UHGV virus genome: UHGV-0198624
Origin: a virus
Direction: 5' to 3' (one strand)
DNA: 57,341 nucleotides
The notes beneath the pieces were generated by a model. It had not been told where the DNA came from. It made no database searches and saw only the letters and a program-made list of their open reading frames with translations. Below, piece after piece: positions 1 through 57,341 of this stretch. The first letter of the stretch is position 1; each line of letters begins with the position of its first letter. Made by a program: the position numbers and the translations under genes.

Positions 1-11
1 ATCACTGCCCG

Positions 12-30
12 TGATAGCAGTTTGATAGCA
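12..30 (+). promoter_or_regulatory. Putative integrase arm-type sites (TGATAGCA x2), P' arm of attP
   Basis: TGATAGCA at 12-19 and 23-30; the same octamer pair occurs at 57136-57155, on the other side of the tRNA-like core if the window is circular. Confidence 0.65.
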
Positions 31-51
31 AAAGCCTTCCAAGGGGCGGCC

Positions 52-1182
52 GTGAGAATCACAGAACCATACACAATCTTTCTAAGAAAACTTCCAAGCG
101 GACGGCAAATCTATTACTACCAGTTCAGGGACGAGGACGGAAGAAGATCCGCGGCATACTCAACTGGAACAGACAAAATATCACAGGCAAAAAGGATATG
201 CCAAAGGCTCTATAACGAGGGAAAATTCAGCTCAAGCAGGCAGCTTCTGTTCAGCACATTCTCAAGCGGATTTTTTGACGAAAATTCGCCGTACAACAAA
301 TGGAAAAAGACGAATGGAAACGAGCTTGCGCCGTCCACGCTGTCATCATACAAGAGGCTGCTTGAGATGCAGATTGTTCCCTACTTCGGGGATATGCCGC
401 TAAGGAAAATAACAACGGACACAGTGAAAAAATGGATTGTCTGGCTGAACGAAAACTGGTCTGCAAAGACAAGCAACAATGCGCAGTCTGTCCTGAATAT
501 AATCCTGAAATCCGCAAAGGAAAAGAAACTTATTTCGGAAGTTCCGTCTGCGGACTTGTCGTTCCGCAAGATAAAGAAAAAGAACAGGGAGCTTCTGACA
601 ACAAAGGAACTAAACAGAATTTACCATTCGCCGCTATGGGGTAAAGACTGGGAATGCGCAAGGCGCGCTTTTCTCACTTGCGCCATAACAGGAATGAGAA
701 TCGGCGAGATAGTCGGCTTACAGACATTCGAGGTCGGGAATGACAGGCTGAATGTCGAGCATACGCTACACCCCAAATTCGGGCTTGGCCCGACAAAGAC
801 TAGGGTCTGCCGATTTGTCCCGATTCCGAAAGTGCTAAGGCTAAAGGAACAATGCGGAAGCAGATGGGCATTCCAGAAAATAGACGAAGAGAAGCCTTGC
901 CTCGCGGGGTTCATATACAAGCGGCTCATGCTTATATGCGATTCACTCGGAATAGACCACAAGGCAAGGGGGATAACCGTCCACTCGCTGCGCAATATGT
1001 TCATATCGTATATGCGAGGCTCTTCGTTCGGGGAGACAATAGACCTGAAAATAAAGGCGGTTGTCGGACACGCCGATGAATCGATGACAGACTGGTACAC
1101 ATATTGGAAGCCGGAAATGTTCCCGGAGATATATGAGATTCAGGAAAAGCTATTCAAGGAAATAACGGAGGGCGAAAAATGA
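52..1182 (+). CDS. int: Tyrosine integrase
   Basis: N-terminal arm-binding-like region, SAM-like domain, catalytic motifs TGMRIGE, HSLR, GH and C-terminal Tyr; GTG at 52 follows AAGGGG (ORF track starts at 22). Confidence 0.93.
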   Translation: MRITEPYTIFLRKLPSGRQIYYYQFRDEDGRRSAAYSTGTDKISQAKRICQRLYNEGKFSSSRQLLFSTFSSGFFDENSPYNKWKKTNGNELAPSTLSSYKRLLEMQIVPYFGDMPLRKITTDTVKKWIVWLNENWSAKTSNNAQSVLNIILKSAKEKKLISEVPSADLSFRKIKKKNRELLTTKELNRIYHSPLWGKDWECARRAFLTCAITGMRIGEIVGLQTFEVGNDRLNVEHTLHPKFGLGPTKTRVCRFVPIPKVLRLKEQCGSRWAFQKIDEEKPCLAGFIYKRLMLICDSLGIDHKARGITVHSLRNMFISYMRGSSFGETIDLKIKAVVGHADESMTDWYTYWKPEMFPEIYEIQEKLFKEITEGEK

Positions 1183-1940
1183 GAGTAACAAGAGCCATAG
1201 ACGCAACACATGATGAAGTCGAGAGCGCAAAGCAGTCGGCATTGCAGCTCATGGGAAGTCAGAAAGAGACAATGGACTTATTCTATGCAAGCGACCTTGA
1301 GGACATCGAGAAAGGAATAAAAAGGTTGAACGAGTTTTCAAGCAAGTCATGGCTTGTTTCCGCTCTTCTGCTTTACACAATGATATTCAACAACAGCCTC
1401 TACCGGGACTCCGGGCTTGACTGGAGGCACTACACACAGCAGGCAAGGGAGCGTCTAGGACTGGACAACAGGGATATAACAGACCAACTCTGCGCCGCAA
1501 GATTCTTTATCCGACACCATGAGAAAATGGAAAAAGCCGGATTCGATTTCCAGCACATAAGCACATCGAAACTGGCAAGAGCGGAGCTTGCCCTTTCGCT
1601 CTGCAAGAACGCAAACGAGGTGATAAAAAAACTTGTAGAGACAAAATCATTCGCGGAATTCAGAGAATGGTACCAGTCATTGAAGCCGGCAAAAAAACTT
1701 CTCGACAATGACAGAATCAGAAAAGAGATAGAGCCAAAAAAATTTTCAATCAACGGAATCAGAGCCGTTGAAATTTCAGCAGACATTCCAGAAGATGACC
1801 AGATGCGGCTAAAAAACTACATAAAGGAAATAATGGAGGCTATGGCGGGAGGCTATGAGCCTGCCATAATCCCGGTGTATGACAAGAAAGAGGCAAAGGC
1901 ACTTGTAAGCCTAAGAGACAAAAGACGGCGGGAGAGATAG
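1179..1940 (+). CDS. Hypothetical helical protein, possibly DUF3102/spirochaete plasmid-partition-like
   Basis: ATGA overlap with int; the pattern LY..G..W..Y....RLGL loosely resembles those families. Confidence 0.6.
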   Translation: MRVTRAIDATHDEVESAKQSALQLMGSQKETMDLFYASDLEDIEKGIKRLNEFSSKSWLVSALLLYTMIFNNSLYRDSGLDWRHYTQQARERLGLDNRDITDQLCAARFFIRHHEKMEKAGFDFQHISTSKLARAELALSLCKNANEVIKKLVETKSFAEFREWYQSLKPAKKLLDNDRIRKEIEPKKFSINGIRAVEISADIPEDDQMRLKNYIKEIMEAMAGGYEPAIIPVYDKKEAKALVSLRDKRRRER

Positions 1941-1972
1941 ATTGCTTTTTATTAAAATGATAAAATCAAGAC

Positions 1973-2197
1973 ATGAAGCAATCAGAAATAACTGTATCAA
2001 TGCCGATGACTGCATTTAGGGAGCTTGAGGAGGCAAAAAAAAACTATGACCGCCTTTCAGAAAAGCTCAAGGAATGCTTTTCGCTCTCCTCTGAAAACAG
2101 GAGTCTAGTTTTTTTCGACCAAAGCAAAGCCCTTGAAATCTGTAAGGAATTTCTGCCGTATAGATACAAAGACTGCGACATAGCCTCTGTCAGCTGA
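1973..2197 (+). CDS. Small hypothetical protein, probably leaderless
   Basis: 74-aa ORF; TGaTAAAAT extended -10 lies 6 nt before the ATG. Confidence 0.6.
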   Translation: MKQSEITVSMPMTAFRELEEAKKNYDRLSEKLKECFSLSSENRSLVFFDQSKALEICKEFLPYRYKDCDIASVS

Positions 2198-2282
2198 CAA
2201 GAATTGAAAAGCTCAAGCTGCTGTTTCTGGCGGAATCCATGTTCCTCAAGAAATCCATGCAGTCGCCGTTGAACAGCGTTAC
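2190..2282 (-). pseudogene. Relic of a beta-class (N4/N6) DNA methyltransferase
   Basis: Translates VTLFNGDCMDFLRNMD, a typical N-terminus; QQLELF follows in another frame; no start codon. Confidence 0.45.
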
Positions 2283-3479
2283 TTACTCCAAGGCTCTACT
2301 CCCTTTATGTTCATCTGTCGGAAAATAGCCATAAGCACATCTTTCACAATGGAATTTCCGGCTTGCTTGTACAGCTGACTATTGCTATTGACCGCCTGTG
2401 CTTTCTCAAAATCTTCGTCAGAAAAGCCCATAAGCCGCCAAATTTCACGGCAGGTTAATTTTCGGATTCTATAACGCGTCCTCTGCTCGTCATCATCGGA
2501 TTTATATTCTCTTTCATTCATAACAACTTCATCAACAACCATTGGTTGCCTATTTCCTCCCTGCATTGTGTTCAAAGTCGGAGACAATCCGCTCTTGTCA
2601 TAGACACGGTTAGTATTAGGATTGCTCCGCTTGCTTTCCGAAAAGTTTCCAATCTGCCTGACTGCGACCATTATTCCGTCCCCCCCCATTGGATAGAACT
2701 GTCGGCGAGATTCCGTCATGGCTATACACGCTGTAGCCTGTCTGGAACGCTCCGCCTTTTCTCTCATGTCTCGGCAGTCCGCCGAGAAGATTTATTTCCG
2801 CCATTTTTTCCTCCAAATAAAACGGTCTAAAACTTGCCGTGATTGCCGCTGAAATTTTATCCGTCCTATAAATTCTGTCTTGAAAAGATGTTTCTTTTCC
2901 GTTTTCGTCATAAAGATTTATGCACTCTGGCTTTATCATTTAATTTCAATAACTCCGTTCTGCACATCGAACCCAGTGCCGAATCCTTTGTAGTCCCTTG
3001 CGCACAATGTCTTCGCACATTCATTGTCAATTTTTCTCACTTCATTGTAGTTCATCAGACACATCCGCCGCCCCCCCCGTTCTTGCCGTCAAGGATTCCC
3101 CGGTTTTCCAAGTCAACAATCAGCTTGTAAGCCTTTTCAGACTTCAAGTAATACTTTTCGTCAACCTCATCTTCAAGGTAATCTTTCATCCGCTTAGTCA
3201 ATTTTATAGGCTTCGGGAATTTATAAATTTCATTCCCCAAAATCGAAACCATAAAGCAGCGTTTTCTATTTTGCGCCACTCCGTAATCTTTCGCGTTCAA
3301 GTCCTGCCAGAAGTTGCTGTACCCCTTGCTTTTCAAGAAGTCAATCCATAAATTAAAATCATCAATGTTTTTTGAGCCGTGAACCTGCGGCACATTCTCC
3401 ATAAGAAGAACCTGCGGAAGATTTTCCGTCTCTTTCAAAAGCCGCTCGACTTCCCAAAGCAAGCCCGATGACGTTTTCC
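2279..3479 (-). pseudogene. Fragmented C5-cytosine DNA methyltransferase in four pieces: 3055-3479, 2936-3055, 2616-2939, 2279-2671
   Basis: Motif VI (ENV), VIII (QNRKR), IX (RKLT.RE..RLMGF) and X (QAGNS) present; TRD-like repeats; motifs I and IV absent; G8 tracts at two junctions. Confidence 0.85.
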
Positions 3480-3580
3480 TTTCCGAACGATTCGCAGGCC
3501 TTATTTAACGCATCTTCTTCTGATGTGGCTATGACTTTGCGTATCTCCATAGTTTTTAACCTGATATAGAATTTGCTCAT
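3362..3580 (-). CDS. Small hypothetical protein overlapping the truncated MTase
   Basis: MSKFYIRL... after a GAGG RBS. Confidence 0.5.
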   Translation of the reverse strand: MSKFYIRLKTMEIRKVIATSEEDALNKACESFGKENVIGLALGSRAAFERDGKSSAGSSYGECAAGSRLKKH

Positions 3581-3582
3581 AA

Positions 3583-3786
3583 TCACCTCTTGAAAATCAG
3601 CCTTGCGAAAAACTCTATGATGCAGACGCCGGCAACAGCTGGAAGCACAAGCCACCAGATGCAGAGGCAGATTGAAAAGCTCTGCCTGTCAAACTCATCA
3701 TCGCCGACAACGCTCGCAAGCCAAGCGGTGAAATAAGCCATTAAAATGTATGCAACCGCCAAACCTATTCTAAAAAGAAAAGCCAT
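3583..3786 (-). CDS. Small two-TM membrane protein
   Basis: Two hydrophobic segments. Confidence 0.6.
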   Translation of the reverse strand: MAFLFRIGLAVAYILMAYFTAWLASVVGDDEFDRQSFSICLCIWWLVLPAVAGVCIIEFFARLIFKR

Positions 3787-3797
3787 TTTCCAGCCCC

Positions 3798-4253
3798 TTA
3801 CAGCCATGAAATTCTAACATCAAAAAAATTGTCATAAGACACCCATTCAACATTAAAGCCATTTGAACGGAAATGCTTTGCAATTTCATTTCTTTCAACA
3901 TCCTTTAATTTTTTTTTATTAAAATCTTTCAAACAGACATTCGCATAACTTTCTCCATTTTCTGCACTTTTTTTTATAGAACTGTTAATCAGTTCAATTG
4001 CCATGCCTACACTTTCATAGTCAATTGCTTTTTTTTGCAACATTCTTGCTTCGTCTGCTGTCATTGTTCCTTTGAACTTCCGTCCGCTCTCAATTTTCTT
4101 GACCAGCTCATCCATTCCGTTAAAAGCCAGTGAACAGCCCATGCAGTCAGCCATGTATGCGAATGCTACAATCTGCCCTTTCTCAAAGGCTTCCGGCTTG
4201 TCGAAAATTTCGCCTTTTATCTCCTCGTATTCTGAAAGTTTCATTAAAATCAT
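3798..4253 (-). CDS. Hypothetical protein
   Basis: Coupled ORF in the leftward operon. Confidence 0.65.
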   Translation of the reverse strand: MILMKLSEYEEIKGEIFDKPEAFEKGQIVAFAYMADCMGCSLAFNGMDELVKKIESGRKFKGTMTADEARMLQKKAIDYESVGMAIELINSSIKKSAENGESYANVCLKDFNKKKLKDVERNEIAKHFRSNGFNVEWVSYDNFFDVRISWL

Positions 4254-4759
4254 TCATTAACCTCCCATTTGTCAAAATTCCTGCACTTTAAAGTTACAAG
4301 AAGTTTGCAAAAATTATCTTCATAGTCAAACATTGCATACTTGCAGTTTTTACAGCATTTCAAACACTCGCACTTTTTTGCAAGCTCTTCCGTGGCTTCG
4401 TCAGCCTTGATATGGAACACATCATCAAACAGCTTCTTAAAGCCGTCAACGTTTTTCTTGCTCTTGTCGTACAGTCCCCTAATCATTCTTACATCAGCCT
4501 TCTTAGTCTCAAGCTCTTTTTCAGCTTTTGAAAGTCTGCGCTTCAAGTCGGAGATAATTTCAACGGCTTCTTTCTCTGAAAGGCGGAACGCCTCGTTTTC
4601 TATTTCAAGCCGCCTCTTGCCAGATGCAAGCCTTCCTATTCTTCCGCTCTGGCTCTTCATTCCGGCAAGAAAAGCCATTTCCATCTGAATGTACTCATCG
4701 CTCGGAGTGTTTTCATTTGTAAAGTTGTGCTCGTCTATAAAATTCCACCATGCCTTCAT
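4250..4759 (-). CDS. Coiled-coil protein with C-terminal CCxNC Cys cluster
   Basis: Heptad-rich sequence; KCCKNCKY...C...C. Confidence 0.7.
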   Translation of the reverse strand: MKAWWNFIDEHNFTNENTPSDEYIQMEMAFLAGMKSQSGRIGRLASGKRRLEIENEAFRLSEKEAVEIISDLKRRLSKAEKELETKKADVRMIRGLYDKSKKNVDGFKKLFDDVFHIKADEATEELAKKCECLKCCKNCKYAMFDYEDNFCKLLVTLKCRNFDKWEVNE

Positions 4760-5070
4760 GGCTTAATCCTCCATAGATTCTTGTCCTTGCATTCGCCGCA
4801 AAGCCTGCAACCTTTGACTTTTTGCAAAGGACTTTCATTGAATCTAAGCTTGCCGTCCATAGGGGCGCAAGTGGCATATTCAACGAAATTGGCGCAGTTT
4901 TCACAGCACTTCATCTTTTCAACTTGCTGCTCCAACTCTTCAATTCTCTCTTTTGCACTTCGGCAAATACTGCTTACAACAATGTGGAATGTTGAATAAT
5001 TTCTGTTTTCATTTTCTTTGGCACATTGAAGCAATGCGTTTTTAATTTCACGTCTTTCTTTGTCTGTCAT
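4756..5070 (-). CDS. Hypothetical protein with KCCENC Cys cluster
   Basis: Cys motif resembles that of the neighbouring ORF. Confidence 0.65.
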   Translation of the reverse strand: MTDKERREIKNALLQCAKENENRNYSTFHIVVSSICRSAKERIEELEQQVEKMKCCENCANFVEYATCAPMDGKLRFNESPLQKVKGCRLCGECKDKNLWRIKP

Positions 5071-5683
5071 CTTTTACCTCGCTATTTAAGAATTGCTCTG
5101 CTTTTTCACAAAGTTCGTTCCACAAGTCTGTGTATTCTTGTGGGTGGATCGGGTCAAACTCAATCTCATTATTTACAAACTCCGAAAACTTTTTAATTAT
5201 TTCTTTTGCTTTGGTGAGCTGCTCATCTCCTTTACACCAATTATTTAACACGCTATTTGCTTCGCCTTTCAGTTCTGTGTTTTCCTTACAGATAATCTCA
5301 AATCCTTGTTGTAGTACTGGGTCTTTAAGTACCATGCTGATTCTGTTTTTAAGTTCATCTTTAATCTCCTTTGGAGGCGTAATTTCTTTCCAAGCATAAA
5401 CCTTTAGTTCTTCTGCTTTATTATTTGACCACCATCTAATTTTATTATCTCCACCAATTATTGTATGTCCAATGCTATAGAATTTAACATTAGCTGCTTT
5501 ACAATAACACAATACGTTTTCACATTCTTTAGGATATTCACCTTTTGACGAGTAATGCCATTCATTAGCCTTGTTGTAGCCAAACTCTGCACCGTCTCGA
5601 AATGAATGTAAACAAGCACCATAAGAAGTATGAAACTCTTTTTCACAATCTTTTGCATAATTTTCTGCTTCTTTCTCAAACAT
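5048..5683 (-). CDS. Mosaic phage protein with a DUF551-like segment
   Basis: EWH.....P...ENVL...V.AW pattern. Confidence 0.65.
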   Translation of the reverse strand: MFEKEAENYAKDCEKEFHTSYGACLHSFRDGAEFGYNKANEWHYSSKGEYPKECENVLCYCKAANVKFYSIGHTIIGGDNKIRWWSNNKAEELKVYAWKEITPPKEIKDELKNRISMVLKDPVLQQGFEIICKENTELKGEANSVLNNWCKGDEQLTKAKEIIKKFSEFVNNEIEFDPIHPQEYTDLWNELCEKAEQFLNSEVKDDRQRKT

Positions 5684-5803
5684 ACTTCCTCACTTGTTCT
5701 CTATCATGAATCAATATACACCCACTCACTGTCGGACTTATCCCAACTGTTCATTGGGTTGCGCCTGCCATGTTAAAAACCTCAGTATTCTCAAATTTCA
5801 TAA

Positions 5804-6196
5804 CTAGCTCCTTATGCAGTCCCTTATTTTCCTTGCGGCTTCAACTCTCTGTTTTCTTGAATGCCCCGGGCTTTTTGCAATCGTATATAAAGAATTGTCC
5901 TCGCAGCAAAACATTTTATACTTTCTGAACAAAGGGCATTCTGAACATCGCGAATAAAAATCGCATAAATAGCAGTCGTATAAAATTGATTCATTTTTTG
6001 AATTTACCCTGCAAAAAGACACTTTCAGGCTGTCAACAAAATTTGACGCTCTCAAGTCTCTCGGCTTGGCTTTCTCAAGCTCCCCTGCGATATAGTCCCA
6101 CATCTCATAGTGCAGGATATGGAAACGCCTCTTTTTATCTTTGCGTTTAAAAAACAAAGACAGTATGCCCATCAAGCTTTTTCTTGCACTAGCCAT
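5804..6196 (-). CDS. Cys-rich hypothetical protein
   Basis: CYLCDFYSRCSECPL. Confidence 0.65.
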   Translation of the reverse strand: MASARKSLMGILSLFFKRKDKKRRFHILHYEMWDYIAGELEKAKPRDLRASNFVDSLKVSFCRVNSKNESILYDCYLCDFYSRCSECPLFRKYKMFCCEDNSLYTIAKSPGHSRKQRVEAARKIRDCIRS

Positions 6197-6329
6197 TCTT
6201 TTCCACCTTGCCGAAGTAGCAGTAGGGGCATCTCTTGCCTAAAAGATTTCTTGTGTCAACGATGTTGAACCCGCGCCAGCAGAAGACGCATACGGAGTAC
6301 GTCTTTTCTGTCTTTCTAAACGCCTTCAT
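6189..6329 (-). CDS. 46-aa zinc-ribbon protein (not in ORF track)
   Basis: MKAFRKTEKTYSVCVFC...KRCPYCYFG; GGAGG RBS. Confidence 0.55.
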   Translation of the reverse strand: MKAFRKTEKTYSVCVFCWRGFNIVDTRNLLGKRCPYCYFGKVEKNG

Positions 6330-6591
6330 TTTTTCCTCCTGCGGAATCCCCGAACTTTATGGACTTTATCTTGTCCATGACAATTGAGAAATACACAGGC
6401 GTAAAGCACGCCGCTATTGAGAATGCGGAGAATATTATCTCCGTCATCTCAAGTGATTCGAAGTTTCCGCTCGCTATTATCTTGGCGAACTTGAGTGCAG
6501 ACCAGCCCCCTATCCATACAGCCGCTATCACCTGCGCAAAAAGCGAGTACTCCTTTGCTCCTTTTTTCTTCTTTCCGTCAGCCTCTGTCAT
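6316..6591 (-). CDS. Two-TM membrane protein, holin-like topology
   Basis: Basic N-terminus, two hydrophobic helices, charged tail. Confidence 0.65.
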   Translation of the reverse strand: MTEADGKKKKGAKEYSLFAQVIAAVWIGGWSALKFAKIIASGNFESLEMTEIIFSAFSIAACFTPVYFSIVMDKIKSIKFGDSAGGKNEGV

Positions 6592-6695
6592 TTTTTGCCT
6601 CCGTTTATAATCTGCTCTATTCTCTGCCGGGTTACACCGAAAGCGTCCCCGATGCTCTCATAAGTGAATCCGTTCCTTGCAAGGCACTCTATCAT
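6588..6695 (-). CDS. 35-aa sigma-region-4-like HTH peptide
   Basis: GFTYESIGDAFGVTRQRIEQII; overlaps both neighbours. Confidence 0.45.
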   Translation of the reverse strand: MIECLARNGFTYESIGDAFGVTRQRIEQIINGGKK

Positions 6696-7036
6696 CTCGT
6701 CCCTTGAGGCTGTTGTTTTTTTCTGCCGGTTTTCGGTCTGAAAGGCTTCACTCCAAGCTCTCTGCAAGCCCTAGCTACAGTTGCATAGGAAAAGCCGCAT
6801 TCGTCTGCAATCTCGCTGATTGACTTTTCCTTGTGCGAAAGAAGTATGCAGTTTTTCAGAGCCTCTTTTCTTCTTCCGCAGTTGCTGAGCACTGGAAGCC
6901 CCATCCGCTCGTATATGCCTCTTGCCGTCATCTGGCTTATGGAGAGTGCCTGCGCTATCTCGCCAAGCGTCTTGCTCTTGGCGTTCGCAAGTATGTAGCT
7001 TTTCCGGCTATCCATTATTTTCTGTCTTTCAGTCAT
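6692..7036 (-). CDS. Tandem HTH DNA-binding protein
   Basis: KTLGEIAQALSIS and KSISEIADECGFSYATVARA. Confidence 0.75.
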   Translation of the reverse strand: MTERQKIMDSRKSYILANAKSKTLGEIAQALSISQMTARGIYERMGLPVLSNCGRRKEALKNCILLSHKEKSISEIADECGFSYATVARACRELGVKPFRPKTGRKKQQPQGTR

Positions 7037-7368
7037 TTCTTGTCTCCCCTGCCCTCTGCTCTTAGCCTGTTTTTCTCAAGGCAACTTGACATTGCCTTGT
7101 TCAGGTCGATTCCCTCGGCATGGGCGATTATTGCGGCGCAAGAGATTACGTCCGCAAGCTCGGAGGCGAAACGGTCTTTAAAAATTTCCTGCTCGGGCTT
7201 GTTCAGCTGCGGATAGCAGTCCATCCTTGTGTACGCTTCCATTGCCTCGACAACTTCCGTTGCGCAGTGTTTGAGCATATCCCTTGTCTCAACGGATATA
7301 TTCGCGCCGTTTTCCTGCCGCTTCCTTGCGGTTTCATAGCTTGCCTTTGCAATCTCATTCAAGTTCAT
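7033..7368 (-). CDS. MazG-like nucleotide pyrophosphohydrolase
   Basis: EVVEAMEA ... ELADV acidic metal-binding motifs. Confidence 0.8.
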   Translation of the reverse strand: MNLNEIAKASYETARKRQENGANISVETRDMLKHCATEVVEAMEAYTRMDCYPQLNKPEQEIFKDRFASELADVISCAAIIAHAEGIDLNKAMSSCLEKNRLRAEGRGDKK

Positions 7369-7724
7369 CCTTCATCTTCCTCCAGCTCGCACTCAAAATC
7401 ATCAAGCAGTTCAATTGTTTTATCCAAACAATTCTCATCGTTGTAGATTAAATCTACTATTTTGGATTTCAATTCAAAAAACTGCTGTCGTAGCTTTTTG
7501 TTTTCTTCTCTGAAACTTGCGTTTTCAGTTTCAAGCGAATGAATCCGCTGTCTAAGGCTTTCAATGTATTTCTTTCCGCATTGAAGCTCACGCTCGTTTT
7601 TCTTTCCTATTTCGTAGCCGTCTGAATAGCCGGCATTGTATGCTTCCTGTAATTCTTCAGTTCCCATGTCCCTAGTTTCCAATTCATACTCTTTCGCTTT
7701 TTTCTCAAGTTCTTCTTCTGTCAT
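7365..7724 (-). CDS. Coiled-coil hypothetical protein
   Basis: AYNAGYSDGYEIG motif followed by a coiled coil. Confidence 0.65.
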   Translation of the reverse strand: MTEEELEKKAKEYELETRDMGTEELQEAYNAGYSDGYEIGKKNERELQCGKKYIESLRQRIHSLETENASFREENKKLRQQFFELKSKIVDLIYNDENCLDKTIELLDDFECELEEDEG

Positions 7725-7725
7725 T

Positions 7726-7998
7726 TTATGCTCCCCACTGCTCCTTTCTGTACTTTCTTCTAATCCGCCAACATTCAAACTTATCAACCAGCTTGATTAT
7801 AAAAAGCGGAATGAAACAGCCTGAAAAATTACCAAGCAAAAAGACTTTTGAAAAAAGCAGAAGCAATACTTTACAAGCTCTACCCTCGTCAATACAGCAC
7901 CCTTGCTCTGAATAATCAGACCAGTGGCAAGGGCATTTACTGCATTTTTTGCATTGATGGTTTTCAACTATTTGTTCTATTTTTTTTAGAACATTCAT
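7726..7998 (-). CDS. Cys-rich hypothetical protein
   Basis: CKKCSKCPC and a hydrophobic stretch. Confidence 0.55.
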   Translation of the reverse strand: MNVLKKIEQIVENHQCKKCSKCPCHWSDYSEQGCCIDEGRACKVLLLLFSKVFLLGNFSGCFIPLFIIKLVDKFECWRIRRKYRKEQWGA

Positions 7999-8324
7999 TC
8001 TTCAACCTCCTTTACATTCACCAGATGAATCGCATACACCAGCTTGTCTATATGCAGGTCTGTATCTTTTCCGTCAACAATTTCTATTTTTGTTATAAAT
8101 GCGCTTAACCTTTTTTTTGGGTTATAACCACACTGAAAAAAACATTCAATTGGCCAGGCAAACTCTTTAACTTTTTCATATTCGTATGGGATTTTTTTAA
8201 ATGGTAAGCAATTTGTATGCCACAGTCTAGTTTCCCAATATGGTTTTACTTCCCGATATTCAATCGTCTTTTCACCGCTTTTTATTTTTTCATACCATTC
8301 TTTTTTAAGTGGAAATATCAACAT
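7995..8324 (-). CDS. ASCH/PUA domain protein
   Basis: LKKEWYEKIKSGEKTIEYR (GxKxxExR signature). Confidence 0.85.
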   Translation of the reverse strand: MLIFPLKKEWYEKIKSGEKTIEYREVKPYWETRLWHTNCLPFKKIPYEYEKVKEFAWPIECFFQCGYNPKKRLSAFITKIEIVDGKDTDLHIDKLVYAIHLVNVKEVEE

Positions 8325-8333
8325 GGCTTACTC

Positions 8334-8495
8334 CTATATTAAAATCGATAAAATATAAATACCAGCTTCAATACAAGTGGAAATTACAAACAGCAAAGTT
8401 CCTACAAAGAGTTTATTTCTTTTTAAACATCTTAGAAATAAATACGAGTCTACAATCGTAATAAAACAAGCAAAATATCCTAGCCAAAATTTCAT
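8334..8495 (-). CDS. 53-aa two-TM peptide (MKFWLGYF...)
   Basis: Read by hand; paralogue of 8679-8846. Confidence 0.55.
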   Translation of the reverse strand: MKFWLGYFACFITIVDSYLFLRCLKRNKLFVGTLLFVISTCIEAGIYILSILI

Positions 8496-8662
8496 TTTTC
8501 CAACCTTATTTTCTCAAAGACCATATCAAGGGGCAGAAGCACCTTGTACCTATCGCCGTTAACATCGGTTACAAGCGTCCGCTCCCAGCCGAAGTCGCTG
8601 TCTGTTTTCTCGCCGCTCCTGATTTTTTCGTACCATTCTTTTTTAAGTAGAAAAATCAACAT
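8492..8662 (-). CDS. 56-aa chimeric ORF starting with a copy of the ASCH N-terminus
   Basis: MLIFLLKKEWYEKIRSGEKT, then unrelated sequence; GGAGG RBS. Confidence 0.55.
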   Translation of the reverse strand: MLIFLLKKEWYEKIRSGEKTDSDFGWERTLVTDVNGDRYKVLLPLDMVFEKIRLEK

Positions 8663-8678
8663 GGCTTAACCTCCTTTA

Positions 8679-8846
8679 CTATTCTCCGATGAAATTGGAT
8701 AGAAAGCAGATGATGACCGCGGCGACAATCGCAAGTGTATACAGCAATATTCTTGCAACGCAGTTTTTTCTGTTCATGTTTCCAAAAACCAGATATGACC
8801 ATAAAAACATAAAAAAACCAGTGAAATACCCCAGTAAAAATTTCAT
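8679..8846 (-). CDS. 55-aa two-TM peptide (MKFLLGYF...)
   Basis: Read by hand; ATGA overlap with the upstream gene. Confidence 0.55.
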   Translation of the reverse strand: MKFLLGYFTGFFMFLWSYLVFGNMNRKNCVARILLYTLAIVAAVIICFLSNFIGE

Positions 8847-9184
8847 GCACTTTTCCTCGCTTCCTCGATTATCTCATCGTACTTATGCCCGGAGTGGGCT
8901 TCGGCGAAAGACTGGAGAGCCTTCAATGTGTCATCGTCAAATGACTTTACAAGGTATTTCTGTCTTTCCCCAGGCAGTGTGTACGGATTGTTCTCGAAGT
9001 CGTATCCCTCGATGTTGGTTATCTCGTACCATACTTTTTTTTCCTTGTAGTCATATACGGCGCGCCATGTCTCAATGTCCATATCCATACTTACATCGTA
9101 GTCAGTTAAAACGGTAAGCCATATCAGAAAAAGCCCCTTGTAATCGAACGGCTCCTCAACTTCCTTTTCAAGCGTTACAATCAT
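8843..9184 (-). CDS. Acidic hypothetical protein
   Basis: Coupled ORF. Confidence 0.65.
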   Translation of the reverse strand: MIVTLEKEVEEPFDYKGLFLIWLTVLTDYDVSMDMDIETWRAVYDYKEKKVWYEITNIEGYDFENNPYTLPGERQKYLVKSFDDDTLKALQSFAEAHSGHKYDEIIEEARKSA

Positions 9185-9384
9185 ACTTTCCTCCGCAGTA
9201 TTCCGATTCTGCCGTTGTCATCCTCGTAGACCGGATATTTTGTGCTAAGCCGGTAGAGTAGACGTTCCATTGCATTCTGTGAAAATGGAATGCCGACTTT
9301 GTTCATCACCTCGCGGACTGGAAGCGGGCTGTCTTTGATAAGCTCCGCCGCCTTATCCAACTTTATTCTCATTTCCTCTTTCAT
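9181..9384 (-). CDS. Small winged-HTH-like protein
   Basis: Coupled ORF; helical pattern plus YEDDNGRIG wing. Confidence 0.55.
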   Translation of the reverse strand: MKEEMRIKLDKAAELIKDSPLPVREVMNKVGIPFSQNAMERLLYRLSTKYPVYEDDNGRIGILRRKV

Positions 9385-10088
9385 GCAAACTCCTTTCTAA
9401 GTTTTCTCCTGTAGCTTTCCCATCCCATTTCCAGACTTGTGCAGACCTCGTTCAGTCTATCGAACATTTTTGCGCCTAGGAATTTCACCGTGTCGGCTTT
9501 TCCCATGTTTGTGGCAAGGGCGGTAGGAAGCCCGTTCTCGTACCGTTCCATTACTATGTTGCGGATCACAAGGACATCCCCGGCGTCCTCAAGCTCATCA
9601 ATAGCAAGGAATGGAAGCCGACTGTAGAAGTCAAGCACCTGCAATTTACTCCGCTTGGACTTGAAGTCAGAACCGCTCGCGAACTCCGTGCAGAGCCTGA
9701 ACGCTGTTATGTAGCAGCCCCCAAGTTCCCTTACGCAGAGGCTCTCAAGCATCGTCTTTCCTGTTCCGTAACTTCCGCAGAAAAGCATTATACGGTTTCC
9801 CGGCTCGGCTATGAATCTCTTCACAGCCTCAAGCGCAGACTTTCTTTCCGGCGTGTCAGCCATGAAGTCCGAAAGCTCCATGTCCCAGAACTTCATTCCA
9901 ACGCCGCTGTCATCGCTCCTGTAGTGCTCAAGAAGCCTTGCCCTGCGCTGCCTCTCAAGCCCTTCCATGCGCTTCATCTCGTAAAGCTCAACCTCGCGGT
10001 CGCTTGCAGGGCTTGGAATCATGGACTGGAAGTCGATTCCGTTTTCTGTTGTTTTTCTGTTTTTTGTTTCTATCACAGTCATTTCCAA
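9381..10088 (-). CDS. DnaC/IstB-like helicase loader ATPase
   Basis: Walker A GSYGTGKT, Walker B LAIDE, RY..GLPT.LATN, DRL. Confidence 0.9.
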   Translation of the reverse strand: MEMTVIETKNRKTTENGIDFQSMIPSPASDREVELYEMKRMEGLERQRRARLLEHYRSDDSGVGMKFWDMELSDFMADTPERKSALEAVKRFIAEPGNRIMLFCGSYGTGKTMLESLCVRELGGCYITAFRLCTEFASGSDFKSKRSKLQVLDFYSRLPFLAIDELEDAGDVLVIRNIVMERYENGLPTALATNMGKADTVKFLGAKMFDRLNEVCTSLEMGWESYRRKLRKEFA

Positions 10089-10093
10089 GCCTC

Positions 10094-10918
10094 CTAGAAA
10101 GTGATGTCCTTTAAGCTGTCATCACTCACAGCGTCCGCAAGCGCAGTCCTGCCAGGCGACTTCTCCACGTTCACAAGTCCTGCAAGCACGCCCGCCGACA
10201 GTATCGTTGTCAGCGTGTAACCCTTGGTTATGCAGAACCGGCTGTTCATGCTCTTCCTTACCGCCTCAAGCACAACGCCGACACCGTACTTCCTGATAGC
10301 ATCCTTTGTCATCTTCCGGCTTGCAGTCCAGTTGATGATAGGCTTCTCCATGCGGATTATTCCAAGCCCGTGGAGCTGGCTGTAGTTCCGCAGATATTCC
10401 TTCTCGACACGCTCGATGTCGTTTACAGGCTCTCGCTCGGCAAGTGGCTTCTTCTTTTCCGCGGCAGGCTTTTTCTCCGGCTTCCTTTCTACCTCCGAAG
10501 TTTCCTCAATGGCTTCAATCTCTTTTGTCTCTTCCGCTTCTGGAATTTCCGCCTGAACGGATTCAGGAATTTCAGCCAACTTGAAGTATGCCCCGCTCTT
10601 GTCGGTCGCTATCTGCTCAAGCTCGCTTATGCACGATGTCTGTGTGTAGCGGTCGCTACGCAGATAGTTGTTCAGCCTCCAGTGCCTTATGACGATAACA
10701 CCGGTATCGAACTCAAGCAGGTACTTTTTTGCGATGAGGATTCTCATGTCGTCAGGGCTAGCCCCGCACTGCCTCATTATCGCCTTCGGAGAGTTGATGA
10801 AGCCGTCATCGTCCGCAAGCATGCCAAGGGTGAAATAGAGGCATCTTGCGCTCATCGGCATATCAAGGAAATCATCGCTTAGCACGATCAACTTCGTAAA
10901 CATTCTTTTTTCTGCCAT
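10094..10918 (-). CDS. Phage replication initiator (replisome-organiser N-terminal domain)
   Basis: MAEKRMF...SDDFLDMP.SA.CLYF.LGM.ADDDGF; directly upstream of the loader. Confidence 0.88.
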   Translation of the reverse strand: MAEKRMFTKLIVLSDDFLDMPMSARCLYFTLGMLADDDGFINSPKAIMRQCGASPDDMRILIAKKYLLEFDTGVIVIRHWRLNNYLRSDRYTQTSCISELEQIATDKSGAYFKLAEIPESVQAEIPEAEETKEIEAIEETSEVERKPEKKPAAEKKKPLAEREPVNDIERVEKEYLRNYSQLHGLGIIRMEKPIINWTASRKMTKDAIRKYGVGVVLEAVRKSMNSRFCITKGYTLTTILSAGVLAGLVNVEKSPGRTALADAVSDDSLKDITF

Positions 10919-10927
10919 AAAAAACTC

Positions 10928-11119
10928 CTACAAGCTGTTAATCCATTTTTCGACTTCCCCGTCAGGCACTCCGTCCTTGTACTTTTCCATGATAAACGCA
11001 AGACGCTCCGGCGTGTTCGGCTCTCTTTTCTTTGAGTGGCGCGTGCCTGACTTGCACCTAGCCTGCACCATCGAAAAATACCTTCTGAACAATTTGTCAG
11101 CCCAAAGCGATTTCTTCAC
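10928..11119 (-). CDS. Hypothetical protein
   Basis: ORF in operon. Confidence 0.55.
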   Translation of the reverse strand: MKKSLWADKLFRRYFSMVQARCKSGTRHSKKREPNTPERLAFIMEKYKDGVPDGEVEKWINSL

Positions 11120-11320
11120 CTAAAACCTCCTTTTCGGCATAAAATTCTTCCAGTGGGTCAGGTGGTAGTAACCGCATTCGGGACATACATAGGCGCGTTT
11201 CGGAATCTGCTTTCTAAATCTTCCGCCGTGTCTCTTGCATGTGCGCATGACAGCTCCCGCCTCGGCTCTTGAATAGCAGACCTTTCCGCTTGCAGGGCAG
11301 ATGCGCTTGTCATCCCTCAT
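11120..11320 (-). CDS. Small Zn-finger protein
   Basis: C..SGKVCY...RAYVCPECGYYHLT. Confidence 0.7.
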   Translation of the reverse strand: MRDDKRICPASGKVCYSRAEAGAVMRTCKRHGGRFRKQIPKRAYVCPECGYYHLTHWKNFMPKRRF

Positions 11321-11765
11321 AAAGCTCAATCTCCATTTCAGCCGCAATCATGTGAAGCTCATCAATCAGATAGCTTGCCTCTACTGTGTTTATTTTTGTC
11401 ATGCTTTCAGGCTTTATCTCTCCAGTCAGCTTGTTTATGTGGTACGGATAGCCGCGCTTGACAGCCCGGAGCTTCACGTAGTCCTCAACATCAGAAACCT
11501 CGTTCCCTGTCTCCTCGGAAATCTGCTGGATATGAGCCCAAATATGGGAATTTTGAGAGTCCTTGCCTGTTGTCCTTTTCCTATACGGAGGGCACATCTC
11601 AAGCTGGACATATCCGCCGTGCCTCGCCTCACAAAGGGACACAACGCTCTTTACCGCTGTGCGAACTCCGCAGTCGCTGACAGAAAGAAGAAGCGTGCCG
11701 TCCTTGGTGGAGAAATTCTCTATCCGCATGATGCACTTGTACTTGTCCATATCTACATCCAGCAC
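11310..11765 (-). CDS. NinB/Orf-like recombination mediator
   Basis: KRTT...SQNSHIWAHIQQIS ... ST..I...E...LID pattern. Confidence 0.6.
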   Translation of the reverse strand: MLDVDMDKYKCIMRIENFSTKDGTLLLSVSDCGVRTAVKSVVSLCEARHGGYVQLEMCPPYRKRTTGKDSQNSHIWAHIQQISEETGNEVSDVEDYVKLRAVKRGYPYHINKLTGEIKPESMTKINTVEASYLIDELHMIAAEMEIELYEG

Positions 11766-12139
11766 GGTCTCTTGACCGCGTTTTTTCCGGCCGCGAACTC
11801 GTCAGCCTCTTTCTTTGTTAGACCGCATTTCACGACAACGTAGCCCATAAGCTCATTGTTCCATACGGACACACGCCAGCAGTACCGCGGGCCCTTTTTC
11901 TTTATTGCGGCGGCCTTTCTTTTTCCCGGTCTTTTCTTTTCAGTTTTAGTCTTAGGCCGTCCGGGGCTTCTGTTGTATTTTAAGTCGTCAATCATCTCAT
12001 CCGTAAAAAAACAGAAGCAAGACCGCTTTTCGGGATGTATGCCGTGTCTTTTGATTTTCCTAAAGAAACCGGAATTGTTTGTTACCCCCAAAATCCTCAT
12101 AGCTTCTTTTGTTGTATATAATTTTTTTTCTGCATTCAT
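11753..12139 (-). CDS. HTH DNA-binding protein (excisionase/MerR-like N-terminus)
   Basis: LYTTKEAMRILGV; basic GRP linker. Confidence 0.65.
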   Translation of the reverse strand: MNAEKKLYTTKEAMRILGVTNNSGFFRKIKRHGIHPEKRSCFCFFTDEMIDDLKYNRSPGRPKTKTEKKRPGKRKAAAIKKKGPRYCWRVSVWNNELMGYVVVKCGLTKKEADEFAAGKNAVKRPCWM

Positions 12140-12214
12140 AGTTTATCCCCTATACACACTGCTCTTTTTCTGTTTTTCTCAAGGCAATCCGCTACCGCCT
12201 TGTCAAATTCCATA

Positions 12215-13600
12215 TTAAGCTCCTTTCTTTATTTTCCTGTATTCCATGTTAGCGAATCTCATCCAACTGTCAACGAATTCGTCAACCTCGTGAACAACGC
12301 TGTCTTTGTCGCCGTAGCATTGATTCACAGAAAGCCGGGAATCTCCGATTTTTATTTCAGCGGTTACAAAGGGGGTTTCAAGCTCACCGTTTTTTCTGAT
12401 GAAGCAGATAACGCTTGTTCCGTCAGCCTGCCTCTTGTCATAGTCCATTCTGCCCACGCAGTGGTGCAGCTTCTCGCCCTCGCTGATGAGGTCGCCCTTA
12501 GACCTTGCGACAAAAACGCTATACAAGTCATCTTTGAACGCTCCAAGAAAAGAGAATTTCTTGGCTGTGCCAAGCATTTTCTTTGAAAGCTGCAAGTGCT
12601 TTTTCATTTCTACATCCTTGGTGTATGCTGCGTACTGGGCAGTGTAGTCATCGTGCATAGTCTGAAAGTCCTTCGGAAAAAGAACCTTTGTGTCGGCGAA
12701 GTCAAGATGAAGCCAGTCGCAGGCGGTCAAGTAGTCTCCATAGGATTCACTGGCAATATTATTGACTTTGATGTAGTCAGAAAGTTTTTCCTGTGTCGCA
12801 TACTTCAAAGCCTTTTTGTAAATCGCTTGGTTCGTAAAACACACATCTTTTCCGCACTGAATACGATACTTCAAAGAACTCAAATAATCTTGTGGATCAC
12901 CATTTGCATTTTTCTTAAAAGCGTTTCTTGCTGTCTGAAAAGCCATGTCTGAAACTTTTTCAGCATTCTTGAAAAGCCATTTCTGAAAATCCTTGTTTGT
13001 GGTAATGAACTCAAGGGCTTTTTCACTCCACATTCTCTTGATGTTCAGTTTCATCAGCATTTCGCAAATCGGATATTTTCTGTAAAGCCCGATGTAGTCG
13101 ATTGCATAAATGCCGTTTCCGCTTTTGTATGCGCAGTACTTCAACGAGCCGTCAAGCTGCACAATGCGCTCAAAGCCGAAAAGCTCGTATCTGTTTATTT
13201 TTGACACATCAGCCGCTGAAAAATCGAACTCGGGCATATAAGGATAATACCTCGTGTCCTTTCCCATGTAGCCGTATGAGCGGAATCCGGCGCCGCATCC
13301 GTACCCTTGGTAGCAGTTTCTTGACAAGGCGCAAAACCTCTTGTCAGCAAGAACAACAAGGAGCTTCTGCACTGTGAAGCCTTTCTGTGTCCAGCTCGCG
13401 CCGTAAATCTCCTCTATTATTCCAACACATGTGTCATAATCAAGCCATGAGAAATACATCTTATCAGCGTGCAGTCTCTCGCTTCCCATTTTTGCCTTGA
13501 TGACATCTTCCAACTGCCGCCCCGCAATCACTGGAAAGACATCAATCAAATTATTCTGCCTTGACAAAAAAGAATTGTCATAAACTATCGGATATTCCAT
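12215..13600 (-). CDS. PcfJ-domain protein
   Basis: Y.DYL..C..L..D......LFPKDF...HD; L..EGEKLHHCVG; FIRK.....PF.T.EI. Confidence 0.85.
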   Translation of the reverse strand: MEYPIVYDNSFLSRQNNLIDVFPVIAGRQLEDVIKAKMGSERLHADKMYFSWLDYDTCVGIIEEIYGASWTQKGFTVQKLLVVLADKRFCALSRNCYQGYGCGAGFRSYGYMGKDTRYYPYMPEFDFSAADVSKINRYELFGFERIVQLDGSLKYCAYKSGNGIYAIDYIGLYRKYPICEMLMKLNIKRMWSEKALEFITTNKDFQKWLFKNAEKVSDMAFQTARNAFKKNANGDPQDYLSSLKYRIQCGKDVCFTNQAIYKKALKYATQEKLSDYIKVNNIASESYGDYLTACDWLHLDFADTKVLFPKDFQTMHDDYTAQYAAYTKDVEMKKHLQLSKKMLGTAKKFSFLGAFKDDLYSVFVARSKGDLISEGEKLHHCVGRMDYDKRQADGTSVICFIRKNGELETPFVTAEIKIGDSRLSVNQCYGDKDSVVHEVDEFVDSWMRFANMEYRKIKKGA

Positions 13601-13836
13601 TTTTCCACTCCAAACAAAGCCTTCAAGCGTTGCTCTTGCGCCGGGTAGTGCTCGTGCAATACATCAGCCATTGATTTTCCTTGCTCTTCATAATCTCCGT
13701 AAATAGAATGAAGAAAATCATCAAACTTGAAAATGTCAAAGCAAGGCTTCTTCACTGCTACGGTCAAAACATTGTCGTAAAAATCTTTTGGATTAAGCCC
13801 GATTTCAACCAAAACATTTGCAACACTCCAGTCCAT
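13585..13836 (-). CDS. Hypothetical protein
   Basis: ORF in operon. Confidence 0.6.
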   Translation of the reverse strand: MDWSVANVLVEIGLNPKDFYDNVLTVAVKKPCFDIFKFDDFLHSIYGDYEEQGKSMADVLHEHYPAQEQRLKALFGVEKWNIR

Positions 13837-13840
13837 ATTC

Positions 13841-14758
13841 TTACCCCTTGTTTCTTCCAGCCTTATGCGAACTCACAAGTATTTTTTGGGCGTGCTGCCT
13901 GTAAAGACTGTTGAACTCAATATCATTATAAATCGTGTCGTACACCTGCTCGTAAGTGTATTTATTCAACTTTGCGTGAATTTCTGGAATCGTAAAATCA
14001 GCCTCTATGTAAGTTCTGATTTTTTCTTTTTCATCATCAGAAAAAATGACAATATCAAGCTCTTCTTTATTCTTCCAGTAAGCCTTTTCACCGTTCGCAT
14101 TGACTTTCTTTTTCCAGTTCTCGTAAGTCTTTAACAGTTTCGGGTCTGTTATAAGCCCCCAATCGATAAGACGGTGAGAGATTGTATTCCTGTAGATTCC
14201 AAGATTCTGCTCCATACGCCTAAGCGGAACGCCAAGCTTGTACTGCATTATAATTTCATCTTTTTTGTCATTTCCAACTGTAGCGTCATCGGAGCTCTTT
14301 CTTCCTTTTGGTCTGCCAAGCAGGACACCTTTTTTTACACGAAGCATTAAGCCTTCCTTCGTCCTTGCCTGTATCATCTTTCTTTCGATTTCCGCAGAAA
14401 GCCCGAACGCAAACGCAAGCACTTTCGACTGAATGTCATCGCCGAGCTTGTAGTTGTCTTTAACTGTATAAACAACCGCCCCGACTTTCATACAATGGTT
14501 TAGAATATCCATAACCATAAGCAAATCACGTCCAAGACGGCTGATTTCCGCCGCTATCAGAATGTCGTCCTTATGCAGCAGGTCCAGCAAGACTCCCAAA
14601 TTGCGCTTGCAAGGGTCTTTCGAGCCGCTCACACCGTCATCTGTTATGTACTTGTCAATCTGCCATCCCTGTTTTTCCGCAAAGCCGTCAACGCCCTGTT
14701 TCTGCGAGTTGTAGTCCTGCTTGTCAGTCGAAACCCTCAAATATCCGTAAACCGCCAT
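13841..14758 (-). CDS. Serine recombinase, Mpi-like, with C-terminal extension
   Basis: YGYLRVSTDKQ, SRLGR, LGDDIQSKVLAFAFGLSAEIER, GRP. Confidence 0.92.
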   Translation of the reverse strand: MAVYGYLRVSTDKQDYNSQKQGVDGFAEKQGWQIDKYITDDGVSGSKDPCKRNLGVLLDLLHKDDILIAAEISRLGRDLLMVMDILNHCMKVGAVVYTVKDNYKLGDDIQSKVLAFAFGLSAEIERKMIQARTKEGLMLRVKKGVLLGRPKGRKSSDDATVGNDKKDEIIMQYKLGVPLRRMEQNLGIYRNTISHRLIDWGLITDPKLLKTYENWKKKVNANGEKAYWKNKEELDIVIFSDDEKEKIRTYIEADFTIPEIHAKLNKYTYEQVYDTIYNDIEFNSLYRQHAQKILVSSHKAGRNKG

Positions 14759-14978
14759 TATCTGTTGCCCCTTTAGTTTTCAATCCATATTTTTCATCAA
14801 TCTCATCAACCCACTGCGGACGGTTCGGCTTGAAATAGTCGCCGCATTCCTTCATGTAGCCTCTCAGTTTTTCTGAAAGCTCCTTGTCTGGAATCTCACC
14901 GCCAAAGATATTCAGCCTTTTCTGCGCCGATGAGATGTCAGTCCTTAGCTTCACTCGGAGATGATTTTCAGTCCGCAC
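14724..14978 (-). CDS. Hypothetical protein between the two recombinases
   Basis: ORF track. Confidence 0.55.
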   Translation of the reverse strand: MRTENHLRVKLRTDISSAQKRLNIFGGEIPDKELSEKLRGYMKECGDYFKPNRPQWVDEIDEKYGLKTKGATDNGGLRIFEGFD

Positions 14979-15002
14979 TGTTCAGCCGTTGCCACAAGTT
15001 TC

Positions 15003-15686
15003 TCATAGTCGCTCATAATTTCCCTCCCGGATTCTTCTGTTGTGCTCAATCATATTTGCCCTTGCAAGGGAGTTTTTTCTGTCGCGGAACCGCCCTGTTT
15101 TAAGCCACCTGTAAAGAGTTGTCCTGTCAACTCCAAGCCGCCGGGCTATCTCGCTTTTTCGGACACCAGCTGCAAGCATCGCATCAATCTGACTTTCGTA
15201 CTTAGACAGCTTTGTATAAGAGTTGCAGTCGCCAAACGGTCGCCCTACAATAATTCCCTGTTGCCGTTTCTTCTCAAGGGCTTCCTTCGTTCGCCTGCTT
15301 ATCATCTCCCTTTCAATTTCAGCAGACAGCCCGAACGCAAAGGCAAGCACCTTGCTTGTGATGTTGTCGCCAAGCTCGTAGTTGTCTTTGACTGTATAAA
15401 CTTTTATGCCGTTGTTCATACAGTATTCCAAAATGCGCATAATCATAAACAGAGAGCGTCCAAGCCGACTGATTTCCCCGGCAAGCAGGATGTCTCCGGA
15501 GCTTAGTTTTTTCAGAAGATTTCCCAGCTCCCTTTTTTCCGGCTCGAGAGTTCCACTCTTGCCTTCGTCGTCTATGTATTCATCAATGACAAAGCCTCTT
15601 TTTTTAGCGAATTCATCAATGCCTTGTCTTTGGTTTTCTCCGTCCTGCTTTCCAGTGGAAACCCGGAGATAAGCATAAACCGCCAT
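15003..15686 (-). CDS. Serine recombinase, Mpi-like, with C-terminal HTH
   Basis: YAYLRVSTGKQ, SRLGR, SKVLAFAFGLSAEIER, KSEIARRLGVDRTTLYRW. Confidence 0.93.
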   Translation of the reverse strand: MAVYAYLRVSTGKQDGENQRQGIDEFAKKRGFVIDEYIDDEGKSGTLEPEKRELGNLLKKLSSGDILLAGEISRLGRSLFMIMRILEYCMNNGIKVYTVKDNYELGDNITSKVLAFAFGLSAEIEREMISRRTKEALEKKRQQGIIVGRPFGDCNSYTKLSKYESQIDAMLAAGVRKSEIARRLGVDRTTLYRWLKTGRFRDRKNSLARANMIEHNRRIREGNYERL

Positions 15687-15697
15687 TATCCGCTCCC

Positions 15698-16141
15698 CTA
15701 GAAGTCGAATCCAAGCTGGGCTTCTTCCGCAATGGTCTTTACCTTGGCTTTGGGAGCAGGCTTGTATGTCTCTCCAACGGAATTTTCATCTTCATTTCTT
15801 TGCTCCAGTGCCTCGTCATCATCTTCGTTGGCAACGACATTTGTGTCGGTCGCAACATCTTTTTTAGCGGATTGCTCAGACTTCTTTTCCTCGCAGTCTA
15901 ATGAATCCTCAAGGATGTAATGAACCGCCATCTCGTAGACTTCCGCGTCTGAAATGACCGCGACATTCCCCTCCTTTCTCTTTCTCGCCTCGCCGATTAT
16001 ATACTTTATAACACCGTCAAGCGACTTATTTTCCTTTTTGCACGCTTCCGCAAGGTATTTGTCGGTCTTGCACCTCTCATGCAAATACTTGATAATTGCA
16101 GACCTGTAAGCCTGCTTCGCCTGTTCTGTTACATCAACCAT
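15698..16141 (-). CDS. PcfK-like protein (family that includes AcrIIA9)
   Basis: I..YL.ERC..D..LA....KENKSLD....YI..EARK......ISD.EVY.MAVHY..ED; QLGFDF tail. Confidence 0.8.
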   Translation of the reverse strand: MVDVTEQAKQAYRSAIIKYLHERCKTDKYLAEACKKENKSLDGVIKYIIGEARKRKEGNVAVISDAEVYEMAVHYILEDSLDCEEKKSEQSAKKDVATDTNVVANEDDDEALEQRNEDENSVGETYKPAPKAKVKTIAEEAQLGFDF

Positions 16142-16170
16142 ACATTCCTCCTGATTATTTTTTTCTGGAC

Positions 16171-16251
16171 ACCGGGCAGGGAAGATTCGGACTTCCCCGG
16201 CTCTCTCCGGATGCTTTTAAACGGAGACTGCCTCATGCCTTTTTTACCCGG
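16171..16251 (-). ncRNA. Degenerate tRNA-like element 2
   Basis: GCCGGGTA/TGCCCGGT closing stem; T-arm GGAAG-TCCGAAT-CTTCC; TCTCCG/CGGAGA stem with oversized loop. Confidence 0.45.
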
Positions 16252-16407
16252 CGCAGTCTGCACTTGTCGAGACTGCAAGAGCTAACCGCCTTTTCGCTCC
16301 TCGGCGTAGCCGCCCGTGAGAGGCGGCCTCCAAATTATGCGGAGCGCTTTCGGAAAGGCCGTAAAAGCTGTTTACTTGTTAAAACACCATGCCGAAAACT
16401 TCGGCTA

Positions 16408-16497
16408 TGCGGAAGCCGGGAGTCGAACCTGGAATATGGAATTTTTTCAAGGAGGAATCGGCGCGATGGAACGCCCCCGGACCGCCGGGACTTCCGC
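16408..16497 (-). ncRNA. Degenerate tRNA-like element 1 (90 nt)
   Basis: Perfect acceptor stem GCGGAAG/CTTCCGC plus A; T-arm CCAGG-TTCGACT-CCCGG; non-canonical D and anticodon arms. Confidence 0.55.
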
Positions 16498-16621
16498 AAA
16501 AGTGGCGGGCTTTTTACCAGTATCACGCCATTGCTGGAAGCCGTAGCAAGCCGTAAGCTTTCCAAAGCCCAAGGATTGAAACCTTGATTTTTATCTAATC
16601 CGCATGGAAGGGGATGCGGAT

Positions 16622-16849
16622 TTATTCGCATTCAAATCCGTCAAACCCTCCATTGACGAATATGTTCATGCTCTGCATTAGCTCGCGCTCAAGCCGTCCG
16701 TTCTCGTCCCTTAGTTCAAGAACCTCCGCCCTTAGAGCCTCGTTTCTCCTGTCAAGCCCGGAAATTGCCTCTTCCTGCATTATCAGAACCATGAAGTTCA
16801 GAATTCCGACAGTGAGAGCGGCAAGGGCTACAAGCAAAATGTGCCTCAT
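16622..16849 (-). CDS. TM plus coiled-coil protein
   Basis: N-terminal hydrophobic helix followed by heptads. Confidence 0.65.
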   Translation of the reverse strand: MRHILLVALAALTVGILNFMVLIMQEEAISGLDRRNEALRAEVLELRDENGRLERELMQSMNIFVNGGFDGFECE

Positions 16850-17247
16850 TCTCCAAGCTCCTTTCTCACAAGATCCGCCACAAGGTCGAGCCGGTCGTCC
16901 TCGCACAGCTCTATTATCATGGACTTCAAGTCGTCCGTGTACCTTATGAAGCGGCTTCTGGCGCGCTCCATCCACACAAGCTCCTCCGGGTCGTTCATCT
17001 CAAGCCACCGTCTGTAGAAGCCGTCATTCCTGCAGTGGTGCTCCCAGTGATGACGCCTGCACTGCGCCCTAGCGTTCGCCGGGTAGAACATGAGAGCCGG
17101 GCTTGAACCCTGCGTGAAGAAGTGGGAGCATTCAAGGCTTCCGCCGCAAGGCTCGTACCCCCTTACAACGCACCGGCAGTCCCTCCTTAAAACCGCATGG
17201 CTGAACGCCTGCTGGACTTTCTTCATCGGTATCATGCTGCGCCTCAT
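16846..17247 (-). CDS. NinG/Rap-like HNH-type nuclease
   Basis: RRD..CV......CSHFF.......F.P.N..AQC..HH. Confidence 0.7.
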   Translation of the reverse strand: MRRSMIPMKKVQQAFSHAVLRRDCRCVVRGYEPCGGSLECSHFFTQGSSPALMFYPANARAQCRRHHWEHHCRNDGFYRRWLEMNDPEELVWMERARSRFIRYTDDLKSMIIELCEDDRLDLVADLVRKELGE

Positions 17248-17516
17248 GCCTTTTTCTCCGAGCCGGTGTACATAAGGGAAATCACAAACTCCAGCTCCGC
17301 CTTGTTCTCCAGATGCTTGCTTGCAAAATGCTCAACCGTTTCATTCATCATCTTTTCAGCGGTGTCGGAAAAAGGCGTGTCTTTCAGCTTGGCGCAGGCA
17401 GCCTCAAGAGCAGACAGCTCCTCTTTGCCCTCCTCGTAGGCTTCGGCCTCGCTCTTCATAATCTTGCGGACAAGCGCACAGACTTTATCCGCGTCCTCCG
17501 TTGAGATCTCAATCAT
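17244..17516 (-). CDS. Hypothetical protein
   Basis: Coupled ORF. Confidence 0.65.
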   Translation of the reverse strand: MIEISTEDADKVCALVRKIMKSEAEAYEEGKEELSALEAACAKLKDTPFSDTAEKMMNETVEHFASKHLENKAELEFVISLMYTGSEKKA

Positions 17517-17525
17517 CGCAGCCTC

Positions 17526-17972
17526 CTAGAACGGAATGTCTTCCGGGAATCCGCTACCGCCGTCAAAGCCGAAATTTTCGTCCGCCGGAGGAGCTATCCT
17601 GTTCTCGGCCGGGGCTTGTCTCTGCTCCGCCTTTCCGCCGCAAAGCTGGATGTGGTCGGCAATGATTCCGACAGAGCTTCTTGCGCCTCCGTTCTGGTCA
17701 GTCCATCTGTCCTGCTTGAGGAATCCCTGCACCGCCACAAGCTGCCCTTTCGTAAGGTACGGCTTCAGGTTCTCCGCGGTCTTGCCGAACACGGTTACGT
17801 TGAAGTAGGAAACCTCGTCAACCCACTGGTTGCCCTGTTTTCTGCTCCTGTTGACGGCTATCGAGAACCTGCCGATTGCAGTTCCGCCCTGCGTGTAGCT
17901 GAATCCGTTCTGGGAGCTTCCAATGTCCGCGGTCAGCCGTCCGCATAAAACCACACTGTTTACGTCTGTCAT
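17526..17972 (-). CDS. ssb: Single-stranded DNA-binding protein
   Basis: N.V.L.GRLT.D, FSIAVNR, KG.LV.V.G.L, acidic FPEDIPF tail. Confidence 0.95.
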   Translation of the reverse strand: MTDVNSVVLCGRLTADIGSSQNGFSYTQGGTAIGRFSIAVNRSRKQGNQWVDEVSYFNVTVFGKTAENLKPYLTKGQLVAVQGFLKQDRWTDQNGGARSSVGIIADHIQLCGGKAEQRQAPAENRIAPPADENFGFDGGSGFPEDIPF

Positions 17973-18850
17973 TTTTCCTCCTCCGCGATTTCCTTTTCAG
18001 CGTCAATTCCGCTTATCTGCAAGAAAATTTCATTGTCCCAATTAGGTAAAGCGAACAGCTGCTTCCGCTCTGAAAGCTTCGCTTTGTTCCATGAAAGGCG
18101 GAATGCCTCTTTGTAGTCAAGAACTTTCAGGAATCCGCCGGAAAGTTCTATCTCCCTCTCATGTTCTTTTTTCTCTTCATCAGTTGCAGTGTCGTGGCTT
18201 ACCCATTGTGTCAAAGGAAAATAAAGCCAATCAGGAAAGTGGATATTTTCTATTTTTACATCCGTTTCCTTTCCAAAGATACGAATTAAAGGGGAATCAA
18301 CGTTAAAGTAGCCACTGTTCCAGTCTCCACTGTTCCAGTTTCCACTGTTGCGGTCTCCACTGTTGCGGTCTCCACTGTTCCAGTCTCCACTGTTCCAGTA
18401 GCCACTGTTCCAGTCTCCACTGTTCCAGTTTCCACTGTTGCGGTCTCCACTGTTGCAGTTTCCACTGTTGCGGTCTCCACTGTTCCAGTTTCCACTGTTC
18501 CAGTTTCCACTGTTCCAGTTTCCACTGTTGCGGTTTCCACTGTTGCGGTTTCCATATTTTTCTATCTCTTCCCTTGTTAACTCGCGAAGAAGCATGATCT
18601 TGTTCGTGCCAAATTTGCCATCGTCAGAGCTTACAACACTGCCTTCGGCGACAACCTCGCAAACCCTAGACTTTGACAACTTATAATCTGAGACACACTC
18701 AATTCTAGAGAACTCGCGGCAGAAATGGAAAACTGACTTTGTGCAGAGTTCCAGTTTTTCGTCCGCAATCCCGGTGTCATAGGTCTTTCCGACCTCAAAC
18801 TGGAAGCCTCTGCATTTCAGCTCCATGTCAAAAGCCTTGTAGCCTATCAT
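17969..18850 (-). CDS. Phage protein with 16 x (N/D/Y)(R/W/C)NSG pentapeptide repeats
   Basis: GYKAFD..LKCRGFQFEVGKTY N-domain, repeat block, LPNWD.EIF..ISGI C-terminus. Confidence 0.85.
   Translation of the reverse strand: MIGYKAFDMELKCRGFQFEVGKTYDTGIADEKLELCTKSVFHFCREFSRIECVSDYKLSKSRVCEVVAEGSVVSSDDGKFGTNKIMLLRELTREEIEKYGNRNSGNRNSGNWNSGNWNSGNWNSGDRNSGNCNSGDRNSGNWNSGDWNSGYWNSGDWNSGDRNSGDRNSGNWNSGDWNSGYFNVDSPLIRIFGKETDVKIENIHFPDWLYFPLTQWVSHDTATDEEKKEHEREIELSGGFLKVLDYKEAFRLSWNKAKLSERKQLFALPNWDNEIFLQISGIDAEKEIAEEEK
18311..18550. repeat. 15-bp coding tandem repeat, 16 units
   Basis: Unit TCCACTGTT(C/G)C(A/G)GT(T/C). Confidence 0.95.
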
Positions 18851-18852
18851 TC

Positions 18853-19278
18853 CTAGACTCCTGTGCTTCCGAAGCCGCTTGCGCCGCGCTCCGTGTCTGA
18901 AAGCTCGTCAACCTGAATAAGATTGACTTTCTCCGCCCTTCTTATGGCAAGCTGGCAGATTCTGTCTCCGTCAGCAATATCGAACGCTCCGTCCGTGTTG
19001 TTGATGACGCACGCCCTGACCTCGCCCCTGTACGAGCTGTCGATAGTGCCTATCGCGTTGTCTATGCCAGAGGCGGACAGCCCGCTTCTTGGTCTTATGA
19101 CCGCCTCCCAGCCGTCCGGAAGCTCAAGACAGAAGCCTAGGTTCACAAGACATCTTGAGTGCGCCGGAATGCAGATCCGGTCAGCGCCAAGCCTCGCGTG
19201 GCAGTCAAGGCACGCGTCCCCATTTCTCTTGTACTCCGGCATCATGCCGTTTCCTACAAGCTTGATTTTCACGTCCAT
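18853..19278 (-). CDS. dut: Trimeric dUTPase
   Basis: RPRSGL, GTIDSSYRGE, GDRICQ, ERGASGFGSTG. Confidence 0.95.
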   Translation of the reverse strand: MDVKIKLVGNGMMPEYKRNGDACLDCHARLGADRICIPAHSRCLVNLGFCLELPDGWEAVIRPRSGLSASGIDNAIGTIDSSYRGEVRACVINNTDGAFDIADGDRICQLAIRRAEKVNLIQVDELSDTERGASGFGSTGV

Positions 19279-19287
19279 ATTTTCCTC

Positions 19288-19593
19288 CTAGTCAAGTTTC
19301 TTGAAGAAACTGAAAACATCAACTTCAAGCGCATCCGCGATTCTTGTCAGGCTTCTCGGATAGGGGAAGTGAATTCCCCGCTCTATGTTGCAAATTGTCT
19401 GCGAGCCGATTTTGTCAGCCCTCATTCCGCAGAGTTCAGCAAGCCGAAGCTGCGTCATCCCCTTTTCAATTCTCGCCTTCCTGATGTTCTGCCCGACCGT
19501 GTAGCGGAGATCGTCAACCGTGTATCTTCTCAAAACACGATCTCCCTGCACACATACTCGATGCCGGACTTGCACAGATAGTCCTTTATGCAC
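19288..19593 (-). CDS. XRE-family HTH protein (start uncertain)
   Basis: IRKARIEKGMTQLRLAE...ICNIERG...L.RIADALEV. Confidence 0.8.
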   Translation of the reverse strand: MHKGLSVQVRHRVCVQGDRVLRRYTVDDLRYTVGQNIRKARIEKGMTQLRLAELCGMRADKIGSQTICNIERGIHFPYPRSLTRIADALEVDVFSFFKKLD

Positions 19594-20432
19594 ATCATCT
19601 GCGTCTGAGTTGTCCGCACCGTCAGCGCGAATGTCTTTGCCTCAGCCTTTGGAGGCAGCTCCGTTTCAGGCTTTGGCTCTTCGTCAAGGGCGGCGGACAC
19701 AAGCGCGGACATCCTGTTAACGGAAGCCTCGATTTTCTGCTCTTCCTGAAGCCCGCGCCGCTGCTCGTCAAGCTTCTGCTCGTGCTCGCGGATTTCCCTT
19801 TCAGCCGCCTCCTGAGCGACCTTCTTCCTGTTCTTCTCCAGCTCCTCGCCGTAGTCCAGGGTCTCGCCGATGTCCAGTGTGTCAAGATAGTGAGCCTTGA
19901 GCGTCTCGGCGTCAGAGCCGAACCGCTCTATCGTCTTCAAGTCCTTGTATGTCCGCTCTATGGCTTCGTCCATGCCACGCCGTACCTCGGACATCTTGCA
20001 GGTCTTGTTCAGCCATCTGGAATCGAAGATTTTTTCAAGGGCGAAAAGGTTGAAATTCCTGTTCTGCCACTCAAGCTCGATGTCCGCCAGCTTGGCGTCC
20101 TTTTCCTTCCGCTCCTTTTCCTTGACTATCCCATCAAGCGAAACGGCCGCGGATTTCATTTTTGCCTCAAGAACCTTGCACCGCTCCTCGAAGTCCGCAA
20201 AAGGCTTCATCAGCTCTTTCATTATCGCGATTCTTTTCTGCGACAAAGCCTTGATTCCGCTGTTGATTTCCGCCCTGTCTTTCCTCGCGCTGTCGGCGTC
20301 CCCGGCGTACAGCTCAGGCTTATACTCTTCCAGCTTGGCGTCAACGTACCGCTCAAGCTGCCCTATATTCGTCTCAAGGCTTCCTGCGACTGTCTTTGTC
20401 GCAACAAGCTCAAGTGAGTTTATCTCTGCCAT
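19530..20432 (-). CDS. DUF1351-like (Gam-like) coiled-coil protein
   Basis: A.KDRA.IN......R.......KPF.DFE pattern; adjacent to Bet. Confidence 0.75.
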   Translation of the reverse strand: MAEINSLELVATKTVAGSLETNIGQLERYVDAKLEEYKPELYAGDADSARKDRAEINSGIKALSQKRIAIMKELMKPFADFEERCKVLEAKMKSAAVSLDGIVKEKERKEKDAKLADIELEWQNRNFNLFALEKIFDSRWLNKTCKMSEVRRGMDEAIERTYKDLKTIERFGSDAETLKAHYLDTLDIGETLDYGEELEKNRKKVAQEAAEREIREHEQKLDEQRRGLQEEQKIEASVNRMSALVSAALDEEPKPETELPPKAEAKTFALTVRTTQTQMMCIKDYLCKSGIEYVCREIVF

Positions 20433-21205
20433 CAGTCTGCCCCCTTCCACACGTTGCCAGCTTTAAGATAGGCGATGCACCTGTCAACCATGGCGGCTAT
20501 CTTCGCCTCGTCCCCGGACGCAAGCGCCTCGTTCGCAAGCTCAAGGGGCTTGCCGGTGATGAACTTGCTATATTCCGACAGAATGCCGTCAAGCCTCATT
20601 GCGGATTCGCCAGGCTGTCCGTCTCCTGGAGCTTCCTGCGGTCTTTGCGCTGTCGGCTCCGCGGAAGCCAGATAGTCATGGTATTCGGACTGCGGAGTTA
20701 CATTGACTTCCGGCAGCTCGTCCGATGTGTAAGGCATTCCGCCAAGCTCGTCAGGGAAGCAGAGACGGAATCCTTGCGCGATGCAGACCTTGCGGAGCAT
20801 GAACGACCCCATCTTAGCCCACATCGAGTTAACAGAACCGTCCTTAGTCCGCTGGACAGCCTCCTTGTAGAGGACGAAATGATGGAACGGATGCTGCCAG
20901 TCCTTCCTGTAGATTGTCAGCTTGGCGACCATGCCGTCCCCGCTTCCCTCCACGGCGCAGTCCCATCCGTCCAGCTTTCCGGTGCGCTCCGCCCTCTTGA
21001 TGTAGACCTCGTAGCCGGTGATTATGTTCCACCGCTCGCCGTAGCCCACGGCGTAGCACTCCCGCTTGAACGGATTGAGCTGGTACGCCTTGCACAGCTC
21101 TATGAACTGCGCCGCATACTTCTGGGGAAGATTCATCCCCATGCTGTGCAGGTACTCAACCGCCACAGCCTTGCTGTCTGTCTCGACAGCCTTGATTTCA
21201 TTCAT
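20432..21205 (-). CDS. bet: Bet/RecT-family ssDNA annealing protein
   Basis: FIELCK...LNPFKRE.Y; W.KM...ML.KV...Q..R..FP..LGG.PY..DE. Confidence 0.88.
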   Translation of the reverse strand: MNEIKAVETDSKAVAVEYLHSMGMNLPQKYAAQFIELCKAYQLNPFKRECYAVGYGERWNIITGYEVYIKRAERTGKLDGWDCAVEGSGDGMVAKLTIYRKDWQHPFHHFVLYKEAVQRTKDGSVNSMWAKMGSFMLRKVCIAQGFRLCFPDELGGMPYTSDELPEVNVTPQSEYHDYLASAEPTAQRPQEAPGDGQPGESAMRLDGILSEYSKFITGKPLELANEALASGDEAKIAAMVDRCIAYLKAGNVWKGAD

Positions 21206-21234
21206 TTTTTCCTCCTGATATGTTGTGCTTCCCT

Positions 21235-21254
21235 TAATTCAGATGTACGAATTA
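21235..21254. promoter_or_regulatory. 20-bp palindromic site, copy 1 (TAATTCAGATGTACGAATTA)
   Basis: Matches copies at 45831 and 55156. Confidence 0.65.
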
Positions 21255-21596
21255 AACCTCCCGGAACTCATATTCCGGGAACTTCACCTGCACAAGCTGC
21301 TTTTTCAGCGTGTACACAGGATTTTTTTTCGTAATCAAGGACTTCACGTCCTCAATTACCTTTTTTCCGTCCTCGGCATAAACGAAGTCTGCCACATAGT
21401 ATCTTGCACGGCTTCCTTTCAGACCGGCAACTTTCGGGCATACCTCAAACCGCACCTGTCGCTCAAGACCGCTGATTCTTCCAGCTCTCTCAAGCATGGC
21501 AAGCTCTGCATACCGCGCCGCCTCCTTCTTGGAATCGAACTTAATCCCAGAAAAGACGCACTTAATGTTGCGGTACTTGCTCGCCATAGCCGTCAT
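21252..21596 (-). CDS. DUF1064-family PD-(D/E)xK nuclease
   Basis: SKY.N......GIKFDSKKEA.RY; Y.ADFVY; IEDVK. Confidence 0.85.
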   Translation of the reverse strand: MTAMASKYRNIKCVFSGIKFDSKKEAARYAELAMLERAGRISGLERQVRFEVCPKVAGLKGSRARYYVADFVYAEDGKKVIEDVKSLITKKNPVYTLKKQLVQVKFPEYEFREV

Positions 21597-21855
21597 CCCA
21601 GTTTTTTATCTCCTCAAGGGAGACAAATTTTTTAGCCCCGAAGTGCCGAACCTTGCGGAGCCGTCCGCTGTCTATGTAGCGGTATATTGTCGGAGCGGAA
21701 ACCCCGGCAAGCCTAGCCGCCTCCGCCACCGACACCCAGTCCTTCTCCTTGCCGATGTTCTTTATCTGGTCAAGGATCTTCATCTGCCGGGCTTGGGAGG
21801 CTCTTATTTTTTCAGCCTCCCTTTCAACCTCAGCTATCAGATTTTCCAACGGCAT
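21562..21855 (-). CDS. Excisionase-like HTH protein
   Basis: WVSVAEAARLAGVSAPTIYRYIDSGRL. Confidence 0.75.
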   Translation of the reverse strand: MPLENLIAEVEREAEKIRASQARQMKILDQIKNIGKEKDWVSVAEAARLAGVSAPTIYRYIDSGRLRKVRHFGAKKFVSLEEIKNWDDGYGEQVPQH

Positions 21856-21954
21856 CCTGCGCCTCCTTTTTGAAAAAGGACATGAAGAAACGCAGCTCCT
21901 CATTCGTCAGGAAAAGCCGGAGGCTTTCCTCCAGCGGCTTCTGCATTTTCTCAT

Positions 21955-22131
21955 TCATGCCCACACTCCTTGCCGGCATTCGCTCAGCGTCATTCCGTCA
22001 AGCTCCGCCTGCTTGCGCTCAGCCATGTCATGCCAGATTTCCGCCTCGGAAATTTTTCCGGCTTTAAAGGCGGAAATCGCCTGTGTATTGCAGAAATCAA
22101 TCTGCTTTATGGCTCGGCTGCACCTTGTCAT
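21955..22131 (-). CDS. Small first gene of the leftward early operon
   Basis: GGAGG RBS; downstream of the leftward promoter. Confidence 0.55.
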   Translation of the reverse strand: MTRCSRAIKQIDFCNTQAISAFKAGKISEAEIWHDMAERKQAELDGMTLSECRQGVWA

Positions 22132-22251
22132 TTTTTTCTCCTCCAAAAAAAAAAGCTCCAGAAGTCCACACAATCTTCTGGAGCAGCCTTGTTTCCAAAG
22201 CGACCGCAAAAGCAGTCAAGTCCTGTGTGGGCAACTTCACTGCTCTTTTTT

Positions 22252-22353
22252 ATAAAGTTTCATTTTTGAAACTTTATTTATATTTTACACTTTTTTACAA
22301 CTTTGTCAATAAAAAAGTTAAAGTTGAAACTTTTTCAGCACGACAATAAAGCC
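22252..22353. promoter_or_regulatory. Switch 1: leftward promoter TTGACA-16-TAAAAT with AAAGTT/AACTTT operators
   Basis: Perfect IR ATAAAGTTTCA-N4-TGAAACTTTAT at 22252-22277; second IR at 22312-22335; -35 at 22304-22309 (minus). Confidence 0.75.
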
Positions 22354-22650
22354 ATGGATGAAAAAGTCTCCGACTTCTGGACACGCACAAACAGCCTCAT
22401 TAAGCTGCGGAAATCTAAGCAGGAAAGTATCGCGCTAGAATGCGGAATTCCTTACCAGACTTTCCGGGGCTGGGTTGCAAGGCGGGTCTATCCCGATGCC
22501 TTGGAAGCCGTCAGAATCGCCTCTGTCCTTGGAACTTCTGTTGAGTTTCTTGTAACAGGTCAAGAAAGCGATCCGGCAACAAAGAAATCCGATGAACTCA
22601 AGGAAAAAATCATCAAGGAAAAAATCATTGAGTTTGTCAGAAATCTTTAG
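22354..22650 (+). CDS. XRE repressor 1
   Basis: QESIALECGIPYQTFRGW...PDALEAVRIASVLGTSVEFLVTG. Confidence 0.88.
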   Translation: MDEKVSDFWTRTNSLIKLRKSKQESIALECGIPYQTFRGWVARRVYPDALEAVRIASVLGTSVEFLVTGQESDPATKKSDELKEKIIKEKIIEFVRNL

Positions 22651-22751
22651 CAATTGGCAGTTTTACCAATTGTGTTTTTAATTTTAAGTATTTTTACCAA
22701 TTTGTCAATACAAAAATTGGTAAAATCACCTTTTTTATGATAAAATCAATT
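22651..22751. promoter_or_regulatory. Switch 2: leftward promoter TTGACA-16-TAAAAT, three TTGGTA-N4-TACCAA-like operators, rightward extended -10
   Basis: TTGGCAGTTTTACCAA, TAAGTATTTTTACCAA, TTGGTAAAATCACCTT; -35 at 22703-22708 (minus). Confidence 0.75.
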
Positions 22752-23027
22752 ATGGACTTCTACGAAAGAGTTAAAAAACTCGTAAAAGACAAAACCGATT
22801 TGACCCTAAGAGCGTTCATTGAGTCGCTGGGGATCAACTATGATTCCTACAACGGACTGAAACGCTACAGCAACCTGCCACGCGCAGACGAGGCGGTTAA
22901 AATCGCCGATGCCTTGGGAACGTCAGTCGAGCACCTCGTTACCGGCAGGGAACAGAACAAGGCGGCTCAGGAGCTGCAAGACCTCAAGCAGGGGCTGTTC
23001 AAACTGTTGCAAATCACTTCTGATTAG
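22752..23027 (+). CDS. XRE repressor 2
   Basis: LPRADEAVKIADALGTSVEHLVTG. Confidence 0.88.
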   Translation: MDFYERVKKLVKDKTDLTLRAFIESLGINYDSYNGLKRYSNLPRADEAVKIADALGTSVEHLVTGREQNKAAQELQDLKQGLFKLLQITSD

Positions 23028-23094
23028 CAACAGTTCATTTTTATAAATCAATATTGACATTGTCAATATTTTTATGTCAGTTTTGATATTTGCC
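23028..23094. promoter_or_regulatory. Switch 3: ATGTCA-N4-TGACAT-like operators around a leftward TTGACA
   Basis: Palindrome AATATTGACA-T-TGTCAATATT; AAATCAATATTGACAT and ATGTCAGTTTTGATAT; -10 weak. Confidence 0.6.
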
Positions 23095-23370
23095 ATGAAT
23101 ATTTTCTTAGAAAACCTAAAAAAAGAACTTCACAACAAAAAACTCACACAAAAGGAGCTTGCGGAAAAAACAGGAATTTCCGTGAACACCATTAGAGGCT
23201 GGTTCTCAAAAGACCTAACTCCAGATGTTTTCAGCGCGGTAAAAATAGCGTCTGTTCTGGACACCACGGCAGAATTCCTAGCCACCGGAAAAAATTCCGA
23301 CACAAATGATTCCGCAAAAAAAGAGCTATCCGCGCTCAAAGCCAAGCTCCTGGAACTTGCCACCTCCTAA
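23095..23370 (+). CDS. XRE repressor 3
   Basis: LTQKELAEKTGISVNTIRGW...PDVFSAVKIASVLDTTAEFLATG. Confidence 0.88.
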   Translation: MNIFLENLKKELHNKKLTQKELAEKTGISVNTIRGWFSKDLTPDVFSAVKIASVLDTTAEFLATGKNSDTNDSAKKELSALKAKLLELATS

Positions 23371-24063
23371 TGCAAGGGCTAGCTTCGCCCTGCCTTTCGC
23401 CGTAATCAGCGACTGCTGAAAAACCTTTCCGTGGCTCTCGCACTCCCTGATAGCCATCAGCTTTCTGCGCACAGCCTCGGCAGTGGCGACAATCTCGCCG
23501 TGCTTTCCGCGGAAGCACTATCCATGTCCAATAAGCCACACAACAAGAACTTTCACCTTGACGTTAAGCTCCTTGGCGGTCTCCCGTATATTCACAAGCC
23601 CGGAGCGGTCTATCAGCCGGTTGTACACCTCCACTTTCGGGGCTTGCTCTTTAATCTGAGCCGTCAGCTGGGCAATTCTCATGTTCTGATACTCGCTCAG
23701 CTTTTTCTGGACGGCAAGCATCTCAAGGTCGTTGGAGATTGTCAGCGAGTTGAAGCCGTTCCTGGAAACCTTGGAGCGGTTCTGCAGCTCAATCTTTATC
23801 GCGGTCGCCTGAGCCATGTCAAAAACCTGCGACTTTCCGCCGTTAACCACCTTCCAAATTGATTTGGAGGGGTCAATCAGCTTTCTTGCGGCAGTTCTTA
23901 CGGTCTCAACAGAAACTCCAAGAGATTCCGCAAGCTCTTTTGTTGTCATAAGGCGCGCTCCGCTCCTTGCGTCCGCAAGCGTCTTTCTTGTTATGAAAAG
24001 GTCGCAGACCCTGTCATAGTTCACGTTGTCGCTAAGCTCCAAGCCCTCAATTCCGCTTTCCAT
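23326..24063 (-). pseudogene. ant: Antirepressor (HTH plus KilAC/ANT domain) interrupted by an in-frame TAG at 23518-23520
   Basis: QAPKV...RETAKEL...WLIGHG*CFRGKHGEIVAT...QSLITAKG; the domain continues in frame after the stop. Confidence 0.8.
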
Positions 24064-24073
24064 GCTAACCTCC

Positions 24074-24121
24074 AAAAAAAAATAAAAAAGCCCCTAGGCT
24101 GTCATGCTATCCCAGGGGCTT
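24074..24121 (-). terminator. Intrinsic terminator/attenuator in the ant leader
   Basis: AAGCCCCT...AGGGGCTT stem followed by a long U-run on minus. Confidence 0.65.
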
Positions 24122-24179
24122 CCGTCCGAAGACCGGCTGCCAAAGCAACCAAGCAAAGCATGACTTTTCGCTTCGTTGC

Positions 24180-24294
24180 TCTGATTTTATTATCAGCATT
24201 TGCTGAATCTAAAAAAAAAGATAATCGCAAAAACTGAATCTGTCAACTAATTTTTCAGCAAATTTTGACGAAATTTTAATCAGGAACGCAAAAA
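24180..24294. promoter_or_regulatory. Switch 4: leftward promoter TTGACA-17-TATCTT with TCAGCA-N2-TGCTGA-like operators
   Basis: TCAGCATTTGCTGA at 24193-24206; TCAGCAAATTTTGA at 24255-24268; -35 at 24241-24246 (minus). Confidence 0.7.
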
Positions 24295-24636
24295 ATGAGT
24301 GAATTTTCAGACAGACTTAACAAAAAAATCAAAGAATCCGGGCTGAAAAGAACCGCATTCGCCGATGAGGTCGGAATCAAAAACCAGTCGATAACAGACT
24401 GGGAAAAAAGAGGCACAATCCCTGCCGGCGATGTCTGCCTCCGCATAGCTGATTTTCTTGACGTGCCGGTTGAATGGCTTATATCAGGAAAGACCGAAGG
24501 CGGCATAAGCGATGAGGAGCTGGAGCTTGTCCGCAAGTTCAGGAGGCTGAAACCGGGCAACAAAAACGCAGTGTCGGTCTTCATCAGCGCGCTTTATGCT
24601 CAGGACAGGGCGGAAAGCGCGAATATAACAGCATAG
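24295..24636 (+). CDS. XRE repressor 4 with C-terminal helical domain
   Basis: FADEVGIKNQSITDWEKRGTIP...IADFLDVPVEWLISG; EELELVRKFRRL. Confidence 0.9.
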   Translation: MSEFSDRLNKKIKESGLKRTAFADEVGIKNQSITDWEKRGTIPAGDVCLRIADFLDVPVEWLISGKTEGGISDEELELVRKFRRLKPGNKNAVSVFISALYAQDRAESANITA

Positions 24637-24838
24637 GCTGAAAACCCTAAGAAACCGGTTGTGATTTAATCCAACGCTTTTTAGTATAATTTTACGTTCA
24701 GAGGCTAAAAAGTCGCTCACAAGCCGTTCTCGCGCGTCTGAAAGGCATTTTTAGGGGCAGGTGAAGTTTTTATCTTGAAAATCAGTTTTTTAATAAATTT
24801 TTAATAAAAAAAAATAACAAGAAAAGCAGGAGAGAGGA

Positions 24839-25114
24839 TTGGCAAAAAGGCACATCGCATTGTTTTTAGTTCTTTTAGCTTCCGGGGCGTTCGCCCAAAG
24901 CAGAATCCAGACAAGAAATTTAAAGCCGCAGGCGGTCAAGGTCTGCCCATGCGGAAGGCACAGCAGCGAAACCGACAGGCTGGTAGCCAAGCTGAACGCG
25001 CTAAGCCCAATGAGCAGGAACGCCGCAATAACGCTTATCGAATCGCTTTACAAGCAGGAGCAGGAAAAACAGAAAAAGCGTCTTAAAGTTTTCCACAAGG
25101 AGAATGAAATCTAG
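24839..25114 (+). CDS. Small protein with predicted signal peptide
   Basis: MAKRHIALFLVLLASGAFA-Q; GGAGAGG RBS, TTG start. Confidence 0.6.
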   Translation: MAKRHIALFLVLLASGAFAQSRIQTRNLKPQAVKVCPCGRHSSETDRLVAKLNALSPMSRNAAITLIESLYKQEQEKQKKRLKVFHKENEI

Positions 25115-25308
25115 CCTGTGGAAAAACCGCGCGTCAAAACTCGTTTTTGACGCTATATATAATATACTTAACTAACCTTATCTATACTAATCTTTACTGG
25201 GTAGACCCACTCTCGGTATACCAAGAACAAATATATAGTTATTACTATAAAAATAACTGTTTTAATAAATAGACATATTCATATTATTTATATTCAGCTT
25301 GTGGAAAA
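25089..25308. other. Putative stand-alone replication origin
   Basis: Three DnaA-box-like TTTTCCACA (25089, 25117, 25300), a hairpin at 25131-25153, a 5-bp periodic tract at 25164-25197 and an AT-rich stretch. Confidence 0.45.
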
Positions 25309-25339
25309 CTTTTTCTTGACCCATGGTTTTCTGGTAAAT

Positions 25340-25368
25340 TTGACAAAAGAAATGAACTGCTTTATTAT
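25340..25368 (+). promoter_or_regulatory. Sigma70 promoter for the membrane-protein gene
   Basis: TTGACA-17-TATTAT. Confidence 0.75.
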
Positions 25369-25403
25369 CAGAAAATACATTTTTCAAGGAGCGGAAAAAG
25401 AAA

Positions 25404-26378
25404 ATGACAGAACTAATCGAATGTCCTATATGTAAAAAGCCCATAGCCTCAAGCGTGAAGAGGTGTCCGGGGTGCGGCGCGAGGCTGTCAAAGACACAGA
25501 AATTCAACGCAAGGAGAGTTGACGCTGACGGAAACCAAGTAATCCCGAAGAGCAGGCGCATTGTCTGCAAGAAATGCAAGACAGTGTATGACATGGCGGA
25601 AGATAGATGTCCCAACTGCGGAGAGAAAAATTCATCTTGGAAAATCGGATGTCTTGTCATTCTTGCGGTCTGTGTTTTCATAGGCTTTCTTTTCAGCAAA
25701 CTGCCAGAGCCTACTACAGACACCGCAGCGGCAGAAAAGTCAAAAACAGAAATTTTCTATAAAGTCGAAAAAACGAAAGGCCAGCAGAATTTCATCAGCA
25801 TCTCGAAAGAAGATGTAACGGAAGAAAAACTTGAGCTTCTAGGCGAAAAACTCAAGAAAAAATACAGCAATCCTGTTCAAGTGTTCATTTTCGATGATGC
25901 GGAGATTGCAAAGGCATGGCCACTTGAAAACGACAACCCGGAGGCAGAAAAGCACTTCGTGGGGCTTTACTGGAACGCGGGCAAGCGGCACGACTTCAAG
26001 ATCATGCTTGACGGAATGAACGGAAAGGCAAAGACAATAGAATATAAAAAGAAAACCAGGGAAGAGGATGAGCTTCCGCCGAGATACAGCAGGCAGCTTC
26101 CCGACATTATTGTGGACATGGACGGAACCGCATTCATAATTACCAACAACAGTGGCGCGGCTCTTACAAACCTGCAATTGATAATAAACCAGAATGACAG
26201 CTCAAGAAAACAGTACACTTGCAAAGTCGAGCGAATAGACAACAACAGGAAATATTCTGTCGGAATGCTTCTTTTCGCCAACAGCAAAAACGAGGTGTTC
26301 AATCCGCTTGCGCTGAAAGTCGTCAGTTTCTCAATCTATTCAGATCAAGGCTACGCGGTTTTCAACACAAGCTACTAA
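25404..26378 (+). CDS. Double zinc-ribbon, single-TM protein with a large exported domain (moron-like)
   Basis: Four CxxC pairs, TM IGCLVILAVCVFIGFLF, own promoter. Confidence 0.8.
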   Translation: MTELIECPICKKPIASSVKRCPGCGARLSKTQKFNARRVDADGNQVIPKSRRIVCKKCKTVYDMAEDRCPNCGEKNSSWKIGCLVILAVCVFIGFLFSKLPEPTTDTAAAEKSKTEIFYKVEKTKGQQNFISISKEDVTEEKLELLGEKLKKKYSNPVQVFIFDDAEIAKAWPLENDNPEAEKHFVGLYWNAGKRHDFKIMLDGMNGKAKTIEYKKKTREEDELPPRYSRQLPDIIVDMDGTAFIITNNSGAALTNLQLIINQNDSSRKQYTCKVERIDNNRKYSVGMLLFANSKNEVFNPLALKVVSFSIYSDQGYAVFNTSY

Positions 26379-26379
26379 G

Positions 26380-26787
26380 TCAAAGTGATTCAGCTTGAGC
26401 CCTAAGCTCCGAGGCTTTAATCTCATAGTCGCGGAGCTTTGATTTCTCGTCTGCCCCCGGAAGTCTTGCGAACGCTTTCTTTACAAGGCTTTCAATTTCC
26501 TTTATCTCGTCCAAAGCCTTTTCCTTGTATGAGGAATTTCTCGAATCAATGTAAAGCTGCAGGTTTCTTTTTGCGCTTTGAATTTTTCCAGAAATCCCGT
26601 CATCTGTTTTTTCAGAATGGACATCTACCCCGGAAATCTCCCCAAGCTCCCTTGCGAGAAAAAGCATTGCCCCGATGTTCAGGGCGGCTATAAATTCCCG
26701 CGAGCATGGATCATACTTCCCGAAGTCGATTTTTCTCAACAAATTCCTAAAGTCGTTGCGCAGTTCATTCTCGTCAGACTGTTCCAT
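26380..26787 (-). CDS. Cassette gene 9, helical hypothetical protein
   Basis: GGAGG RBS; overlaps gene 8. Confidence 0.7.
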   Translation of the reverse strand: MEQSDENELRNDFRNLLRKIDFGKYDPCSREFIAALNIGAMLFLARELGEISGVDVHSEKTDDGISGKIQSAKRNLQLYIDSRNSSYKEKALDEIKEIESLVKKAFARLPGADEKSKLRDYEIKASELRAQAESL

Positions 26788-27323
26788 TGCATAGCCTCCT
26801 TTTTTTTGTACTTTGCGTGGATTGCCTCGTCCGCAGTGTGCATATCAAGTGCAAGCCAGTCCGATTCGTAGAATCTTTTCAGCAACCTCCCAGTCCGCTT
26901 GAAATCCTTTTCCAGAATCTCCAATGCCTTTTCAAAAGCCGGGCTTTTATCCCCTGTGAGATTGAACAGCTCTTTCTGCAAGTCTCCAAGTTCTGCACTT
27001 CCCTCGACAAGAGCTTTGTCCCATGAGCGTAAGTGTTCCTGCATATCGGACGGAGCGTAGCTGACTTCATCGCCCTTGAAATTCCCCTGAACACGGAATT
27101 TGTCGAAAGCCTCGTTTTCAAGCCAAAGGCAGATGCGGTAGAACTGTGAGCTTCTGTATCTATGCCACCGCTTGAATCCGTTGTATCCCAATGCGTGCAT
27201 TGCGGACATTGCGGCTTTGTTTAATTTGCAGTGAGCAGAAACAATTTTGTTTGCCCTCTTGTAAATTTCAAGGATAGAATCCTCCATGCTTTTTTCAGCT
27301 TTTGAATCTGTGTAAAGCTCCAT
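26736..27323 (-). CDS. Cassette gene 8, ferritin-like four-helix protein
   Basis: H......AMHALGYNGFKRWH...E pattern; GGAGG RBS before ATG 27323. Confidence 0.6.
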   Translation of the reverse strand: MELYTDSKAEKSMEDSILEIYKRANKIVSAHCKLNKAAMSAMHALGYNGFKRWHRYRSSQFYRICLWLENEAFDKFRVQGNFKGDEVSYAPSDMQEHLRSWDKALVEGSAELGDLQKELFNLTGDKSPAFEKALEILEKDFKRTGRLLKRFYESDWLALDMHTADEAIHAKYKKKEAMQWNSLTRMNCATTLGIC

Positions 27324-27334
27324 TTCTTCCTCCG

Positions 27335-27664
27335 TCAGCAAGCCTTTCTTCCGCAAACCCTGACAAGCTGGAAATGCGCCGGATCATCAAGATACTGGAC
27401 ATGCAGGACTGTACGGCTTCTAAGAGGAAGCGGGCGGAAGTAGTTTCCGTTGCATCTCATCACTGCGGCGGTCGATGTTCCGTTTGTTATAGAAACCTGT
27501 GTTCCGTCTGTTCCAGTCGGAATAGGTGTCGCAAGAAGAATCTCATAGATAGTCCCAGACGTTATCTCCACCGAAGCCGGAACCGTTATTGTTGTAACTC
27601 CAGAGGCTATGGCTACAGATGAAGCCCTAGTCCTTACCGGATATTTATTGCAGCAGCACCCCAT
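27335..27664 (-). CDS. Cassette gene 7, beta-rich protein with N-terminal CCC
   Basis: MGCCCNKYP..., Thr/Val-rich strands; GGAGG RBS. Confidence 0.7.
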   Translation of the reverse strand: MGCCCNKYPVRTRASSVAIASGVTTITVPASVEITSGTIYEILLATPIPTGTDGTQVSITNGTSTAAVMRCNGNYFRPLPLRSRTVLHVQYLDDPAHFQLVRVCGRKAC

Positions 27665-27776
27665 GTCTGCCTCCTTTGTAGAAAAATAGGGGAAAACTTC
27701 CGTAGTTTTCCCCTGATATGTCAACGCCCTCAATGGGGCGGAATATTCACCTTTATAGGGAAAAAATCATCGCCTG

Positions 27777-28403
27777 CTATGCGTATGCGTAGCAGGTATT
27801 GCCACATCCGTTTCCGCAGTTGCAGAAAGGCGAGCTTCCGGCATTATAAGCCATGCTGTTCGGGTAGCGCACCACTCCGCACATGGCAGACTGAAGCTCA
27901 AGCTGGTTGACACGGTTCTGCAATGCATCTACCTTGTTCTGGTTGAGGGCGTCAAGAACTTTCTGCGTCATTGCCACAGTGTTTGCGTTCGACTGCGCCG
28001 CGTAGTTCGCCATGTCGAATCTCACGCTGTCGATGTTGCGGTTTGTGTTGCAGCAGCATTCAGCCATCTGCGTCTGGATTGACCGGCCCTCGCTCGCAAT
28101 TGCGCTGTTGACGCCGTTAAATCCATTGAGCAGGTTTGTATTCTGGGAATAGAAGCCGTCGCACATTCCGTAGTTGATTCCGTCCAGCTTGCGTGTGATT
28201 TCGTTTGTGTCGAATCCGCGCTGGATGTCGCCTGTTGTCGCGAGGCGCTCTCCGTTGCCCCTGTTTAATCCGTTTCCGAATCCGCCGAAGCCTAGAAGAG
28301 CGAAGATGAGAAACGCCCATACAAAGCCGTTTCCGCCTCCGAATCCGCAGCCGTCATTGCCGCCCATGAAGATTGGCGATCCGCCTGTCTCTGTCATTGT
28401 CAT
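27777..28403 (-). CDS. Cassette gene 6, Gly-rich hydrophobic N-terminus, long Asn/Gln coiled coil with CCC, Cys-rich tail
   Basis: GFGGGNGFVWAFLIFALLGFGGFG; MAECCCNT; CNCGNGCG. Confidence 0.85.
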   Translation of the reverse strand: MTMTETGGSPIFMGGNDGCGFGGGNGFVWAFLIFALLGFGGFGNGLNRGNGERLATTGDIQRGFDTNEITRKLDGINYGMCDGFYSQNTNLLNGFNGVNSAIASEGRSIQTQMAECCCNTNRNIDSVRFDMANYAAQSNANTVAMTQKVLDALNQNKVDALQNRVNQLELQSAMCGVVRYPNSMAYNAGSSPFCNCGNGCGNTCYAYA

Positions 28404-28524
28404 TCGCTTTTTTCTCCTTTCATATCAAGTGTAAATATCAGGACTGACAGCCCCTTTTCAACTTGCAAGAAAAACTTACAGGTTGAAAATTCAGTTGTTA
28501 AGCATTTCTTTACAACTGAATTTT

Positions 28525-28746
28525 TCAAATCTTTATGCCGAACTGCCCGGCGAACTTGGCTAGGTCAATACCCCTTTCCCCGGCTATGTTCATGGCTATC
28601 TGCCTCATCTCGTCAGCGCTTTTTCCATTTGTCATTTGCTGAACCCTTTGGAAAAGCTGGGGATTCGCCATGCGCATCTCCTCCATTTTCTGCTCCACAG
28701 CATTCTGTATTAGCGACTGCGGATTCATTGCCTGCAACGGATTCAT
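28525..28746 (-). CDS. Cassette gene 5, Met/Gln/Asn-rich helical protein
   Basis: MNPLQAMNPQ...NPQLFQ...GID. Confidence 0.75.
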   Translation of the reverse strand: MNPLQAMNPQSLIQNAVEQKMEEMRMANPQLFQRVQQMTNGKSADEMRQIAMNIAGERGIDLAKFAGQFGIKI

Positions 28747-29071
28747 TTTTTCCTCCTAACGCCCTTTCTATGGCGGCGAGCCTTGCATTTATCTCTGTAA
28801 GCGGATCTTCATTTCCTCTCTTTCCGCCCTCTGACGGAGCGTACACAACGAAGTCCGAAAGCCCGGTGCTGTTCATTCTCTTGAAGTAGATTTCCCCGGT
28901 GGACGGATTCAAAAAAAGATGTGTCGAAAGCGGATTGACAATAGCGTTTCTTGCCTCGTCAATGCTTGAAACCATCGCCACCTCGAAGTGCTCAGGCGCA
29001 GGCTGTCCGTAGGGGTTGAACTGCTGTCCTCTCTGGTAAAAATTCTGTCCTTGGAACTGATATGGTGGCAT
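28613..29071 (-). CDS. Cassette gene 4, Q/P-rich N-terminus plus small globular domain
   Basis: MPPYQFQGQ...VSSIDEA...IYFKRMN..G...F..Y; GGAGG RBS. Confidence 0.75.
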   Translation of the reverse strand: MPPYQFQGQNFYQRGQQFNPYGQPAPEHFEVAMVSSIDEARNAIVNPLSTHLFLNPSTGEIYFKRMNSTGLSDFVVYAPSEGGKRGNEDPLTEINARLAAIERALGGKNESVAGNESAVANTECCGAENGGDAHGESPAFPKGSANDKWKKR

Positions 29072-29073
29072 GG

Positions 29074-29250
29074 TTATTCCTCCTTCAGGATTGCAAGAAG
29101 CTCGGCGGACATCTGCTCCGGCGTGATTCCGTTCTGCCTTGCAAAGTCCGCTCCGCATGAGACACCATGCGCAAGCATTTCCGCAAGGCTCTTTCTCTCA
29201 TCGCACGAAAGTGCCCGTATGTAGTCAACCGCAACCTGCCTTGTATTCAT
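29074..29250 (-). CDS. Cassette gene 3, 58 aa (not in ORF track)
   Basis: MNTRQVAVDYIRALS...LLAILKEE; -10 TAACAT 6 nt upstream. Confidence 0.6.
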   Translation of the reverse strand: MNTRQVAVDYIRALSCDERKSLAEMLAHGVSCGADFARQNGITPEQMSAELLAILKEE

Positions 29251-29256
29251 GGCTTA

Positions 29257-29321
29257 ATGTTACTACTGAAAAGGAAAGCCGTCTTGTAAAGGTTTGATAA
29301 GGTTTTGGTAGAAATTTGGTA
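29257..29321 (-). promoter_or_regulatory. Activator-type promoter: four 11-bp-phased direct repeats upstream of -10 TAACAT
   Basis: CTTGTA 29283, TTGATA 29294, TTGGTA 29305, TTGGTA 29316; poor -35. Confidence 0.6.
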
Positions 29322-29367
29322 TTTTGGGAAAAAGTTTTCAGATATGAAAAAGCCTTGCGCTTTTTTT

Positions 29368-29598
29368 TCAGATGATTCTGATGAGCTTGCGCCGTATGGC
29401 TTTTAGCTCCTTGTAGACAGTTTCGGGCGATGAGCCTATCTTGTCGGCTATCGTGTTGACATCGCTCCGCCTTACGTAGAAGTCGTTGAAGATTACGCTC
29501 TGCCGGTCGGACAATGCTATATTCCCAGCCGCCTCATCGACTTCTTTTTTTATGGCGGACTTGAAGAACCTGTTTATCCGCCTTGATGTTTCTGACAA
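29368..29598 (-). CDS. Cassette gene 2, sigma-region-4/LuxR-like HTH regulator
   Basis: LSDRQSVIF...IADKIGSSPETVYKELKAIRRKL; AGGAGAGG before TTG 29598. Confidence 0.8.
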   Translation of the reverse strand: MSETSRRINRFFKSAIKKEVDEAAGNIALSDRQSVIFNDFYVRRSDVNTIADKIGSSPETVYKELKAIRRKLIRII

Positions 29599-29608
29599 TA
29601 TCCTCTCC

Positions 29609-29881
29609 TTACGCGCTTTTCTTTCCGCCGGGCTTCTGTTTTTCCCTTGCGCCTGCTCCGTGGAAAACGCAGTCCGATGTCTGCTCATAGCACGGGCTTG
29701 GGCATTGGCATCCGCGTCTTGGACAGAAAACTGACACGGCGCAAAGAACCGATACGATGAGCAGGACACACACCGCTATTTTCATCTGAAAATTCTCTTT
29801 CTTCAAGTCGCAGAGCGTGTCCCTTAGAATGCGTATATGCAGCTCATTGTCGCTGTCAATTGCTTTTTTTACATCTTCCAT
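29609..29881 (-). CDS. Cassette gene 1, single-TM Cys-rich protein
   Basis: Coiled coil, TM IAVCVLLIVSVLCAVSVF. Confidence 0.7.
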   Translation of the reverse strand: MEDVKKAIDSDNELHIRILRDTLCDLKKENFQMKIAVCVLLIVSVLCAVSVFCPRRGCQCPSPCYEQTSDCVFHGAGAREKQKPGGKKSA

Positions 29882-29889
29882 TTTCTTTC

Positions 29890-29918
29890 ATGCTAAAGAA
29901 ATAACGAGTATTCGTCAA
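29890..29918 (-). promoter_or_regulatory. Sigma70 promoter for the cassette
   Basis: TTGACG-17-TAGCAT, 8 nt before the ATG. Confidence 0.65.
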
Positions 29919-29931
29919 CATCAGTTTTTTT

Positions 29932-30531
29932 TTATATCAAAGAAATTTTTTTCATATATTTGTCCAGTGTAACCCACGTAACGCCTAGATTCCTCGCAAT
30001 CTCCGACTTGCTTTTTCCCTCAAGCCTTGCCCTGCGGATAATTCCGCCTTTTCCTGTCAGTTTGTAGCGGCTAGGCTTCCGTCCTTTAGGTCTGCCGAGT
30101 TTCTTTCCCTCTTTCAAAGCCCTTGCAAGTCCCGCTTTTGTCCTCTCACTGATTAAGTTGCGCTCGATTTCCGCAGAAAGCCCGAATGCGAACGCAAGCA
30201 CCTTTGACTGGATATTGTCGCCAAGCTCGTAGCCCTCCTTGATTGCCCGCACCTGAACGCCATTTTCAAGGAACGACTGCAGGACATTCAGAATCATCAT
30301 CAGCGAGCGTCCGAGACGCGAGATTTCCGCTATCACGATAATGTCGCCTTCTTTCGCCGCCTCTATAAGGTTGCCCAGCTTCCGCTTCTCTGGTCTTTTC
30401 GTTCCGCTCACGGTCTCCTGAACAAAGACGATGTTCCGCAGCCTGTGGAATTTGCAGTACAGCCTTATCTCCAGTTTCTGATTTTCAAGCGTCTGTTTGC
30501 CAGTGCTCACGCGGATATAGCCATAAACCAT
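29932..30531 (-). CDS. DNA invertase (Mpi-like serine recombinase) of the tail-fibre switch
   Basis: YGYIRVSTGKQ, SRLGR, C-terminal HTH; about 70 bp from the left IR. Confidence 0.93.
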   Translation of the reverse strand: MVYGYIRVSTGKQTLENQKLEIRLYCKFHRLRNIVFVQETVSGTKRPEKRKLGNLIEAAKEGDIIVIAEISRLGRSLMMILNVLQSFLENGVQVRAIKEGYELGDNIQSKVLAFAFGLSAEIERNLISERTKAGLARALKEGKKLGRPKGRKPSRYKLTGKGGIIRRARLEGKSKSEIARNLGVTWVTLDKYMKKISLI

Positions 30532-30600
30532 TTTATCACCTCTTTGATTTATAGCCTTTATTTGATATTTAGTAAATATTTTTATTCAGAATAGCAATCG

Positions 30601-30960
30601 ATAGAAAAATCGGGCGTTTTGAGTAAGCAGAAAAGCCAGAATAAAGCGCACTCGCATGGAATGGATTCCGCAGGCGGACATAGGCATAACCGAGGCAACA
30701 TGGAGATTTCCGGTGCTATAAGCGGTTTTGGTGTAAATATGGGGGCATCAGGAGCTCACTACGTTTCCAATGCTTATTCAGGTTCAAATCCTAGAATGGT
30801 TTCGGATTCTGACGCGAGAACTATATCATTCTTAGCCTCAAGAACATGGACTGGTAACACATCTGAGAATGGCTCTCATTCCCATACAGTACACGATGAT
30901 GGCGGAAGTGAATCTCGCCCAGAAAATTACACAATAAAAATTTGGAAAAGAACTGCCTAG
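30601..30960 (+). CDS. Silent alternative tail-fibre C-terminus
   Basis: IEKSGVLSKQ in frame, HxH repeats, ends NYTIKIWKRTA. Confidence 0.88.
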   Translation: MEKSGVLSKQKSQNKAHSHGMDSAGGHRHNRGNMEISGAISGFGVNMGASGAHYVSNAYSGSNPRMVSDSDARTISFLASRTWTGNTSENGSHSHTVHDDGGSESRPENYTIKIWKRTA

Positions 30961-31232
30961 GCGGTTCTTTTCCAAATACGGATTGTATAGTTCGCCGGGC
31001 GGTTCTCATCTCCTCCAGTAGAGTCTGTTGTAAAGCTGTGGGTATGGTTTCCTGCATAATTCGTCCATTGTGTCGACGTGCCTCGGTTAAGGACTGCACC
31101 CGTCCCGCCGCTTGTTGTCTTCGGGTCGTAATTGAAGTAATGTCGATGATTTCCAGCCTCATTTGTTGTTCCTGTATGCTTATGGCTTTGCAGGCTCTGC
31201 CCCTGCTTACTCAAAACGCCCGATTTTTCTAT
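30601..31232. mobile_element. Invertible segment bounded by perfect 30-bp inverted repeats
   Basis: ATAGAAAAATCGGGCGTTTTGAGTAAGCAG at 30601-30630 and its reverse complement at 31203-31232. Confidence 0.92.
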
Positions 31233-32147
31233 GAAGGCAGCCGCGTTGCCGCCTGACGCGCGGAAGAACGCTCCGTCATAGGAGATTTCCTTCCATGACG
31301 TACATGGATACACGTCTGTCGGAGCCTCCTCTTGAGGATACTGTGTTATTCTTTTTCCCACGCCCGGAGCAACGATGTTCTGCCATTTGCTTCCGTTCCA
31401 TGCGATTTTGAAAAAGGCGTTAGGCTGTATTGTGGACAGTTTGTTTGCCGCAACGCTGTTGCATGAGAGCGTATGGGTGATAGCCGTTGAGTTGATGAAT
31501 GTAACCGTGCAGCCCAGCTTCACACAGTCCTCAAGAATAACAGAGATGGACTGCCCGGCGGTTATTCTAATTATCGTATTGTCAGAGACTGAAACAGTCT
31601 GTGATGAGTTGGCTTCTATTTTGGATTCAACAAAACTCGGATTGTCCCAAGTTCCTTGGGCGGAGAGAAACGCAGCCGAGCCAGCCGAGCCAGCCATAGG
31701 AACAAAACCGTTGATGTCCTTTGCGAATGTCCTATTTTTTATAATCTCAAACACTTTCTGCGCAAGGGCATTCATCTTTACATTCTGGACATCATGGGAG
31801 GCTTCTACACCTAGACTCTTGTCAGATTTTGTTCTATGAATGAAAACAACCTCATCGTTTTCACCGATGTCGTCTTTAAGCTGCACTTCGGAGCTTAGCT
31901 CGTTCAGAGCCTCCTGCCTTTCGGTCTTTCCCGTTCCGCCCTGCTCAACCGGAAGAACTCCTGTTATATTCTCCATTTTAAGGGAGGCGTCTATCTCTTT
32001 CTGTAGCTTGTCATCAGACGCCTTGCGCTCGTCCGTCTCCTGTTTTGCGTATGCATCCAATATGTCCGTGTTATGGTTCCAGTGTTCAAGGTCGAACTGG
32101 TCTGCCGGCTCCGGTCTGTTCATTTTCAAGTTTTCTGTGTAGTCCAT
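30957..32147 (-). CDS. Tail fibre / receptor-binding protein
   Basis: Follows baseplate genes; GVLPVEQGGTG motif; HxH tip repeats; ends NYTIRIWKRTA. Confidence 0.88.
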   Translation of the reverse strand: MDYTENLKMNRPEPADQFDLEHWNHNTDILDAYAKQETDERKASDDKLQKEIDASLKMENITGVLPVEQGGTGKTERQEALNELSSEVQLKDDIGENDEVVFIHRTKSDKSLGVEASHDVQNVKMNALAQKVFEIIKNRTFAKDINGFVPMAGSAGSAAFLSAQGTWDNPSFVESKIEANSSQTVSVSDNTIIRITAGQSISVILEDCVKLGCTVTFINSTAITHTLSCNSVAANKLSTIQPNAFFKIAWNGSKWQNIVAPGVGKRITQYPQEEAPTDVYPCTSWKEISYDGAFFRASGGNAAAFIEKSGVLSKQGQSLQSHKHTGTTNEAGNHRHYFNYDPKTTSGGTGAVLNRGTSTQWTNYAGNHTHSFTTDSTGGDENRPANYTIRIWKRTA

Positions 32148-32159
32148 TTTTTTCTCCTG

Positions 32160-32714
32160 TTATATAGAATTTAAAGAGCGGTATCTTTGCAGCTCTTTGT
32201 AATCAAGGGAGCTTAAAGCCTTGTATGTATAGTGCCGTTTCAAATACATATAAGTGTACTGGATGTTCAGCACAAGAAAAAGGTTCGCAGGAATTACATT
32301 TCTTACCTGCTTTGAGAATTGCAGATAGATAATTGGGTTGTTCGTGTCTATGTCTATCATTATCTTGAACTCAGCAGGATAAATTGTATAGACAAATTTT
32401 CCTTTTCCCCATATCGATTCCAAAATTTCTGTAAGTCTCTGTCTTGTAAACGGCGGTCGGTAGTTCGTTTTGTTCAGAACGATAGCCCGGCGCTCTTCAA
32501 GCGTCTGAAAGGCATTCGGCTTTATATCATAGAAAGCCTCGAATTTTTGGATACCTTTCAGATCTGCTGTATTTATGAACAAATCCCTAAAAATTGTATT
32601 TCTTTCAGAATCAACTTTTTCCAGCTCATCCTTGCATACGCCGTAGACTGCTTCAAGTGTAAGATTGCCCTTGACAGCCTCCGGCTCAAACCTGAAAACC
32701 TTATTCTCCGCCAT
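32160..32714 (-). CDS. Baseplate protein XkdU-like (DUF2313)
   Basis: FI.TA...GI..FE....I......TLEERR; PPFT; IPAN. Confidence 0.8.
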   Translation of the reverse strand: MAENKVFRFEPEAVKGNLTLEAVYGVCKDELEKVDSERNTIFRDLFINTADLKGIQKFEAFYDIKPNAFQTLEERRAIVLNKTNYRPPFTRQRLTEILESIWGKGKFVYTIYPAEFKIMIDIDTNNPIIYLQFSKQVRNVIPANLFLVLNIQYTYMYLKRHYTYKALSSLDYKELQRYRSLNSI

Positions 32715-33891
32715 TGCCAGCCCCTATGTTTCCGTTGACAGTGAGAGTTCCAAGATAAGGAAGATACTGCATTCCAATTTCCCCCTCGTCAACATACACG
32801 ACATTCTCCGCCTTGCCGTTAAGAAGGACTGTATCAACCGTGATTATCTCGGGGATTTCCTGTATCAGTTTTTGGATTATAATTCCTGTGTATACGGACA
32901 ATTTGACATCCTGCGCAAACTGCTTTCTGACCGAAAGAAGATAATCCTCAAGAACCTGCTGAACTCTTTCGTAAAATTCGCCCTCGTCAACATCAGTCTT
33001 TACGCTCGCCTCTACAGACACATCCACAAGTTTCTTTACCGGGGTTGTTACTGTTACGTAATGACCTATCGGAGCGACACCTACACCCTCGCCCGATTTT
33101 TCCTCCGGGTCTATTTCATTTTTCAGTTTGGCTATGAACACATCGCTTACAGGATCGTATGACGGAGCCACAACTGAAAGCAAAACCGAGCCGTTCTGCT
33201 TCCATGCCGGGAAAACCTTTGTATTCCCTACGCCATAGATTTTATTTGTCCGCTCTATGTAGTCCTGAATATTTCCGCCGTACGCCGCATAGCATATATA
33301 ATTCTTAGTCCTAAGCCTAAGCTCCTCGTCAGTCTCTTCGTCAGAACCTGGCGTATAAATGTCAGTTACGCTTGCCTTGGCAAGATTCTGTATCGGGACA
33401 ATCGGCAAGACAAGCCCTTGATAAGAATCCCCTTTCTGCCCTGCCTGCTCGCACTCAAGAATGTCCATTCCGTTTTCTTTGCCGATGTACTCAAAGGTCA
33501 GTCCGTCCTCGCTTGCTACCGTAAATCTTGAGCCGATCGGAATATTCATATCAACAAGAATTTTATTACCTTCATCGTCAAAAATGAAATTTCCCGCGCC
33601 GTCAACCTTGTATCTTTTGAAAACTCCGACACGAAGCGATTTTGTCGCGGTTTTCCGTGAAAGTCCGTAGTCGTAAACCCTGCTGTCAAGATTCGCCCCT
33701 GTTGCAGTCATCAGATAAGTTTGTTCTGACATGACGTCTAAAAGCGCATAGGCGTTTGCAAGCTCAAGGCATAAGGGCGCAAGCGCGTCATAGGCTATGC
33801 TTCCCGGACGCTTGTCCACATCAACAAGCCTGTCATTTTCCAAAGCTCTTGAGAGAATTTTTTCATACGTATTATCTTCACTGTAGGACAT
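32701..33891 (-). CDS. Baseplate J-like protein XkdT
   Basis: GSI.YDALAP; TATG..LD; GSDEETDEELR.R; GVAPIGH.VTV. Confidence 0.9.
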   Translation of the reverse strand: MSYSEDNTYEKILSRALENDRLVDVDKRPGSIAYDALAPLCLELANAYALLDVMSEQTYLMTATGANLDSRVYDYGLSRKTATKSLRVGVFKRYKVDGAGNFIFDDEGNKILVDMNIPIGSRFTVASEDGLTFEYIGKENGMDILECEQAGQKGDSYQGLVLPIVPIQNLAKASVTDIYTPGSDEETDEELRLRTKNYICYAAYGGNIQDYIERTNKIYGVGNTKVFPAWKQNGSVLLSVVAPSYDPVSDVFIAKLKNEIDPEEKSGEGVGVAPIGHYVTVTTPVKKLVDVSVEASVKTDVDEGEFYERVQQVLEDYLLSVRKQFAQDVKLSVYTGIIIQKLIQEIPEIITVDTVLLNGKAENVVYVDEGEIGMQYLPYLGTLTVNGNIGAGNGGE

Positions 33892-34282
33892 CTGTTTCCT
33901 CCTCGACATTTCCGAATATGCTGTAAACTGTAAACTTTACTGTACAAGCCCCTGTCTGCTTGTCGCTCTTCTGAACGGATTCAACGGAAATGTCTGTTAT
34001 TCTGTCATCCTGCGTAAGAGCCTCTCGCAATGTGGCTTCTATACCTGCTTCAATGAATCCTATGTCTTTCCCTATGTACTGCTCCAGCTCAACTCCATAG
34101 TCATCATCATAAATCGGGTTTGAGTAACGTTCTGTAAGAAGAATGTGCTGGACAGCTTGACGTACTGATTCAAGACCGTCAACTTTGCCAGCGACAGTCT
34201 CCGTGTTTTGCCTATAAGTAAGGGACGGCTCTCTGTATTCCTGCACATCAGATACGCCCGCTCCTGAAATTTGAGGTGTCAT
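33878..34282 (-). CDS. Baseplate wedge XkdS-like (DUF2634)
   Basis: Q.V..IL.TERY...IY..DYG.EL; EAL.QDDRI. Confidence 0.85.
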   Translation of the reverse strand: MTPQISGAGVSDVQEYREPSLTYRQNTETVAGKVDGLESVRQAVQHILLTERYSNPIYDDDYGVELEQYIGKDIGFIEAGIEATLREALTQDDRITDISVESVQKSDKQTGACTVKFTVYSIFGNVEEETDVLQ

Positions 34283-34926
34283 GATTCTATCCTCTCCGCC
34301 ACGTAATACATTTGGTAGTTGTTGAATGCGAACATGAGAACTTTGTCCCCGACCGCAAGTTTCGGCTCTATGTCAAGCACAACGCATTCCTCATAGTCGG
34401 ATTTTGGAAGATGTACATCCTTTGTTGTCTGGCGCGGAATTATATGCTTATGCTTGCTGTCTGTTATCATGACGGAATCATCCGCGATGCTCGCAGCTCC
34501 TCCGACCTTTATACTTGTGGCAATAGAGCTTCTTCCCAAGTCCTTGTCGGAAATTGTGTTATGAATCTCATTGCCCTTGTCATCAAGCGTTGTGTAGCTG
34601 TTCATCGCCGCCGCCGAAGCTGCCTTCTGCGCCGTTTCAAAAGCCACACCAGCGATCATTCCGCTACCTATGCTTCCAACGGATGGAGACAATTCTGTAA
34701 AATGAGTGTCTACAATATGCGTGTGCGGAATCTTTACTTTATGGGGACGGCACATCTGCCCGAGAAAAAGGAATTTCTCTGTTAACACGATCTCGTTTCC
34801 TATGTCAATTTCCAAGGGCGATGTTTTCACAACCGTTCCGAAAACCATAGTGTCAGGACGATTTGACGTGTCCGACATTTTTTTTATTGTGTTCACAATG
34901 TTTATCATGTCAATATCATCGCTCAC
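34279..34926 (-). CDS. Spike XkdR-like (DUF2577) with internal HxH-flanked insert
   Basis: FGTV..TSPL.I; L.VGDKV.M......Q.YYV. Confidence 0.75.
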   Translation of the reverse strand: MSDDIDMINIVNTIKKMSDTSNRPDTMVFGTVVKTSPLEIDIGNEIVLTEKFLFLGQMCRPHKVKIPHTHIVDTHFTELSPSVGSIGSGMIAGVAFETAQKAASAAAMNSYTTLDDKGNEIHNTISDKDLGRSSIATSIKVGGAASIADDSVMITDSKHKHIIPRQTTKDVHLPKSDYEECVVLDIEPKLAVGDKVLMFAFNNYQMYYVAERIES

Positions 34927-36041
34927 CCTAGAACCTCCGTGAACAGCTTGCTTGTCGCGACCTCAAGCGACATTGTGTGGATTCCATTGTTGTAGTTGTG
35001 CGATGCGGAAACAGCATATAGCTTCATAAGAGGTATATCCAGTTTTTTCAGTTTCAGCACAAAGCCGTCTCCGGCGTCTATTCCATTCACTCCGATAGCG
35101 TCTATCTTCATTGTCTTTGACGGCTGGGAAAAATTCTCAAGTACTTTCTCAACATACGTAACGAGCTGAGTATCCGCCTGCTGCGACTTCACATTGACAA
35201 TTTTTCTAAGCAGTCCGTATTTCTTGACAGACGCCTTGTCTTGCTTCGAGTATAGAAATTTCTTATTTTTCTGCGCCCTATCTCCGCTTGTGTCATCTTC
35301 CGATGATGACGAATCGCTCTTTACTTCCGTTACCGCTTCAATCTCATTGTAAGTGTCTTTGTCTATGCTAAGCTCGTACTGGTAGCCGGTCAGAAGCGAT
35401 TCATCGCCGATTATCAGATAGCTTTTTGTCTCCGGAAAACTGAATCCCTCTTTCGCAACCAGCTTGTTTGAATACTTCTTTTCCATTTTGAAGCCGATTT
35501 CGTTAAGCTGCAAGGTGCCGAAGTTGTCCCTGATGAAGAACTTCTGTACATTTTCACCTTTACCGCTCTGCGTGTTTGCCTCGTTTATTGCCCATTGGAG
35601 AATCTCAAAATATGAATTGTCATTAAACAGTCTTTCAGGCAGTTTTGCCTCCGGAATTTTCAGTCCGGCAGGAATCTCATATACAGTCTGTGTTCTTATA
35701 CAAGCCATCTCGAACACCTCTCGCAATGTCATGTCCCTTATAAGAACATGTCCATGGTTTTGGAAATACCGCAGCTGGTCGTAGGCTGTAACCTTGTAAG
35801 TGTCGCTTCTGTCTGTCCCTATAGTGAACACATAACCGTAGAATATGTGCTCGCCGTCATTGTCGAATATGACAATGCTTCCGAGTGTGAATTTCAGTAT
35901 GTTGTTGGGATCTTTTTCAAGTGTGAAAGACAGCTTGCCCGGCTGATCCATGAGAGATGTTGTGAAATTTATATCATGCGCAAGGCTTGAAACGTCAAAC
36001 CAATTTCCGCTGTCAGAATCAACAATCTGCAATTTTATCAT
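34923..36041 (-). CDS. Baseplate hub XkdQ-like
   Basis: F.GYVF; TAYDQLRY; D.FG.L; SIDKDTYN; KYGLL. Confidence 0.85.
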   Translation of the reverse strand: MIKLQIVDSDSGNWFDVSSLAHDINFTTSLMDQPGKLSFTLEKDPNNILKFTLGSIVIFDNDGEHIFYGYVFTIGTDRSDTYKVTAYDQLRYFQNHGHVLIRDMTLREVFEMACIRTQTVYEIPAGLKIPEAKLPERLFNDNSYFEILQWAINEANTQSGKGENVQKFFIRDNFGTLQLNEIGFKMEKKYSNKLVAKEGFSFPETKSYLIIGDESLLTGYQYELSIDKDTYNEIEAVTEVKSDSSSSEDDTSGDRAQKNKKFLYSKQDKASVKKYGLLRKIVNVKSQQADTQLVTYVEKVLENFSQPSKTMKIDAIGVNGIDAGDGFVLKLKKLDIPLMKLYAVSASHNYNNGIHTMSLEVATSKLFTEVLG

Positions 36042-36042
36042 T

Positions 36043-36747
36043 TCAAGTCTTCCACTCGTCAGGAACTTTTAGGACTGTTCCCGCCGCAAATTCCGTTGAA
36101 TCCCGCACGGCGTCCCCGATTTTCTTTTTGTTGTTATCATACAGCTTTTTCCAGAGTGTCGCGCCGGTAAGACGCTTTGCAACGGACAAAAGAGTGTCGC
36201 CTTTAACACAGGTGTAAAGGTTTGAAACTTTGACCTTTCTGGAGTTTCCCCTGAGAGGGCGCGGAATCTCGACAAGAACTGGAGGCGTAGCAAGGTCTTG
36301 CAGCTTCTGGATTTTCTCAAGCAAGGAAAGATTTGTTTTTTGCCCTATAAACTTTGCTCCGTATGGTCTGTACTCTTTCAGCTGCAGCTCAAAATATGGG
36401 TCGGATTCCTCGCCTCCATTTACCCAGTGGTTAAATGCCTCGCACGTTACCAGCATGGAGTAGTTAAGTTTTGTTACAATAAGGTTCGCAGGCTTCTTGC
36501 TTTTCTGCCATTTCTCAAGCCAGTTAATATACATAGAAGACGGAACAAGATTCTTATCCTGCCAGAAAAACGAGCTTATGTTGATTGTCGCAAGCCCTGG
36601 TGTTTTCGGAATGCTTACCTGCCCGATTCCCTCAATGTCCGCAGTTGCGGAGCTTGACGGGATTTCTTTTTTCAGCGTCTCCGGGTTGACTGGAAATTTG
36701 AGAAAGTTCTTTTCATACTGCAATGAAATATAAATCGGTATGTTCAT
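36043..36747 (-). CDS. LysM-containing tail-tube initiator XkdP-like
   Basis: FPVNPE; LKEYR; YTCVKGDTL..VAK...G...WKKLY..N. Confidence 0.85.
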   Translation of the reverse strand: MNIPIYISLQYEKNFLKFPVNPETLKKEIPSSSATADIEGIGQVSIPKTPGLATINISSFFWQDKNLVPSSMYINWLEKWQKSKKPANLIVTKLNYSMLVTCEAFNHWVNGGEESDPYFELQLKEYRPYGAKFIGQKTNLSLLEKIQKLQDLATPPVLVEIPRPLRGNSRKVKVSNLYTCVKGDTLLSVAKRLTGATLWKKLYDNNKKKIGDAVRDSTEFAAGTVLKVPDEWKT

Positions 36748-36751
36748 TCTC

Positions 36752-38656
36752 TTACCTCAAGGCGGAGCCGCTTGCTTCCATGATGCCCTCTGAAATTCTA
36801 TGTATGACAGCCTGCGCGTCCATATTGTTGTTTATTGTCATTCCTCCGACATTAACAGACGGAGTAAGGCTTGCGAACTGTACATTAAACCGGCTTGTAG
36901 CTTGTCTCATTAACAAATCTTTCCAATCCTCGGCAATACTTACAAGGTTTTCGTCAGAAGTAAGAAGCGCACCGGATGAATCAGTCTTGAAATTATTACT
37001 TACCCCCTCTATGCCTTTTAAAATTTTATCAACTTTCGTACTGTCGTCAGCCTTGTTAAGTTTAAGCAAATTTTCCAGTTTTTTATCCAGCCACATTCCG
37101 GCCTCTTCACCTTTTGACATTCCGGCTTTAGTGAGGTACTCAACAGACTTCTCCTCCATTCTATTTATTGTGAATGTTCCTTTGCCGAAAGTCTTGTCGC
37201 TCCAGTCCTTGACTGCGCTTCTTGCGCCTTGAAGCGCGCCGGTGAAATTTTTATTTGTAATAAAATCTATAACCGGGGCAATAGACTGCAGCTGAGACAA
37301 AAGCGCATCTATGAAGTTTGTTACAAGTCGTCCGATTGAGCCTATCGGGTCAGTGAACACATTCGCAATGAACTCCGCCAGGGATGCAAAAAGGTTGTAG
37401 GCTCTTACATACAGGTTATAGAACTGCGCGTACATAAAACCGCAAGCTCCGCCAATAGCTTTTCCGACATCGGCAAAAGTCAGCCCAAGTTTTATAAATG
37501 CAGCTATTGCGATGCCAACAATTGCAATTATGCCGCCAATTATCCACCCTACAGGCCCAAGTCCTATTAACCACTGCACAGCCATTTTCGCCATCTGAAC
37601 GCCATGTATAGCCACAGCTTTTACAGTGCTTGCTATCATCTTGGCATTAAAGGCAAGCCATAAAGCTCCTGCGACAACAAGTCCGGCGGCAACCGCGGTG
37701 AGAGCCGCAAGTATATGTATGGCATTTCTTTTCACGGATTCAGCGAAATCTTTTATCGCCTTTGCCATTCTGATAAGAACAGGTCTTGCTTTCTGGTAGA
37801 ACTCGAGAAACGCTTTTGTTGCCTGCTTGACAAGCGGCGCAACCGCGGTGAGAGCCTTGTTCATCGCCTTGTAAAAGTCCGCCTCCATAGTGAATTTCGC
37901 GAGCCTTATTCCTGTATTCAGTTCCACAAGTGTTTTTCCGATGCTGTCTTTCAGCGGGCCTATGGCGTTGTTAAGCTTTAGAATCTGCCCCTCGTCTGTT
38001 CCGGCAAGAGCCTTGTTCATGTACCCTACGTTATCCGTTATGATTTTCGCAAGGGTAGCCGCCTTCTGCTCTTCCGTTCCCATCTTGAGCATCCGTTTTT
38101 CCTGCTCTGAAAAGATGTATCCCATTCTTGATAGCGCGCCGTACTGCCCGGAAAGGACTTTTCCCATCATGTCGGCGGTCGCCTGAAATTCCCTTCCCCC
38201 GGCTGAATATCCGTACTGCTGGGCGATGAGGTCGCTCATAGCAGGCACAAGCATCTCAATGGCTTTTCTGTTTGACGTGAAAGACGCAAGTTCCTGTGCG
38301 CCTTGTGTTATCATGGCGGCTGAATATATGCCGGATTTTTCCTGCTCGGCGGCGAGGTCTTTTATAGCCTGAATCTCGGCTTGTGAAGCCCCCATTCTCT
38401 GCCGCATGATGGTCTCCAGCTTCATCTCCTGCTCCTGCTGGTAGAGGTAGCCGCCGGCAAGCCCGCTTACCGCCCCGGAAACTTTGCCGATGACATTGGA
38501 GATTTTTCCGATGATGCCCATGGCGTTGTTTGCGACAATAGCCGCCCTTTGAAGCCTTGAGAATCCCTTTTCAGCGGAATCAAGCTGTCTTACCATTCTT
38601 GCAATTCCGCCTGATACATTGTCTGTAAATCCGAATATAGTATTGACTTTTGCCAT
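36752..38656 (-). CDS. Tape measure protein
   Basis: Ala/Gly-rich helical sequence with hydrophobic segments; position after the chaperone. Confidence 0.85.
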   Translation of the reverse strand: MAKVNTIFGFTDNVSGGIARMVRQLDSAEKGFSRLQRAAIVANNAMGIIGKISNVIGKVSGAVSGLAGGYLYQQEQEMKLETIMRQRMGASQAEIQAIKDLAAEQEKSGIYSAAMITQGAQELASFTSNRKAIEMLVPAMSDLIAQQYGYSAGGREFQATADMMGKVLSGQYGALSRMGYIFSEQEKRMLKMGTEEQKAATLAKIITDNVGYMNKALAGTDEGQILKLNNAIGPLKDSIGKTLVELNTGIRLAKFTMEADFYKAMNKALTAVAPLVKQATKAFLEFYQKARPVLIRMAKAIKDFAESVKRNAIHILAALTAVAAGLVVAGALWLAFNAKMIASTVKAVAIHGVQMAKMAVQWLIGLGPVGWIIGGIIAIVGIAIAAFIKLGLTFADVGKAIGGACGFMYAQFYNLYVRAYNLFASLAEFIANVFTDPIGSIGRLVTNFIDALLSQLQSIAPVIDFITNKNFTGALQGARSAVKDWSDKTFGKGTFTINRMEEKSVEYLTKAGMSKGEEAGMWLDKKLENLLKLNKADDSTKVDKILKGIEGVSNNFKTDSSGALLTSDENLVSIAEDWKDLLMRQATSRFNVQFASLTPSVNVGGMTINNNMDAQAVIHRISEGIMEASGSALR

Positions 38657-38842
38657 TTACCCCTGCTGCCGTTTCATCTTGGCAAGCTCCATTTGCTCCG
38701 CCGCCACTTTCTTGTCTATGCTCGCAATCACAAACGCCTTCTGCCTTGCCGGGAGCATTGCGAACTGTCCCGGCGTCCAGTGAAAATTGAGGACGGCGTA
38801 TGTGCAGTAAGCCGCCTCGCCGTCCTCATCAATCAGTTTTTT
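38657..38842 (-). CDS. -1 frameshift extension of the tail chaperone (gpGT-like)
   Basis: Slippery A AAA AAC at 38836-38842; -1 frame KLIDEDGEAAYCTYA...AFVIASID runs up to the TMP start. Confidence 0.8.
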   Translation of the reverse strand, partial: KKLIDEDGEAAYCTYAVLNFHWTPGQFAMLPARQKAFVIASIDKKVAAEQMELAKMKRQQG

Positions 38843-39222
38843 GCGGCTTCAATCTCCATGTCGAGCGATTCAAAGCCCGACAGCTTCTGTATCTTGTCCG
38901 CGATGTCGGATAGTGTCCCGGCGGCGAATTTCCTTGAAAGAAACTCAATTCCTGAAACGCACTTCGCCTTTCTAAGGAAATTCTCATCAGAAAAATTCGG
39001 CTCTACAATGCAGGCAGACAGAACAAGGTCGTTGTATTTCTTCATGTCGAACGAAACCTTGTTTTTGTTTATACTCCTTGCCCTTGTTTGGAACTCGTTG
39101 TGCTCATCCTCTGAAAGAGGGCGGATTACAAGCTCAAGACTCTTGCCGTCAGCAGTTACTGTTATTGTCTCCCTTACATCGGAGACATCGGCAAGCCCTA
39201 GAAAATCATCAAGTTTGCTCAT
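38833..39222 (-). CDS. Tail assembly chaperone XkdN-like
   Basis: C.VEPNF; LSGF...EAAKN. Confidence 0.85.
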   Translation of the reverse strand: MSKLDDFLGLADVSDVRETITVTADGKSLELVIRPLSEDEHNEFQTRARSINKNKVSFDMKKYNDLVLSACIVEPNFSDENFLRKAKCVSGIEFLSRKFAAGTLSDIADKIQKLSGFESLDMEIEAAKN

Positions 39223-39228
39223 AGTTTT

Positions 39229-39582
39229 TTATTTCCCCAAATCTGTACTGTTTTTATTTAGCGCTGTAAAAATAAGTCCTGCGATTATAGATGCAATTCC
39301 GAATGCCGCGCTTATAACCTGTCCAGTAGTGTCCTGCGACACAAGTCCGCCTACGCCAAGTGCGAATCCTCCAAGCCCCATGCAGACAGCTGAAACTACA
39401 GTTTTCCAGCTTTTCGGATTCTTTGCCTTTGCAATAAACGACTGGCAGGCAAGCCCCGCGCCATACATGGCCACAGCAAGTCCTGTTACCTCCGCAAGAG
39501 CGAAGCCAGAGAAATTGGCGACAACCGCCCCGACGACAACAAGAATGATTCCTACAACTGTAAATACACTGTTCCTAGTCAT
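39229..39582 (-). CDS. Four-TM membrane protein within the tail operon
   Basis: Four Gly/Ala-rich hydrophobic helices. Confidence 0.7.
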   Translation of the reverse strand: MTRNSVFTVVGIILVVVGAVVANFSGFALAEVTGLAVAMYGAGLACQSFIAKAKNPKSWKTVVSAVCMGLGGFALGVGGLVSQDTTGQVISAAFGIASIIAGLIFTALNKNSTDLGK

Positions 39583-39633
39583 TTTTTTTACTCCTTTCTT
39601 ATAATTACCCGGCGCAAAAAGCGCCGTTTTTAG

Positions 39634-40101
39634 CTAAGAGTTCAGTTCCTTAAATTGTTCTGGCATTTCTATGTCAGAAAATGTGAAGTTCATGGATTCG
39701 TCAAGAATTTCACTGTCAGTGTCTATCTTGGCGACCTCCGCCTCATCAAGGTTTACGTCCGAAAGAACGACTGTCTGCCGCCCTATAGAGCTAGTCGGAT
39801 CTTCGTTCGTAACCTGCAATTTGAAGTACGTGTCCACGCCCTTGTTCGCGTAATCAATCATCATTTTAGCCCAGCGGCTTGAAGCGTAGTGGATAACAAA
39901 TGTTCCGCTACCACTCCAACCAGTAGCCTTATGCTGCGTTCCGCGATGTCCAAGGGACTTGAATTCCGTCTTGTTCTTTGTGATTTTCGCATTGATGCTC
40001 TTGCATTCAGCGACAGCGATAACGCTTCCGTCAATTATCGCATAAAGAGTGCCTTCCTTTCCGGAAATAGCATCCTCGGCCTTCATATACTTCCATTCCA
40101 T
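39634..40101 (-). CDS. Tail tube protein XkdM-like
   Basis: DAISGKEG; HK.TGW.G.GT; N.DPTSS.GRQ; FTF.D. Confidence 0.92.
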   Translation of the reverse strand: MEWKYMKAEDAISGKEGTLYAIIDGSVIAVAECKSINAKITKNKTEFKSLGHRGTQHKATGWSGSGTFVIHYASSRWAKMMIDYANKGVDTYFKLQVTNEDPTSSIGRQTVVLSDVNLDEAEVAKIDTDSEILDESMNFTFSDIEMPEQFKELNS

Positions 40102-40114
40102 TTTCCGCAGTCTC

Positions 40115-41461
40115 CTACTTTCTTACCTTCACAAGAAGATAGAGTTTTTCCATCGAATCAACAGGTTTTATGCTCCATTCAGCCGATACAGAATCAAGCT
40201 CGCTTCCCTGCGCTACGCTTATATCCGTATCAGGCTCAAACTCCTGGATTCCGTGCAACCGCTGGAGTTCCTTTGCATACGTGATAAGATCGCTTCTGAA
40301 CAAGGCTCTTCCGTCCTCGTCATTGTCAACCTTGCCCATGTATGTATTCTCCCAAGTCATACTCGTCTGCGTCCCGATTTCATCAAGAGTTCTGATAACA
40401 CGGTTTTTGCTGAAATTGTAGTCGTTTTTACTTGTGTAGGTGTGCAGAGAATTTATATCCTGCTCAACCTTTACAACTCCGCTTGCTGATGTTGACAGAA
40501 GAAACTTTCCCTTTTCAAGAGCTTCTTTTATCTCGCTGTCATCCAGTTCTCCGATTATTGATGTTGCGCCTTTTACAATCCTTGCAGTGTTCGATTCATT
40601 GAAATTAGCACCGGCAGTCATTCCTGCGACAATGGCGACAAAATCCGTCTTCAAGAATTCCACGCCGTCAATTACAGCCCCGGAAACCGAGTTGATAATC
40701 CTCTCATAGTCCGCGCCGTCATAGTCAGCAACAACAGCCTGAACACACCGCCCCTCGTCATTCCTAAGCCCCTTGATAAAATCAAAGGTGTTTTTCTTGA
40801 TTGCCGCGTCATCCGAAAGACAAGCCAATGTCTGCCATTTTGCTTTTTTAAGCAGCTTAAACATAGCTGGATATGCGGATTCAGGAACTGCCGCACCGTC
40901 TGTTCCTCCCGCAAGAGGTGTCCCGGCTGACTCTGTAAAATCCTCTCCCACTGGCTCCGCAAGCTTGCTGAAAACAACATAGTCATTGGATTCAAGCTCA
41001 GCAATTGAGCTTACCTTTTGAACATCAACGCTAGAGCCTTTCACATAGGTAATTACCTTGAAAATTCCCTCTTCCGCCTTTGAGACTGCGACATTGATTT
41101 CATTTCCAAGCGTTCCTGAGTACTTCGCCTCAACGCTTAGATTTCCTATTACCGCCTTCGACTTTAAGCCGCCTGTGTTCATTCTAAACACAAGCGCCTT
41201 ATAGCAGTAACTCAAAGCTCCGGAAAGGAGCTTAGCCTCCGCGTCAAAGGCTGTAACCCCGACTTTCTTCTGGCTGTTTCCGTCAAGCATATCGCTCGAC
41301 AAAACCTCTGTCAGTTCCGCTTCTTTTCCCCATGGCAATGAAAGCCCGATAGCGACAATGCCACGGTCTCCGGTTGTCATAGAGCCTTTCTTTACCGCCT
41401 CGAAGTTAATGTAAGCTCCGGGACGGACTTTGTTTTGCGATAGCCAAGTTCCGCCTGCCAT
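40115..41461 (-). CDS. Contractile tail sheath XkdK-like
   Basis: MAGGTW..QNKVRPGAYINF; FSKNRVIR.LD; DSMEKLY. Confidence 0.95.
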   Translation of the reverse strand: MAGGTWLSQNKVRPGAYINFEAVKKGSMTTGDRGIVAIGLSLPWGKEAELTEVLSSDMLDGNSQKKVGVTAFDAEAKLLSGALSYCYKALVFRMNTGGLKSKAVIGNLSVEAKYSGTLGNEINVAVSKAEEGIFKVITYVKGSSVDVQKVSSIAELESNDYVVFSKLAEPVGEDFTESAGTPLAGGTDGAAVPESAYPAMFKLLKKAKWQTLACLSDDAAIKKNTFDFIKGLRNDEGRCVQAVVADYDGADYERIINSVSGAVIDGVEFLKTDFVAIVAGMTAGANFNESNTARIVKGATSIIGELDDSEIKEALEKGKFLLSTSASGVVKVEQDINSLHTYTSKNDYNFSKNRVIRTLDEIGTQTSMTWENTYMGKVDNDEDGRALFRSDLITYAKELQRLHGIQEFEPDTDISVAQGSELDSVSAEWSIKPVDSMEKLYLLVKVRK

Positions 41462-41725
41462 TTACAGCTCCTTTTTTATGTATTCCTTTTCAAATTCATC
41501 TGGCTTGACTATTGAGATTTTCTCCGCCGTGCCCTTAACAAGCCAGTCATTCTCAATAATCAAAGTCTTTACTCCATCCAAAAGAGCCGTGCAGTTGCAC
41601 CTGCCGTCCTTCATTGTTATCTGGAAATTGCTGCTTCCAAGGAAAACAGCAAGCTCGTTGAAAGACATGGCATTGAACTGCAACGCCTCAACCTCTTTTT
41701 GTATGGTAATGTATCTATCTGCCAT
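41462..41725 (-). CDS. Small phage protein (PGDYG-like)
   Basis: VEALQF...NDWLVKG...VKPDEFEKEY. Confidence 0.6.
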   Translation of the reverse strand: MADRYITIQKEVEALQFNAMSFNELAVFLGSSNFQITMKDGRCNCTALLDGVKTLIIENDWLVKGTAEKISIVKPDEFEKEYIKKEL

Positions 41726-42167
41726 TCAATCCGACCCTCACAGAAAGTTTTCCGAGTTTTCCATTTCTATTTTCAGAATCCTCTATCGCCCTTACTTTCA
41801 CCGTAACAAAGAAGTGCAGAACTCCATCAGTCTTCTCGCAGTTCTTATCCTCGCATCTTATCTTTCCGTCCCCGCACTCAATTATGCAGAGCCCCGAAAA
41901 AAGCCTCAAAGCCATGCTATCAAGCTCGCGCTGCAAGTTTAAGACCGTGCTTGAATCAGAAGCCGCCCTGTACCGCACATCGAATGAATAGCTAAGCCGG
42001 TGGTATCTGCGACGCTCCTCTGTGTCGGAAACAGAAATCTGATGAATGAAGAAATGCGGATATTCAGGTGCGGATGAAGCCTCCTTATAAATTCTTACAC
42101 CGGGCGCAATCCGCATTATCCTGTCTGTCAGGGCATTCTTGATGTCCTCACTCCATATCTCTGTCAT
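41715..42167 (-). CDS. Tail terminator/completion protein
   Basis: P.FFI; FDVRY; DGVLHFF; position. Confidence 0.8.
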   Translation of the reverse strand: MTEIWSEDIKNALTDRIMRIAPGVRIYKEASSAPEYPHFFIHQISVSDTEERRRYHRLSYSFDVRYRAASDSSTVLNLQRELDSMALRLFSGLCIIECGDGKIRCEDKNCEKTDGVLHFFVTVKVRAIEDSENRNGKLGKLSVRVGLNGR

Positions 42168-42583
42168 TCAACTCCTCTTTGCTTGCAGAAGTCCGCGAAT
42201 TCCTTGTCATACCTTGCTTGCATCTGGTTACGGACTTCATCCATGGAGATTTTCAGCATGAAGTGTCCGTTGTACCAGCCGACTTCCTTTTTATTTTTTC
42301 CATGCCCGACAACTATACGGTGTCCATACTCTATGTCTGTTGCATATTCCATCGGATTCAGAATCTCAACCTCAAGAGTTTCTCCGCTGCCAGTCATTTT
42401 TCCTATCTTCCATGACCGCCTAAGCGCGCCTGTGTCTTTCGGTGTCCTAGGTTTTACCTTTGCAACCACACGCTCCGCCTGCTCGGCAAGAAAAGACCGC
42501 AGAAACCTGTTGTAGTCTTCTTGCAGTTTTTTTGCCGCTCCGAGAAACTTGGAGACTTCCGAGTAGTCAAGGTGAAAAGCCAT
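42164..42583 (-). CDS. HK97 gp10-family neck protein
   Basis: RTPKDTG.LRRSW; N.MEYA..IEYGHR. Confidence 0.88.
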   Translation of the reverse strand: MAFHLDYSEVSKFLGAAKKLQEDYNRFLRSFLAEQAERVVAKVKPRTPKDTGALRRSWKIGKMTGSGETLEVEILNPMEYATDIEYGHRIVVGHGKNKKEVGWYNGHFMLKISMDEVRNQMQARYDKEFADFCKQRGVE

Positions 42584-43533
42584 CAGCCGTACCATCCGCA
42601 TACATACGCAGCCTTTTCCACATCAGACGGAGCAAACGGCACCGCCATGAACACTGTTTCATCTCCGGCTTCGGCAATCCCTGTTATTTCAGCGAATATC
42701 TTTTGAGGCATAAGGGCGATTTTCGCGCCGGGTTTCACCTCAAGAATTTTTCCGCTGTCTCCATGCCTCATATATGCGTTTCCGCATTCAACTGTATAAA
42801 CTCCGTCCGATTCAGACACGGAGCATGGAATCCTTTTGTATAAATGGAAGCCGCTTGCAAGGCTTCCGTCATTCTTTGTATAGATTCCATCCACAAGATA
42901 GCGGAATGAATCCGGGGATTCCAGGGCCACGTACACGAATCGCACTGAATGTTTTCCTGACACGCCTTTAATTTCCGCCGAAACTCCGTCCTGAAGTTCG
43001 CCGTCAAGATAGCACTCTTTTACAGAAAAACCCTCAATGTCCGGCGCATGGACAGAGACAGTTTTCCCTTCCGCCTCCTCAATTGTGAACGGCTCAAGGA
43101 TATTCTCTCCGCCGCTCACGCACTCGACCAGTATCTTGACCGGGTTTTTCGGTGGAACTGGTGTCGGACTGCCAACCTCTGTCCCGCTCATTTGCACAAG
43201 AACCTTTTTTCTCCCCTGCGACACTACCGGATTTCCGCACCGTCCGCTGTAGACTGCGGCGATACTTCCGTCTGAACCTATTTTTTTCGCAACAATGTAG
43301 TCGTTGTTGCGTATGTCAGCCCAAATGGGAAGATGCACGGTCAGAGACTGTACGACTGGTTTTATGTCGACAGTAGCCGGATCCGGGTTGTCAACAGAGG
43401 AATAGGCGATATGGCACTTCACATTTGAATAGATTTCTTGGAGCGATCCCGATGAATCCCTCTTGATGTCGATAAAATCAGTGTCCATGAATCTTGAGAC
43501 AACATCTCCAATCTGTCCAAAGTCAAAAGCCAT
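42583..43533 (-). CDS. Head closure protein with C-terminal MucBP/Ig-like extension
   Basis: Position; extension contains APDIEGF...V.FVY. Confidence 0.65.
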   Translation of the reverse strand: MAFDFGQIGDVVSRFMDTDFIDIKRDSSGSLQEIYSNVKCHIAYSSVDNPDPATVDIKPVVQSLTVHLPIWADIRNNDYIVAKKIGSDGSIAAVYSGRCGNPVVSQGRKKVLVQMSGTEVGSPTPVPPKNPVKILVECVSGGENILEPFTIEEAEGKTVSVHAPDIEGFSVKECYLDGELQDGVSAEIKGVSGKHSVRFVYVALESPDSFRYLVDGIYTKNDGSLASGFHLYKRIPCSVSESDGVYTVECGNAYMRHGDSGKILEVKPGAKIALMPQKIFAEITGIAEAGDETVFMAVPFAPSDVEKAAYVCGWYG

Positions 43534-43545
43534 TTCCCTAATTTC

Positions 43546-43926
43546 CTAGTCAGTCCTGTACAGCTTTCTAAACCTTGAAAGCTCCTTTATGCGCGTTACC
43601 CTGTCATCCACGGCAGTTCTGAATTCAGCTCCGCTGGTGAACGACACGCTCCGTCCGTCCTCCGATATGCTTCCGACCGCCCCGGCGATTTCACCCTTGG
43701 TGTTCGCCGCGGATATATCGCGGTACGTGTCGGCGCACATCTGGCACAAAGTGTAGTTTAGCTCAGGCGGAAGCGCGCTTATATTGCAGTAATTCAAGAT
43801 TGCTCTTTCAGACATGGAAAGATAGACACGCAGAGCCGTGTCCTTTTCCTCCCCGGAAATTCCAAGGAGGATTTTCACCGTTCCGAGAAAATCGAACTGT
43901 TCTTCTGCGCTGCTTCCGTCCGCCAT
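43546..43926 (-). CDS. Head-tail connector (gp15/gp6-like)
   Basis: VK.LLGI; ILNYCN...LP.EL; SISE..RSVSF. Confidence 0.85.
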   Translation of the reverse strand: MADGSSAEEQFDFLGTVKILLGISGEEKDTALRVYLSMSERAILNYCNISALPPELNYTLCQMCADTYRDISAANTKGEIAGAVGSISEDGRSVSFTSGAEFRTAVDDRVTRIKELSRFRKLYRTD

Positions 43927-43928
43927 GG

Positions 43929-44117
43929 CTAAGCCTTCTTTTTTTTCAGTTTTTCAGCATCCGTTTTTTTCGGAATCTCTTCCTTATGCTCCGGCGCGGG
44001 TACTTCAAAACTTTCTTCTTTCTCTTCCACCAAAGGAGCGGAAGCCGCCTTTTTCATTTCAGCTTCCTTTTTCTCCCTAAGTTGTCTGATTACATTGAGA
44101 TTGTACTCGGTAACCAT
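43929..44117 (-). CDS. Small Lys/Glu-rich protein after the capsid gene
   Basis: ORF with RBS. Confidence 0.6.
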   Translation of the reverse strand: MVTEYNLNVIRQLREKKEAEMKKAASAPLVEEKEESFEVPAPEHKEEIPKKTDAEKLKKKKA

Positions 44118-44126
44118 GCGCCGCTC

Positions 44127-45098
44127 CTAGATCTTATGGACAAGGGCGACCATGCCGATGTTCTTCAAGTCGGAGGCTGTAGCCCAGTTTGTGCCTACAG
44201 CAAGCTCTTCGTTGCTTGGGGTTTCCTTTGTGATGTTCGCGGAGCCAATCCATGACATTCCCTTTGGATGAAGAACTTTCGCGCTTCTGTTGTAAAGGAA
44301 TGTTGTTGATTTTTTTGCGTTTCTTTCAATTTCCGTAGGAACAAAGTCAACAGGAGTTCCGACACCGCGCTGGATTGCTCCGTCCGCAAGAAGATAGGTT
44401 GTGAACACTCCGTCTTCTACACTGACTGGTGCAGAATCATCTGTTATAACACGGTAGCCAAGATAAGTCTGAATTGCGACCTTTGCGTCAGACGGGAACA
44501 CGTTGGAAATGAGCTGCTGTTTCTGAAGCTCTGTGGCCACCGCGCTGTGCATATAGATCAATGCGAGCTTAGAGGCGTTGTCGCCCATAAGCTGCTTCGC
44601 ATCAAGAATCGACTTTGCGCTGATTCCTGATCCGGTTGCTTCTTTTGAAATGTCAAGAACATGGCTTTTCATTCCTGTGCAGGCAAAAACGCCTTTAAGG
44701 ATTGAAATTACATTTTTCTTTTCATCGTTTGCCCACCATGTGGCGACCTGTTCCACAATTCTGTTCATAGGATCATCGCCTGCAAGCGCGCCTGCAAGAT
44801 CATGCGCCGACCAGCCTTTTGCGCGCAAAAGCAAAGTCGCCTGTTCCTTTGAGCTTGTCAGTTTGTCTGTCTCGATGTCATCAGCATCAGAGAACACCTG
44901 CGATTCTCCGCCCAGCGCATTCCATTTCGGCATTTTCAGGACTGTTCCGCCGCCTCTTGCAAGAATGTCAAGCTGCGGATTGTTCTGCACTGCCCCGGAA
45001 CTGATAAGCTCCGATTTTTCAGTTGTTCTTTCAAGCACATACTGTGTGAAAAGCTCCGGCTGGATAATGTCTTCAAGTTTTGTTGTTTCGTCTGCCAT
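44127..45098 (-). CDS. Major capsid protein
   Basis: TKL.DII.PE.F..Y; P.W..L.G; R.K.W...DL...LAG.DPM; MHS; HP.G. Confidence 0.9.
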   Translation of the reverse strand: MADETTKLEDIIQPELFTQYVLERTTEKSELISSGAVQNNPQLDILARGGGTVLKMPKWNALGGESQVFSDADDIETDKLTSSKEQATLLLRAKGWSAHDLAGALAGDDPMNRIVEQVATWWANDEKKNVISILKGVFACTGMKSHVLDISKEATGSGISAKSILDAKQLMGDNASKLALIYMHSAVATELQKQQLISNVFPSDAKVAIQTYLGYRVITDDSAPVSVEDGVFTTYLLADGAIQRGVGTPVDFVPTEIERNAKKSTTFLYNRSAKVLHPKGMSWIGSANITKETPSNEELAVGTNWATASDLKNIGMVALVHKI

Positions 45099-45115
45099 TT
45101 TTATTTTCTCCTAAA

Positions 45116-45784
45116 TCACCACGGTGCGTCTTTGCCCTTGGCTTCTTTATACATACGGCGGGCTTTTTCCCTGTCGCTCTTCAAGAGCTGTCCCTGCCTT
45201 GTAACATTGCCTGTCCTGAACGGATTCTCTTCCGGCGTCTCCGGGCTTGGATTTGCCGGTGGAGTTCCTTTTGTCGGCTCTGTATGCGCCGCAGTCTCGG
45301 GTTTCAGCATTGAGAAAACTTTCTCGATTGCCTGCTCCATGTCTGTATTCTCATCGACAAGCCCTTTCGCCATTTTGACATAACTCATAATGTCATCGGT
45401 TTTTCTGCCTGTCGCCCTTGTTACTGCCGCTATAACGGCGTCCTTTTCAGCGTCCTTTTTCTTGTAAACGCTAAGCTCCTCCGCAAGGCTTTTAAGTTCC
45501 GCCTCTTTCTTTTCAGATTCGGAAAGGGTGTTGTCGTAAGCCTCTTTGAATTTCGCTAGCTTATCCTTTTCGTCCGGCTTCAAGCCTAGCAGGGCTAAAA
45601 GCTCCTTTTCGGCTCTTTTCTGGGCGGAATTAAGGATTCCGGCGCTGTGCCTGTCAAATTCTTCCTGTGTGCTGAATATTTTGTAAGGCTGTTTTTCCGC
45701 TCCTTTGTCTGCTGGAGTGTTAGCAGGTTCTTTGCCGGCGTTCGGATCAGCCGCCGTTGCTGTTTCTGGAATTTCTGTTTCCAT
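45116..45784 (-). CDS. Capsid scaffolding protein
   Basis: FSTQEE.D, coiled coil, ENPF...N.T.QG.L...D tail; precedes the capsid gene. Confidence 0.85.
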   Translation of the reverse strand: METEIPETATAADPNAGKEPANTPADKGAEKQPYKIFSTQEEFDRHSAGILNSAQKRAEKELLALLGLKPDEKDKLAKFKEAYDNTLSESEKKEAELKSLAEELSVYKKKDAEKDAVIAAVTRATGRKTDDIMSYVKMAKGLVDENTDMEQAIEKVFSMLKPETAAHTEPTKGTPPANPSPETPEENPFRTGNVTRQGQLLKSDREKARRMYKEAKGKDAPW

Positions 45785-45799
45785 TTTTTTCTCCTTCCG

Positions 45800-45850
45800 A
45801 GTATAAAACATCCCGGATTTTTTTTCAACATAATTCGTATATCTGAATTA
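45800..45850 (-). promoter_or_regulatory. Head-gene promoter TTGAAA-17-TATACT with 20-bp palindrome copy 2 just upstream of -35
   Basis: TAATTCGTATATCTGAATTA at 45831-45850. Confidence 0.75.
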
Positions 45851-46069
45851 TATTTTTTTCTGCATAAAGCATTCTATTCCCTTGCCTAGAAAATAATCAT
45901 AGGCTTTTTTGCATTCATCGGCATCATCGCTTTGGAAAAGGCGCACGCAGAAGCCTCCGTTCTGCTCCGACTGTACCAATGCCGGGCTTCTCGCCTTGTC
46001 TTTAAGCCTCAGAAATTCCTTTTCAGCCTCTGCTCTTGTGTTTTTCAAAGCCGTCAGAATCCTAGCCAA
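45848..46069 (-). CDS. Small SPOR-like protein
   Basis: GF.VRL.......EC......F..KGIECF pattern. Confidence 0.5.
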   Translation of the reverse strand: MARILTALKNTRAEAEKEFLRLKDKARSPALVQSEQNGGFCVRLFQSDDADECKKAYDYFLGKGIECFMQKKI

Positions 46070-47273
46070 AAAGTTCCCCTTGCAGATTCATTCTCCGCTT
46101 TGTTTCAGCTATGAATTTTTCCTGCGTCCTAGGCACCCACAAGCCCTCTTTTTTGACCTGTCTATTGTCAGTTGCACTCAGTGTGGCTCTTTTTTCTATA
46201 AAGTCTATTCTTTCAAACCTTTCCGCCGGCATCGCATATTCGCTTATAATTACAGGCTCGCTTTGCATTTCCGCCCAGTCATAGAAACTTTCATAGTCGA
46301 ATCCGCTGTCTGAATATTCCGTCGTATTTTTATATGGAATATCGCAATAAATCAAAGAATCCGGCTGAATCCTGACATTCCTGTAGTCGCCCCGGAATTT
46401 TTCCAGCCTTTCCAGCCTTTCCAGACTTTGCAGACTTTGCAGACTTTGCAGCCTTTGCAGACTTTGCAGACTTTGCAGCCTTTGCAGACTTTGCAGACTT
46501 TCATATAAAGATTGAAGACCATAAATTTCATCGTAGTTTTCTGGAAGATACAAAAGCGACTGCAATTTTATATACACTTCTCGTGTCGGAAACTCCCACT
46601 GGCTTCTTTCGAAGTAATGTCCTGCCATTCCGTTAGTGCCAAGATAGCGGTCAACTTCCGCCCTTGTCTTTCCGGCTTTTCTCAACCCCTCCAGCAGATA
46701 GGCGCGGAGCTTCTCTGAATTGTCCTTGATTTTTGTCTCAAGGTTACCGCGCAGGCTTTCATACTCCGCCGGACTTTTCAAAACATTTTTTAAATACCAT
46801 CTGATATATTTTTCCTTGTATTCCGCGGCGTTCTTTTTTATGTCAATCCTTGTGCCGTCTGTCCTTATGCCGAATTCTTCCATAAGGGAAAAGTCGCCGT
46901 AAACGCGCGCATAGTGCAGGGCTTTTTTCCACGGCTCTATTTCTTTGGAATAAAGATAGTTTACTCCTTTGTTTCCGAAACTCCAGCAGATGCGCACATA
47001 CTCGTCATTGTCTTTTAGCGCAAAAAAATCCTTGCGGCTTATCCAGCGTCTTTCATCGGCATATTTTCCACTGATTGTGTCCGTGAAAAGCTCCGTCATC
47101 TTCGAGATGTCATTTATTGTGAATGTCTCAAACTTGTTTTTCAGCATTGCGCAGTGGGTTACCGCGCAGCCTCCGGCAAACAAATCGTAAAAATGTTTTT
47201 TTTCAGGAAAATGTCCGACCACCCATTCGGCTATCTTGTTCTTGCTTCCCATATAGGGCAATCCGTAGTTCAA
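46062..47273 (-). CDS. Dam-like (alpha-class) adenine methyltransferase with inserted HTH-like domain and tripeptide repeat
   Basis: PYMGSK, DLFAGG, YCDIPY, ISEY; TTG start overlaps the upstream stop. Confidence 0.88.
   Translation of the reverse strand: MNYGLPYMGSKNKIAEWVVGHFPEKKHFYDLFAGGCAVTHCAMLKNKFETFTINDISKMTELFTDTISGKYADERRWISRKDFFALKDNDEYVRICWSFGNKGVNYLYSKEIEPWKKALHYARVYGDFSLMEEFGIRTDGTRIDIKKNAAEYKEKYIRWYLKNVLKSPAEYESLRGNLETKIKDNSEKLRAYLLEGLRKAGKTRAEVDRYLGTNGMAGHYFERSQWEFPTREVYIKLQSLLYLPENYDEIYGLQSLYESLQSLQRLQSLQSLQRLQSLQSLQSLERLERLEKFRGDYRNVRIQPDSLIYCDIPYKNTTEYSDSGFDYESFYDWAEMQSEPVIISEYAMPAERFERIDFIEKRATLSATDNRQVKKEGLWVPRTQEKFIAETKRRMNLQGELFG
46399..46502. repeat. 9-bp coding tandem repeat (LQS/LQR/LER, about 11 units)
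   Basis: Unit TT(G/C)CAG(A/C)CT. Confidence 0.92.
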
Positions 47274-48346
47274 TTTCCGCCCTCCGTCATCTTTCTCCAC
47301 TCCAAATAGGTCATGTCCGCCGGGACGCTGTAAATCTTTCCATCCCTGCTGTAAGCCACCCGGCTTGCGCCTCCTGGCATTGCGTCTATTTCGTCCGGCT
47401 CGAAGTATGGAGCTGTTGTGCAGGCGCATCTCGGATGTATCGGCGGATAGTTTACACCCTCTTCCTTGTATTTCAGCTCGAAAACCTGACCGTCAAGAGC
47501 TCCGCATTCAGGACATACGCGCCCATCAAGCCCGGAAATGAACTTGTATTTCTCTATGCCGTGTTCCCTATAGCTGTCTGCGGTCGCTGATTCCGTTATA
47601 TGCGCGGCTTCTGTCAGTGCAAGCCTCTCGCAGTTCCTGTAGTTCATACTGAACTTTGAGGACATAGCCAAGGCTATTTTCTTAGGATTATGACCAAGCG
47701 ATATTCCGGTAAGAAGCTCACGGTCTATCGAATCAACTAGTTTTCCCTTATCCGCCCATATTCTGTCTGAGTAGTTTCCGCCAAGCCACTGCTCATTCAG
47801 TGCCCTGTCAACTGTCTTTCCGTCCGGAGCGGAATACCCGGCGGAGACGCCTCTTGCCTTGTCAATCCCGAAAGATGCAAACAGACGGCTTTCTTTGTAC
47901 ACTTCTTTCAAGGCATCCTCGAATCCGCTTTTCTGGTCCGCCGCCATGCGGACTATTATATGCTCTATCCTTGTCTTGGCTTCCTCAAGCCGGCTCATAT
48001 AGGCTCTTGCGGAAAGAATACGGAGTTTTTCTCTGTATTTTCTTGACATGGACAGACCTATTTTTTCGGGGCTTGCGAACTTGTAATATTTCTCGATGTC
48101 CTTTATCGCGCTTTTCAGCTGCGATGAGTTCAGCCGCCTGTTAGCCTCCGCAAGTGTAAGTCCGTTTTCCTCGGCATAGCGTCCGTAAAAAAGCTGTATT
48201 TCCCTGTTTATGTCTTCAAGGGTGTTGCGGTAGAGTGTCCGCATTTTCATCAAAAGCTTGTCTGTCTGCTTTCCTCGCTCTTGCTCTGTAAGGGAATTTC
48301 GCCTTTTCCAGTACTCCTCGCTGGACTTGTTGTATTTTATAGCCAT
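47270..48346 (-). CDS. Minor head protein (SPP1 gp7/Mu F-like)
   Basis: YW..R; W.G.NYSDRIW; RL..TE; C..LDG; PPIHPRC.CTT.P. Confidence 0.9.
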   Translation of the reverse strand: MAIKYNKSSEEYWKRRNSLTEQERGKQTDKLLMKMRTLYRNTLEDINREIQLFYGRYAEENGLTLAEANRRLNSSQLKSAIKDIEKYYKFASPEKIGLSMSRKYREKLRILSARAYMSRLEEAKTRIEHIIVRMAADQKSGFEDALKEVYKESRLFASFGIDKARGVSAGYSAPDGKTVDRALNEQWLGGNYSDRIWADKGKLVDSIDRELLTGISLGHNPKKIALAMSSKFSMNYRNCERLALTEAAHITESATADSYREHGIEKYKFISGLDGRVCPECGALDGQVFELKYKEEGVNYPPIHPRCACTTAPYFEPDEIDAMPGGASRVAYSRDGKIYSVPADMTYLEWRKMTEGGN

Positions 48347-48350
48347 GCTT

Positions 48351-48803
48351 TCAGTTCAATGGAGCGCATATTCTTAGCGACACCGGCTTTCCGTATTTTA
48401 CGGTCAAACTGTCCTTTATTGGCTCAAAAATATCATCCCTTTGAAAATGCCCGGTTATCTTCCCCGTCTCGTTCCGCTCATATCTTGTAACCGCAAATTC
48501 ATCCGGCTTCGGCTGGTAGCTCAATGGCTCATGACGGTAGCTCCATTTTCTTCCGGTCATCATCTCAAGAAATAATGCTGGGTATTGGACATACATATTG
48601 TCATTGTCATTGAAGCTGCTCCAGTTGAAGTAAATGTAACCCTTTCCGCAGGCTCTCATTATCGCGGAAACAGCGTCAATTTCAGCTTTTCCGCCGTTTC
48701 TCTCAAGAAACTCCGCCGCCACGTCAACAAGGCAGAGCGCGAGGCATCCGGCTTTTCCAATACACTCGATGAACTGCTGCGTTCCGTTTCTTAGCCTGCT
48801 CAC
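48351..48803 (-). CDS. DUF261/C39-like Cys-His protein, candidate endolysin
   Basis: Q......IGKAGCL..C, GHF, S.TV..G....R; last gene of the lysis-like cluster. Confidence 0.5.
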   Translation of the reverse strand: MSRLRNGTQQFIECIGKAGCLALCLVDVAAEFLERNGGKAEIDAVSAIMRACGKGYIYFNWSSFNDNDNMYVQYPALFLEMMTGRKWSYRHEPLSYQPKPDEFAVTRYERNETGKITGHFQRDDIFEPIKDSLTVKYGKPVSLRICAPLN

Positions 48804-49072
48804 TTTTCAGCCTCCTTGTAAATCTTCCTCATGTCCATGTAATTCTTTTCAGTCTCTTTTATTCGGACTTTGTACCTTGCAAGCTCCATGATGTATGAAT
48901 CCGGCACAAGGCAGAATCCGTCTTTTCTCTCAATCTCAGGCATAGCCGGAAACACAGGAAAGTCCAGCTCCGGAAAAGTATATTCAGTCTTGATTTCCAC
49001 AGTCTTGCAGGACTGCAACAGCAGCGTCAATGCCGCCGTTGTCAATAGAACTGATTTTAGAATTCGCTTCAT
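48800..49072 (-). CDS. o-spanin-like lipoprotein
   Basis: Lipobox LLLQSC, Pro-rich FPELDFPVFP; overlaps the upstream gene. Confidence 0.75.
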   Translation of the reverse strand: MKRILKSVLLTTAALTLLLQSCKTVEIKTEYTFPELDFPVFPAMPEIERKDGFCLVPDSYIMELARYKVRIKETEKNYMDMRKIYKEAEK

Positions 49073-49268
49073 CCCTGTTTTTCTCCCTCGCCGCTTTTTC
49101 CTTTCTGTATATATCAAGCGTTTTATTCAATGCTATTACGTCCTTTGAAAGTTCGGCATTTATATCCTGCACACGCTCAAGTTTGCTTTCCAAATACCTG
49201 ATTCTAAACAGAGCGCAAGCCAAGAGCGCAAGAACAGCTAGCGCGCTGTAAACAAGATTCAAATTCAT
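48984..49268 (-). CDS. i-spanin-like protein
   Basis: N-terminal TM followed by a coiled coil. Confidence 0.7.
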   Translation of the reverse strand: MNLNLVYSALAVLALLACALFRIRYLESKLERVQDINAELSKDVIALNKTLDIYRKEKAAREKNRDEANSKISSIDNGGIDAAVAVLQDCGNQD

Positions 49269-49582
49269 TCCTTAACCCTCGCCCCGCACCTGTCCATGAT
49301 TTTATCCAGCTTTATATCCATTCTGTCCAGTTTCGTGCTCATGTTCACAACCGTTGTGTCAAGCCGTATCAATGTCGATTCGTGCCTGTTCCGGCTGTTG
49401 AAAAGCTCCGTAAACTTTGCCGCATTCTTCCGCCGTTCCTCATCATCCCGGTTTTCAGTTTCTTCAAGTGTGTTTGCAAACCGCCCGAATTTCACCGAGA
49501 TGTCAACCAGCTTGTACATTATGCCAAGCAGAAATGTCGCTATGCTTATTGCGACTGTAAGTGTTATTCCGCCCATTCTCAA
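49265..49582 (-). CDS. Holin-like single-TM coiled-coil protein
   Basis: TM followed by heptads ending KLDRMDIKLDKI. Confidence 0.55.
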   Translation of the reverse strand: MRMGGITLTVAISIATFLLGIMYKLVDISVKFGRFANTLEETENRDDEERRKNAAKFTELFNSRNRHESTLIRLDTTVVNMSTKLDRMDIKLDKIMDRCGARVKE

Positions 49583-51039
49583 ACCTCTTTCCCATCGGAA
49601 TCTTGCTTTTTATCCGGCTCTGAATCAAGGCGGAATATATCGTTTTCAGCCTTTTCATCTTCAAGTCTTTTTTGCTCAAGCTCCACGTCCTGAACAACAG
49701 GGTTGAACTCAAGAAGCGTTTTTTGTGAAACACCTGTCCCCTGCAGCTTGACTGTGTCATCTATAAGAGCTGACTGGTTTATCAGCATGGAGCGGTCAAG
49801 TTTCACTAAAATTTTATATTCCTGCGCCTCCGCAAAGCTGCCCCTGCCTGTTATCTCATACCACTTGTCGAAAAAATATTTCAGCTGCTCAATGAACGAC
49901 TGAAAGTGCCTTTCTATGCCGTCCGTGTAAGTATCAAGATCCTGATAAAGCGACTTTATAACAAGCTGGTTTGGGTTTCCTCCGAAGCGGGCATCGTTCA
50001 TGTCCACTCCGTAACTGAATTTTATCATGTCGCTTTTTAGCGTTTCCAATTCCTTTAAATGAGCGTCAACAGAAGTCTGCGCCTGTATGTAGCTTGCATC
50101 TCCGTCCGAATCAAGCGATATTGTCCGGGTCATCTTGGCAAGTTCCCTTGCCTCTATCAAGTCCCCTACATTTGGAGATATTCCCTTGAATACAAGCATA
50201 GGGTCGAGGTCGTCTATAAGCCCGTCTATGCTCCGTGAAATCAGCTTGTCGTATGAATCAATATAATCTTTTATGAAAAGAACAAGCGGTTTTTCGTCAT
50301 CAGTGGATTTCAGTGGAATAATAGGAATTTTTTCCCATGAGACGCCGTTTGTCATGTGTGAATGGCTATCAGTGAAAAACGGAACGTCTTTATAACCGTC
50401 CGAGACATCGAACTTGAAGTGCTCTGTTTCAGTCCAAAGCTCCGCAAACTCCGTCTTTGTAGGCTCAAGGCTTTTGTATTCAAGCTGAAAATAATTGTAA
50501 ACAAGACTGTTTAAATCTACGTGCTGTCTGTCTTTCCAGACCGGATAGACAAGGTCGCCTTTCAAGTCTTCGAGATTAAGCTCTCCATTTTCGTCAATCC
50601 AGACATAGCACCATGCTATTCCATGATTCACAGCCTGCCCCGCAAGGCGGTATGTCATCTTGTAGAGAATTTTCTCAAGAAAGTTTTTCCATTCCAATCC
50701 GTAAGCGTCTTCTGCAAGGTCGATTTCACTCTGCTTTTCAGTTGAAAGTTTAATTACAAACGACTTGGCAAATCCGTAGTCTTGTTTTTGCTGGACTTGC
50801 ATTCGCAGGAAATTGCTTTTTATACGCGCATTGTTCGCCGCGGGATTCGCTATGCTTTTTCCGTCCTTATCAAAGTATGAGCGTGTCTTTCTTTCAATAT
50901 CGTTGTGAATGTCAAAATAGCGGTCAGCCGTCCTGATGTCCTGAATAACCGGAGATGTCTTGCCATTGTCGACAATGATTTGAGCGACAGTAGCGGGAGA
51001 TAGGTTGCTATTAAAGATTATATTTTCAGCCTGCCACAT
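49579..51039 (-). CDS. Portal protein (SPP1 gp6-like)
   Basis: N.RI..NF....V.QK..Y; W.KIP.I; ID.YD; GNP; S..T. Confidence 0.9.
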   Translation of the reverse strand: MWQAENIIFNSNLSPATVAQIIVDNGKTSPVIQDIRTADRYFDIHNDIERKTRSYFDKDGKSIANPAANNARIKSNFLRMQVQQKQDYGFAKSFVIKLSTEKQSEIDLAEDAYGLEWKNFLEKILYKMTYRLAGQAVNHGIAWCYVWIDENGELNLEDLKGDLVYPVWKDRQHVDLNSLVYNYFQLEYKSLEPTKTEFAELWTETEHFKFDVSDGYKDVPFFTDSHSHMTNGVSWEKIPIIPLKSTDDEKPLVLFIKDYIDSYDKLISRSIDGLIDDLDPMLVFKGISPNVGDLIEARELAKMTRTISLDSDGDASYIQAQTSVDAHLKELETLKSDMIKFSYGVDMNDARFGGNPNQLVIKSLYQDLDTYTDGIERHFQSFIEQLKYFFDKWYEITGRGSFAEAQEYKILVKLDRSMLINQSALIDDTVKLQGTGVSQKTLLEFNPVVQDVELEQKRLEDEKAENDIFRLDSEPDKKQDSDGKEV

Positions 51040-51121
51040 TTTTTTTCACATTCCTTTTTTCGCATGGGGCTATGTATTTTATGTGTGGCAGAAAAAAATA
51101 TAGCACATAAAAAAGCCAAAG

Positions 51122-52426
51122 TCAAACTTGAATCCCGAATTTCTGCAAATCCTCGCAGCCGTAGCGCAATGCGTCTGGAGCGTGGGAAAAATCATGCTCC
51201 GGCTCATTCAGAACTTTGCCCGACAACCTGTCTTTTTTCCATGCGTAGTTGCTTAAAGCCTCTATCATCTTCGGACACTTCGGATGAACTATTATCTGAT
51301 AGTCCTGCAATTTTTGTATTCCGCCGGCAACACTTCCGCTTCCCTTTCTTGCCCCGATGATGCCGCGAAGACCTAGAAGCCTAAGCTCGTTTATAGTCCT
51401 TGGGTCTTCCGAGTCAGCTCTTATCACGGCTTCCCCAAATCCGTCAGTTATGAGCCGCGCCGCTATCTTGCGGTTCTCCATCATGGTTTCATAAAATTCA
51501 TAGTAGACGTAAATCTTATAGTCTTTTCTGTCAGCATAAGCTCCGTAGAACGCCGTTGGATCATTATATCCGAAGTCCATTCCGTTGCACGGAACAAGAG
51601 CAGGAAGCCCTCTTGCGGTCTTTTTACCGGCGGCATTCTCTATGACTTTCTCAATATCAAACTCCAATTCTATCCAGTTCTCATAGATAAGCCCCTCGGC
51701 TATTCCCCATTCACCATCGCCCTCTATTCTATAGCGTCTCGGATTCTGGACTTTCATTTTCTCATAAAGCGCCTTATCCGATTCTGAGAGAAACTCATTG
51801 CATCTGTATGTTGTTGTGAGCGCAAGCGTGTCGGGATCACCGCTGTCAAAGAACCGTCTTTTCAGCCAGTGGCGGTCGCTCCATGGATTGAATGTCAGGA
51901 CTATCTGATGAAAAAGCCCCGGCGGAAGCTGTCCACGGATTGACATATCAACCTTGTTGAAGTCATCCTCGCTGTTTATTTGGAAAGCCTCTTCAAACCA
52001 TACCCAGCATAAATTACCCTTTGACACGGTTATAGATGTCAGTGAATGCGGGTCATCCATTCCGCGGAAAAGAATCTGCTGTCCTGTCGGAATATATGTA
52101 AGCGTAAGTTCGCCTTTCGGTATCTTCCAGTCCGCCCTTGCGCCGAGCCTCTCTATAGCCCAGATAAGCTGCGCCCTTGTCGAGTCGCGGTGCGTGTTGT
52201 AGTACCGCCGGATTACCAGCAGATTTGGATAAAGCCCCGAATCCCCATACTTCATCATCAGGTAAATAAAGCGCAATGCCGTAGTGCATGACTTCTTGCT
52301 TCCTCGGCTTCCCTTGACTGCTATATACCGCTTGGTGCTCCGCCAAAAGTCGACATATCCGTTTCCGACAACTTTTTTCAGGCTGATGCTCTGCGTCTCG
52401 CTACGGCTGGCTATTTCCCGCCTCAT
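51122..52426 (-). CDS. terL: Terminase large subunit (PBSX family)
   Basis: KGSRGSKKS, WFEEA, TFNP, G.DFG.NDP, H..DA.RY. Confidence 0.95.
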   Translation of the reverse strand: MRREIASRSETQSISLKKVVGNGYVDFWRSTKRYIAVKGSRGSKKSCTTALRFIYLMMKYGDSGLYPNLLVIRRYYNTHRDSTRAQLIWAIERLGARADWKIPKGELTLTYIPTGQQILFRGMDDPHSLTSITVSKGNLCWVWFEEAFQINSEDDFNKVDMSIRGQLPPGLFHQIVLTFNPWSDRHWLKRRFFDSGDPDTLALTTTYRCNEFLSESDKALYEKMKVQNPRRYRIEGDGEWGIAEGLIYENWIELEFDIEKVIENAAGKKTARGLPALVPCNGMDFGYNDPTAFYGAYADRKDYKIYVYYEFYETMMENRKIAARLITDGFGEAVIRADSEDPRTINELRLLGLRGIIGARKGSGSVAGGIQKLQDYQIIVHPKCPKMIEALSNYAWKKDRLSGKVLNEPEHDFSHAPDALRYGCEDLQKFGIQV

Positions 52427-52817
52427 TGTCCGTTTTCCCTAGGTCGTCAATATAGACGCGTGTAACAGACTTCTGCTCCGCCTCAACCTTGACAGTCGGA
52501 TTGTAGCCTTCATCGACCCCTAATCGCTCCATAACCCACATCGACACCTTCACGCGCCTGTCCTTGTCCCTGTCAGTCTCATCTTCCCTGCGCTGGAGAG
52601 CCTCAAGAATAGTGTTCTTGGCAAGCTCAACCTGCGTAACGCGCAGTATCGACTTCTCATGCTCAATGAGCTTTTTCAGCTCCGGGTACTGCTCTAATTT
52701 CCGGGCTACAGTCCGGACATTACACCCGGCTTTCCTTGCAATTGCGTTTATCTCTCCGTAGCTTCCTGAGATTGCGTTTTTCAGCAGCTTCTTTGTTACT
52801 GATTCCCTGCGAGGCAT
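52401..52817 (-). CDS. terS: Terminase small subunit
   Basis: N-terminal HTH (IARKAGCNVRTVARKL); overlaps terL; V.IDDL tail. Confidence 0.75.
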   Translation of the reverse strand: MPRRESVTKKLLKNAISGSYGEINAIARKAGCNVRTVARKLEQYPELKKLIEHEKSILRVTQVELAKNTILEALQRREDETDRDKDRRVKVSMWVMERLGVDEGYNPTVKVEAEQKSVTRVYIDDLGKTDNEAGNSQP

Positions 52818-52958
52818 TGCTTTTACCTTCTTATTTTTATGGCTTTATACGACAAAAGTTGTATATATATACATTCTTACATAGAAAAATGAAAAAAAAT
52901 ACTTCTTTTTAATAAAAAAAACGAAAAAAAATAACTAAAAACGGATTAAAGTCCGCAT

Positions 52959-53735
52959 TTATGACAGCTCGCGGAGCTTTATTTTGTGGTCGTAAATGTC
53001 ATACAGCTTGCTAGCCTTGATGAATTTCTCCGTCTCCCTTTCGTGCATAAGCCTCATAAGAAGGCGTTTCTCCTCGTTTGACACGCAAACAACTGTGAAT
53101 ACATAGTCATCCTTGTCCATTCTGTATATCTGCCCATGCTCATCATTCGCCGTCGCCGTGTTTTCCCTTTCCTTTGACCTCTTTCTCTGGAAGTCCTCCG
53201 CGCTGAATTTTCTTGCCTGCTCCTGCAATTGCAGAGCCTCGGCGGAATCGCCCATTTCAGCGGAAAGAACATCGCTCCCGCCCATGTCCGGTATATCGCC
53301 GAACAGCACTGGAATATCCGACTCGTCAAAGCCGAAATCATCTGTGATTGAGATATCCGGATACATATCCTTCAATTCCGAAAGAAGCTCGAAGTCGAAA
53401 TCCCCCATGGCGCTTCTGTTGTTCATGAAGACGTTAGCCTCAACTTCCGTCTTGTCATCCAAATCCGCAAGCGCAACAGTAAGCTCATAATCCCCTTTTT
53501 CAGGATACTTATTCAGCTGGTCAAGGACAGTCAGTCTCTGATGTCCGGAGACAACCGTCATGGTGTTCTTGTTGACCGTTATCGGCGCTAACTGCCCGCG
53601 CCCTTCCGTCTTGAACCATTTCTTAATCTTCTTCAAGGCGTTTTCTGTTATAGTCCGCGGGTTGTAGTCCGCCCCGTGTATGGAGCTTCTTTTTACAACC
53701 CTGCACTCGAAATTCTCGTATTTGTTCGCACCCAC
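52959..53735 (-). CDS. ParB/Srx N-terminal domain protein
   Basis: ADYNPR.I; VN..T..VVSGHQRL; E.N..MN. Confidence 0.88.
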   Translation of the reverse strand: MGANKYENFECRVVKRSSIHGADYNPRTITENALKKIKKWFKTEGRGQLAPITVNKNTMTVVSGHQRLTVLDQLNKYPEKGDYELTVALADLDDKTEVEANVFMNNRSAMGDFDFELLSELKDMYPDISITDDFGFDESDIPVLFGDIPDMGGSDVLSAEMGDSAEALQLQEQARKFSAEDFQRKRSKERENTATANDEHGQIYRMDKDDYVFTVVCVSNEEKRLLMRLMHERETEKFIKASKLYDIYDHKIKLRELS

Positions 53736-53737
53736 TG

Positions 53738-54376
53738 CTATCTCCTGTACATTTCTATTCTTTTCACTTTGGCTTCCAGAGCTGGAAATGTTTCTATAAT
53801 TTTTTTATAGTCGGAGGGGTACTGATTCTTTATGTAAAGAAGCCCGTAATCATCAGGAACGCTCAGGTCGTGCTGAAAACCGTTCCTGTACTCCTCGCCG
53901 ATAACCAAGTTATGAATCTTTACATAGGACGCCACCTGCTTTGACGTGAATTCTATTATCGGATAAAAAAACTTATTCCTCTCGTCAACAGAATCTATGC
54001 CCGACAAAATTCCGCGCCTTGTAAGTGATTCGCACCGTCTCGTTCCAAGGGCAATCCAGCTTGCATTGAACTCATGTCTCGAATCATTTATGCAGTCGCT
54101 CTGAACAATCTTTCTGCCAAGCATATATGACAAGGTAGACCAGCTCGGACGCCGCTCAATTTTTATTCCGTATTTTTTTTCATAAAAACATAGAATTCTT
54201 TCTTTGTACTCAAGATTAGGCACAAAATAGTAATAGACAAAAGTCATGTTGCCCTTGTAGTTCTTCATCATAAGGTCAAGCATGACAGCTGAATCCCTGC
54301 CTGTGGAAAAAGCCACAATGCAGGGATAGTCAAGGGCGGAAATATTTTTTATAGAGTAAAAAATATTTCTAATCAT
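53738..54376 (-). CDS. PAPS-reductase-like PP-loop adenylation enzyme
   Basis: FSTGRDS PP-loop; G.RR.ESLTRR; YPI. Confidence 0.85.
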   Translation of the reverse strand: MIRNIFYSIKNISALDYPCIVAFSTGRDSAVMLDLMMKNYKGNMTFVYYYFVPNLEYKERILCFYEKKYGIKIERRPSWSTLSYMLGRKIVQSDCINDSRHEFNASWIALGTRRCESLTRRGILSGIDSVDERNKFFYPIIEFTSKQVASYVKIHNLVIGEEYRNGFQHDLSVPDDYGLLYIKNQYPSDYKKIIETFPALEAKVKRIEMYRR

Positions 54377-54531
54377 CAGCCGGCGCTTGAACCAGAACCA
54401 CCTGCGCGCACACTGGACGTGTATTCCAGAGTGTCGTAGTAGTCTCTTTGATTTGATTGATAGCCACCGACAGGGCGACCAGACACAAACGTGTTCAGTC
54501 TTGATTTTGAGCTCATTTTTGGTCTTGCCAT
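54376..54531 (-). CDS. 51-aa peptide ending GGSGSSAG (not in ORF track)
   Basis: MARPKMSSKSRLNTFVSGRPVGGYQSNQRDYYDTLEYTSSVRAGGSGSSAG; AGAGG RBS; TGATG coupling to the enzyme. Confidence 0.75.
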   Translation of the reverse strand: MARPKMSSKSRLNTFVSGRPVGGYQSNQRDYYDTLEYTSSVRAGGSGSSAG

Positions 54532-54549
54532 TTTTTTACCTCTCTAAAT

Positions 54550-55119
54550 CTAATCATCCGGCAAGTCGACATGGGAAATATCGAATAGCCTCAACGCTCC
54601 TTTCACATTTACGGCCGGCGAATCGTAAAGAACCGGATTGTCAAGAATCCAGTGATAGCATCCGCTTTTAGCCCAACCGGAATCAAAATCCTGGATAATA
54701 TCAACTAAATCCACGTGTCCGATGATTGCGAAATTGACAAGCGCAAATTTCTTTGAATCCCTGCTTTGCTCTAAATTTTCTCCATACGCGCGGCGATATA
54801 AATCGTAAAGCCTTCCCATTGCCTTGTCAAAGCAAAGGCAGTCATCAAGCCTTGTATCTCCAAGCCTTTCCGCCTCCTGCTCAAACATCGCCTCTGTCGG
54901 ATTGTCTCCAAGGCGCTCAAGCAAGGCGCGCGTATCCTCAAGCAGTCCATCAGGAAGGAAATCCTTATTGACAAAATTCATATTTATTCCGCCGCCTGAA
55001 TGTATGTACAAACGGCCTCTGTAATCTGTTTTCCAAGTTCGGTTTTCAACCCTCTTGGCTCCGGTGCAGATCAGATAAGAGTATGGATTTTTCACCGACA
55101 AAGCTATTTTTTTCATCAT
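54550..55119 (-). CDS. ASCH domain protein
   Basis: LSVKNPY..LI..GAKRVENRTW.T.YRG.L.IH; AIIG.V.L.D; KG.L.LF. Confidence 0.9.
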   Translation of the reverse strand: MMKKIALSVKNPYSYLICTGAKRVENRTWKTDYRGRLYIHSGGGINMNFVNKDFLPDGLLEDTRALLERLGDNPTEAMFEQEAERLGDTRLDDCLCFDKAMGRLYDLYRRAYGENLEQSRDSKKFALVNFAIIGHVDLVDIIQDFDSGWAKSGCYHWILDNPVLYDSPAVNVKGALRLFDISHVDLPDD

Positions 55120-55123
55120 CTTT

Positions 55124-55175
55124 ATTTTATCCTATTCTTTAAAAAATATCAACAATAATTCGTATGTACGAATTA
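55124..55175 (-). promoter_or_regulatory. Promoter TTGATA-17-TAAAAT with 20-bp palindrome copy 3 just upstream of -35
   Basis: TAATTCGTATGTACGAATTA at 55156-55175. Confidence 0.75.
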
Positions 55176-55209
55176 AAAAAGGCTTCTGAAAAACCAGAAG
55201 CCTTTTTTT
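55175..55209. terminator. Bidirectional terminator, copy A
   Basis: A6-GGCTTCTG-loop-CAGAAGCC-T7. Confidence 0.85.
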
Positions 55210-55212
55210 AGT

Positions 55213-55428
55213 TTATTGCTCAAATTCATCCTCGCAAATCTCAAAGCGGCAGTCAATCCACTCTTTCGCCTCAGTGGATTTTGTCCAAGCCTCAGCTTCT
55301 GACTTAGTGTCAAAAAGCATAGCATTGTCCAGGCAGGCAGTGGGCTCATTGTCATAGCCGACCATTCCGACATCCTCAACAAAATTGTCAAAGTTCGTCC
55401 TTTCTGTATAAATGTAAAATTTTTTCAT
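55213..55428 (-). CDS. 71-aa acidic protein, anti-defence candidate
   Basis: AGGAGG RBS, consensus promoter, D/E-rich. Confidence 0.75.
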   Translation of the reverse strand: MKKFYIYTERTNFDNFVEDVGMVGYDNEPTACLDNAMLFDTKSEAEAWTKSTEAKEWIDCRFEICEDEFEQ

Positions 55429-55449
55429 AATTCCTCCTGTATGATTAAT

Positions 55450-55514
55450 AATATACACTTTTTTTTATATTATGTCAATGTATTGTTGACAGAATTAAAT
55501 AAATATTTTATATT
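55450..55514. promoter_or_regulatory. Back-to-back sigma70 promoters, both TTGACA-17-TATATT
   Basis: TGTCAA at 55473-55478 and TTGACA at 55486-55491. Confidence 0.8.
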
Positions 55515-55532
55515 CTTATCAAGAGGTATAAA

Positions 55533-56363
55533 ATGACAGTTTATGAAATCGTAACAGATAAAATCATCAAGCAGATGGAAAAAGGAATTATTCCATGGCA
55601 CAAGCCGTGGCATGGCGGTATAGCAAAATTCAACCGCGTAAGCAAAAAAGGCTATTCTGTTTTGAACCAGCTTCTTTTGCCTTTTGACGGCGAATATGCA
55701 ACGCTCAAACAGTGGAACGAGCTTGGCGGCAAGGTTAAGGCCGGAGAAAAAGGAAACATTGTTACTTACTGGAATTTTATTAACAAAACTGAAAAGCAGG
55801 AAGACGGAACTGAAAAAGTAAAATCTTTTCCAATTCTTCGCTATTACACTGTTTTTCATATTTCACAGGTTGAAGGTGTTAAACCTCTTGAAAACGTTAA
55901 TTTTGCCAACATGGAAGTTGAAAGTGCAGAAGACGTAAAGAACACTTATTTTAAGCGCGAAAGCTGCCGCCTTTTCGTGGAGAAATCAGACCGCGCATAC
56001 TACAGTCCTTCTTTTGACGAAGTTCATGTGCCGGAATTGAACCAGTTTGAAAACAGCGATGAATTTTATTCAACACTGTTTCACGAAATGACACATTCAA
56101 CAGGTGCTTCAATCAGACTTGACCGACTTTCAAACACTGCTTTCTTTGGCAGTGAAGATTATAGCAAGGAAGAACTTGTTGCAGAAATCGGAAGCGCAAT
56201 GCTTTCAAGTGTTGCCGGGCTGAACACAGAAAAAACTTTCAACAATTCCGTCGCTTATTTACAGAGCTGGCTTAAAGCTCTTAAAAACGATCCGCGCATG
56301 ATTGTAAGTGCGGCAAGCAAGGCCGAAAAAGCTGTTGATTATATCCTGTATGGAACAAAATAA
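55533..56363 (+). CDS. ardC: ArdC-family antirestriction protein (DUF1738 plus zincin-like domain)
   Basis: PW.KPW; T.KQW..LGG.V..GEKG; Y.VF...Q; HEMTHSTG; EELVAE; YLQSWL..L. Confidence 0.92.
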   Translation: MTVYEIVTDKIIKQMEKGIIPWHKPWHGGIAKFNRVSKKGYSVLNQLLLPFDGEYATLKQWNELGGKVKAGEKGNIVTYWNFINKTEKQEDGTEKVKSFPILRYYTVFHISQVEGVKPLENVNFANMEVESAEDVKNTYFKRESCRLFVEKSDRAYYSPSFDEVHVPELNQFENSDEFYSTLFHEMTHSTGASIRLDRLSNTAFFGSEDYSKEELVAEIGSAMLSSVAGLNTEKTFNNSVAYLQSWLKALKNDPRMIVSAASKAEKAVDYILYGTK

Positions 56364-56378
56364 GTTGCCTAAAAAAAC

Positions 56379-56398
56379 GGCGGGGTGAACACCCTGCC
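56379..56398. terminator. GC hairpin after ardC
   Basis: GGCGGGGTG-AA-CACCCTGCC preceded by an A-run. Confidence 0.5.
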
Positions 56399-56531
56399 AT
56401 GCAACTAAATCAAAAGTGCTACCAACGATATGCACAAGGCTTGGAAAAATGGAAAAAATTGACAGACAAGGAAAAACACGACCTTGTTATTTTTCCTGCC
56501 AATGATTTCAGGTTTGAAAAAATAAACATTC

Positions 56532-56590
56532 TGTCAATAATATATTGACAAAATGTAAAAAAAAAGTGTACATTTAATCATTAGGAGGAA
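56532..56590 (+). promoter_or_regulatory. Promoter/RBS block, inverted homologue of 55429-55495
   Basis: TGTCAA-N7-TTGACA-18-TACATT...AGGAGG. Confidence 0.75.
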
Positions 56591-56592
56591 AT

Positions 56593-56766
56593 ATGAAAAG
56601 AGAATTTGATGATGGTCTTTGTTGTGTTGTTGAAAGACAGAATGGCGTCGAGGTCTGTCTCTGTAGACTTGAAGGAGATAGGTTCGAGGAGGGCTTTTTT
56701 GTCGAGGGAGGCGACTTCGATAATGAAGTCGCATGGGTTAAGGAAATGGAAAGTCGTATAAAATGA
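56593..56766 (+). CDS. 57-aa acidic protein, anti-defence candidate (not in ORF track)
   Basis: MKREFDDGLCCVVERQNGVEVCLCRLEGDRFEEGFFVEGGDFDNEVAWVKEMESRIK. Confidence 0.7.
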   Translation: MKREFDDGLCCVVERQNGVEVCLCRLEGDRFEEGFFVEGGDFDNEVAWVKEMESRIK

Positions 56767-56773
56767 CTAAAAT

Positions 56774-56808
56774 AAAAAAGGCTTCTGAAAAAAACAGAAG
56801 CCTTTTTT
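56774..56808. terminator. Bidirectional terminator, copy B
   Basis: Same stem as copy A. Confidence 0.85.
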
Positions 56809-56811
56809 ATT

Positions 56812-57030
56812 TTAAATTGGCTCTCCAGTCTGCTTGTCGATGAAGCGGATTTCAAGGGAAGCCCCGAAAGCCTCCGCTATCTTCTCAAGCTCCACGCTTG
56901 AAAATCTGTTCGCCTTGAGCTTATTGCAAAGCCCCTGCGGTGTCATTCCGATTCGTTCCGCCAATTTTCGCATAGAGACACTGCCTTTTTTTACAGCGCA
57001 AATTTTTATATATTCTGTCAAATTTATCAT
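56812..57030 (-). CDS. Small XRE HTH regulator (Aca-like position)
   Basis: SMRKLAERIGMTPQGL.NKL....F...ELEKIAEA. Confidence 0.85.
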   Translation of the reverse strand: MINLTEYIKICAVKKGSVSMRKLAERIGMTPQGLCNKLKANRFSSVELEKIAEAFGASLEIRFIDKQTGEPI

Positions 57031-57135
57031 ACAAACTATAATAAATTAGTTTACAAAATAAATCAATCATTGAACAATAATTTTATAGCCGTTTTTTTCA
57101 CATACAAAAATTCTCCCTGCGTTGCATTTGCCGTC

Positions 57136-57166
57136 TGATAGCAAATATGATAGCAAATGTGGATAA
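57136..57166 (+). promoter_or_regulatory. Putative integrase arm sites (TGATAGCA x2) and a consensus DnaA box
   Basis: 57136-57143 and 57148-57155; TGTGGATAA at 57158-57166. Confidence 0.6.
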
Positions 57167-57280
57167 TTTTTATAAAAATCTGATAATCACTGATAAATAA
57201 CTTGATTAAAATAATTATCTATTTTATTATAAAGCAAAAATTTAAGGCTTGACACTGGAAAACTAAGGCTTCCGGCTTGT

Positions 57281-57302
57281 GGTTCGACTCCCTTCTGCCG
57301 CT
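57281..57302 (+). other. att core: 3' end of a tRNA, probably tRNA-Gly
   Basis: GGTTCGACTCCCTT-CTGCCGC-T is a T-loop, 3' T-stem and acceptor strand with U73; no 5' half upstream. Confidence 0.7.
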
Positions 57303-57341
57303 CTATTTATTTCATTATAATATAAAGAGTTACAAAGCGGA

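Follow-up and report, generated by a model that had tools for sequence, protein, structure and literature searches.

Locus Organization

The analyzed window is a 57,341-nucleotide stretch of the UHGV virus genome UHGV-0198624, in which a gene module sits on the minus strand directly before the DNA-packaging genes of a temperate phage. The first gene (54550..55119) encodes an ASCH-like (PUA-like) protein of 189 aa, which matched PHROG 3193 (E 2e-28) and, only just missing the cut-off, Pfam ASCH (E 9e-4); it is a predicted nucleic-acid reader and an accessory member of the module. It is followed by a gene (54376..54531) for a basic peptide of 51 aa whose Gly/Ser tail ends in GSSAG; this gene has a GAGG ribosome site and a TGATG overlap with the gene of a 212-aa PP-loop enzyme, a predicted adenylyltransferase (53738..54376). 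The last gene (52959..53735) encodes a ParB-like protein of 258 aa (PHROG 9353, E 3e-47; ParB-like PHROG 620, E 4e-19). All four genes were found as given in the preliminary description of this DNA.

The large terminase gene terL (51122..52426, minus strand; PF04466, E 5e-51) provides the context. The start of terL is overlapped by a 138-aa gene (52401..52817, minus strand) previously named terS; its product had no terminase match at E 0.1, and it is a probable small terminase from its position only. The proposal of one transcript running through terS was not borne out, as a weak terminator-like hairpin with a T tract (52941..52956, minus strand) and a 141-nt gap lie 3′ of the ParB stop codon, although the region holds about as many terminator matches as expected by chance (5 vs. 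4.8).

A perfect 20-bp palindrome with 9-bp arms (55156..55175), a likely regulator site, abuts a sigma-70-like −35/−10 pair at 55152-55124 with 10 of 12 consensus positions. These elements probably represent the operator-marked promoter proposed earlier ahead of the module. Two further copies, each with two mismatches, were located 21 nt before the capsid scaffold gene (45832-45849) and 31 nt before the RecT gene (21236-21253), giving three matches in the window, including the palindrome itself, vs. 0.27 expected. As a family feature the palindrome was rejected: it was absent from 257 of 261 loci, and the four matches represented one near-identical contig. Sigma-70-like promoters preceded ASCH in 6 of 21 ASCH-led loci, compared with 3/92, 0/72, and 0/11 before other genes. 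Since the palindrome also precedes RecT and such promoters precede ASCH in these six loci, late timing of the module is not established. An early anti-defence unit would agree with its own promoter and with the ArdC-like anti-restriction gene adjoining the module in the window and also in 3 of 93 loci; here the tailed peptide would be a decoy for host systems conjugating Gly-ended proteins, or the enzyme and the ParB protein would alter or drain nucleotide signals. This explanation is improbable, given the constant place before the terminase and a tail type that tracks the enzyme clade.

Evidence for the Peptide Gene

The window peptide is of low complexity and contains 7 K/R and 3 D/E residues, with a net charge of only +4. 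A protein search retrieved its own record as the sole match, such peptides not being findable by sequence. Neither Pfam, PHROG, nor ubiquitin-like families gave a match, NCBIfam gave only a chance leader-peptide match, and no other tailed peptide preceded by a ribosome site was detected anywhere in the window. An ORF with a ribosome site filled the same gap by chance in 12 of 20,000 simulated sequences.

Of the 93 enzyme clusters, 86 had a small basic ORF called next to the enzyme gene. The clusters without a call were L112 and L062 (both with too little upstream sequence), L083, L088, L149, L154, and L156; the doubtful calls L010 (start codon one base out of frame), L104, L167, and L260 were counted in. 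The codon test of the peptide family yielded 82 synonymous vs. 25 non-synonymous changes in 12 clusters, the ratio being about 0.1 per site. Among near-identical copies of the peptide encoded in the window, only two differences were seen, both non-synonymous (Q25R and A2V), and the evidence of selection is at the family level. The peptide, described earlier as having its own ribosome site and TGATG coupling to the enzyme, is a real member of the module, conserved in position. The RDYYD motif, taken for a conserved core, is not one: DYY, RDY, or YYD was found in 2 of 86 peptides, the window's being one of the two.

Clade-Specific Peptide Tails

Tails were compared within the large clade C, the second clade B, and clade A, to which the window belongs. 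The clade C tail reads GGxGG, with G at −1 and at −2 in 45 of 51 peptides each and G at −5 in 44 of 51. The clade B tail reads RSSx[ST], with R at −5 in 10 of 11 peptides, S/T last in 9, and terminal Gly in none. In clade A, G occupies −5 in 12 of 24 peptides and is last in 10 of 24, vs. a background of 14% (p 8e-4; the clusters are not independent of each other). Terminal GG was found in 41/51 clade C, 3/24 clade A, and 0/11 clade B peptides; the window peptide ends in Ala-Gly and retains the frame of G at −5 and G at −1. In the two clades with GGxGG and RSSx[ST] tails, the peptide end is subject to position-anchored constraint relative to the stop codon. Of the short Gly-ending ORFs described earlier as preceding such enzymes in other phages, the small basic ORF recurs, and the terminal Gly is clade-dependent.

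Conservation of the terminal Gly had been set beforehand as the check on the substrate reading, with a variable residue counting against it, and Gly was variable both in the window's clade and in clade B. A strictly Gly-dependent reading, either ubiquitin-/ThiS-like or sulfur-carrying, is therefore unsupported for the window's member. Activation of a free C-terminus may still be compatible with a variable tail, because such activation needs no Gly. The 14 of 24 clade A peptides with non-Gly ends include some ending in bulky or charged residues (F, Y, R, K, H, P), several have a Gly/Ser patch near the N-terminus instead, and the close pair L012/L109 has the N-terminal half in common and ends in G and H, respectively. 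Decay in clade A would mean that the tail chemistry was lost or now uses a Gly/Ser patch inside the peptide or at its N-terminus, the final Gly of the window peptide being a relic. Such decay would be in line with at least seven changes of the terminal Gly on the tree among 24 peptides and with the shortened enzyme loop described below. It is nevertheless doubtful, being at odds with the retention of the peptide in every one of the 24 clade A loci for which upstream sequence was available and with a clade A peptide ending in F that remains under purifying selection (8 synonymous and 3 non-synonymous changes).

The PP-Loop Enzyme

The family of the enzyme numbered 857 clusters (50% identity; E ≤ 0.001), and a sample of 401 genomes from the phylum of the nearest MAG gave 4 matches. 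The STGRDS sequence and the PF01507 match (E 1.9e-8) agree with the earlier assignment to PAPS-reductase-like enzymes with an SxGxDS motif. The best structural matches, APS reductase, FAD synthase, and CysD, tied at Z 14.9-15.9 (4bwv: Z 15.9, rmsd 3.5, 173 aligned), and both QueC (Z 11.2) and Cap9 (Z 9.6) ranked below this reductase-like group; no PF06508 (QueC family) match was obtained at E 0.1. TtuA, TilS, and MnmA were also among the fold matches. A PDB match named PptA (E 0.024) was recorded, for which no relevant paper was found. The PP-loop residues S24/G26/D28 and the Arg-loop residues G111/R120 are retained in at least 131 of 134 homologues. With an adenylyltransferase fold and intact ATP-binding motifs, and without reductase cysteines, the enzyme is predicted to be of the PP-loop adenylating type, as previously suggested.

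The C-terminal catalytic Cys motif of PAPS/APS reductase (CysH) is ECGxH, which was found in none of the 134 enzyme homologues. The cysH model score was 22 vs. a cut-off of 165, and the linkage to the peptide and partner domain is fixed. A true PAPS reductase, that is, an auxiliary metabolic gene with incidental neighbors, can accordingly be given almost no credence, in spite of the PF01507 match and of PMC11318856 and PMC12323421, where genes of this kind are assigned to host metabolism. It is routine to describe phage "PAPS reductases" as genes of host sulfur metabolism. For this family, in which the catalytic cysteine is missing and the enzyme is accompanied by a peptide that has escaped notice and by a partner domain, such a description is very probably incorrect.

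A ThiS/TtuB-like sulfur carrier for DNA or RNA thiolation would suit the Gly end of the window tail and the matches to TtuA, TilS, and MnmA, but it is highly unlikely for a low-complexity peptide matching no ubiquitin-like family. The Fe-S cysteine motif (CC plus CxxC) occurred in 0 of 134 enzyme homologues, and the window's enzyme has Met in place of the one Cys that 98% of clade C enzymes retain. Furthermore, no desulfurase, rhodanese, E1/E2, ThiF, or JAB was present among the 30 recurrent neighbor families scanned (ORFs of at least 100 aa; host enzymes could serve).

The enzyme segment R75-H101 differs in length between the clades. Of the 55 clade C enzymes, 48 have a segment of 37 aa and 46 an RxG motif; all 13 clade B enzymes have 44-48 aa; and 13 of the 25 clade A enzymes, among them the window's, have 27-28 aa. 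Loop length matches tail class at the clade level, a match resting on three clades and hence on two changes on the tree.

The ParB-Fused Partner and Recurrence of the Gene Set

The ParB-like protein consists of an N-terminal ParB/Srx domain (invariant NPR, GHQ, and NN), an acidic linker, and a C-terminal domain of about 75 aa. GHQR at 64-67, a GxxR nucleotide motif, is invariant or nearly so in 66 sequences. No Pfam match was obtained for the protein; the ParB N-terminal fold is supported by this motif and by Foldseek (Caulobacter ParB, E 3.8e-5). The C-terminal domain is of no known family, and the Atlas search returned only unnamed viral clusters (best 0.91). This domain was found in 89 of 93 loci, compared with 76 of 93 for the ParB/Srx domain, which was present in none of the 13 clade B loci. 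The pairing of the enzyme with a ParB/Srx protein, as first described, is thus correct in its fold, but the constant partner of the enzyme is the C-terminal domain of the "ParB" protein and not ParB/Srx itself.

The ASCH family occurred in 64 of 93 loci by BLAST clustering and in 41 by a stricter HMM. At least 48 of 93 loci had a large terminase in the flanking sequence retrieved, in accordance with the expectation that ParB and PAPS-reductase pairs recur near phage terminases. The widespread phage module can be narrowed to a minimal system of three parts: peptide, PP-loop enzyme, and ParB-fused partner.

All 86 peptides were net basic, a charge partly imposed by the calling rule, and several loci had two or three peptide copies. 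Such features could indicate a protamine-like DNA condenser; the enzyme and the ParB/Srx domain would reversibly add AMP or phosphate to its tail and so set the timing of compaction, with no transfer to DNA. In favor of this, SbnI and SerK, serine kinases with the ParB/Srx fold, were weak Foldseek matches of the ParB-like protein (E 0.17-1.1). The absence of ParB/Srx from 13 of 13 clade B loci, the low charge of the window peptide, and the literature searched, which yielded no virion proteomics, make a condenser rather unlikely.

Proposed Function

Relatives of the enzyme fold adenylate an oxyanion, namely sulfate in CysD and FMN phosphate in FAD synthase, and from this analogy we infer that the enzyme would split ATP to form an acyl-adenylate. 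The oxyanion would be the C-terminal carboxylate of the peptide. The basic body of the peptide may keep it on DNA, and the protein with the ParB and C-terminal domains may keep the enzyme there; the shorter loop in the window's clade would allow many last residues to be tolerated. Our best explanation, which we put at somewhat less than an even chance, is that the enzyme adenylates the peptide C-terminus with ATP and then hands the peptide to phage DNA or to a DNA-bound partner around packaging. The final acceptor is the weakest step of the proposal. Module recurrence, peptide selection, stop-anchored tails, the loop-tail match, the enzyme fold with its ATP motifs and missing reductase cysteines, the nearby terminase, and the palindrome common to the module and the capsid scaffold gene were counted in its favor. 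Counted against it were the non-Gly ends and N-terminal patches of clade A, the two-change basis of the loop match, the two non-synonymous differences among copies of the window's peptide, the RecT palindrome, the sigma-70-like promoters before ASCH, and the strong avoidance of restriction-type words by the genome (GGCC, 54 vs. 374 expected; GATC, 84 vs. 321; GTCAC, 0 vs. 44), an avoidance that speaks against dense protective marking of the DNA. A regional depletion of GGA/TCC or GGG/CCC was not observed in the window. From the original suggestion that the peptide is the enzyme's substrate, a real peptide, the adenylyltransferase fold, and an anchored tail in two clades stand, while strict Gly dependence and the sulfur carrier are not supported for the window's member.

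Direct adenylation of the DNA backbone or a base by the enzyme, as in the DndC/SspD/TdpC type, is a less probable but still credible alternative, in which the peptide would be a non-covalent DNA-binding helper or regulator or would attack the adenylated DNA via Ser/Thr or an amine. It accounts for the variable last residue in clade A, and S/T occurs within the last eight residues in 70 of 86 peptides. The enzyme also has a Pfam domain in common with DndC and SspD, according to PMC12914056, while PMC4738411 predicts that ParB-terminase loci modify DNA in packaging and that ASCH domains bind modified bases. However, this alternative leaves the stop-anchored GG of clade C unexplained and conflicts with the strong word avoidance and with the DndC model TIGR03183 (14.1 bits vs. 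a cut-off of 290).

With transfer of the activated peptide as the preferred reading, a bolder joint reading, unlikely to hold in full, can be formulated: during packaging, phages of several phyla would use a ubiquitin-free system with a reductase-fold enzyme to link a tiny basic peptide covalently to their own genomic DNA through its C-terminus, once this has been activated by ATP. The three enzyme clades would read three tail codes (GGxGG, RSSx[ST], and relaxed), with the 75-aa domain as the constant adaptor. Ligation of the peptide to DNA, if it occurs, would represent a novel type of modification for a viral genome. No functional study of the module was found among the main texts of the mostly open-access papers searched.

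Comparison with Known Systems

IbrA/IbrB (YbdN/YbdM) is a pair of PAPS-reductase-like and ParB-like genes; IbrA is longer, with an extra domain, and is not known to have a peptide partner. The likeness to ThiS/MoaD/TtuB and ubiquitin-like carriers lies in the Gly-Gly end of clade C peptides, whereas the module peptides have no beta-grasp family match and vary in the last residue in clades A and B. Such carriers have an E1/ThiF partner, while the partner here has a PP-loop reductase-like fold.

Cap9-CdnD (type IV CBASS) and QatC-QatB combine a PP-loop enzyme with a partner protein that is targeted at its flexible, Gly-containing tail (PMC13279940). These QueC-family defence enzymes act on an N-terminal Gly, whereas the constrained end here is usually the C-terminus, and the Cap9 fold scored Z 9.6 vs. 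15-16 for the reductase-like fold of the window enzyme. The phosphorothioate enzymes DndC/SspD/BrxP/TdpC have a PAPS-reductase domain and pyrophosphatase chemistry on DNA, and a host desulfurase can substitute in these systems (PMC12914056). By comparison, the window enzyme is only 212 aa long, lacks the Fe-S cysteine motif, and is far under the DndC cut-off; the recurrent neighbors of the module include neither a desulfurase nor, terminase aside, a dedicated P-loop NTPase among the 30 families scanned. With the ParB-terminase (ParB-Tls) loci predicted in PMC4738411 to modify DNA during packaging, the window shares a ParB-like gene and a candidate modifying enzyme directly before the terminase.

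The enzyme and ParB-like gene pair is widely annotated in phages. Pairs of "PAPS reductase family protein" and "ParB-like nuclease" before the terminase occur in Riemerella phage RAP44, Lactobacillus phages LR1 and JNU_P7, Pasteurella phage Pm86, Gordonia phage Cafasso, and Bifidobacterium phage BigBern1, with the small basic ORF left unannotated in RAP44, Pm86, and BigBern1. They have the same enzyme family (21-32% identity) and the same partner domain as the window and mostly adjoin the terminase, while the window differs in its separate clade, short enzyme loop, and relaxed tails. Lactobacillus LR1, Gordonia Cafasso, and Bifidobacterium BigBern1, all with harmless hosts, are cultured carriers of the module.

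Genomic Context of the Module

The window represents a temperate myovirus genome: it encodes an integrase and, among structural proteins, a scaffold, a tail sheath, a major capsid protein, and a portal of the SPP1 type. The phage likely has a spirochaete host, because an uncultured Spirochaetaceae MAG (70% identity) is the closest carrier of the enzyme that has a name. On the minus strand, the genes of the module (near 52959-55175) were recovered as given in the preliminary description, and the series runs on beyond them: an ASCH-like gene, a 51-aa ORF, a 212-aa PP-loop enzyme, a 258-aa ParB-like protein, a 138-aa gene, terL, and the portal. The 51-aa ORF has its own ribosome site (GAGG) and a TGATG overlap with the enzyme start; when sequences of equal dinucleotide composition were simulated, 12 of 20,000 had a comparable ORF filling the gap. 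The 138-aa gene, formerly called terS, can be assigned as the small terminase by position only. A weak hairpin lies between the module and this gene, which are 141 nt apart.

The operator-marked promoter corresponds to a perfect 20-bp palindrome abutting a sigma-70-like promoter. The palindrome is probably a real regulator site, since copies with two mismatches directly precede the capsid scaffold gene (45832-45849) and a RecT-like gene (21236-21253). These copies suggest a single phage or host regulator for the module, scaffold, and RecT-like units, and the site does not mark the module as late.

The window also contains a DNA methyltransferase gene (46062-47429, minus strand) flanked by minor head and scaffold genes, and three serine invertase/resolvase genes (13841-14758, 15003-15686, and 29932-30531), one of which adjoins the tail-fibre region. 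An ArdC-like anti-restriction protein with a zincin domain (55533-56363, plus strand) is transcribed away from the module; a relative also lies upstream of the module in comparison locus L010. Small genes around ArdC are framed by two copies, in inverted orientation, of a 37-nt TTGACA-bearing promoter element (55459-55495 and 56528-56564) and by the same terminator hairpin found twice (55175-55208 and 56768-56814).

Enzyme Family and Predicted Activity

The enzyme matched PF01507 (E 1.9e-8) and scored far under the cut-offs of the CysH, CysD, TilS, and DndC models. A search of 1.84 billion representatives yielded 857 relatives with E values no higher than 0.001. The window's enzyme was aligned with 8 close homologues and with 125 sequences taken from the top 150 of these relatives (134 in total; fragments and long forms excluded), and the PP-loop and Arg loop were near-invariant. 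Neither the ECGxH motif nor the CC plus CxxC pair occurred in any of these 134 sequences. The absence of ECGxH there and the low CysH score make true PAPS reduction extremely improbable.

The AlphaFold model (pLDDT 97) gave tied structural matches to APS reductase, FAD synthase, and CysD (Z 14.9-15.9), followed by TilS-like enzymes (Z 13.3), QueC (11.2), and Cap9 (9.6). Foldseek placed TtuA and TilS on top by E-value, with an rmsd of 12-15 versus about 4 for the reductase-like group. Non-redox members of the APS reductase/FAD synthase/CysD group adenylate an oxyanion. We infer that the enzyme acts as an adenylyltransferase and not as a reductase.

Comparative Analysis of Loci and Partner Genes

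In total, 261 loci were gathered from collections of viruses, metagenomes, genomes, and phages. They form a biased sample, since three of the scans each contributed only the best 80 of 273-371 confirmed matches. Their enzymes formed 93 clusters at 85% identity, comprising clade A (25 clusters, support 99), which includes the window, clade B (13 clusters, support 100), and the remainder, clade C (55 clusters).

A profile built from the C-terminal 75 residues of ParB-like proteins was run against 3,674 ORFs and matched the gene right after the enzyme in every clade B locus (13 of 13), with E between 5e-4 and 9e-11; no ParB/Srx domain was found in these 13 loci. Since this C-terminal domain was present in 89 of 93 loci, including all of clade B (three of the four misses end less than 700 nt from the enzyme), the module core consists of the enzyme, the C-terminal domain, and the peptide. 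Frequent extras are ParB/Srx (76/93 loci), with invariant NPR, GHQ, and NN and a fold like that of CTP-binding ParB, and ASCH (41-64/93).

Among ORFs of at least 100 aa, 31 neighbour families were seen in at least three loci. The 30 besides the enzyme include terminases, a methylase, a peptidase, and ArdC, and none was a sulfur-relay or ubiquitin-type enzyme. Sulfur carriage by the peptide is very improbable. In locus L018, a radical SAM protein with its own Gly/Ser/Cys-rich tail (4809-5759) follows the ParB of the module, and the local peptide is without a small-residue tail.

Peptide Coding and Tail Variation

Of the 93 enzyme clusters, 86 received a call of a small basic ORF. Calling relied on a filter that selected ORFs of low complexity and basic composition and was blind to the last residue; in clades A and B and in 13 clade C clusters, the calls were set by hand. 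The peptide ORFs are protein-coding and under selection, because the 12 clusters with variants contained 82 synonymous single-base codon differences (about 522 sites) versus 25 non-synonymous ones (about 1602 sites). This includes a clade A peptide ending in Phe (8 versus 3); the window's own copy showed only two differences, both non-synonymous and outside the tail.

Clade C tails follow the pattern GGxGG, with Gly last in 45 of 51 and GG in 41. In clade B, the peptide is encoded downstream of the enzyme and its tail reads RSSx[ST] (Gly last in 0/11), and peptides of clade A lie directly upstream of the enzyme, behind ASCH in 20 of 24. The terminal Gly, whose variation was to count against the substrate proposal, proved variable in clade A, with at least seven changes on the tree. 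Gly is last in 10/24 there, a share that exceeds the 14% Gly background and stays well under that of clade C (Fisher p 5e-5; the clusters are not independent). The five closest clusters end in GSSAG (window), GSTSG, GGTSG, GNANS, and GSATP. In several more peptides of clade A, a Gly/Ser run sits close to the N-terminus and the last residue is F, Y, R, or K. The window peptide retains the clade C frame (G at -5 and -1 from the stop codon), and its RDYYD core is private to it. A stop-anchored end stands in two clades, and the tail of the window variant is less fixed than first supposed. That the tail has decayed or moved elsewhere in the window's clade is improbable.

In a clade A subset with the peptide before the enzyme (L025, L026, L027, L037, L038, L039, L040, L041, and L044), an acidic residue often precedes the Gly/Ser run (FDxSGG, CEGG, and PEGG), which then lies near the N-terminus or mid-chain and not at the C-terminus.

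Enzyme segment R75-H101 differs by tail class. It measures 37 aa and contains an RxG motif in clade C, whereas clade B enzymes have 44-48 aa; clade A spans 19-40 aa, and 13 of its 25 enzymes, the window's among them, have 27-28 aa. The loop-tail match across the three clades amounts to only two changes. Judging from the fold, this loop may cover the predicted acceptor pocket.

Possible Mechanism

Because conservation is anchored to the stop codon in two clades, the peptide end would appear to be read by something, for which the enzyme is the natural candidate. The enzyme may activate the peptide C-terminus, which would then be passed on, either to the phage DNA or to a partner bound to DNA; we hold this tentatively, at somewhat below an even chance. 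Any C-terminal carboxylate is an oxyanion, regardless of the final residue, and the relaxed clade with its shorter loop would therefore fit the same chemistry. Direct adenylation of DNA, with the peptide as a helper, is unlikely, though appreciable. Restriction-type words are strongly avoided genome-wide (observed versus expected: GTCAC/GTGAC 0 vs. 44, GGCC 54 vs. 374, GATC 84 vs. 321, and AAGCTT 20 vs. 90), and the strong avoidance of GGCC, GATC, and GTCAC speaks against a dense protective mark on DNA. Reversible marking of a protamine-like protein is rather doubtful, and an anti-defence role slightly more so.

Comparison with Known Systems

Several cultured phages have the enzyme and partner annotated, with the peptide often missed. 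Unannotated module peptides were located in the GenBank records of Pm86 (two copies, L005 4125-4229 and 4242-4340), RAP44 (L004 2842-2976), and BigBern1 (L007 2219-2320). Two papers predict that ParB-terminase loci modify DNA during packaging (PMC4738411, PMC8256090), and genome papers list such enzymes under sulfur-metabolism genes (PMC12323421, PMC11318856). Searches of the open-access literature found no study of this module, and PMC12373910 had no bearing on it. The nearest tested chemistries are those of DndC/SspD (PMC12914056, PMC10853773) and QatC/Cap9 (PMC13279940), and the window enzyme belongs to neither group. The module is real and widespread, and the window carries a variant of it with a less fixed tail.
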